Positions 1 through 64,000 of a DNA stretch of 64,000 nt are shown piece after piece (within the stretch, counting starts at the first letter, position 1; every line of letters begins with the position of its first letter). The notes beneath the pieces were generated by a model, which did not search any database, was not told where the DNA came from, and saw nothing but the letters and a program-made list of their open reading frames with translations. The stretch is from Tubiluchus corallicola (Eukaryota > Animalia > Priapulida). The translations under genes were made by a program, and so were the position numbers. Location: the NCBI GenBank assembly GCA_030141605.1, contig JAQGDQ010000335.1, positions 124,001-188,000 on the forward strand, in the 5' to 3' direction.

Positions 1-834
1 CATCTTGCGTGTATTTACAGTGTTGATAATAATGATCATTTGATCAAAAAATAAACGCTTTAGAGACAAACTAAGTACAAAATCAGACAGCCAATCACTG
101 CTGTAACTGTATAGATAAAGTATGATACAAGAATATACACAAATTTTACTTCCCATCACATTCCACCAATCTGTACCAAGTTAGTTTGTACCTTGTGTTG
201 CCATATTAACTGTTCTTACTGCTTCAACGTAGAAAAACTTCAATTAGCAACATTTGAAAATACAATTTCTGTGCCAAGTTTATCCCTATCAACAGATCCC
301 CACAAGTACACTGTTTACCCAGGTAAAAATTTAATAGCTCATTGAAAGCACAAAGATTAAGTTAACAGCATTATGCATCAACATATTTCATGTGTAAAGC
401 TACACTCACTGTCCAAAGTACAACATTAATGGTAAAATAGTACACCTATTATTGTAGTTTCACATTACAAAGGCAATCTAAAAAAGTGGATGTATTCAAT
501 GAACAGGGGCTTTCATTAAATAAAACAGGTATCTAACTGATGATGAATATATCACTGAATGCTTACTTGGCTGCAAAATAATCAGCATTAAAACATAGGG
601 CCTAGGGTATGGATATAATCCTTATGATATTCGGTAAGGATTCAGATTTTACAAAGAATGACACAAATGTCAGTTATACTTTGCACAGTTGCTGTGGGTG
701 GAAGACAATTTGTCTTGGAAAAGTAGAAAATAACAGAAATACTGCTTATGCATTGACAAAACACTGAAGTTCTGCTTATCTACACCAAACACCTTCAACA
801 GAAAAGCAACACCTCATTTCATAAACAACTGTTG

Positions 835-10840
<10,006 letters not shown>

Positions 10841-13800
10841 CACACCGGTTAGATGAGCACACGACACTGTTCCTTCTTGCAGTGTCTAAATAATAAATAC
10901 CTTTATTGGCATATAAACATCTGAACTGCTAACTATTAGGGCATTCATAATATCGATACTAAAATCAGAATAAAAAATATTTGTTTGTTTGTTTGTTTGT
11001 TGTTGCAATAATAAATAACATTATTGTTTTATGCAAAATTTCTATAAGTAAGAAAAATCGAAGGAGTGTAAGAAGGCTATAATGTCATTTACTAACTAAA
11101 GGGAAAATAACAGACAACAGAGACTTGTTACCAAGAGTACAGCTGAGTCAATCGCTCTACACATCATATGGGTCTACAATAATCTAAACCTTTCGTTAAA
11201 GAATGAATGAATAACGAAAGGCGTGCCAAAATGTCCTGTACCTCACAATCTGTTACACTTATAAATATAAAGTTCTGCATGACCTGCAAGGATTCTGAAA
11301 TTGCAAGAAAATATCAAAGCCTGGAGTCAGTCATATTTCTGATTCACAAAAGAAATTAAAATTTGCACCAAGACCCTGACATTACATACTGAAAGAGGAT
11401 GCAATTTTCACAATTAATTACAGATTTACAAAATTATTTTTAAGTTGAATAACTTCAAAACAACCACTAATGCTTATTTAACTTTATTGTGTTGATTTTT
11501 AAACATACCAGAGAACTTTGGAATGATGCGTTAAGTGACAAATAATGATTTGTTTTGTTTTCAGTTTCCCAGTCCAGGTTGAGATTAGATGAATTACCTC
11601 TTGCACCTGCCAAAATAAACAAAACGATTATTTATTATTCAATTTGGTACATTTTTAGTTGAAAATATTCCTTCAAGATCCATACTTTCCAGCCAGACAA
11701 TTTAGCTATACGGGATTAACTGATATGTGGCACAGGTACGACGCATATCATTTTACACCTATCCACATTAAAGTTCATTGACATTTGCTCAAGACCATTT
11801 TAAATTGCATGGTTAAAATTTGCTTTATTTCAACTAACTGACATTTTCAACATGAGCTTGTCTTTGAACAGACTTATTTTTTGGAATGTTAACTTTGTCG
11901 TGCTTAGTTAATTTCAAATTTTGAAGTACTTTTTTAACTCAGCCTTAAGGCTTAACATTGAATATTGGTTATATTCTACTTTGGTGATTTAATTTCATTG
12001 ATCACTTCTATTCTATTTTAGTAATTGGCTGAAAGCCTTATTACCTGGCACAAGCTTTGGGAGCCAAATAATTATATCTGGATTATTATAGACCCTCATT
12101 TGAGTTGGAGTGATTGCAACGCATAGTCTTGAATTCCTGTTGACTTTTTGGGCAATTTAGGGGTTCCATTTTACTCATTTCACACTAGCAAAAAACCCGT
12201 TTCTGTAAGTTTTATATAAATCTTTTCATACAATTAAGTAAGATTTTGTTTACGCAATCCGATGAATCGTAGTACAGGAACAATCGGTTCAAACATTTGT
12301 CCGGGATTACCCTGACCGTTAAACAATTTCAAAAATGACACCGTAATGACACAAGCCGTCAATAATTAGAAAAAGGCACCATTCTTAATAAAACTGTTAA
12401 AAAACTTAACTAGAAATAGTCCAATATAAATTTAAGCTACAAAAATAAAACTTACCAAAAGTTTAAAACTTATAAGATCATTGTAAAATGTTGAACCTTC
12501 ACAAATCTAACAAACAGACACACGGTGGCTGACATTGCAAGTGTAAAATTAGTACTTGATTCAAAAGCTAATGCGTAATTGTATATTTATCCATGGCCAC
12601 TGTAATGATTCAGTATTTTTCCCCTAGGTCATAGATAACTTCTCACCACTCTGAAAGTGAATGCTAATAAATACACATAAAAACAACTGTGTGCAGACAT
12701 TTTTGTATAACGCAAACAAATAGGGATGCCATTACTGATTGTTACACTCGGTTCAGCAACCCTGTTACATAATTTTCACTGAAGTGGCATTAGAAAGGAA
12801 AATTATCTTACTTACAGCATTGATAGGGGTTAAGCACAAGTGACCGCTTTTTACCCCACCGATCTGCACTGTATGCGTTATTTATTCTAGTATTTGGTGC
12901 CGCTAATGATACGAACCGGAAGATAGTATCAGTGTATTCTTCTATGTATGATCATTAGTGTCAGGTCCCATCAAAAATCCAAGCGTCTTGTTGCCATTGC
13001 GGAAGTCTACGATCAATGTATTTCACCTTATAAATTCACCTTATGCTGTTCGCCTTTTACTTATTAATTACCGGTACACAATAAACTGAGAATCCTCCGT
13101 GTTAAGCATATTTACAAACTACTAGTGGACAAACTAAAACTAAAAGCAACAATTCAATGCACGTATACACATACAGATACATACACATACACATAGAGAG
13201 AATGAATACATAAATTATAACAATACAGTAAGTAAAATATGCAATATAGTATGTATTTTACTTATTGTATAGTGCCTGGCAAGTCAACAATATCAACAAA
13301 AACACGCAAGATGCAAGTGTAGCTTTTTCTTAAGTTAACTAGACCAGTCTCCAACAAAAAATAGTGTTCAGCTCTTAAAATTATCATGTGGTTTCAACGG
13401 TCTCGAAGCCATGGCATTTGTATAGTCATTGCAACATTACTATTTTCATAGTTTTGCAGTCTTTAGGATGATTAGGTACTCATTTCAAGTGTGTGCACAC
13501 AATTCAAGTTGCCTTAATTATCGCACATCACTTAGCTCCAATTTGAAACTTACATAACAGAACTGAGCACCACACAGTTGCACCTGACACAGTAGCAGAC
13601 AATCCAAAATATGAAAGAAGACTGTAATCTGATGAACCATTACAGTTTAAAAAACGGCGAACAATAACAGGAGTCAAACAAAATATCTCAGCACACAAAG
13701 ACTGCTTTCAGGCATAAATTTCAGTTTAACTTTTACACTCACACCAGTACCATTTCCGGGCAAAATCATTACAATATCCACTAAAAACACCTGTTAAAAT

Positions 13801-14613
13801 TCGGCTTTGCAGTACAACAATAAAAAGAAAAAAGTATTTTTATTTACAACACATTTGTTAAACAGCTTTCTGAGTAGACAAAAATTTGTCTATATTAACC
13901 AAACAAACAGATTCTTAAACTCAAATGTGAGAGATTTACACCGTAACAGTTGGAGGTATAACAAACAACATCAAACACTATCATTATCATCAAAACGCAA
14001 TTGGCATCTTAGTAGTAAAAAAATATTTTACTAGAAATAAAATGAGTAGCAAATTTAGATAACATTCTTATCTAGAAAAAACAACCAATCTTACAGACAA
14101 AGGAATAGCAATAATTTAAAATTTCGAGAGCTATCACAGTTCTTTACGTGTGAACACAAAATACATGGTTAAGATTAATAATAACTTTCAAGAACTGCAT
14201 TTTTAACCACAATAACTATTTTTTATAACCAATATGGTACAATAATTCACATGCAGGCTATATTAAAAGTTTGATCAACCCAGAAGCACTCTGTATGGCT
14301 CAGTAGAACTGTCCACAACACAAAACGTTTACAAACAAAAGGTAACAGCAACAAATAGTAGTTTACGCCGGCTTTCTGTTTTATTAAGCATCGCTTCATT
14401 TGTGGTATGTTATTAATTTTCAAAGGCAACAAACTTTTGAACACCTTGAGCCTATATTAAAAATAAATTTATTGAAATGTTTTTTTCATAATGTTACAGA
14501 GTAATTTAAGAGTAAAAGTACAATGATAGACAATGTAATTCTTCCACAGGTAATGTAGAAGTTGTTGAAAATTGAAATATGTTTTGTCATGATTGGTCCC
14601 AGTACACGAGCAA

Positions 14614-17600
14614 CTATTTCTTTAACATTTCCATGAAGGTGGATAAATCGTATTCTTCTTCGTATTGTTTTTCATCCCATAGCTGACCAAGGTCTTCCAG
14701 CACCTGGGACATTGTCTGTTTCGTTTGTTCTGACCTTTCTTTGTCTTGTTCGGTCTTCCTGCTATCCCAGCCGGTGTCCAATGAAAACAGGTCAAATAGT
14801 TTGTCTGTCGCCATTGATAACAAACTGGAGTTATCCTGACTGATGACTGTGTTAGCTATGTTCATCTTAAACCTCTGTAAGCTAAGTAAAAGACAAACTA
14901 AGTTCAGCAGCAAATTTTTAATTTATGTGACATCTGTCATACTAAATTGGATAATGCTAAAATAAAACCAGCGTTAGTGTAAATTATAATCATTTTTTAC
15001 AGCTACTAGATTTAACTATAATGTACCTCACAGGTTACATGCTCATAAAATACAAAATATTCCCTGGCAATAAAACTGAATTGACAAAAATCATTGTTGT
15101 GTACAATATTATAAATGAATCACAGACCAATAGAGCTTGTTATCCAGTACCAGGTAACATCTTGTTTGTTATGAAATCCTACCAACAAGAATTCTCCTAA
15201 GAATACACTTTTGGATTTAAATGTTGCTCATTCTAGACAAAGAAATTTATTTCCAATTTGGACATTAGACAAGGTGTGTGTTCACGATGTGCAAGATTGT
15301 AGATCAGCTACCAGGCTCCATTGTTCTTATAGCACTTTTCATTATTAAAAGCGTAAGGCACATCTTAAATATCTGACTATTAAGTTTTACGCAATTGTTA
15401 CAAATAATAGCATCAATGCATACTTAAATATTTCATGGCTGTGAAGAGAATGTGCAAATTGACATGCATAATACCCCAAAATTTAAGAGCTCAATTACTC
15501 ACCTCATTATTTTTTCTTCAAGTGTGCCACGAGTGATTAATCTATACACATTTACTACTTTCTTCTGTCCTATGCGATGTGCCCTATCCATGGCCTGGAA
15601 AGAAACAGAGAATTATTTATCAAAATAAAAAGTATTTTGCATATCAAATGTTTAATCAAGTTTATTTATTATAAATAATTATTCTGAGATAGTATCGATA
15701 GCAAGCAATGATAGTGTTTTAAATGACACTTTTAATACCAAAATTATCGGTGCATAGTCATTTACAATTCGCTAGCTTTAAAAGCATATAAAGAAATTCG
15801 CTTATGTTTTTTGTGCTAGGTTAATATCTATACCACTCAATGGAAAAACCCTCAACACAAACTAAACTAATATTTGAAAGCAAGTTTAGCTGCAGTAAAA
15901 TTAAAATATCTAATTGTTTATACAATTCGGAATCTTTCCGCACAGAATTCGACATTCAGCAGCAACTCTTACTCAATTTGGGATGGCCATTACAAGACCG
16001 GGACTGACTCATTATTAAGGCTATGACTCTAGGATGAGCCATCGAATAGGCAGAGGCAGCTCAGCCCTGTTCGATGTGTATATACTTTCCCTGTAAGAGG
16101 TAAGCAGCTATAATCTATAATAAGCAGAGCAAATGAAACCGTCTAGAGTGAGAATCAAAGCACTGGTCCACTCACTGATCAGAACCCATGCTATTATTAA
16201 TTTCAGTCATCAATATGATATGAAGACCACTGAGGGATGCATTTCTCCAAAAGGCAAAAAAAATCATAAATGTGACCACAGGCTTATTAATTTTCATACC
16301 TGTAAATCTTTCATTGGATTCCAATCATGTTCGACAAAGATGACGGTATCAGCACCAGTCAAGTTTAACCCCAAACCACCCACGTGAGTTGTCAACAAGA
16401 GTACATCAATGGACGGGTCATTGTTGAAACGGTTGACTATCGAGTGCCTTGACCCAGCTGGTATGCTACCATCTAAGCGCAGATATGTCACAGATGGCAT
16501 ATTAGCTCTATAAATGTTATCAAAAACAAAAATAAACTTGAGACTATGTTAGTAAATGCCGCAGTGATTACTTTATATGTGTAGACAAGCTCAGGAACTT
16601 CTTTGTACAAGTTTTTAGATTAACTCATGCTGAATGATGGCAGCTTGTATATAAAAAGAAGCATTTAAAAATCATTTTCAATGTTTCATAGATTTTTACA
16701 AGTCTCAGTGACCGCTGAGCTTTTATTATGAGTTTTTATTACCGATCATAAAACTTGCTAGCTAACACTACATTACTAAACACTATAATATTTTTGTCTG
16801 GCTATGTCACAGCAAATTAAGCTGATTGATAAAAATTATATAAGACTAGCTTTGGCTGGTATAACATGTGGTCAGTAAATAAGTGAGAATTAACTTGATA
16901 CGTGTCTGTACTAAATTTACAAAGCTTCCTGTTTTGATAGAGAAAAGCAGAAAACTAACACTGGTCAGATAAAATAGTAGTATCATGTAGCTTTGTTACA
17001 TTGTACAATATGGATACAAATTCTGTTGCATTTAATGGCTGATGCACACAAATATGGCTTCATTTAAAGGCAAATGGGATAATTCTGGTGCATTCTGATT
17101 TACAGCATAAAATACAGATCTTAGGATAATAATTCCCAATATATTTATTACGTTGAAGGTTTATATTAAATAGTGAAATGCATATTGACAGTTACATAGA
17201 AATTTTAACAAAAAGTCAACAGCTTCTCTAAGGTCACAAATACAAATATTAAGTCTGTCTTTGAAGCAAAGCATGATTTCATGACACTGTCCTGATGTTA
17301 TGACTACTTATCCATAGTTCTGCTGACAAAGCTATTTTTTGGCATGCCCATTCAATAAGTAGGTTTTGTTAGTCAAGAAAGAATGGCTGCTAGTGTCCAT
17401 CAAGGAATATAATCAAAGTGCTTTAATTTGTAAATCATTTTTGAAAAACCAAACTTTTGCGCCTACTATATTTCAAACAGTAGAGTAGTATTTCTGTGTG
17501 TGGCTTAAAACCGAGTACTGTTTTTCTTTAAGTGTACATGGCAAAATAATTACTATTATCAGAAAGAGTAAATTTCTCCAGATAAAATGTTCACTATTTA

Positions 17601-20600
17601 TACATACTAGTATTCACAAAACTAAAATAAAAAGGAGTTATTTTACATACTGAAACAGTTGTTTTTCAACGATATCTAACATGCTTTTCAATTGGCAAAA
17701 CACTAGGGCTCTGTGCTGGCTTACAATGACTTCTGATTGATTTCCAGTCACCCCAATGCCGCAGTCTTGCAGCAATTGTCTAGAAACAGACAAAAAGCTA
17801 GATAAGACATCAGAAAAGTTTACTGTTGCATTATGCTTACACATACCAATGGTACTATTTTAAATGAGCATGCTATTTTTGTATTTAGCTACACTTACAT
17901 GCAAATGTTAGACTGTCAGGGTTTAAAAACTTCAAAATTTTCCAATAGATATGTTCCTCTGTTTATAGCCTTTGTTGTGAGAACAATAAGAAACCAGGAA
18001 CTCATTTTTCTATACACATCAATGCTGTTGTTTTCAGCTTTCTAAATTAATAATTTAATAGTTTACGTGCAAAATTACTGTATAGGTTTAATTTTACAAA
18101 ACTAAAAATACTATTTTACCTTGGAGGTTGCACTTGAAATTGAAAAATAACCTAAATTCATCTATTATAGAATATTCAGACAAACAATATGGCCATTTTC
18201 CGAGATCAAACACTTATAACATAATGAATGTTTTTGACATACTTTAATGCTGGAAGCTTAGCAGCGTGTTGTATATCAGAGAGAGTAGAGCCAGTTTGCT
18301 GTAAATGGCGTGTTATTTCTTGACACATTGGATGATCATGATTTACCACCAGTAATGGATGATTACACACTTTTCTCAAATACTGCAAAGCCTGCAAATG
18401 TAGTATGCAAAATACGTTTCATTTCATTTCTACGACCAAACTAATGTGGCAAAAATCATTTTGAAGTTCATTCCAAATCATTACTTATATCTGAACAAAC
18501 ATATACAGATATGGCTGAAGATCACTTCTAAGATTAAAACAAGTTAGGCTAAATTAACTAAGCAATAAAAAATACAACTTCCGTCTTGACATTACAAACA
18601 TTGATGAATATTGATAGATATCACTGGAGTTTCAAACACTGTGTGAAATATATACTCTCAGGTCATGGGTATCTACTATTAAATTATCACATCTCAGTGT
18701 GTGGCATTTCAATGTTAAATATTAACTAATGTAAAAAGGAATACAAGGAAGTAAAGAGAGTAAAGGGGAATATAGCTTCTATGTTTAAAAGCTATATCAG
18801 AAAAAATAAATTAGTTATTGTTACCTGAAACACGTGGGAGTGAAGTTTGGGTTTCTCTGATGTATCTTGAGATTCTTCCAATTCTTTTCTTGTTTTGCTC
18901 TTAGCAAAGTCTTCATAAAGTTGCATCTAAGGTGCATCAAAAAATGTTAACCTCACTAGTGTATCACAATGATAGATATCATGACAGATACTTAACTGCC
19001 AAAATTTCATGTAGCATGCCGAGCTTTCAATCAATAAACACGTTTGAGAATTACCACTTACCTGTAATGGGCTCAGTTCACAATAATAATCTTGCATGAT
19101 TTTAGGTGGCAGGTCTTGGAGAACATCCTCTTTCAAACGACGCAGCAGAAAAGGCAGTACTTGACGATGCAGCGCTTCCATAGCAACAGCACCTACAATA
19201 AAAGCCACACATACAGAACATGAATTTTTCTCAAATAAAGAACCAACTGATTTCCAAACAGACCTGGATGCTGCAGCTCTAACTTGCAACTAAAATTTAT
19301 ATATCTACCTTGTTATTATGCTGCTGCATGAAAGTACCCACCAAGAACCTGAATCTTATAGAAATTCTTGAACGGATGTAGTGTGTGGTTGTTCTTAATC
19401 ATATCATCTGTAGTATTTAGCTGATACTTAATCTAATTATATCATCTAACACTAATAGAATTAAGATCTTTTAGATGTTTCAGTGCAATAAATACTCATC
19501 TGTTCAAGTTAAGTATAGTGTGTACACATTTTCTTTGTAAAACATCTAGCTTTTCTAATTTTGTTTGACATGTTTTGTCCCATAATACATTGTAGTGAAT
19601 TAAATAAGGTAAAATTAGGCTGCTGCGTAAAGTAACTAATAACGCTAAATTAAGGAGCTGTTTTATATGACTTATTCTAATACATTCAGAAAATTTTAAT
19701 CTAACCAAAGGATTAGGTAGTATATCAGAATATATCGGAAGTCATTCAAGTATATCATAGCACTATATGCATGGGTAGACAGAAGTTATCAGAAATAGGT
19801 GAAAGCAGAATAAACCACTATAAGCATTTTACAGTAAAACAAAATAAACATACCAGCTTCTTGCTCCTTTGTAGAACTCTTTGCATCTCGGCTAGCGAGG
19901 ATAGGCCTTCCATATCGTGTAGCAAACTGCCGCTCAGTGCCAAGAAACCCAGGCAAAAGAAAATCAAAAAGAGACCATAGTTCTAGAACATTGTTCTGTA
20001 TTGGCGTTCCGGATAATATCAACCTGTGAGACGCCTGTAGCTGTTTTACTGCACGTGATATCTAGAAAGTCCACGCAACGAATAAAGTCAAATAAAAAGA
20101 CTAGAAATGCTACAAAGTTTAATCTACATTTTTCACATTACTTATCTGGAGTAGCCACACTAGCACAAACTGAACCATTGCCATATTGCTGTTTTGACTC
20201 AGGTTGTCGCGATGCAAAAGCAAGAAAGTGAACATGTAATTATTTATAACAAACATTAACTGTGGAAGTCCCAACTTTAGATTGTTTAAACTCTCACCTT
20301 AGTCTTAGTATTTTTAATGATGTGCCCCTCATCTAAGATGCAATAATTCCACTTTATGGTACTGAAAAGTTAATAACAAGAGCTTAAGAAACAAGCTTTC
20401 AATAGAAAATGTAAATATTAGATGTAATAAAGAGATCAATAAGAACAACATATATAAATTATACCATCCAAGGCTATCAAAAAACAACTGTTAAGTGGTT
20501 TTCTTGAGATATGTGGAAGTTCAAACAGAGTTACCTGAAAAAATCAATATCATTTCGGACAATATCATACGAGGCTATAACAAGATTGTGATCCTTCACT

Positions 20601-23600
20601 TTCAGCTTGAGACGCTCTCTCTCAGCAGGAGGTCCAGTGTAGTGCAAGGGGTTCAAGTATCGTTTACCCACAAACTTCTGTACCTCATAAACCCAGTGTC
20701 CAGTCAAAGTAGGAGGACACACAACAATAGACAAAAGTGGGTATACGTACGAGCCACTATTTTCCTGCATAAAAACCATTCCAGAAAATTTTATTACTGC
20801 AAGTGACCCAAATTTTATACAGTAAAAAAATTACAAACATATGACTTCTAGGTTAAGATACAAGACAGTAGACCTTAACAAATAAAAAGGCAGTAAAACG
20901 GAGGAAACAACTGAAACTCACGAAAAAATATTCATTTATCGAGTTAGGTATCTCAGTCTTTTCTATTGTATCATGATTTACACTACTACTGCTACTGCTA
21001 CAACTACTGTTACTGCTACTGCTACTGCTACTGCTACTGCTATTACTACTGCTACTACTCTTCTAGACAGTAGCGACACAAAAATGCCTTTGACTTACAT
21101 GTATTCATTATGTATATGTCTATTCCACTAAAATTTTCTTAATAAGCAGTTCAACACCTTTACACTGAACAAAAATATTATACTTTCGGTTTACCTTAGA
21201 TGCTAGCTCATTAGCATAGTGATCAGAAGCTAATATGCACAAAGACTGAAGTGTCTTGCCTAAACCCATGTCATCACATAGAATTCCATGTAACTTGTAT
21301 TTATTAAGGAATGCCAACCAGTTGACACCTTCCTGTGCAAGAAAAATGGTTTTCAAATTCAATAAGCCAACAAATTAAGGTGCTCTGGATCGCACAACAA
21401 AGAAGTATTCTTTGTGTTTAATGACTTTACCACATTTTGTATTTTATTAGAATGCGTACACTGTCAATCAAAGTAATCTTTTACTAGTTTTTTTCACAGA
21501 GCTACCATTGAAGGCTTTTATTACTTTTCAACATAAAACTGCTATTGAAGATTTCTCTGTAAAGTAAGGAACAAACAACATCTCCCAAGAGTATCTGGGA
21601 AGGTCTAGGGTAAAATTTTGAGAACAAGAAGCAAAACTCGTAGCTAACTAGCATTTAAGGAACTGCCTAAGAGAGGTTCCAAGAATACTCTTCATAAAGG
21701 TTGCAATAAGAGAGGCTTAATGTAGAAGCAGACCACTGATGAGGGAGAGACTGCAATACTGACCCTAAATTAGTCCTTGCTAGATTCATAAAACAATTTT
21801 CTGTGATCTGCCAAACTAGACTGGATAATAAATTTGAAAGAGCACAGCATAGCATTAGGCACTACAACAAAAATTGTGCATAAAATCAAAAAAGGTACAA
21901 AAATTTGTTAACTTAAGGACTAAACAAATGCCATCTATTCCAAACTGCATAAAATGTAATCTGCTACAAAATGACCAGTAGTAATGTTAATAAGTTCTTA
22001 CTTATTAGTAGTCATTACATTAATATTTTGTTAAACTTCAATAAAACATCTTTGTTAAAAATGTGATGTTTGCATCTTAAAGAAGGTTAAAAAAATACAT
22101 TATTGTGTGACATTAACTATAAACTTACTTTTTGATATTTCCGGAGTTCAGCTTTAATTGGCACCAGCACTTTGAAATCTTCGGCCTTGCCACTATTTAG
22201 CAGCTGGTCTAGAAATACTCTCTGCTTTGCTTTCTCTTGCACTAGAGATTCGTCTAAATCAGGCACATCGACCGAACCAGACTATGTAACAAAATCAAAT
22301 TTATTGCTAATGTGTGATTATTATTAAAAATCTAAGGAAAGACTTGCTGTTTGAGTTAACAGTTTTCCTTTTCCAACAGAGTACTGTTTCTTAATAAAAT
22401 AAACAATAATGGCCTTTGATAACAACACAATGATGAAAACCTTTCAGGAACATAAAAGATCTGCAATCACAGTGCAATTATCTGTAGCTCTTATTTACTG
22501 TCCCAACTTAATGTTTACCGGGCCAACAACACCAATGTTTTCTGTTCACAAATTAATAGTTTACACTAAAAATGCTATTTCACAAACTAGTTTTTTCGGG
22601 CAACTGCTTTCTTCTCATGAAATACTAATCACATGCAATTATATTTTTGAATACACAGTAAGTCATCTGTTAACAATGTCCCACATAGCTTCATTCATTG
22701 ATAAAATTTGATAGCTTGATAAAAAATTTTCACGCTACATAGTTAATTGCTGCATTCACCTCATTTGGATTTCAGCTGTCACAAATACAACACTGAAAAT
22801 TTCCCTGATAAGAATGCAGCACGAAAGTAAAATGGGATGTAGCAAATGTGATGCGGTATTAGAAGGAAGCGCTGGTTGATAAAAGAAAAAAATGTAAGCA
22901 ACCAACACCAGATTTTTTATGAAAAAAACAAACAGAGAAGAGAGCAACCAGAGGACGAAAGACCTATGTTTCAAATTAAATTTTTCATTCTAGCTTTTAT
23001 ACTTTGGCCACTCAATTTTTAATTGAACAAATAAATAATGTAGAACTGTAAGCCATCTGCAAATTGTTTAATTTACAAGCTAAGCATTATTGATTTCTCT
23101 CCTGCAACATAACTGAATGCTTTGACATACCCATGTTTGAGTGATTTTTGTTCCCCTGCAAGCAGATGAACAGTTTTACATAGCCAAGGATTACTAATTT
23201 TTGCTCTTGGAATGCAACTGAATGCTTTTACATTATTTCTCATGGAAAGCATTATTTCCTTTAGCGATGTTTTGCTTAAATAGATATTTTACTGGAACGC
23301 ATTAGGATCGTTAAGCGAAGACTTATTGTAAATAACAGCCAATAACAATCACAGTAGCATAAAATACTCGTACTGTCATGTTTGCACTTATGAGAATAAC
23401 ATACCAATTTTAGGGCAACTGCAAATATCAATAATATGATGTTGCCACATTTCAGCTTACCTCAAGAGGCATAATACGTAGCAGGGAAGCAAAACTTTGG
23501 TTGGCCATTAAACGCACAGCTTCATTTTGGCTACTCATACAACCTAATACTGGTACAATCATTAGCACAATGAAAGGCACAACATCCAGTTCAAGCTGCT

Positions 23601-26600
23601 CAGTGATATCTAAACATCAGTTAAGGTAGACAGACATTTGTTTGCAAGTTTTAATTTTCGGGCAATTGTGGGAGTTTATTCACAAAGCCTAATTAAATCC
23701 AACTAGCTAGCTTTCTGTTTATAGTGACAAAAATTAAGAATTAAAGCTAAATAAAAATTATGCAACTTCATAGAATTATTTAACATTTTTTCTGGACAAT
23801 GCATGATTGTAACTACAAATAATGTCAAGAAGGTCAAAAACATGGCACACATGAATAAAGTTTGCAACAATTATGTTTACAAGAAGATTTACCTACAACG
23901 AACCAAATCATAATTACGTTTTCATGCTCACGCTATATATTTTCATGCTATATATTTTTATCATAACATTATTCACTATATTTGTGTGAAAACCTTCCTA
24001 AATGCACATATTTCTAATTAGCCATAATATGGGCATGGTCACAACATGATAAAGAAGGTTAGGGCAAAGTAGAAATTTCTTAAATTTTAAGGAAATCAAG
24101 TAGAAGACACATACTTTAATAAAAACACAAAAAATCAAGGCAAAATTAAGTAGAAGTGATGTATTTTAATAAATGCAAAAAACCACTTAAAAGTAAGTAG
24201 ATCTAATCAAGTTAACCGAGTTAAAGCAATGCACAAAGTCAAATTAAAATTTAGCCATGGACTTATCACTAAGGAATCTCACTGTTTCTGTCAAAATTAA
24301 ATTTTAAAACTCCTCTATTTGTGGTACCTTTCTGTGCATATATTAATTACAGCAGTCAAATAACAAATAAAAATATTTATCACTGTCCAAACAAAGCAGA
24401 ACACTCTATGATCTAAAACATTGGAAATTCAATAATATGTTTACAAGTTTTGACAAAAGATACTGGCAACCGCTTCAATGGCACCCTGCTGGCTACAAAT
24501 GTCGTTATTTACTTCAGCCAGAAGAGGCAGCACCTGTTGAAGGAATGTAGTCATGGCAGTTACACCACAATATCTTGCCAAAACACCAAAGCATCTAGAT
24601 GCCATGTGTCTCACAGCAGCATACCCGTGTTTCAGCTTGTGACACAAATGCACTGTCAACGCCATAATCTGCAAAATGTGCCTGCTCTGTAGTTACAACT
24701 AATGGTATTAAATGTACGCTCACCAAAACAGAACATTTTGCTTTTATTAAGCCTTCCCACGGTTCATTAAAAATCGGCAAATGCTTATTGCTTTAACAAA
24801 GACAGACTTACCTTGGATTTTAAATCAGAATGAACTGCTGGCGTAATAACCTCCAGAAGTTGCAGGGAATTGACGAGCTCTTGTGCCACTTCATCCTCTC
24901 CAGACGTATTATTTACTGTTGAATTCTTTGCACTCTAAAATAAAAAATGCAACATGTTATCAGAAAAATGTAGTATTCTGCCCAATGCGAAACAAAACGT
25001 TATTAAAACAAGATGCATGAATTGAGATCTAAATCAGCAAGCAAGACCATGTTTCCCAGTGCCAGATGCTTACAACTAATTATCTCTTGACTATGTCTGG
25101 TCAATGTAAGTTATTCATTTGTGACTTAACAGTTTGCCCTAATTTTCACATTTTGGCTCCTATCTCAGGTCCTTAAATAATCCCAGCTTTTTTAGTAATA
25201 CCATTATCTGTCACCAGGGCCTGACCTGCAAATTTCATGATGACGCGTAATATAGTTTTAGAGTCATTTAATGTTATGAAATAAAACTCAATGCCCAACA
25301 GAAAATCAGTGTATGAGTTCTCTTAGAATCTGCTACTCATGGATTAATAAAGATCAAGTAATAAGTTCTGGTAAATGTTAAATGAAATCTGATAGCTTTA
25401 TTAGCAATTAGAAACAGCTGATATTTTGTTCACAACATTAACCAAGGCATCAAGCACATCTCACAATATATTACACGTTAAATAATTTTTGATCAGGCAA
25501 ATACTAATATCAGAAACTTTGAAAAGTGTTTACATTTAGATGATTTGTATTGTTGCGAAAATAGCGAATGAGTAATTAATTAGATTGAAATTAGATAGAT
25601 CCTAAATTTTGCCCAAGTTTAAAAAAACCCAAGCTTTGTTTCAGATTGAAATATGTGTAAGTGATGTTGAAGCTCATTTCTACATGTCTGTGATGATGAA
25701 AAGACTAGAGAATTTTACATACTAATGAATAAATGTTATTTTATAACATGACAAAAAATGAATAGTTTCAATATCTCAGAGGTTAGCAATCATATAATTC
25801 CAGCAGTCCGTTATATTCTTACCGCTGCAGTTTCAATTAAGCTGATGGTTTCCCATAGTGTAGGCAAGCGATTAAACAAGTCTGCCCCAAAATGTTGAGC
25901 AAGTGCTAATAAGGCAAATTCTGCTCCTCGACGCTGTAACATTAGTGGCTTCTTGCAATGCAAAAAAATAAATAGTAGTAATAATAGATGAATGAAAAAA
26001 AAAAATAAACAACTTTTTTGACTCAGAAATTTAAACAGTTTATACTCTATCAAAGAAAAACCTACTTGCATCAGAATTCAAAGAGAACAACTTTTTAAAA
26101 ATGTGGAAAAATAATCTCCTTACTCAGAGATGATCAAACTATGAAAAAATGTAGAAAATAATCCCCTTACTCAGAGATGATCAAACTCTTAAAAAATGTA
26201 GAAAATAATCTCTTTACTCAGAGATGATCAAACTCTTAAAAAATGTAGAACATAATCTCCTTACTCAGAGATGATCAAACTCTTAAAAAATGTAGAAAAT
26301 ACTCTCCTTAATTCATAATGTGTCCATACGCTAATGTTTACATGTTGAAGAATGCTCAACTATGTTCATAAATACAACATAAGCATAAGCAAGCTTCACA
26401 AGCAGTGCATATAAAAACAAGTCACAACGCCTTACTTTTCATGATATAGTCAACTATCTTTAAATCATTCTTAAGAGATTATAAACATTGTTATGATTTA
26501 GGTAAAATAAGCGTTAAATGACTATATAAATGTACAGAGAATCCCATCGAGACTTGAAACCTGAGACAAATATATTGAAAATCACAATTTATCAGATCAT

Positions 26601-29600
26601 AATTAAACAGGTTAGACTGTACAAACTCTTTATACCTGAATATCATCAGTGCTATCCTCAGACGTAGATGGCGATGGCTCCACCTGTACACTACCTGCAC
26701 GACGACCTCGCTTTGCTGGTCGGTCGCACATCATTTGCTGTTTAACGAGGGTGAAAATTCCATGATGGGTATCACATAAAGATTGAGCGCAAGCTTTTGA
26801 TTCTGAAGATTCAACTTAGAAAAAATATATAGAAGGTGAAAGCACTCAAACAAACCATTATATAACAATAATGCATTTCCAATAATGTAAGAATAGATGG
26901 TTTACAGTAAAATCTATCTAACGGTCGTTTAAATATGCTGAAATGTACTTCAGGATAAGGAAATGGTAGTCTAATGATAGTAATTTTTTCTGCCAAGAAG
27001 TAGAAATAAACATGAATGGATCATTTCTGTAAAGGCTATAAGTTTGGAAAAAAATACTATACTAAAATGCCACATACCAGTATTAGCCTCGTAGGGAGAA
27101 ATCCGAATGAGAGGCGTGCAAGATGGGTCACTGCACAACATTGTACAGATATTCTTGATGATCTTGGCATTCGGCGATGGCTGCCTATTGTCACACTGAT
27201 CAACCACTTCAGCTAGGACTGAAGCACTGAGTTTCTGGTCAAATATATTTTAAAAAATTGTTTACGTGCTTAGTACACTAACGACAAAAAACAATTGCTA
27301 ATGAAGAAAAACAGTCATATTATAGTAATACTGCAAAAACTTTCTGCTAAAAGTGATAGTGCAGAGTAGACTGGACTTGCCAACCTGACTGTCAAGCTCT
27401 GTTAAATAAGAGGGAACGGAATTATATTATTTACTATCGGCTGGCTATCACTTACATTCCGTTACAGTGAGACGATTCTCTTTCTACTTCTGGAAAAAAG
27501 CCAAGAATAAGATAGCCATTTGTGCAACTTCAGATATGATTAAAAACTTGCTAAACGCCCAAAATTCATCCATTATTTCAAAAAACTTTTTAGCAACAAA
27601 TGTTCACTACAAAAGTAAAAAATAATAGAATTTGTACTTTGCACCCACTTGTAACTGCCGATTTTCTTCCTTTTTTAGAGAATCCATTACAGGCCGTATA
27701 ACTGGATTCAACTTGTCTGGCAAGCACTGCAGTGCTATTAAAGCTCCAGCTTGCAAGGCTTGAACCCTTAAGTTTAAAATTAGATGATTACTATTGGATT
27801 TTTAACATCTGACTTGTCCTACTAGTAGTAAGAGTTCCCTACATAATTGTTAGTACTTGGATACTACAATTCAGTAAAATTCAATATTTTTATTGCCCGC
27901 AGAGAAAATCAGGTACAGCAGGTAAATGCAGAATGACGAGCTGCCAAAACAAGAAAGCATGTGTCTAACAATATATAGCCTCAAAAGTGCATCATTTCGG
28001 GAAAGCAAAGCAGTAGCATCAGAAGTAAAGCAAAGAAATTCCTTAGTTTCACTCTACACAATATTTTTGCAGTTCCCCAGGCTCTATGCTTTCTACACAA
28101 ATAAAAAAGTTACCGGTTTAATTTACATGATACCAAAAGTACTAAATTAAATACATTGATAAATTCTAAAGAACTAACCTGATGGAAAGATTTTGTTGTT
28201 CCTTTTGAGTTAGATTTGCAGTAATGGACAACACTCGACGTTTCGTCTCAATTTGAGTTTTAACTGAACCACTCAACTGTCCTATTACAGTGTCACAGAC
28301 TGTACTAGAAAGTTCTAGAGCATCATCTATCGTAATAATGTTTCTAAATTGACAAACAACAATTACAACAATAAACAGCTATATATTCTGCAACTTTTTA
28401 ATAAAGCTGCTCTTCATGTTTCGCATGGGTTGTAGTTACAAAATGACACTAACACTGATAACATTTTTATCTTACAACTACAGTAGGTGCCGCTTAATAG
28501 ACTCACTTTGGGATGGAAGTGATATGACCCAATTAACCGATTGATTCAATTAGCCAACGGGTGTAGCATATTACTACTATAGAAGTATGAGTATCATTCA
28601 TCACCTTAGTATGCATGCAAAGGCTTTAAGTGAATTTAGAAACGAATTAATGCAAAAATTCCTATGTGCAATTATTTAATATTACTAATATATGTAAGTG
28701 AATTAATAAAAAAGTAAATAATAAATCGCACAAATCTGATTATTACAACTAAAAATTACAAAAATTTATGCAAGATAATTGCTTAATTTCCTCAAGAAGA
28801 AGTTGGTTTATGAAATTCACATAATGATAAAAACGTTGAAAATCTGTTGCTGTATACTGCACATATTCACGCAAACCACCTAGTCACCTAGTGCTCGAGC
28901 TGTAGTTGGTGATAGCCTTATTACCCCTGTGAAAAGCAGCGGAAGTTTCGAAAGCAAACTGCTAGGCAAGTGATTAAATGTTTAGCTTCCAGAAACAATG
29001 AGGTTAACAGCAGCGGACAAGTTGGTGACAGATTCAAAGCAAAACTGCTACGCTAACATATTAACACCTTTGACAAACGTACTCTACCTGCTTGCAAAGA
29101 AAAACTGTACTTAACATGACTGTTTCTACATATTTGTAGGGCACAAAATCAACGTAAAAATGACACAAAAGTAGTAAAAGCTCTTTGGGCACACACAAAT
29201 ATCTTATTTTAAGTACATGAAGGAAAAATAATGAGTCACTTATGCAGAGTTATTTGAGTCAACCACCGATAGTTCTTATATACGCTTGAATAAGAGTGGC
29301 CCATATCAGACATTTTTGAGTCAATTAGGCGACTGATCGATTAACAATTGAGTGTAATAAACGATACCCACTATACAACTACTAGCAAGCTGCATCCTTT
29401 ACCATTTTTTCACTGATATTTATGTTTGTTCTTAAATCAAAATCCAAAAGGAAAACTGCTTTTTTCTACCAAAAGTATGACAGAGCCATTAACTTACCCA
29501 GAGTAAGTACTGTTCAGGTCTACTCCATGTTTTTTGAGCGTTACAATCAGGTCTTTACAATCGGTCTGCATTTGAGTAAAATTGATGGCTATTTCATCAA

Positions 29601-32600
29601 AGTAAATCGGTTCATTCAAGCTTTCCAGTAACTTAGATTTTACAGCATTCAGACAATTCATAGTGGCTTCCTAAATTTTAAAGCCATTAGTGACAATTTA
29701 TGATAAACAGCTTTTCAAAGAAAGAATATGTAATCTCTACAATGTATAAGTGTTTTTTATTTATAGATTTAATTGCACCAACTATGATAATTAAAAACAT
29801 ACAAGTAACAAAATTACCTATGTTAGTCTAAAACAGTTTTACAAGCACACAATAAAAGAGAATGTTTAACTCTATTAGCAGGAATAACAAACCACGAGTT
29901 AGTTATTTATGTTCCCACTGATATAAGAAAATGATATTTGCTATACATGCTAAAATATGGTATCAACCACCTTGTAATGCAAGTTTGTTTTGTGTAAAAA
30001 AATACTGGTTGGAGCAGATTTATGGCAGAACCCATAAATTGCGTGTCTTGTCACATTTCTGATTTTTGTTAAACAATGTGCACCACTGTTACTAGTAGTA
30101 TCTCATGACAAAATGATGCGCAAGTTTTTAATTATTTTTCGTAACTAAATAGATACATCATTCATAGATATATTAAATACACTTACCCTTGCTATCCTGG
30201 CCCATTCAAGAATTAACAACGATGCGGTTAGCCTCTGTACCGCTGATTTTGTACTAAGATGGAATAAAAGCAATCTACATAATGCCTCTAAGGGCATTTC
30301 TGTACCAAAAGGAATATTGGATGACGGTTGAGCAATGTAGGAACACAAGACCCCTAAACACCTACAAAGATAAAATGTAGCAATGAAGGCCTTTATATAA
30401 TATGCACAAATAAGTATGAATAGTTTTTTGAAGTTTCTTGATATCCTTCATAGTATCTTTTAGAACTCCCTCATTCAAATTGAGTTCTACACTCAAAAGA
30501 AATATAAATGTAAGTTGAAACACGTGCAATAAAGTTTCAATTTTTTTATCGAAACAATGTTCATAATTTTTACATAAAGATGCTTGTATGACTAGGGAAC
30601 TCACATACTTTGCAGCCATACACCTTGCTCGTATAATTGCAGCATCTCGTTCGCCTGCTGACCCAGTGATAACAGCCCTGCCTCCGATGTACTCCCGATC
30701 ATCTATCTCTGTCTGTACACTTTTGCCCTTGCCAGACCTTTCCTAGAGGAAAAACAGCATTGGAACATTCAATGACTGTAAAAAAAGAATGCGAAAATTG
30801 ATTACACCTAGGTACATTAATAAGAGCAGCTGCAAATTGGATAATACGTAAGTTAATATAATTTAAAAATTGTTAAAATGGCATATAATACATATATAGT
30901 GCAAGAATGAATCAAATGAGCCTAATAAGTACCAATTCTCACTATAAAGATGTGCCGTAATACAATACAGTACTTTACTTGATTAGACTATGGCATATAA
31001 CACTTATTTGACATAAGAAAAGAATCAAACAAAGATAACAATGATTTGCAAAGTCTGAAAAATAAGAAATTTCACAATAACGATGAGCAATTAGTATTTA
31101 CTTAAGTTGTACTTCAGTTTTTAAGTAGCACAAATCGCAAAAAGCAACCAACAAATACTCTCTGTAATATTTAATAGTGTACCTGTGAATGTGGCTTAGA
31201 TAAGACTAAAAGTCCAGAATCAATTGGAACACCAGCTGGTTGCATCATGAGATACAGCCAGACATTAAGCCATGGACATGTTGTAGTGATCACTGCCTCC
31301 AGAGGAGCCCTTTGCAACACAGTACACCAAACCTGAAAACAAAGGAATCAATAATAAGAAATGTTATCGAAAAGTACTTCACAAGCAACAAAAAGGAAGG
31401 CCCTGTACCATGTTTATTCTGGCAATTCAAAGCGATACTTGTACAAAACAAACGTTACAGAATCATTAACAGTTTGTTTTTAAGGGTAGTCCAAATGTAT
31501 TAACAAGCAATCAATGAAACAAGACTGCTTGTTGAAGATAGACAGCAGCAGGCTTACCATGTATAGGCCTTACTTTTACTATAACTGGGTTATACTATTG
31601 TCTAGTGAGCTGGCCCTGACACTTCACACTAATGTAATTTTAATCATTTCATAAAATACAAGAACATAAATCATTTCATAACATATATTATCCAGAACAC
31701 TACATGTTAACCATGTGTTAACTAGCAATGTATTAACTGATTGCAGATGGTTTTGTAAGCATATTTAGATCCTTTGGCATTCAATCACTCTACATTCATG
31801 GTACATAATGCCAAGGTTCGTAGATGCAAGTGTGTCCTTGTTCATCAGCTGCTTTTTTTGGAATATTTAGAATATGTTTTTTAACTGAACATTCTTTTAG
31901 GTTGTTTAAACAGTAGGTATCAATAAATGTCTTCTCTTGGCTTCTAGACTATAATACTTTCTCCTGGAAATCGTATCTTTGACCTTAACAAATAATCTCT
32001 TGCAGTTAGCCACTTTACAGAGGTTAATTGATTGATAGTTTAGCAAAGTAAAACTTTGGCTGGAACACAATTGTTTACCTGCCTGTTAATTAAAAAAAGT
32101 AAAAACTGTAATTTTTAAGAATAATACTTTGTAAACAATGTCCAGTATATCTGGTTCTCGTTCAATAACACCACGCTGAAACAATCGTCGCAGTGCATCC
32201 TGTATGACAACTGGTAACCAACCAGAAACAGGACAATGCAAATTTTCAATATTCACAAGAGTATTGACAGTAAGTAATGCAGACTTCCTCACAGATGAGA
32301 TTGTGTGATCAAAAAATGGCAGTAACCTTGGCACTAAGTTCTCCAATCCAATATCACTGAAAAATGATAACAATTTACTCAATTTGCCTGTACTTCACGT
32401 AAAATTACTACCACTACCAAACTGATCAAAGAAATGACAGAGTACAGAGCATTTTCCTTCACATTTGATTACGTTTAGTTACATTTTGTGACCAAGTACT
32501 ACTCTAGATGACTGAATGTGCGTAACATGAGTAACCTCATAATAAAAAATTTTAAGAACTTTTAATAATAACAATTGAAATTGAAATCTATTCAGTTACA

Positions 32601-35600
32601 TGGTATAGGTAATATCCCAAATGCTAAGTTATACAATAGCTGACAACTTGTTGTACTATTCAATGAAACTTAATGAATATGATAATGTAGACAATACCTA
32701 TGTGTATAAGACACATGTGAATTCGCTAACAAAGAAGCCAGCAACATCATAATAGAATTAGTTGAAGCTGTCAAGTCATCTAAGTCCAACAGTGAATCCC
32801 ACAGGTGAGTAATTAAAGGTGTTACCTATACATAAAATATGTCTTACAACACATACAACATAATAACTTTTATTCTGATGCAGTGATTCAAAGCTTTGCA
32901 ATTTTAATATAATGTAATTACATAATATAAATCAACTAGCTTAAATAAAATTCTCTGCCAAAAATGCTAAACTAAGACTGTTACCTGATTGGGTAAAATA
33001 GAAATAATATCATTAGCCACAGGTGCAAGTGATGCTGCGGCAACAGCACATACATCATCACAGGCATCTTGTAAACCAGCAAAAATACTGGAGAATACTT
33101 CTGGTAGCAATTCATTCATAAGTTCCTAAAAATACAAAAATTATTTTTTCAAAATGGTACAAGCGGTGTACTACTACGGAGGTAACTAAATTAGTCAATG
33201 GTCACCAATAGCTCTTATACTTTACAGTATTCCTGGGACTATAAGCACTTTTCAAGCAGTATGTGGAACTGCACATTTTAGCGTGACTCTCAAAGCTTGC
33301 TGTGACTCTCGTCATCACAGTTCTGAGCCCCTAAATAGCATATTTGAAAAAACATCATCTTGAAAGAAAACATGCACAGTCTAACATTAAGTATGTCCAT
33401 CTCATACCTTGAGAACGTTTTCTTTCACAAGCACTCTTAAAAATGCTAATTTAGAAATGAAGAGATTAAGATTTCATAAAAGCTTATGAATCATATTGTT
33501 TAAGCATTCTGAATTTGCACAAAACATGCGTAACTGACTTAGACGTTATTTAAAAATTTAACCAAATGAAATACTGACAATGCTTTCTTACTTTTTTGAC
33601 AGCTAATAAGTACTTCATGCCAAGCAATGCGCCATGTCTTGTTTCCCACTGATCGTGCTTTAACAGTTTTACTAGGAGACGTGTAACTTCCATGGCACTA
33701 TGACTATCACAGTGAGATAAAATCACTCCTATGACTTGTGCACATGTTTCGCGTACTGGTGCCACCACCTGTTAATTTATAATCATGATTTTATATACTG
33801 CATACCACTAAATGACAATGCACAGTTCTTATATGAGACTTATTAAAAACTACATGTTTGCTTTTAGTTTTAATATTACTTTGCTCTCCATGGTTATCTT
33901 TTTTTATAAATCTCATAAAGCATTAGTAGCTAAGACTACAAAAAGGCAAAAATTTTCTAAAAGGTATCAACGTTATACAGCTGAAACAAAAAAAGCACAA
34001 GTTTCTACAAAAAAACTCAGCTATTTCTAACAAATTCAGAGTGTGCATACAACCACATTACCTCATCCGACACAAAATCGCCAAATCTATCCAATGCCAA
34101 CACGCACAATGTTCTGAGCACAATATCATCTAACCACTGCTGGTTGGCTAATCTTTGTTCCTGAGATGTTGATGACACGTGCACACCCGCTCCGCCGCCA
34201 TGTTTGCATAGCACCTCTCTCAATCCCACTCCCGCACCATGGCGGATTTCCCACTTTGGGTTAAACAAGTCTTGAGCAAGATTTTCACAGAATAACTCAA
34301 ATGGCCATTGGTCATTCTACAAAATAGTATAAACATGGAATATTAAAACTGCACCGTAAAAAATTCTCATATTCAAGCACTATTAAAAAATTATACCCTG
34401 TTGTTTAGTGTAGCCTTCCTCAAAATGTCTTACAGTATATACTGCATATATAAAAATAAAACAAATTTGATAACATTACACTTGTTTCGTGTGATGAATT
34501 AATGTTGTAAAGTAAAGAAATCTGAATAATTCAGATCCAAACTAGCAACCATGAACTTTATTCTTATTTATCACTTGATATGATAGTCAGCTGCAGCTTA
34601 CTCATTTATTAAAACAGTAGAGTATTAGGCTCATAATGACTAACAAGTGTGCACACTGCTTGTGACTAATTATCACTTAACTGTGCATGATCCAGTGTGG
34701 TTTGCTCAAGTGTAACTGAGCACTTTGCTCTAATTTCCACATTTTGGAAATTCCACAATCAATCTTGGCTTCTTAAGCCATACCACTGTTTAAGCCCCTA
34801 CCCTAGGTGCCTACCTTTCACGTTTTGTATGCTAGTCTTTTACGTTTACGAGTTAACATTAATTAAAAGAGGATGCCTCCCAACACAAGGGACCAGTGAA
34901 TGAGTATCAATATAAAAATACAAAAAAATGTATATACAAAACAATAAGTTTAAAGATGCATTAAATAGACATAATCACCTCTTCCCAAATTTTGAAAGAG
35001 TCAGTGATGCTGTCTATAACTAGTTTTTCGCCTTCGCCTCCTTGTTCGACAATAACATTAGCAGTTTTTCGCTTTTTTGGCGGATGTTTAACATCTTGGC
35101 TCCTATTCAGAAAATAAAGCTGGACAACAACATAACATAAAACAAAAATTTTAAACTCACGGTCTAACAACAATTGCAGAAACTCCTAAAACATTCCAAA
35201 ATATATCTAACCTACTTGTCAACTTGTTAACTATCACTCGTGTATGCACTTAAATTATATTACAGTAAAGGCAGCCAGATCTCTACTAAACTAAAATTAC
35301 ATTTGATTATTATGAATGTTTCTGTAGTGAATCTAGCTAGAGTCTCTATTACAGGAAATATTTCTTCACATTTAATACTGAATGAACAAGAGCCTAGGAG
35401 CAGCAAACGTCTTTCATCTATTTACTGACAGCAATGCGTAACTTGGTCCCTTGGCACATACAGAAACCACTTAGTTAATATTCATCTTACTGTCATACGA
35501 TACTTCACTAGCAACACAATTTCAGCACAATAAAACTACAAAGAAAAACAAGTTTAACAAGAAGACTTTGCATGGACAAAATTTTAACTAAAAATAAAGC

Positions 35601-38600
35601 GTCTAGGCATTTTGCCCATGGCATTAGACATTTAAATATTTTTTGCCTCTCAAAGCAGCCACAAATAGTTAGTCTTATTAACAGCTGAAGTTACCCGAAA
35701 TCCTGCGACACGTCTCGTGATCGGTGCCTTGCAAGCTGCTTTGCCTTTCTCTTAGCCAAGTTCTTCTCCCTGGAACTCATGGATGGCACCAGTTCTGTTA
35801 GCTGCACACTTTCCTAGGAAGAATATTCTTGTAAGTAATACAGGAACAAGCAAAAGTAGAGTTACACTTAAATAAGCATTATACAAAGCATTGCATAAAG
35901 TTTTTAAGAAAGGAGTCATAAAACTCATAAATAAAGCACAAATAAATATGCTTAACTGTTTGAGTGAAAATTTGATTAAAACGTTATTTTACAAGCACAA
36001 GTTTTAAGCCAGTTAATCTAGTTGTCATTTTGAAGTTGTACAAGTGACCTTGGTAAGTGTTTTTCTTTGGTATTCAGTGACTATAGAAGCTGGAAAAAGT
36101 GGCGTTTCAAGTCGTGTGAACTAAATTCATAAACTGTACTAAGACTTAAAGTTTGAAACCTGAACACTCATTATTAAATAAAGTAGAATACTATAAACTG
36201 GTTCTTTTTCAGAAATATGCAATTATTTGCAATATTCTACAAATAGTCTGCTTTTAAAAATTCTCTTACTAAATATAGTTTTCAAACTGAATTAACAGAT
36301 TAACAAAAGAACAAAAATTAACTAAATATTATGTTTCTAGGAAAGTGATGAATTTAATTAATTCCTACTTATATTCACTTAATGTATTAGTTCTACCAAC
36401 TGTATTTACTTAGAATAATCAAATTACCAAATTTGCAATTAACAGGGTGATAAAAGTAATAATGTACAGGAATGTTGCACTAGCTTAAGTAGTAGTAAGT
36501 GATCAGCAAATCACAAACTGGTGCTAAAGCATGGGACCGAAGCACTGCTAAACAACATAAAGCCTTTTCACACACATTGCAACTCTACTACTGTGACAGT
36601 GGTACCTTTGATGAAACATTTTCTATGGTTTCACTAATATGTGACTGATTTTCCAAATCTTCATCTGTAAACAGATTGTTGCTTTGAAGCCCGAGAGGAG
36701 CCATGACATCCAGACCAAGCCTCTTATTTAATAATTGTCTTTGCTTAGCCAACTTCTCCTTTTGATCCAATCCTAAAAGTACAGATATTTTTATATGTAG
36801 TCAATAATAAAAACTAACAGCATAAAAGCATAATTACTAGCAATGCTGGTTTCATTCTTAAAAAGGCTGAAAGCCTGATTTCATGACCTAACTTTAGTCG
36901 TATCATCAAACTACTTGTTGTTTGTCGATAAATACTGGCACAATAAAAAATAACCATGGACACTCTACACTGCAGTCTTGTTGGCCTACAGCTTTTACAA
37001 TTGCAATTTAAAATACAAGCAGGCACAGTTCTTACACAAAGCTAAAAAATTTACATTGAATTTTTGTATAACGTACGTGCTACTAATTCCACGCAGAACT
37101 AGTGTTAGCAGTAACCGGCAGAAAATTTTAAAACTCAAACTTAGACTGTTAGCCACCACAATTTTAAAGATAAATCGTGAGAACCAACTTTGGGTAACTT
37201 CGTACAAATTTCAAAAAAAATAATCAGAGCACTTGTAGTGCACACTTCACTAACTAAGCAAAAGTATAAATTACTTTATCTTGCCAATGAAATTAATAAT
37301 TGATAAATTTTCTGGTGAGCCAGTGACATTTTTGATACACGCTGGGATAGTAAAACAGCGACATTTTACAACTACTGCAAACATTACAAATTATTAAGAA
37401 TTTTCTTTTTCAGTTACCTGTATAAGTAGAGGTATGCATAAGGCTAAGTAATGCAACCTTATTTGAGACGTACGTTAAAATTTCCTTTTCTTCCCCTTTA
37501 AGGTCACGGAGTGTTTTGTTAGGTCAGCATGTCAAACACTAAGATAAGTTGAAAATCTTTGGACAGCGTCGCAAATGTACTGATGGACTTTATTTAGTAC
37601 AGTATACTCCACTCAATAAATCCATCTTGGTGTGAAGCTAAGTGGATTTATTAAGCAGGTGGTTTTTCAAACCGAAGAGACTTAACAAATAGCATTTTCT
37701 ATGTTATTGCAGTGCCTATTGTTTATTTAGGAAGTCAATTATTTTAGCACTTGGGAAACTGCTTGCAAAACAATTTTAGTAAAGTGCAATAATTTATTAG
37801 TGTTTGTATAATTAAAGTAACTCGCGTATATTATGTTTATCCATGATGATCCTTTACATACGATAAGGTGCTCGTCAATTTAAAAAATGCAATACACGTA
37901 ACTTTACTTATATCAGTGACGATTCAGCATTCATTTATGTGAGCCACTGACATTCTTGTGCACAACAAGTTATCAATTATTAGCAATTATTAGAATTGGC
38001 ATGTTAGTTTAACCCAGTTAGATCGCTGATCTTGTGCTTGACTGATGCTTCTGCATTGTAACATCTAAGACAAGCTAAAAAGAACAATTGAGTAGAAAAA
38101 TACATACATGTAAAATGAGCTTACAATAAAGACGCAGATTTTACTAAGTTAAAGCATTACAGAGCCCGTTCCAGCCATAGCGGCACCAATTACTTAGCCT
38201 TATGCTTTCCTGTTTGGAACATACATGTAACTGAAAAGAAAATTCTTAATAATTTGAAATGTTTGCACTAGTTGTAAAACGTCACTGTTTTACTATCCCA
38301 GCGTGCATCAAAAATGTCACTGGCTCACCAGAAAATTTATCGATTATTAATTTTATAGGCAAGATAAAGTAATTTATACTTTTGCTTAGTTAGTGAAGTG
38401 TACGCTACAAGTGCTCTGATTATTTTTTTGAAATTTGTACGAAGTTATCCAAACTTGGTTCTTACGACTTATCTTTAAAATGGTGGTGGCTAACAGTCTA
38501 AATTTGAGTTTTCAAATTTATCACCCACAGATTTATTAAGCGAATTCTACTGTAATTTCTAAAATATGTCTAAGAAGGCACAATGTTCTAGTACACATTT

Positions 38601-41600
38601 TATGCTAACACCCATTAAAAACATGGGAGGCTTCACGCAGATGGACTTGTAAATTTATGCCTGTATCAAAATATGAATGAACTACATGTAAACACTATAT
38701 GTTTGCTCGAGTGCAATCATTTATAGCAAATACCATGTAATTTAAGTAGTATTCTTATTTACTATGTAAACCACACTCTTTAATTTGTTTGCACAGTAAC
38801 ATCATTTGTTTTTATATGTGGTTGTTTCACAATTCTCCACGATTCAGTTTACATTGCTACATTATCATTGTGCAGCATCTTACTTACTAATGTATAATAC
38901 TTATTAGTCAGGAAAACTAGCTTCCTAATCTTGATAACATTAATAAATACACAGTACTTTTAAATCAAAGAAGGTTTTGCAACCATAGAATCTTAATACA
39001 GTTTACAACTTGATTCTCTTTAGAAGTTTAAGAAGGTCTTAGTCTTAATTTTAAGTTAAACAAATCCTAAAATGGCAAGTAAAAACACAACAATACTTTT
39101 GTTTTCCTTGCCACCCACGTCGTTCAGGACAAATAACAATATAAATAAATCATTGTTGTTTCTTTAATTCATTAATCAAGACAGGTTGGTAAAAACATAT
39201 CCAGCATCTTATGTGCAGACTCAGCAACACAGGGCTGCACCAAAGGCACATTTTCGTCAACCAAATCGAAGCCGATTTTTTTATTCTTGGGTGCCACTAA
39301 ACCGGCTAAGCTAAACCGAATGATCAGCTGTGCTGCCAAACCGAATTCGTAATAAAATATCAAGTTAAACTGGAATACTGGACTGAAGGCGAACCAAATT
39401 TTTTTACCGAAACTGAACCAAATTTTCTTGCACTTCCAATTGAAAAGAATTATAAACTTTATAACATTTTATCGTTTTAAGATAGAGGTGATTGGAGAGT
39501 TGGGTAAAGTTATTCTGATTACTAAACCTGTGTTTCTTAAATGTTATGTAGTAAGGTATTAAGTATTTTAAAAGCAGTACTACTTCTTTCAAAAGCTGTT
39601 CAAACAATGTAGTCAATCAAAACTGTATTTAAGCAAAACTGCAATCACATAAATGTTTACTGGGCTCGAGTTCTCGTTGATTTATTTCGTCGAGTATACA
39701 TATCGAAAATACATTGCATATAAGGAATACAGCACTACTATGCTACTGCTCATTGCCACAACTTGCGTACTGATGGTGCATCACATTTTTCGAGTTGTCA
39801 TACAGAAAGCAAAATGTTGGCTAATGTGTTTGCTGTTTATTGTCAGTTTTTTTTCAGATAAGCTTTTCCAAGCATTATAGGGAAATATTTGGCTTGTTTA
39901 ATGTAATTTTCACTGAAAGTGACAATTATTAAAAGAGTAACTTTGGTATACCGAAGGTTTACTGAACCTTTAGTGATTACAATCGAAATTAAAAAATAAA
40001 ATGCAAACTTACCAGACAGTTCGTGCTCATTATTATATTCTATACCCTCGGAACCAAGCAATGAGGCACATTTCTCCAAAACAGTCATTAGGTCAAAGTT
40101 CTCAAAAGTGAGCTGTCCAGCTGAACTTGTGCTTGTATTCTTTTCAGCACCTTCGCCATTACTAATTGATTCTAATTAAAAAATCCAGTAAGATGTACAT
40201 TGTAACATATGAAAAAATAAATAAATAAAACGGTATCAATTTTTTTCAAACAAGCATACAACTTAAAGTCACATAAAGGAAAACTGATCAAAGTTTATTC
40301 TGCATTTAAAATGTGTTTTAAACTAAACACATGTAAAAGCGAAGGGAAAGTATTCAATACCATGCAGGCATGCACGAACAAACATAATAATATTTCATAT
40401 TAAATAGAAATATATTGTATATTATAAACATTCCGCAAGCACCTTGCTTAACAATCGGCTTTGGTAACCATTGTGGTACATTACTGCAAACAGCTTCCAC
40501 AGCTTGCCCAGCAGCAATGCGAGTTTCCCACGATGAACTTTTTAAGTAGTTATGAATCTGCAAAAATTAACGGCTCACAAAAACAAGAAGAAACACATAT
40601 CAAACTTATGAAATTGTAAAAGTGAAATAAAAGTAGGGTAGAGCAAAAAATAAAAGACATTAAATTGAATTGATCTTGATTTATAACCAGCAATTTAAAA
40701 TTTACTGTCAGAAAACATTGTACTGTACATGGGTCTAGTGTCAGTTAATGAATCTCTGCAACCTGTGCATATGCAACGGTCAAACTCTGACAGCAGATCA
40801 TACGCACATGAGGCCAATATGAGACTTTTGATACAAAGCTCAAAAGTTTTCCATTATGTGCATATGATGCATTTGCATATTTTGCAAAGGGGCACACGAA
40901 CTATCTGCTGGGAGTAGGGTTGAGCATCAAATGTTTGAATTTAATTCAAACAAGTTTTTTAGTTAGCATTAAATTCATACCAAAAATTATGGTTTTGAAC
41001 AATTAGGCATTTCAACTACGCATTCTTTATATGTTCTTAAAATGTTTGAAATGCCATGCGATCAGCTGCAGTTTCTGTTCCCAATTTTTAGACAAATTAT
41101 TAATGTTTTTCCTACAAAACAAAATCATGTAATACACATGATCTCTGTGAGACCACTTTTATTAGTCATTCAATAATTTACTCCAATATCTTTTAAACTG
41201 ACTTCAAATTTGATTCAGATTGGAATATGCTGAAACTCAGTTTTATTCGAGTTCAAAAGACCACCAAATCGATTTGATTTGCTTTTTGGTAGAGAATGCT
41301 CACCCTAGCTAGGAGGCCTTATCTGATACTATATTGGCAAGGTACACTGATACTGTACTCAGTGCTAGAAATGCTCAAGGATTTTAAACAAGCACTTACA
41401 GATAGACTACTAATAGTATTTTAGTTTAGAACTGCTTCTAAAATAAAATTAACAATTAGCAATTGTAGAATGGAGTCTGACCACAGGTCACTAAAAGGGC
41501 TGTGCATGTCTATCTAGACACCAAATCACTATCTAGTCTCCTACGAAGCTTGGGAACTAATTCTGACTGTCGAAACACAAAAAATGTCATCAACTAAGAA

Positions 41601-42555
41601 ATGTCTAGTCATAGTTGATTGAAGTTTGAAGTTTTCTGGATAATCACTGTTATTAACGTTCACCCTCACAAACTTGAAACAAATAACTGACAGAAATTTG
41701 CAAATGATTTCGGTCAAATGAACTACTGTTAAACTAATGTGTAGACACTTAACTTGAAGCTAAAATAAGTTTTCAAAATTGAAAATTAAATCATCACATT
41801 TCCTCTTTTAACAATTAAGCAATGAAAACAACGCACTGCACTTGCTATGCCTCAACTATCAACAGCTCACCAGATCAAAACTGACCAAGTTTTTAATGAT
41901 TCTGTTTTAATGCACTGAAAAAGCAGGTTAAATATTGTGCTAACATAAGTAAATGTATTACAAAATTCTGTAGAAATGTCAAAAAGGCGTTATTATCCTG
42001 AGTTAAGAACAACAAGGTTTGCAGTATCTAGAGTTAAAGAACAGAGTACCAAAATAAATGCAATCAAAAATTAATTTAGTTTACAAGAAGTTATTTTTAT
42101 CTGAAAGTGTTTTAGATCTTTCACCCTTGCCAAAAGATTATGAAGCTCATGTGGATGTAACTTCTGAACCTCTCCTAGCTGTTGTGCAGCAGCTTTACGT
42201 GCCAGAGGTGTGCTACCAGTATCCAGTAACAAAAACAGCCTGTCTAATCTGAAAATATGCAAAGCAATATTATTATGTTGCTGACAGATGACCTAGGTAG
42301 TATTTGACTAACAAAATCTATCTACTTCATGTTTTATAAATTTTAACAAAATGTAGCCTATTCATTTTATTTAAATTCATACTTGAAAAAAATCATGATG
42401 TATTAGTTTTGAAGAAAAACGCTTTCTGCAAATTTCTTGTATTTAAAAAATCTGTCATTTGAAACTGTATTTGATAGCAATTATAGCAATACCACCACGA
42501 AAGCTTTTCAAATACTTTCGAAACCATCAGCAGATTTTCCTTACCTCGTAGTCAT
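14614..42555 (-). CDS. BTAF1: TATA-binding protein-associated factor 172 (BTAF1/Mot1, SNF2-family ATPase), about 36 coding exons
   Basis: Start MTTR (42555-42545) splices to [39 protein letters not shown] (42248-42125). HEAT-repeat exons follow ([38 protein letters not shown]|[10 protein letters not shown]), then SNF2 motifs [14 protein letters not shown] (21332-21195), ILDEGH (20362-20298), [42 protein letters not shown]...[15 protein letters not shown] (16507-16300) and [10 protein letters not shown] (15594-15503). Last exon 14881-14614 ends [22 protein letters not shown]. Confidence 0.97.
19430..19710 (-). mobile_element. Degenerate LINE (CR1/L2 clade) ORF2 C-terminal fragment
   Basis: Translation [37 protein letters not shown] resembles the post-RT 'L(I/V)xPxLxY...W...LxKLxxLQxRxxR' region of CR1/L2 LINEs; intronic in BTAF1. 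Confidence 0.55.
20984..21059. repeat. (CTACTG)/(CTA)n simple repeat
   Basis: ctactactgctactgctacaactactgttactgctactgctactgct... visible directly. Confidence 0.9.
23610..24463 (-). other. U12-type (minor spliceosome) GT-AG intron of BTAF1
   Basis: 5' site GTATCTTTT (consensus GTATCCTTT); branch site CCTTAAC at 23626-23620, 10 nt before the end of the intron; no polypyrimidine tract; splicing preserves the frame EAVA|[15 protein letters not shown]. Confidence 0.8.
26094..26310. repeat. 47-bp minisatellite, ~4.5 copies
   Basis: Unit aaaaaatgtagaaaataatctccttactcagagatgatcaaactctt repeated head-to-tail (tactcagaga at 26121, 26168 and onward) with few substitutions. Confidence 0.93.
28481..29373. 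mobile_element. Old pogo/Tigger-like non-autonomous element
   Basis: Degenerate TIRs cagtaggtgccgcttaatagactca and tgagtgtaataaacgatacccacta, subterminal caattarcc/caattaggc repeats, TA at both ends. Confidence 0.6.
37125..38519. repeat. Long inverted repeat: ~300-bp arms (37125-37422 and 38221-38519) with ~800-bp spacer
   Basis: For example ttttctggtgagccagtgacatttttgat in the left arm is the exact reverse complement of atcaaaaatgtcactggctcaccagaaaa in the right arm; similarity is roughly 90% by eye over the arms. Confidence 0.93.
37600..38552. mobile_element. pogo/Tigger-like MITE
   Basis: ta|cagtatactccactcaataaatc ... gatttattaagcgaattctactg|ta: degenerate CAGT-starting TIRs with TA flanks. 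It contains the right arm of the long inverted repeat. Confidence 0.6.
40915..41307. mobile_element. hAT-like MITE
   Basis: TIRs tagggttgagcat and atgctcacccta; 8-bp flanks gctgggag and gctaggag (7/8 identical); internal ttcga/ttcaa-type short repeats. Confidence 0.7.
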
Positions 42556-42972
42556 TATTGAAACAAATTAATTATAGCAAACAAACAGCTAAATAACTGT
42601 CTAAGCATCCAACGTGGTCATCAGCATTGCAAAATTCAATTGTTCCTTTGTCACATCCTAGTGCAGATGTGTCATCTGAAAAACAAAATCCATATTCAAA
42701 CTGAGCAAAACCAACTATGGATGAAAATTAATTCCTATGCTACAACTGGTACAGGGATTAATAAATATGGTACTCCAAGACACCAGGGATTACCAATCCT
42801 TAGTAGTAAGGAACCTATATAAAGTGTCGTAAATGCACTTGCTCAAAAGTCACATTATATCAAAACTGACTATATCGAAGAAGCATATCTCATACATAGA
42901 AAAGAAGGTCAAGTAGAAAGGAAATTACTAGGTTATCACTACAGGTTTTCCGAGTAGTCTAAATGGTCTCTA

Positions 42973-43040
42973 TATTGTACTTCATCATTTAGAGACCTTA
43001 CAGTCTTTATATTGTACTTCATCATTTAGAGACCTTACAG
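42973..43040. repeat. Local tandem duplication of 31 bp
   Basis: tattgtacttcatcatttagagaccttacag occurs twice, 37 bp apart. Confidence 0.85.
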
Positions 43041-43370
43041 CATGTTCCAGACATCTAACTACTAACAGTCTTTATGTTCTGACCTCCCGAATTGGGCCAG
43101 GGTTGCACGTTGCAAAATGAGCTCTGTTGAGCATAGAGAAATTCTTGAACTTGACAAATGTAACTGCATAGGAGTGTGCGCAAATAAGGAAAAAAACTAG
43201 ACATTATACTCTACTATTGCCAATATAGCAAATGTGAACACAACTAGACTGGTGGATGTGGAGGAGGAGAAGACGTATGAAGACAGAGACACCTGGAGAG
43301 ACGTTATCAAGTGTTCGCCGGCTGACAGATGAAAATCTACCAGGAGGATGGTGAGAAAGTATTAATTGTA

Positions 43371-44343
43371 GGGTGCTGAGTAACCCACTAGCCGAAGTAG
43401 CACACTTCCGGTAAAACGTATGTGCTAAATTTGTGGAAAAGCAGTGCCGTACATGGGCAGCCCAAGTAGGGCACTGGCGATTTTTGACGAGAATCGAGAA
43501 TTATGATGGCACAATAAAACATAAAACTAAATTTGTTTTAGAGAAAAAGTAACTTGATAATAATGATGTATAGTCCTTGACAATCTACAAAATTAATGTA
43601 TTTTTTACAATAGTATCATTAGTATTATTAGCTCCATTAAAATCATCATAACATTAAACTAAGTGTCTCATGCTTTAAAGAGAGAAACTATGCACACAAT
43701 TATAGATTACATTTTCGAGAAACTATGCATTACAGAAATAATTACAAGTTTAAAAATGAGACAGATGCTCCTAAGCCTTCACAACACAAAAAAGTAATTT
43801 TTAACAGTTAGGAAAAGCAAAGACAATTAGTTTTAATAATATCAGTAGTATTGCAACATGTAGGGCACTGTCGTACATGGCTCGCTAGCCCATGTCGGAC
43901 ACATAGATCGCTAGAACGTTTACTTAGGAGAAAACTATTATTTGTCCAACAAGTAGTGAAATGGATCCTTTGGAGGGAAGTGAAGCGAGACAAAATAAAA
44001 AATGATATACCGTAAACAAATGTTGAAATCGCCTAAAAAGTGGGTTTATTTCACTTCAACAACATTAATATCGAAGCCAAATTTAATATTGTCCGTTCTA
44101 CCAGCTCATAATAAAACTTTTATTTTATCAGATGTATAATAAATTATACCAACGTGTATTGATGTATTTAATTACTATTACTACGTAAACAAGGACAACG
44201 GACGGTGCCCGTACGCTTAACGACTCAATTCCTGACCTGTCTCTAATGTCCTACTTGGGCAGGCCATGTACGACACGTCCTACTTGGGCTAGCCCATGTA
44301 CGCCAATTGTCCTACTACGGCTAGTGGGCTAATCTGCAGCATC
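43371..44343. mobile_element. Unclassified TIR element (MITE) with subterminal repeats
   Basis: Left gggtgctgagtaacccactagccgaagtag and right ctactacggctagtgggctaatctgcagcatc are imperfect inverted copies. The motif cgtacatgggc(t)agcccaagtagg recurs at ~43448 and ~43871, and inverted at ~44250-44305. Confidence 0.6.
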
Positions 44344-44499
44344 ACCGGTAATTTTTAATATACTAATCTATCTATAAGAAAGGGCGGGAGACTAGATGAC
44401 CCCATGGTCCTTCCCTGCCCTGCTCTATGATTATAATTACTTAATATTTAACAAACTTTTGATGTAAAACTAATTGGAGAAAATGAATGTTCTATGTCT

Positions 44500-44795
44500 A
44501 TACGTAATTTCTGATTGAAGTAATCGCTTATCGAACGTTCACCATTTACTAGTTGTTTCATCAGATAACGCCGCCAGTTTGTACACAAACTACAGATGAA
44601 AATTTATTTTAACGCATTACATTTTTATTCTAAGTACGTAAACATTTAAACACTCGGCAATTTTTTTGCCATCCGTGCTTGCCTGCTGGCACCCTGTAGA
44701 TGGTCACACACTTTTTTGTCGCGTGCAATTTATAAAAAGATTAATTTGTGGTGACCATCTACGTAATTTCTAAATCAACATGTCAGTTTTCACAC
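44500..44795. promoter_or_regulatory. Putative (possibly bidirectional) housekeeping promoter for NOL12/GALNS and BTAF1
   Basis: Locally CpG-retaining; inverted 12-mer pair gtagatggtcac (44696-44707) and gtgaccatctac (44751-44762) around tataaaaa (44731); Inr-like tcagtt at 44783, just before the NOL12 ATG. Confidence 0.5.
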
Positions 44796-47700
44796 ATGGA
44801 GTTGTCAACAAAAATACAAAAGTCTCAAAAGAAAGGCAAACTAGTAATAGAGTTTAATGCAGAAGCCAGAAGGCAAGTTGCAGTAACAATTTATTAACTA
44901 ATTTTAATGGAGCGGCGGACCAGGTGACTTTTGTTTATTCGGGGAGGTGTATGTAATTCTATTCTGTTTCCAAAATGGCTGCGTTCACATCGTCTTATTT
45001 GCAATTAAGTTGTGTGTTATTGTGTACTAACTTGATGATACTTTTTGCATCTTGTGCGTTATATTCAGAAACACTTTTTGCTCCGGATTATCTCGAATTA
45101 TCTAATCAGCCAGATAATGTAATACTAATGCTTATGGATGATATGGGGTGGGGAGATATTGGTGTTTTTGGAAACCCAGCAAAAGAAACTCCTAATCTAG
45201 ATAGAATGGCCAGTGAAGGCATAACACTAACAGACTTTTATACTGCTAACCCCTTGTGCTCACCATCAAGAGCAGCACTACTTACTGGAAGACTTCCAGT
45301 TAGAAATGGCTTCTATACAACAAATATCCATGCTAGAAATTCTTACACACCACAAAATATAGTGGGTGGAATCCAGGATTATGAACTTCTTTTACCACAG
45401 TTGCTCAGGACGGTTGGTTACCAAAGCAAAATTGTAGGAAAATGGCATTTGGGTCACCGTCCACAGTTTCTACCATTAAACCATGGATTTGATGAATTTT
45501 TTGGATCCCCAAATTGTCATTTTGGCCCGTTTGATGATAAGAAAACACCCAACATTCCAGTCTATAGAAATTCAAAAATGATTGGGAGATATTACGAAGA
45601 ATTTGAGATATCAAATTCTGGCAAATCAAATCTTACGCAGTTGTTTATCCATGAAGCCGTAGAGTTTATACATGAGCAATATAAAACCGGCAGACAATTT
45701 TTTCTATATTGGGCTCCTGATGCCACCCATGCTCCAGTTTATGCCTCGAAGCAATTTCTTGGGAAGAGTCAGCGTGGACGGTATGGTGATGCTGTCATGG
45801 AACTGGATTATGGTGTTGGTATTATACTCAATACTTTAAAGAAGCTTGGTATTGATAAGAACACATTTGTATTTTTCACTTCTGATAATGGTGCTGCTTT
45901 GGTCAGCAAGATTTTTGGTGGTAACAATGGACCGTTTCTGTGTGGCAAACAAACTACCTTTGAAGGGGGAATGCGCGAGCCTGCAATTGCATGGTGGCCT
46001 CACAGAATCAGGCAACCAGGCAGCATAGCACGACAGGCTAGCACAGTGATGGATTTGTTCAGTACTGCATTGGATATTGCTGGAGTTGAAAAGCCTAGTG
46101 ATAGAATAATTGACGGGCAAAGTTTAGTACCTTTACTTGTCTCTGGCATAACTGAAGACAGGCCTGTCTTTTACTACAGAGGCAATGAAATGATGGCTGT
46201 GAGACATGGATTATATAAGGCACATTATTGGACATGGTCAAATGGTGAAGATGAAATAAAAAAGGGCATAGATTTTTGCCCTGGTGAGGAAATAGCTAAC
46301 ATGACTCAGCATGTTCTGCAAAATCACACAGCACAGCCATTGCTCTTTCACTTAGGTCGAGATCCTGGTGAAAAGTACAGAATTGGATTCAAAACAGTAG
46401 AATATGACAAAGCCGTGAAAGTTATTCATGAAATAGTTGACAATCATAAGAGCAAATTAGAACCTGGTGTGCCTCAGCTTAATGACTGTGATATTGCTGT
46501 TGAGAATTGGGCACCACCTGGATGTGATAAACTTAAAAAGTGTTTGCCTATACCAAAGTCTCACAAGGTCAAGTGCATTTGGCCTCATTAATTAGGAGGA
46601 CAGTTAAAGGTATAGTGACTAGTGTTGTGCCAAATCCTCTGAAGTTCAGATCCATCCAAATAACTTTGTTTGGATCAGATCAAGGTTATAAAGTTTTGTT
46701 GATGTTTGGAAGTTAAACAGCATTCTATACAGTACTGTTAATATTAATACCTACTGCTGTTACTGACTGAAGGGTCTAATACAAAATTGTGATATAACTT
46801 GCATTGTCAAATATAAAGGAAATGTTTAAAGAAGTTTCTAGGCACCGAACAACTTTTTAATTTAGTCTTTAGTATATTGAGCAGTGTCTATATAAAAACA
46901 GCATAATGAATACCATATTATGTAATGCATTAAGAGCAGTTTATGTACAATAACAGTATATATGTTTACTCTGCTTAAGAGATGTACAGGGTGTTTCAAA
47001 AGAAACAGTGCAATTGGAATTACCTGATATGTTTACATATGCTGATCAAAACACAATAAAATGCAGTTGAGTGTTAAGTCACTTAGTAAGAGATTAAAGA
47101 GATTATATTATAACTGTTGCTTGAAATGTCGCTGTTAACTGACCTAAATGAGAATTTAATTGACACTGCATGTTATAGAAAACACACTCAAGTTCACCAG
47201 GTTGGATGCTTCGACTGACATTGATTATTTTATGCTTTAGCTCTTCAATGGGTCTAGGACTTCCTCCTGTCTTCACTGAAAATTTCAACTTTCCCAACAA
47301 ATAAAAGTCTGGCAGTGATAAACCAGGTGATTGAGGTGGCCACAAACCATGGGAAATCACATGATCTCCAAAAAGACATTTAGAATTGCTTCCATGCTTG
47401 CACAAACTATATTGTGCAGTTGCACAATCTTGCTGAAACTAGACAGTTTGTTTTTGTGCTGTGTTAGTTGATGTCAGTTTCCTAAGAAAAATGCCTAAGT
47501 AACTTCCGTGAACTTTTCTGAAAATTGTTTGTAATATTCTGTAGCATTCTTTCCATAATAATGCTTGGCCTGCCACTTAGGTTTGCTTTGAGCACTACCA
47601 GTTTGATGTGGTAATCGTTTTCTGTACCAGACTTTTCTTTGAGGAGCTTTTGCACTCCTTTTGCAATTTTGCCACCTCTACATTTTCAAAAAGAACTATC

Positions 47701-50700
47701 CATTCATCCAAAGTAAGAACCATGGCTAACACAATTAATGCATAAATGCTAAGTAAGCAATTTCAGGAAAAATGTTCCAAAATAAACTTAAAGGCTTCTA
47801 AATTTTGGCATAACTTGCTTGTAAAGTCTAAGAGACATAACCATAACACAGTTTTTGATTGTGTTAAACTCCTCAACGATTTTTGAAATTTGAGCCAGAT
47901 TTGATACTACAACAATTTCACTTTTAAATGAATTCCAAGGGCCCACAACATAGGAAGAGAAGAACTGGGCTCTGATATTATTGCGAGAGTATTGTACAAA
48001 AAATTTAGAGTTGTGTCCAAGTAAATCACATAGTAGCCTAGGAAAAAATTCATCACTACATAAAATTGAATTGCCACTGATGACTTTATAGCAGTTAATA
48101 AGATCTATAGTATCATGGCGTTTTTCAAAAGAAGATACAGAGTCTGGTTGAATATCAGTGGCCAGACTAATACATCTCCATTGAGTTTTTTCTAAACCAT
48201 TCTTTAGACTCTTTAGAGTAACATACCCAGGTGACCAAACAATGCATGCATATTCAAGTATTGGTTTATTACAGCTTTGTACAGAGGTACAATAGCTTTT
48301 GCTCTACCTTTTATCATTCCTATGCATCTATTACCTTGAGAAATAATATGCTCAATATGAAAGTTCCACTTCAGGTTATTTGAGATTAATATTCTGAAAT
48401 ACCGTACATCTGATTTTTCTTCAGTAACACATCTCTCAGATAATAAAGCATTGTAGAATGAGAAAATACGAAGTGCACTGCATTTACTGTGTTTGAGGGA
48501 CATTAACAAGTTGTCACATCACACCATTGCTCAAATTGAGACATGTCAGCTCGTAATATTGATTAGTCAGAGGTATTTCTAATTGGACGATAAAGTTTAA
48601 TATCATCACCAAATAGTGGCATATACATGTCAGGAGCTATACAATCAGTAACGTCATTAATAAAAATGAGGAAACAATAATCCAATTTTCCTACCATATA
48701 ACTTGGTTTTTCTACATACCATTAGAACAATATCACTGATATCAGCATCTTTCCACTATTTCTTCTGAAACACTCATATATTTTTGTATGTTTCATAATA
48801 AAACCAACGTTAAGAACAACTAAGTGCCAATAAAGCACATGATTTGATTAGATATTTTTATTTTTCAAATTTGATTAATTTTTTTATATAGTATTTTGGT
48901 TAATATAGTTAAAATGATAAACTGAGTTGCATCTATTGTAAATATTCATTTTGAATGTACTGATATTGGTATAAGTAACCATAACGTAAAAACAATTAAC
49001 ACACCGAATTGTCCTTGGATTGGTGTATAGGTGACTTCATTTAATAATATGAAATTGTTATTATCATTGATGCCTGGTGAATTTAATACTGCAATACAGT
49101 ATTATCATTTACCGCCGAGTTGTATTATCCTTGTTAAATGATAATGAAATGTACTGTATCTCTTTTGTGTAAAATGAAACTTACTCTGAAATATATCTCA
49201 GTAATATTTAACATGTAGTTTTTCACCTCAGTCTAGGTGCTTCAACTTACAGAGTTTCAGCTACAGTCAAAGATGAAAAATTCGGATTCTGAAATGACAT
49301 CACTACAGTCATGCCCAGTACGTTACACCTGCAGTCTCTGACAGTACGGGCGAATTTTTGAAGAATTTAATTATTTCTTTTAAATTTTTCAGACATCGCG
49401 GGATGAGACAAAACACATTTACAAACTAAAGTACACGTTAGTGCTTCTTAGCTACTTGGCTCGAAATTGCATGGCAGCTATCAGGGCTGACTATAAAAAA
49501 TCTACAATCAGCTTGTGATTGCAGAACACGCTCTAGTGTACAACAGGTTCTAGTTTATGATCATCGTGACATCAGTAGATGACATCAGTTCCACTGCCAC
49601 AATCACAAAAAGCTTTCTGTGACTGTAGCGAAACTCTCTATTAGCACTGCATTAAGAGTTATGATAGTGCAGGCGCTGCCACCTTTAGCTAACGATTTTC
49701 ATTACAAATTTTGATTTCCAGATTACTCAATTTTCATGTGTTCTTTTTTGCAGTCAAACATTGAAATAAAGCTGTACTTTCAGTAGTCATCTGAGATGCA
49801 TCATGTTTAACTTACATAATTTCTCTTATAATAATTTCAAGTGCTTATTTGTTGCTTCTTGTACAGAGTGTAGCCCCGTTTTCTGCGGGGTTGCAAAAAC
49901 AATGAGTAATAGTACAAAACAGTTTATTGCATCAAAATATTGTTCAGTCAATTGAGAATCTATCACGGCCTCAATATTTAGCATAGACGCCTTGTGCATT
50001 TCACACAGGTGGCATGAAATTTGAGGGTTATGACTGGAACAGATCAAACTGAATGGTTCAGAAATTCACCTGACCTCAACCCCACTGAACACATTGGAGT
50101 TATTCTGAAAGGCAGAATGGAAGCTAAAATTATAATAGGCATGTCATTGATCAGTATTGAATGCATAAGCTTATGAGACATCTGTGAGATGTGTTGGATA
50201 ATCTTGAGTTCGACCCTGATTCCTTTGAGTCTGCAATTAGGCTCCCTAGCACTGTAGGCTGGGCAAAACACTCGGCTTCCATACTAAATATTGAGGGCAT
50301 AATAGATTCTCAGTTGGTTGAGCAATATTTGGTGCAATGAATTGTTCTGTACTGTATACGTTGTTTTTCTACCTCTAGCAAAAGCTTATCTTAGACCCTC
50401 TATAATTTTTGCTGCTTATTTGAAATGTACCTACATATATTTTATGTTTACTTATTTTTATAAAATATCAGTATACATGCTTTTTTGGGTTATCTGTCTT
50501 TGTTTAAGAAATTGAATGTAGCAAAAAATTACTATCTAACAGTTTGTCCTACTTATGTGAGACTTGCTTTGGAAAATCATGTCACTGGCAAAATGGGTAA
50601 ACAGATCTATGCTTATATAAAAAACTGCATCAATAATGCTAAAAACTGTTTTAGGATCTTCTTTCAACTGAAACCGTTTATTAAAACATGCATTTACTTC

Positions 50701-53700
50701 ATATATATATAAATAACTGAATTTTGCCAATGTACTTGAGTAAAAGTATGTAAAATTAACTTAATTTCGATTAAGAATAAAATGGTTCTAGTAAAAATGA
50801 CACTAAATGCACAAGCCAACTTGAAACAGTACTAAAAAACAGATCATAAACAATGTCTTTAGGGTGAAATTTAGTTGGACAGTTTTAGATTTTCGCTGCT
50901 AATCTCTTACCCTATTACCCAACAAGATGCAACCAGGTGAGCAAGTTATAATTAGCTTACCTCTTCTAAGACAGATGAAGAACAAAGGACAACATTCACT
51001 AATAACTAATAAGAGGCAATACATTATTAAACACGATGCACAAATACATGTATCCACACTAACATACATATGTACCTTACATAAAACAATGCAATTCTTA
51101 CAAAATCATATTAATCAAAAGCACTTTATGTAGTGAATTTTAAGTGGTGGAATATAGTTCTTGTGCAGACCTTATTTTTATGTCACATTACAATGTGTAA
51201 AGTACAATCGAGAATGTTTTGGATATTATTTAAGATCATTTATCATGCAAGAACTCTTAAAACTGTTGTACGCCCTATATTCTTGTGTTTTGGTACTGCC
51301 AAGGCTATACTTATACTGTACATATAATTTATAGATGCAGAAATACACCTTACATATACATTACGGATTTGTCTTAATTAGTATTCATGTCATGAAATTA
51401 ATCTTTTGCAAGTCCTCATTATGTCAAAACTGACTCATTTTTGTTCCTTTTAGGGAGTACCTTCTAGGATTCAGTAAGAGGAAGGCTGAAAGAAGAAAAG
51501 CCGCACAAGAAGAGGCACAAGAGCGATTTAAAGCAGACAAGAAACGAGCTAAAAGAGAGGTAAAATTATATATTTGTATGTATATATATATATATTTCAG
51601 TAGCATGATTTTGTTGCGATACATGCCAGTAGTGTGCTTATTCTTGTTTTTAGGATAATAATAGCATTTTCTATTATTAGGGTTAAAATTTAGATCTTAG
51701 CTATTACTTAAATTCTGTTTTATATTTGGTTAGCTTCCTCAGGTGTGTATAGCCAGTTGACATGGCTGCGAATAAAAATTGAACATACTTTATATCATGA
51801 TGCGATTTCGAAGGTAAACCCACTGTATGATTGTGCGTACAGTCTGAACTGGAATTTGAAATTACAAACCTGGACTGCAAAATTAAAATTATTTGGAAAA
51901 ACTTTATGATAAGTTCAGAAATTAAGACATTACTTAACTGAATTTATCAATCTCATTTAAGATCATCCACTGGCATTTTTTCTTATAGCAGTTCAAGTTC
52001 AACAGTCGTATTTAGTGAGAACCTTTGAATTACAGTTCACATCCATTAACTGCCTTTACATTGCCAGACCGTAAAAAGTGGACTTCAATGTTTTATCAAA
52101 ATTGGTAAAACCCCTTTCACTTTTTTCTTAGTTTTTCACAGTTTTAACAGTGATCACTAACACAATTCATTTAGGCAGTTCTGAGCTTTTCTGGCTTGTA
52201 AATAATGTAAAATTGCTTTTGTTTTGCATGTTTAGGTCAGAGATGCATTTAAGAAGCAAACTTTAACCAGCTCTGTACAAACTAAGCAGCCAAAGCCCCC
52301 TGAACCTGAACCAGTCACGATTGCACATCCTGAACATGTGGTTACTATAACAACCATTGAGGATCTGGATGTTACTAGTGGAGGTTTATTAATTGGACCA
52401 AATAAGGTATAACAAACTAATTTTATTAACTGAACTCCTTAGATGGGGTAATTTTTTTCATGCACATCAGCACATTGCAAGCTAGATTGACAGAGTCCAA
52501 CACTCAAAGATGAGCCTACTCTCACCCACTATCATATGCCTACTGTGACCCACAATAGCTATACAAATCACTCGCCCACGAATCCCTCAACAGTTTAGTC
52601 TCTTTTATAATTTGATATCATTTATTGTCTATAGGCTGCTGGCAATCTGCAGGTTAAATTTGTTTTTGTTACTTGCGAAAGCAAAAGAAGATGTAGAGCT
52701 GTTTTCTGTTTTGAGTTCTTGTGTAACTGTAACAAATCACTTCAGTTGTGCATTTTTGAGAGTAGCAGTTAGTTAAGCACTGAAAAATTTATTTCGTGGA
52801 TTTCTTTTAATGCTGAAGCCTATTGGATCATGTTACACTGTATCCTGTTTCAATATATACAGGAAGTATTTCTAAAATTCTAGCCTTACACTATAGATGC
52901 TTCTGTTCACATTAAAGCTTCCTAGTGCTAGATAAATACATCAGTTATATTAATGTGTATGCTTTATAGCACTGCTTTTTCAGAAATTACTTTCTGAAGA
53001 ATTAATTTTAGTTTTTGTCTGAGATTAGCTGTAGTATTTAATGTAAACTTTGTAAATTCGATGTGAATTGATTCTTTGTAATTCACTAGCTGATTCATGA
53101 CAGAAATTCACTGCTGTGCTTTCAGTGGTTCTGTGTGTTCCTTACTAAGCAGCTTTGCTGGTTATGCATTAAGTTTCTTCTCTATATACTTTATAGAATA
53201 TATTTAGAAAATAAGCCTGTTATATGTTTCACGACTTACGGCAATTTTGTTTTTTAATTTACAGAACTTAGTCAATGACACTGATGTAAATGCCAGTAAG
53301 AAGAATGGCTCGTCAAACAGTGTGTCACATAAAGAGGAAAGGTTTGATTTTTTTCTTTATTATAGGGAACTTTCTACTCTAATGTGCTATAATAATTAAA
53401 CTGCTTTTGGGAAATTTTATCAATAAGAGCTAAGATATGGTAAATGTGAATTTTTTATTAATCTTAAAATGTTAGTTGTAACGGAAGTTGTGTTTTTCAG
53501 TTTCACTCATGCTTTTCAAGATATCTAATAACTCTGCCTTGTGTAAAAGTGTGTCGGGTATTTTTATTTAGTAAAATATTTGGTTCTCTGCAGTCTGAGT
53601 AGTTTTAAATGTATGATATTATAATGGTGTTGGCTGTCTTTAAAGCTTGCTTGTCTGTGGGTCAAGCTTTAGTTCATTCAGGAAATTTTTCTTAAAAATG

Positions 53701-53908
53701 CCTCATCCGAAATAAGTCCCAATAACTATACTTTGCTTTTTTCAGTAACACTGTGTCTTTCAAAACAGCTGCTAACCAAAGGAGAGGAAATAAATCCAGC
53801 AGAAATGTGAAAAAACTGTACAAGGATATGCTCAAGAAAGAATCATTAGGAAAATACTCTAGTAAAAAAAGAAAGAAATTTCATCGTAAACAGAAAAAAC
53901 ACTGTTGA
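44796..53908 (+). CDS. NOL12: Nucleolar protein 12 (NOL12/Rrp17 family), 5 exons, ~197 aa
   Basis: Exons 44796-44872, 51454-51559, 52236-52406, 53265-53341 and 53746-53908 total 594 nt in one frame: [25 protein letters not shown](R)|[26 protein letters not shown]...|...[18 protein letters not shown]...|...[14 protein letters not shown]. It matches the NOL12 signature '[28 protein letters not shown]' and 'HPNHTVTVTTISDLDL'. Intron 1 is GC-AG. Confidence 0.88.
44975..46591 (+). CDS. GALNS: N-acetylgalactosamine-6-sulfatase, intronless, 538 aa
   Basis: Uninterrupted ORF with a hydrophobic signal peptide, LMDDMGWGD, formylglycine motif [46 protein letters not shown], and the GALNS-type C-terminus [14 protein letters not shown]...CIWPH. 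Confidence 0.96.
46987..47730 (-). mobile_element. Degenerate Tc1/mariner-superfamily (DDxD type) transposon fragment
   Basis: ta|cagggtgtttcaaaa TIR at 46987; ORF 47103..47405 has [20 protein letters not shown] (WPPRSPDLxPxDFFLWG-like) and [11 protein letters not shown]. The other TIR was not found. Confidence 0.75.
48050..48680 (-). mobile_element. CR1/L2-clade LINE reverse transcriptase fragment
   Basis: Minus-strand translation [28 protein letters not shown] (YADD-like box), then [28 protein letters not shown] and [10 protein letters not shown] across stops and frameshifts. Confidence 0.8.
49250..49638. mobile_element. MITE, ~390 bp
   Basis: TIRs agagtttcagctacagtca and tgactgtagcgaaactct; interior is CpG-richer than the flanks. 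Confidence 0.65.
49910..50354 (+). mobile_element. Internally deleted Tc1 (DD34E-type) element with ~90-bp TIRs
   Basis: Arms ~49910-50000 and ~50265-50354 are inverted copies (gagaatctatcacggcctcaatatttag and ctaaatattgagggcataatagattctc). The interior encodes [15 protein letters not shown] at ~50051, the Tc1 WPxxSPDLNPIE motif. Confidence 0.8.
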
Positions 53909-55809
53909 TGTATTTTCCTCAAGTATGGCTAGGGCAACTGCAGTTTGTGTTTATGTGAAGACATGTGTATTACTTAGTTTTAACAATATATGGTCCTAAG
54001 TAACGAAAACTTGGTTAGATGAAAGTGTTTCTGGTATGGTCACAGATTTGGTAAAAAAAACTGATGCTCTATCTTTCCCAAAAATGAGTTATTAAAATTT
54101 TACACTCAAAGAGAATTTTAAAGCTTTTTCACTTTGCAATTAGTGCAATTTTCCATTCACTTTTGATTTATATTCATTTGTAGTGTTTTTATCTTACATC
54201 AAGTGTGTTTTATTTTGATTTTGTCATGTAGCATATGCTGCTTTTCCCTTGAATGTTAGGGAAAAAGCCATGTTTTTCCAGCACAATTTTGGTTTGAATT
54301 TATTACATGTATAGGTAATATACATAATTATAAAAGGTTCCATGATTGTTGTTTCAATCTTGTCCATTCACTGATTGCCAAAGTTTTATGGTTTTCGTCT
54401 GAACGCAACTTGGAGTGTTGGTAACTGAATTTTCCGAATTTTATTGATGCATTCAGCTGTTCGGCAGACTGCTCGGCTATTTGACGGCCTGCTTTGTGCA
54501 CATGTCAGTCAAAGAACAGTTCCTGTTAGATTCGCTCAACTCTTATCCAGTACTGCTGAACGCAAGCAACTAGACTGCAGTACTGATGTTGTTTATTGCT
54601 ATCGTTATCCGTCCTGTAAAAAGTTATTCTTTGTGTTTTATGGAAAAACATTTTATGAGAAAAAATTATTGAACAAACAACTGTACCACTTCTGCGAGTA
54701 TGTTCTATCCAGGGCTTTATGGTGATTGACCAAGCATGTAGCAATCTCTAAAACACTGTGGAAAAAACTAGTGATTACACTATTGAACCACTATCACAGC
54801 CAACTAAGCCAAGCTGTAATTTTATTGAATATAGCTTTAAAATTAACATAAATATGAAGACTCGTTAAACAAATGTGACGTCTTGCTATATAATATTTCT
54901 CTAATTTACTTTAATGTGAGTGAACTTGTTTTTGACTGATGAATTTTATGATAGTCTGTTCACATCATTATTGGCTTTTCATTTGCAGAAAGGTTAGAGA
55001 CCGGACAGGGAAATTCTGAGAAACTGCTAATTTGCTGCTAGTTATTGTGATTCAAGCTGAGCTAGGCAGTTATAATGACTAGAGCTGACAAACTGCTATT
55101 GATATTTTTTCTGAAAATGTCAATATCCTGTGCAAACAAGGTGCTTAATATGCTTATTTGCATCATATACATCTTATTAAAAAATATGTATGGAAAAGGT
55201 TTTGAATAATAAGCAGAGAAATGTGCCCAAGCTTTACATGGCTGCCAGTGGAAATATATCACAGTACCAGCCAAAAGTAATTGGTTAAAACTATGATTAG
55301 GAAAAATTGGAGAGAAATAAAACTTTCAAGATTTTCTCTTTTCAGAATCTTGAAAAACTGTATAAATTTAAAAAATAGTTAAATTTATTCAAATCAGCAT
55401 ATGGTAACAAATTGTGAAGTAGATGATTAAAATGATACAAGTAGATTAATTCCTAACACAAAAGTCATCATCCCAAATGTGAATAAAAACGTAAATATGA
55501 GGTAACACATTTTAACAGTGAGTCAGTGGCCATATCTTAAGACAAACATAAGATAAATAAGGTAATATAAGATATCAGAAAAGAAGGTAAACAAGCACAT
55601 AGTATTTCCAGTTGTTACAGCTAATTAGAAACACTTGTTTTTAATAGTCTTGTTCAATGTAACTTTTAATGACATTACAGCTTTATCTTCTGATCAAAGG
55701 TTCACTCCAGTGTCAATCTCAACTCCATGTGGAACATAGAGGCACATTAACCATAATTAGGCCTAGGTGTTAACATAACTCGGTACCGTCCGAAAAATTT
55801 TAAGAAACG

Positions 55810-55975
55810 TAAGACAAACAACTCCGAATAGATGAATATTCATTAGCAAACTGAAATTCAGTATGATTGATGAAAGAAAATTCAATTCAATTTTCTATCT
55901 TTTTCATTTTGTTTCATTAGTCATGGTGAATTTCAGTTATTAATGAAAAGTATTTATTTTGGATTGTTTTTATCT
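55810..55975. repeat. Degenerate foldback/MITE-like palindrome
   Basis: ttcattagcaaactgaaattcagtatgattgatgaaa versus tttcattagtcatggtgaatttcagttattaatgaa are imperfect reverse complements. Confidence 0.6.
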
Positions 55976-57582
55976 GGTATGTGCCCATATATTGCTGTGA
56001 CATATGATATGTTGTATGCCAATCCCAGATCCCTGTCACTAGAATATTGTGGAAGTGATCCCATTCAGTAAGTCATCTTGCTTAATACATAATGTTAAAT
56101 CTGAATAACATTGTGAGACTTGAACCTGTGATCCATTATTTGCATATCAAAATGAAAAACTACAAGAACTAACGTGTCTGGTAAACCGAGCAGACTTGGA
56201 TATTAGAGCCAAGCGTTTAAAAACATAATATTTTTGCTATTCGGTTCCTGTTGATTAACTGATTATATAGTAAGAAAAATTACTACAAAATATCGCAAGT
56301 TATCTTTGCAGTGTGCAAAGTTGCTGGGTTTTCTTGCGTTTTTTATTATTTCTGACATTAGTTTGTTATTTTTACGAAACACCATAATAATGATATCATT
56401 TTTTTTAACTTTATTTATAACTTGTACGTTTAGTCACAGTTTACCGTTAATATATCTTTCCTGAAATAAACTATTATACACTCTAACGGTCTAACTAGCC
56501 ATGTGAAACCGGTGTTGTTAACAAGGCATGTAAAGCATTACAGAAAATATACACCTTAATCGCTATCTTTGCTTGAGTCTTGGAGGGTTAATTCAGCTAC
56601 ATTCAACTCTCTGATATGATAGTGCGTGTGTTTCACGGTAATTGCTGTAATCTCTATCATCGAGTGGCGACGTATCAGGCGCCTACAGTGAAGCCGCTTA
56701 CGATACATGCAACCTGGCTTTACGCCATCGGTACCAAGTGCAATGGACCCTGTCGCCCTGTTACACCGTGACACCCAGTCAAGAACCGTCCTATTGACAC
56801 AGCATCGTGTAAACGTGAGCAGCGTGTGTTCAACAAATTTTCCAACATCAGTTATCATTCTCGAAAAGACTGGCTATCAATAAATTATTATTAACTTTGG
56901 CCATCGTGCGAGTTCAGTGCACTAGTTGTGATTATGGCTTTCTACAAATTTTGTCGCAAATCATGCTTTATACGCGACTATTTTTACCTAGAACATTAAT
57001 GACATTTAATGTCATTGCACTATGCTAGGTTTGGGCTAAACTAATTTTTTCAAGAGTAAGACATATAAGGTTATCGTACTTTATGCGTCATGACGTAGAA
57101 CACGAAGTAATTTTCACCTGGTCTGATTTTGGTCAACTAAATTAGCGATTTGCACTACTACTATAATCATCATTATCATCACCATCATCATCAGCATCGC
57201 TATTGCTTTTTCTGGCAATAATGTTCAACACTAATAAGGTACATCATAGTAATTGTTACGTAAATAGTTCACTCCCTTTCTGTTTTTTTGTCCTTAATTT
57301 CTTTTTTGTGTTACGCTGCCTTGTCTTTTTTAATATGTATATTTTCTCCCAGTTCCATCTGGTTTCAGTGTCTTCTTTCCTCAATCTTTCTTCATTCCAC
57401 TGATGCTTTTTTGTTTCTCCTAGTCTACATGCTTACGTTTTTCTTTCTCTTTACATTTGTTGCTTTCCTCTTCTCGCCTCACCCGTATTTAGCTTTCTGT
57501 CTTTTGATTTTGTTTCCCGTCTCCTCTCTTTTTACCTGCGCTTCTCTTTTTTCTTACTTTCGTCTTTCTTCGCTTTCCTTGC

Positions 57583-57710
<128 letters not shown>

Positions 57711-58302
57711 TTTTCTGTTCCTTTCAAGCCTATTTATAGAAATGCTCGTCGCGTGACGTCATCTGCACGCTATATTTAGGTTCAGCGGTTTGCAAATCTT
57801 GTCGCAATTTATACTAAACAAATTGAATTAGTTGACGTACATGTAAGATACTCAACACGAACTAGCTTGCGGGCTTCTGCCCCTTATCTAGAGCGAGAGC
57901 CTCGATTTATTGAATTATCGTCGGAGAGTGCACATTGGGGGATCGCCTCTTTTGACTCGATACTGTGATGACTGATGACGTCAACGCTTGAGTGGATTCA
58001 CTATGGAGCAACCTCAAAACGTGCTGCTTATGTGAGCTTGAACTGTGTGACGAAACTCGTTTAACGGAGTGCTTTTGGGCGGGACATGACGCACTCTTGA
58101 GACCTTTTAATAATACCTGGAAACTTGAAAGATAAACCTGTAAAATCCTTAATTCGTGAATCTGTAATGACTCTTTACAGGTACGAAATTCGATATTACG
58201 TTTTCTAAACTTGAAACTTATTTTTAACGAATTTGGTAAATCCTGCACAGGTAAACTTTTATAGCGAGCGGTCGGACTCCATAATGTTCATTTTGCCACT
58301 CA

Positions 58303-58305
<3 letters not shown>

Positions 58306-58373
<68 letters not shown>
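58306..58373. repeat. (AAT)n/(ATT)n microsatellite
   Basis: taataataataatattattattatt... visible directly; gives the poly-N ORF 58224..58409. Confidence 0.97.
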
Positions 58374-58375
<2 letters not shown>

Positions 58376-59074
58376 ACAAAATATAAAAAGAGATAATTAG
58401 TATACACATAAAAAAGAATGAAATAAATAGAGAATGAATTTAAAAAAGAATGAATGACATTAGTTTTCACTTTTTTTCACAAATAATCCTGTAAACATAC
58501 GTTAAGCACACTAAAAATTAGCTTTTTGACATTGTCATTACCAATCCTTAAATGGAAACCATAGGTACTTTCTTAAATGGCAATGATTCGTTAGCAATAT
58601 AGTTGGTTAAATGCAACATTAACTGAACATTATTGGTGCTAAAGTTTTAAATTTTCTTTAAAAATTTAATTTTCTGCGGTGATTTAGAAAGTTTGTAGGC
58701 ATAGTGCCACAGTAATTCGTTAACACTCTCACTATGTCTATAATTAAATATCTCCTCATAGGCTGAGTTCCACCAAACTTGTAAAATATTTTCTTCCTCA
58801 AAAATAATGAGCTATTTCTACTGCATACAACTGGATTGGTAAACAATATGCATTTTGTCAAAGTTTTGCACACCATTTTACTACATCTCCCTCCCTAGCG
58901 TTGAGAATATCGAATTCAGAGATGCATAACATTTGTTTTACTTATAGCAATGTCCGTTTTCAAACTTATATCTGATTTTATATCAATTTCTTGTTATTTG
59001 GCCTTTTTTCCAAATCGGCATTTTACCGCAAAAGTATTTTACCAACACAGTGACCTGCATTATATACGTATAAC

Positions 59075-59559
<485 letters not shown>

Positions 59560-62500
59560 CGTATAACAGCTAAGATTAGTTTTACTACGGTTAAATGTAG
59601 CAGAACAACTTTGACCTTCAGTACATTTCACAAATTTTCAACATTTTTTGACGATTATCGTTATGTGAACCAGCCATTAAGGTGATATCATAGACACATA
59701 AAATTTAAGCTATTTTTTTAAAATTTAATCCCATTTTACAACAGCTTTTGACTTGTTATACCAATTGATCAATATTTTAATAAAACATCGAGGTACATGT
59801 ACATTCTAACAATTTTAGGTACAATATTTTATCAAGAACCTTTATCAACTGGCAGAAGGATTTCTCTGGGCAAAAAACGACACAGTCTGTTTAATAGTAT
59901 AAATGGCAAGTGAACACCTCCAGCCGCTTATATATATATATATATGAATTGAAATTGATCACTTCCAAGATAATTTTAAATTTTTTGTTAGTAACACTGA
60001 TTCAAATAACTTTGAAGGATTTTGAAATAATTAGAGAGAAGGAGTTACTGCTCGGTAATCATCAAAACTAATAAAGTCGCATTGATTATTTTCTCTATGG
60101 GAGAAATTACATTTTTACCAAAACCATTAATCACAGGATAACCATCAATAAAAATTGGGTTAATTAACAATGTCAGATACAATGTTAAAACATTCGGCGA
60201 ATAAAGAAGTGTTCAGCGTAAAGTTCACTTATTAACAATTTATTTGTAAATACGTCTGTATAGTTGTTATTTTTTCTCACTACCACGTCTCAGTTTGAAT
60301 ATACTCAATTGACAATAAAATGTTTTAAGCTTTTACAGTTAAAAGGTGAACAAAAGTTGAAAATTTCGTCGGAGAAACAACAACAGAGTATTACAGTTTC
60401 GAAACAACAAATGGAGCTCCTCCGCCTCCTCCCGTTGTGCAACCTTATAAGTTATGTCCACCGCACTCTACTCTACACGTCCCTTATCATGTTTAGGTTA
60501 ATTCAAATGGTCGGCTTCTTTGCACTCTGCGATGACGCGCCTACTCGCGCAACCGTTCGTAACCTCGATACGTCACGGAAACAGTCGTAGTCTACGCGGG
60601 TTTTGAGCCAATAAACCTGATAGGTTGATTCGAGACATCTAATGTTTGTTTAATCGACCTGTTTTCTAAATGAGTGCAGCCTCAATTTTCGTCAACAGTT
60701 TGTCACGTGACCCACGCAAAGAAGAAGCCAGATAATTCCGCGTAAACGTGATTAGCTGCAAGATAACGATGAAAGTCTTGAGACGATGTACATGGGAAAT
60801 TATAGATGAAAACGAGTCGAGATTGACAAACAGCGGGATAACGAATGAGAAAGGGAAAAGGTAAACGCGTGGGCCTATCTACTGTGGAATAGGTTGTACA
60901 TCCAAATACAATCTCCGACTTGTTTTTTAGTCTGTTTTTATCGTTTTTCATCTCCCTCTTCGATTCTTTTCTCCCTGTATTCTCGTTACCGCGCTTGTTT
61001 CTGTCTTTCTCTTCCTGGTTTTCTCCTTGTTTCTCCTTCACCTTCATCTTCCTTCACCTCCAACGCATTTCTGCTCGTTTTCTCTTTTTTCTTCATTTCT
61101 TGCGACCTTATCTTTTTTCGTCTTTGTGTGTCTCAATAATTAAGAATAATTAAAAAATAATATCCTTTAGTGGCAAGGGTGACACTAGGAGATCATGGAG
61201 AGGATTGACGGGAGGTGGGTTATGACTAATGTCCAGTTTTCTGGCCCACCCAAGAATGCCTGAGTGAGAAGACAAATTGTCTAGTGTAAAATAATGCTAC
61301 TTTAAGTTTTTTAGGTCAGATTCTTTAGGCAATCCAAACAACGACTGCAAAAAATGGAGTTTAAGTGCGCGTATTCAAAAATGTCTATAACTCAAAAAGG
61401 ATTTAGGAACGAAAACATACATGTTTATAAATGATGTAACTAGTTCATGTCCATGTGTTTTATTATGAACAACAATATCATTTAAATGGCTTGAATACTG
61501 AATGATTTATCATCGTTCGACTACTGGAGTTACCAAAACAGGGCAAAATGAGTTTAACTACATTTAAGTATAGCTATAGAAATCTTTACCATCAAACTGT
61601 CCAAAGCGGTAACAATTACAATGTTTTATATTCTAGTTTAAGTTAAATTCAGAATTCAAAATAAATTTACAAGAAACCATAGGCATTATAAAAGTTATTA
61701 TTAAGTGCTATGCTATTGCAGTCTAGATTTCTGGTGAAATTAATAGGTTTCATCTGCTTGTGTCAGATCCTATCGTCTTATATCAACTGCTAAACACTTA
61801 ATCAAATGCAGCTGAAAGCGTTTAGCCTGAAATCGCAACAAACACGAGTTCATTGCGCCAGCGAACTTGGCTTCACTTGACTTGGTTTTCATCGGGAAGG
61901 GTTAAAGTCGATACGTGGAAATTTTCACGATTATTATTGCGGCGATTGTAAATTCCTTTCGCGGATTTCAATAGGAATTTAAGGACGTTTTATGTGACTT
62001 TTCGCGTTTTGCTGATTAGGCACTAATCTTCATAAGTTGAGCTGTAGGAATCTGAACGAGGTTGTTCTTCGTCGACGTGCGCACATTTTGATGCTCCTCG
62101 TCGTTGCCAGTACTGAATAACTGATGTCGAAAGCACTGAGGTAGCGGATGCTGATGTTATAGGCATTAAAAAGGCTTCAGTATTATGACTGGCCTATGTT
62201 GTTTCCATTTAATTGGCTGAGCCTAAACGTGCCTGTTCTACTATAGGTTTCCGCGCTTCACTGTCAAAGCTTGACATATACCATTGTGCCAGTTGAAAAC
62301 ATAGTTTTGGCAAGTTTAAACAATTACATAGCATATACATTGCAGTATCAAAACTTTCACAGTCCCCAATTGCTCCGTGGAACGATGTCGATGTCCCTGT
62401 GTATGAGCAATGAATTTCTCTACAGCCCGTTATAAATACGGAAAAATCATTTTTATGCTCCCACTGCATTCATTCTTCCACCCAGTGTCATATTCGTAGC

Positions 62501-63139
62501 TCTGTTGCTACAGTTTCAAGAACACTTCAATGTCTAATTGGTATTAGCATTATTACATTGATCCGGGCTTCCTTGTAAACTGTGAAGAAATTATTAGGCG
62601 CGGTCGGAATAGTATTGCGGGAGATTTAAAATGAAAATAAGCAAAAAATCCTGTCAATGCGAGTACGATATACGCATAAAATTGCTATACGGCAATATAT
62701 TTTTTAATTCGATTTTGCTGAAACTACTTCAGGTACCCCTTTCCTTGTCCTTTAATATTACACTGTATTTGTAAGTTCTCTGTGTTGATCACATGTATTG
62801 CGCAATCAAGACGTTTTGTGCAGACTTGTTGTACGTTGGCACTTGGCAGCGGGCCTAAAGTTGTTTACGCAACATTTAACTTTGTACGTGGATAATTATA
62901 TAGGTTAACAAATGAGAGCACAGATTAGAAGTTATTTATACGCAGTAGAATGTGTACATAGGATACATGAAATAAATGGTACGCGTAGAAAGGAGAACAT
63001 GGGTGCAGCTCATACGAAAACGTCATTGGCAGTTTTTGGCACGCACTCCTACAGTTTTATGTAAACTTTATGTAAATAGTAAATGTGATGTGATATACGG
63101 GCGATTACACGACAATATATAAAAAACCAAATGCTGGAA

Positions 63140-63181
63140 GAACGAGCGAGCGAGAGCGAGAGATGAAGGGAAGGGGAGAGA

Positions 63182-63226
<45 letters not shown>
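63140..63226. repeat. (GA)n microsatellite
   Basis: Purine tract ending in about 20 GA units. Confidence 0.95.
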
Positions 63227-63230
<4 letters not shown>

Positions 63231-64000
63231 GAAAATTTCAAGTCGCAGCTTGAAATTTCCTGGTTGTTCACGTAGTCGTATCTAATTCACATTTTATACG
63301 CGTTTCCAGATACTCGGCAACAAACTTCAGAAAGCCATTTCAGCTTTAAATCACTGCCAGCGTTTATTGCTTTTATTTATGAAAATGTCACTTGCATCAG
63401 AAAATGAAAATTTATCGTGTACTTCCGAAAAGCGGAGGTTCGAGGAAATGGAAACCTTATTAAAAAGCTGAATTGTTATAAAAGAAAAACAACGAAATCT
63501 AAGAAGCTTTGCATAATTTCTGCAAAATGCCGCTTAGGTCTGGCTGCGTCCGTGGGCTGGAGCAAGAGTACAGGTGAATTCAGAGAATTATGTTCGGGCT
63601 TTTCAAGCTGTATAATGGCTTCATACTATATTATACACTTCAGACATATTATGCATTGCATAATACTGTAATTGAAAAAACAAAGTAAATAAAAACAAAT
63701 CCGGTTATTCTGTAGGCTAACTGGCTGATTGTCATGACATTGACTCTCGAGGACTACTGGAGGAACTTTAATTTATGAACACTCTGAAAGACTTCTTATT
63801 GCTAGTTTAGAAAGTATGCGTAATTTATGTAGGCGGAGTCGGATAAACGGCATTACTGTTTTAGGCATCTAACATAATAATAAAATTCAAAAGAGTGTTT
63901 CTGACAGGTAATTACGGTTCGCCGATTTTTATAATTATTTTATTTGCTAGTTACTGCAACCTTGTGAGCCCATTAGCTACAATTAGCTTATGTCTACATT

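What the first reader, a model, noticed from the sequence alone, without database searches (positions are those of the whole stretch)
44796..51559. Intronless GALNS nested on the same strand in NOL12 intron 1, right behind a GC 5' splice site: possible splice-versus-readthrough switch
Seen: NOL12 exon 1 (44796-44872) joins exon 2 (51454) in frame through AG|GCAAGT, the canonical GC-AG donor, and the conserved 'EAR(R)|EYLLGF' motif spans that junction. The complete GALNS ORF starts 102 nt downstream on the same strand within this 6.6-kb intron. Known: most nested genes are antisense to their host, and GC donors are weaker and enriched at alternative splicing events. Inference: one primary transcript may give either NOL12 (GC donor used, GALNS spliced out) or GALNS (donor skipped, intronic polyadenylation), coupling a ribosome-biogenesis factor to a lysosomal sulfatase. 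I do not know of this arrangement being described, but cannot search.
Basis: partly seen in the sequence, partly recalled or inferred. Interest (0 to 1): 0.8.

Follow-up and report, generated by a model that had tools for sequence, protein, structure and literature searches.

The report
Sulfatase gene inside NOL12's first intron
An intact, intron-free gene for the lysosomal enzyme GALNS sits on the same strand 102 bases inside the predicted first intron of the ribosome-assembly gene NOL12 and likely borrows that gene's promoter, a known kind of arrangement in a new gene pair, with no sign so far that it works as a regulated switch.

Summary
A 538-codon GALNS reading frame (44975-46591) has 11 of 11 active-site residues and is 61-69% identical to animal GALNS. 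It lies on the same strand inside a predicted 6.6-kb GC-AG intron of a five-exon NOL12 gene. The GC donor is the best-scoring of 4,735 GC sites in the window, and no alternative first coding exon was found downstream of GALNS.

The switch is untested: no RNA run, no genome and no relative's locus could be obtained. Sequence alone slightly favours GALNS mRNA made from unspliced NOL12-promoter transcripts ended inside the intron (0.45) over a separate start just before the GALNS ATG (0.35) or a spliced shared exon (0.12). The GC donor is not unusually weak for this genome, upstream ATGs are not depleted, and splice acceptors in front of GALNS are poor.

Same-strand single-exon genes in a first intron are known (VAChT in ChAT, Su(var)3-9 in eIF2-gamma, 29% of fly nested genes are same-strand). 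My searches did not find this gene pair in print. An extra lead: a symmetric promoter-like stretch at 44690-44790 with a second strong GC donor on the opposite strand, which may serve BTAF1.

The parts
44796..44872 (+). NOL12 predicted exon 1, coding part (25 codons + 2 nt); would be part of a 33-codon upstream frame (stop ends 44897) in an unspliced RNA
   Evidence: position fits Pfam Nop25 start; no direct homology hit
44873..51453 (+). NOL12 predicted intron 1, GC-AG, 6,581 nt
   Evidence: donor ranks 1 of 4,735 GC sites; acceptor has 15 of 17 pyrimidines
44975..46591 (+). GALNS, single open frame, 538 aa, hydrophobic leader, intact active site
44907..44929 (+). Competing GT donor CAG|GTGACT at 44924 with an ATG at 44907, in phase with NOL12 exon 2
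   Evidence: U1 pairing -8.1 against -5.9 for the GC donor
44908..44980 (+). G+C-rich patch (56%) and CAAAATGGC start context in front of GALNS; candidate own start region
   Evidence: 0 of 112 intron tiles reach this G+C; motif found twice on the + strand of the window
44982..45009 (+). Weak in-frame acceptor candidate (AG ending 45009) that would fuse NOL12 exon 1 to the GALNS hydrophobic leader
   Evidence: open 552-aa frame, but score -1.8, below 19 of 19 reference acceptors and matched by 85 of 355 background AGs
44687..44790 (.). Promoter-like stretch: 12-bp perfect inverted repeat (44697-44708 and 44752-44763) around a TATA-like word at 44731, Inr-like TCAGTT at 44783, CpG retained
   Evidence: motif identities are recalled, function untested
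44677..44685 (-). Second strong GC donor CAG|GCAAGC (first intron base 44682), candidate donor of a non-coding first exon of BTAF1
   Evidence: rank 4 of 4,735 GC sites; best minus-strand donor in 44500-44980; not shown in RNA
46687..47098 (+). Candidate GALNS polyadenylation signals: variant hexamers 46687-46905, first AATAAA 47055, ATTAAA 47093
   Evidence: 47024-47095 is a repeated stretch
51454..51559 (+). NOL12 exon 2 (Nop25 core)
52236..52406 (+). NOL12 predicted exon 3
   Evidence: open frame and GT-AG ends; no database hit
53265..53341 (+). NOL12 predicted exon 4
   Evidence: open frame and GT-AG ends; no Pfam hit
53746..53908 (+). NOL12 predicted last coding exon, basic tail and stop
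42545..42555 (-). BTAF1 predicted first coding segment; the gene runs away from NOL12 on the minus strand to about 14600
43374..44501 (.). High-copy repeat with inverted sub-terminal arms, between BTAF1 coding exons and the promoter-like stretch

Best explanation
An intact, intron-free GALNS gene lies on the same strand 102 bases inside the predicted first intron of NOL12; it is likely an old RNA-derived copy, and its mRNA is likely made mainly from transcripts that start at the NOL12 promoter and would be cut and polyadenylated inside the intron instead of being spliced. Shown by sequence: the nesting, the intact frame, the donor and acceptor words, the start-codon contexts. Inferred: (1) one promoter at about 44690-44790 starts both RNAs; (2) splicing 44872 to 51454 removes GALNS and gives NOL12; (3) cleavage at 46.7-47.1 kb before splicing gives an intron-free RNA in which NOL12 exon 1 is a 33-codon upstream frame; (4) ribosomes reach the GALNS ATG by leaky scanning or re-initiation. 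The split between the two products is most likely a fixed housekeeping ratio, not a regulated switch.
For: The only distinctive promoter-like signature is upstream of NOL12 exon 1: GATGGTCAC occurs twice in the window, both here and inverted; a perfect inverted repeat of 12 bp or more occurs in 2 of 213 other 300-bp tiles. CpG observed/expected is 1.11 over 44500-45000 against 0.35 in GALNS and 0.34 in the rest of the intron. ATGs at 44796, 44857, 44907 and 44951 all have a pyrimidine at -3; 44975 has A at -3 and G at +4. No good acceptor precedes GALNS: 4 of 4 AGs between donor and ATG score below all 19 reference acceptors. Nine AATAAA words lie in the intron after the GALNS stop, which NOL12 transcripts must pass. 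Human GALNS has 14 exons (PMC4238747, passage); the window protein is 61-69% identical to animal GALNS and at most 43% to the 80 metagenome sulfatases kept, so intron loss, not bacterial transfer. Precedent: unc-17 and cha-1 share a 5' exon (PMC3875643, passage).
Against: Upstream ATGs are not depleted: 5 in 44761-44974 against 4.57 in shuffles, 2 in 44873-44974 against 2.33. An ATG at 44780 has A at -3 and would be in the leader if transcription starts before it. The unspliced leader would carry a GT donor at 44924 that pairs with U1 better than the GC donor (-8.1 against -5.9). A G+C-rich patch and a strong start context right before GALNS fit a separate start. The GC donor is not weak outside +2. 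CpG retention is not specific: 54-64 kb has 0.89 and the upstream repeat is also high. The first AATAAA lies in a repeated stretch.
Confidence: 0.45

Rival explanations
1. GALNS has its own transcription start inside the intron (about 44900-44965), probably using the same open promoter region; read-through from the NOL12 start is only a by-product.
For: G+C-rich patch 44908-44950 at 56%, reached by 0 of 112 intron tiles. CAAAATGGC at the ATG resembles the YY1/TISU word of short-leader genes (recalled) and occurs twice on the + strand. A start after 44953 avoids every upstream ATG. Mcts2 in H13 intron 4 has its own promoter (PMC7470969, passages); several promoters are reported for the mammalian cholinergic locus (PMC3053374, passages).
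Against: The Inr-like word at 44959 is of a kind found 807 times on the + strand, and no TATA-like word lies upstream of it in 44873-44990. The distinctive motif pair lies upstream of NOL12 exon 1. The G+C patch may instead be a decayed 50-nt duplicate of the end of exon 1 (28 of 44 identical, 10 of 2,000 shuffles, noticed by eye).
Confidence: 0.35
2. GALNS shares NOL12 exon 1 by alternative 3' splicing: 44872 joined to 45010 would fuse NOL12 residues 1-25 in frame to the GALNS hydrophobic leader (552 aa), or 44872 joined to 44947 would leave a short upstream frame before the GALNS ATG.
For: The AG ending 45009 is in frame and has a 61-nt AG-free zone, reached by 8 of 355 background AGs. One reference acceptor in this window also ends TAAG. 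This is the design of Su(var)3-9/eIF2-gamma (PMC1435931, abstract and Background).
Against: Both acceptors score -1.8, below 19 of 19 reference acceptors (leave-one-out -1.2 to 8.5), and 85 of 355 background AGs score as well as 45009. The best acceptor nearby (45068, score 2.5) is out of frame. The GALNS ATG has an optimal context, which a fused form would not need.
Confidence: 0.12
3. The adjacency is an assembly error, or GALNS is silent or receives a trans-spliced leader.
For: No laid contig covers 44480-45557. The host group is not fixed, so trans-splicing cannot be excluded.
Against: Exon 1 is the only fitting first exon, with a unique perfect GC donor. A contig runs from GALNS codons across the stop into the intron with 0 differences (46473-46761; the run may be the source sample). 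GALNS keeps 11 of 11 active-site residues despite a long branch, which implies selection on the protein. No good acceptor for trans-splicing precedes the ATG.
Confidence: 0.08

Closest known systems
Cholinergic gene locus: VAChT in the first intron of ChAT (PMC3053374 passages; PMC3875643 passage)
   Same: Same-strand gene in the host's first intron; single-exon reading frame in mammals; in C. elegans a shared 5' exon and two products from one pre-mRNA.
   Different: There the shared exon is untranslated and is spliced to the nested gene, and both products act in one pathway. Here the host's first exon is coding, no good acceptor precedes the nested gene, the donor is GC, and the two proteins are unrelated.
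Su(var)3-9 / eIF2-gamma fused locus of insects (PMC1435931, abstract and Background)
   Same: An unrelated gene sits in an intron of a housekeeping gene and is expressed from a common promoter.
   Different: That locus uses alternative 3' splicing and shares 80 residues. Here the only useful in-frame acceptor is weak and GALNS has its own start codon and leader.
Mcts2 / H13 (PMC7470969, passages)
   Same: Single-exon retrogene in a host intron, tied to intronic polyadenylation of the host.
   Different: Mcts2 has its own imprinted CpG-island promoter in intron 4 and host transcripts end upstream of it. Here the copy is 102 nt from the first donor and the candidate end signals are downstream.
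Same-strand nested genes of Drosophila (PMC3814207, passages)
   Same: About 29% of nested genes are same-strand and 72.5% of those are single-exon, so strand and lack of introns are expected together.
   Different: Fly cases are enriched for testis-biased genes; GALNS here looks like a conserved housekeeping enzyme, and it is unusually close to the host's first donor.
Human GALNS (PDB 4FDI; PMC4238747 passages)
   Same: Full-length match, E 1.5e-225 against 1e-73 for arylsulfatase A; all 11 listed active-site residues present.
   Different: Human GALNS has 14 exons over about 50 kb. The leader here is 53 residues before the MDD motif, longer than in 108 of 108 homologues measured (median 35).

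Membership tests
GALNS (N-acetylgalactosamine-6-sulfatase) | Best match to GALNS over other sulfatases | tested here: met
   4FDI E 1.5e-225, arylsulfatase A 9.5e-74; named hits among the best 120 of 718 are GALNS or unnamed
GALNS (N-acetylgalactosamine-6-sulfatase) | Active-site residues D39 D40 C79 R83 Y108 K140 H142 H236 D288 N289 K310 | tested here: met
   11 of 11 present (list, mapped)
GALNS (N-acetylgalactosamine-6-sulfatase) | Signal peptide and lysosomal activity | tested here: inconclusive
   Hydrophobic stretch peaks at 2.4 around residues 13-23 and three N-glycan sequons; no signal-peptide predictor or assay available
NOL12 / Rrp17 / Nop25 | Pfam PF09805 core | tested here: met
   Exon 2, E 3.5e-7, 31.3 bits against cut-off 22.5; Atlas 30 of 30 named hits Nop25, recognition value below its threshold
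NOL12 / Rrp17 / Nop25 | Conserved segment upstream of the core (yeast residues 28-37) encoded by exon 1 | tested here: inconclusive
   Length and position fit, but exon 1 alone gave no match and no animal NOL12 sequence was retrieved
NOL12 / Rrp17 / Nop25 | Residues tested for function in yeast (D32, D38, T41, F43, R46) | tested here: inconclusive
   Window has N21, E27, L30, F32, R35 by ungapped extension of the alignment: two kept, one conservative, two changed
Same-strand intron-nested single-exon gene | Whole reading frame inside a host intron, same strand, no introns | tested here: met
   the host intron is predicted
Cholinergic-locus type (shared first exon or promoter) | Nested and host mRNAs share a transcription start or 5' exon | not testable with these tools
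   No RNA holder listed; needs CAGE or long reads
Cholinergic-locus type (shared first exon or promoter) | Splice acceptor in front of the nested gene | tested here: not met
   AGs at 44883, 44912, 44923, 44946 and 45009 all score below 19 of 19 reference acceptors
Cholinergic-locus type (shared first exon or promoter) | Arrangement conserved across species | tested here: inconclusive
   No genome held; metagenome scan gave only distant sulfatases; no look-alike in earlier scan windows
Retrogene | Loss of introns present in orthologues | tested here: met
   One open frame against 14 exons in human; intron content of closer invertebrate orthologues not seen
Retrogene | Parent copy elsewhere, poly(A) scar or target-site duplication | tested here: inconclusive
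   No second copy in the window; no joints or diverged contigs listed on GALNS in partial cover; rest of the genome not available

The most novel reading that the evidence does not exclude
One symmetric 100-bp promoter drives three housekeeping genes. Both first introns begin with GC (BTAF1 leftwards at 44682, NOL12 rightwards at 44873). On the NOL12 side the GC donor, a stronger-pairing GT decoy 51 nt downstream and an intronic poly(A) site set a tunable three-way split between full NOL12, an unproductive or truncated NOL12, and a GALNS mRNA in which the host's own first coding exon acts as the upstream reading frame, with no acceptor needed.
Probability: 0.15. Interest if true: 0.65.

Novelty: new member of a known kind. 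Interest (0 to 1): 0.35.

Why it matters
If GALNS is made from unspliced NOL12-promoter transcripts, the locus is a compact natural test of how 5' splice-site recognition and intronic polyadenylation divide one transcript between two unrelated proteins, and of how a relocated gene can take over a host promoter without an acceptor site. A single GC-to-GT change would test it. If GALNS has its own start, it is an ordinary nested gene, useful mainly as an annotation warning: gene finders that ignore GC donors will miss or truncate NOL12 here.

Tried and rejected
RNA evidence: no RNA holder listed. Run X1 behaves as genomic DNA (intron contigs with 0-2 differences, no splice joints) and has no cover at 44480-45557. 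Run X2 laid only 2 repeat pieces and none. None of this bears on expression.

Synteny: no genome is held. The metagenome scan returned 80 loci at 34-43% identity, not animal GALNS, from a partial scan. The GALNS protein is not in the exact-match collection. Earlier scan notes hold no look-alike.

NOL12 homologues: 0 of 22 candidates, 0 of 45, 0 in the representative library. Exon 1 alone gave only a ParB_C match below cut-off, no PDB hit and Atlas hits under 0.9. An alignment of exon 1 and exon 2 pieces was out of register and not used.

Rejected: a first exon downstream of GALNS; bacterial origin of the intron-free gene; GALNS carried between transposon ends, because the two TIR-like words at 44690 and 46985 face outwards; the 44907 mini-exon as the main first exon, because it cannot supply the equivalent of yeast residues 28-31; recursive splicing at 44923/44924, acceptor has 6 of 17 pyrimidines; structured RNA families, 0 Rfam hits in 43000-54500. 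The bacterial promoter scan does not apply to an animal. The paper read for the Motif 1 consensus did not state it, so that label stays recalled. The careful tree did not finish; only the quick tree was seen.
Full report
1. Observation. An ATG at 44796 opens 25 codons and two bases, followed by AAG|GCAAGT. An acceptor ends at 51453, and the join is in frame. Adding exons 52236-52406, 53265-53341 and 53746-53908 gives a 197-residue open frame with GT-AG ends. Exon 2 matches Pfam Nop25 at profile positions 21-55 and yeast Rrp17 weakly (E 0.14). Its intronic extension has no ATG before a stop (ORF 51434-51658; translation), so an upstream coding exon is needed. Of all sites in 42600-51400 that passed a consensus filter, 5 had an in-frame ATG in the right phase. 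Three lie in or beside a high-copy repeat, one is the proposed exon, one is a 5-codon exon at 44907, and none is downstream of GALNS. The perfect GC consensus occurs once on both strands of the 64 kb. Under a matrix from 25 donors (22 BTAF1, 3 NOL12, all GT) it ranks 1 of 4,735 GC sites. Those donors were picked by eye from sites already matching at least 6 of 9 consensus positions, and three BTAF1 exons whose ends I could not fix were left out, so the set leans towards consensus. Exon 1 alone gave no homology hit, and I retrieved no animal NOL12 sequence. Its identity therefore rests on position, phase, length and exclusion. The yeast conserved domain starts at residue 28 (PMC2806520, passages), which maps to residue 17 in exon 1.

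2. The nested gene. 44975-46591 is one open frame of 538 residues. It matches human GALNS over its length (E 1.5e-225, arylsulfatase A 9.5e-74). 718 of 7,996 scored candidates pass E 1e-100, and the best 120 are 61-69% identical. All 11 active-site residues listed in PMC4238747 (passage) are present. Human GALNS has 14 exons (same passage). The 80 metagenome sulfatases kept reach only 34-43%, so this is an animal orthologue that lost its introns, most simply by retroposition (inference). No second copy lies in the window, and the rest of the genome is not available. A quick tree with 44 of the 120 homologues puts it on a long branch (0.75) beside chelicerate rows with support 86, below the starred level. 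Earlier unchecked notes on this genome suggest a non-arthropod invertebrate. The host group is unresolved.

3. Surroundings. BTAF1 runs on the minus strand from a first coding segment at 42555 to about 14600. A high-copy repeat fills about 43374-44501. CpG observed/expected is 1.11 over 44500-45000, 0.35 in GALNS, 0.34 in the rest of the intron and 0.48 in BTAF1, but also 0.89 in 54-64 kb. At 44697-44763 a perfect 12-bp inverted repeat flanks a TATA-like word; its core occurs nowhere else in the window, and 2 of 213 tiles hold a repeat this long. One arm contains GGTCACAC, which I recall as the fly housekeeping Motif 1; the paper I checked did not give the consensus. The best minus-strand donor in this stretch is also a GC site, at 44682, rank 4 of 4,735, and an acceptor-like run ends at 42676 before the BTAF1 ATG. 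A shared divergent promoter is a lead, not a result.

4. Mechanism. Whatever start GALNS uses, its RNA must end inside NOL12 intron 1, and NOL12 transcripts must cross that end. Variant poly(A) hexamers lie at 46687-46905, the first AATAAA after the stop at 47055, and eight more follow. 47024-47095 is a repeated stretch. A NOL12-promoter transcript cut there would hold the whole GALNS frame behind upstream frames of 33, 9, 6 and 1 codons. Those four ATGs have a pyrimidine at -3 and the GALNS ATG has A at -3 and G at +4, which fits leaky scanning. Against this, ATGs are not depleted in the leader (5 against 4.57), an ATG at 44780 has a good -3 base, and a GT donor at 44924 pairs with a recalled U1 end better than the GC donor does (-8.1 against -5.9). 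Use of that site from an upstream start would include a stop at 44895-44897. The GC donor itself is ordinary in strength: 16 of 25 reference donors pair as well or better, and only 1 of 25 has flanks as good. A G+C-rich patch (56%, 0 of 112 intron tiles) and CAAAATGGC at the ATG fit a separate short-leader start. Prompted by earlier scan notes on shared first exons, I tested acceptors. An AG ending 45009 would fuse exon 1 in frame to the GALNS hydrophobic stretch, but it scores below 19 of 19 reference acceptors and no better than 85 of 355 background AGs. I put the odds at 0.45 shared start with intronic cleavage, 0.35 own start, 0.12 spliced shared exon, 0.08 other. A regulated switch is a sub-case at about 0.15.

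5. RNA and comparative evidence could not be had. No RNA holder was listed. Run X1 is genomic by its intron contigs and may be the source sample; it spans the GALNS stop into the intron without differences but does not cover the exon 1/GALNS join. These blanks say nothing about expression.

6. Known relatives. VAChT is a single-exon frame in the first intron of ChAT, conserved in nematode, fly and mammals, with multiple promoters and alternative splicing (PMC3053374, passages). In C. elegans the two genes share a 5' untranslated exon, and switch-like processing has been proposed (PMC3875643, passage). Su(var)3-9 and eIF2-gamma come from one promoter by alternative 3' splicing (PMC1435931, abstract and Background). 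Mcts2 is a retrogene in H13 intron 4 linked to intronic polyadenylation (PMC7470969, passages). In Drosophila 71% of nested genes are opposite-strand, and 72.5% of same-strand ones are single-exon (PMC3814207, passages); about one third are same-strand in human (PMC4394429, passages). GC-AG introns are 1.2% of first introns in human coding genes, and a link to U1-dependent polyadenylation control has been suggested (PMC7242645, passages). Eight unchecked scan notes describe same-strand nested genes in early introns of other invertebrate housekeeping genes. A search for NOL12 with GALNS found 1 paper, seen as a listing only, a human blood RNA-seq study with one mention of each. Searches listed nothing on this pair. 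The library lacks most subscription papers. I opened no supplements and figures are not held, so the published NOL12 alignments (PMC2806520 Fig. 5, PMC5716212 Fig. S8, PMC10623804 Fig. 1; passages only) were not seen.

7. Verdict. The nesting is real and well supported. It is a new gene pair in a known kind of locus. What would set it apart, a host coding exon used unspliced as an upstream frame behind a GC donor in a three-gene promoter, is possible but unshown. Interest 0.35.

Noticed in passing
window 44677-44763: 12-bp perfect inverted repeat around a TATA-like word, with a strong GC donor on the minus strand at 44682; may be a divergent promoter and non-coding first exon for BTAF1, giving GC donors on both sides.
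   Followed up: partly
window 44836-44930: 44886-44930 resembles 44836-44879 at a 50-51 nt offset (28 of 44 identical, 10 of 2,000 shuffles, noticed by eye): possibly a decayed duplicate of the exon 1 end that left the in-phase GT donor at 44924.
   Followed up: partly
window 44856-44872 and 51454-51470: The predicted NOL12 has Asn and Leu where yeast Rrp17 has D32 and T41, residues tested for activity; T41 was reported conserved in all homologues examined but Drosophila.
   Followed up: partly
window 44975-45133: GALNS leader is 53 residues before the MDD motif, longer than in 108 of 108 homologues measured (median 35, maximum 52); a second Met at 45035 would give 33.
   Followed up: partly
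window 14614-42555 (minus strand): Multi-exon BTAF1/Mot1 gene (DUF3535, SNF2, Helicase_C hits); 22 donors judged, all GT; at least one acceptor ends in AAG (26814).
   Followed up: partly
window 43374-44501: High-copy repeat with inverted sub-terminal arms (contig depth 859-3,180 against about 10 elsewhere); a related inverted stretch lies at about 48141 in NOL12 intron 1.
   Followed up: partly
window 46985-47095: Repeat starting TACAGGGTG (resembles a Tc1/mariner end, recalled) contains the first AATAAA after the GALNS stop, so the poly(A) signal may be transposon-derived.
   Followed up: partly
window 49895-50368: Inverted arms of 97 bp at 79% identity, likely a miniature transposon in NOL12 intron 1.
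   Followed up: no
window 7833-8908 (minus strand): Open frames that read like a decayed hAT-type transposase (recalled resemblance; no Pfam hit at E 0.01).
   Followed up: no
window 42966-43039: Tandem duplication of 37 nt at 97% identity.
   Followed up: no
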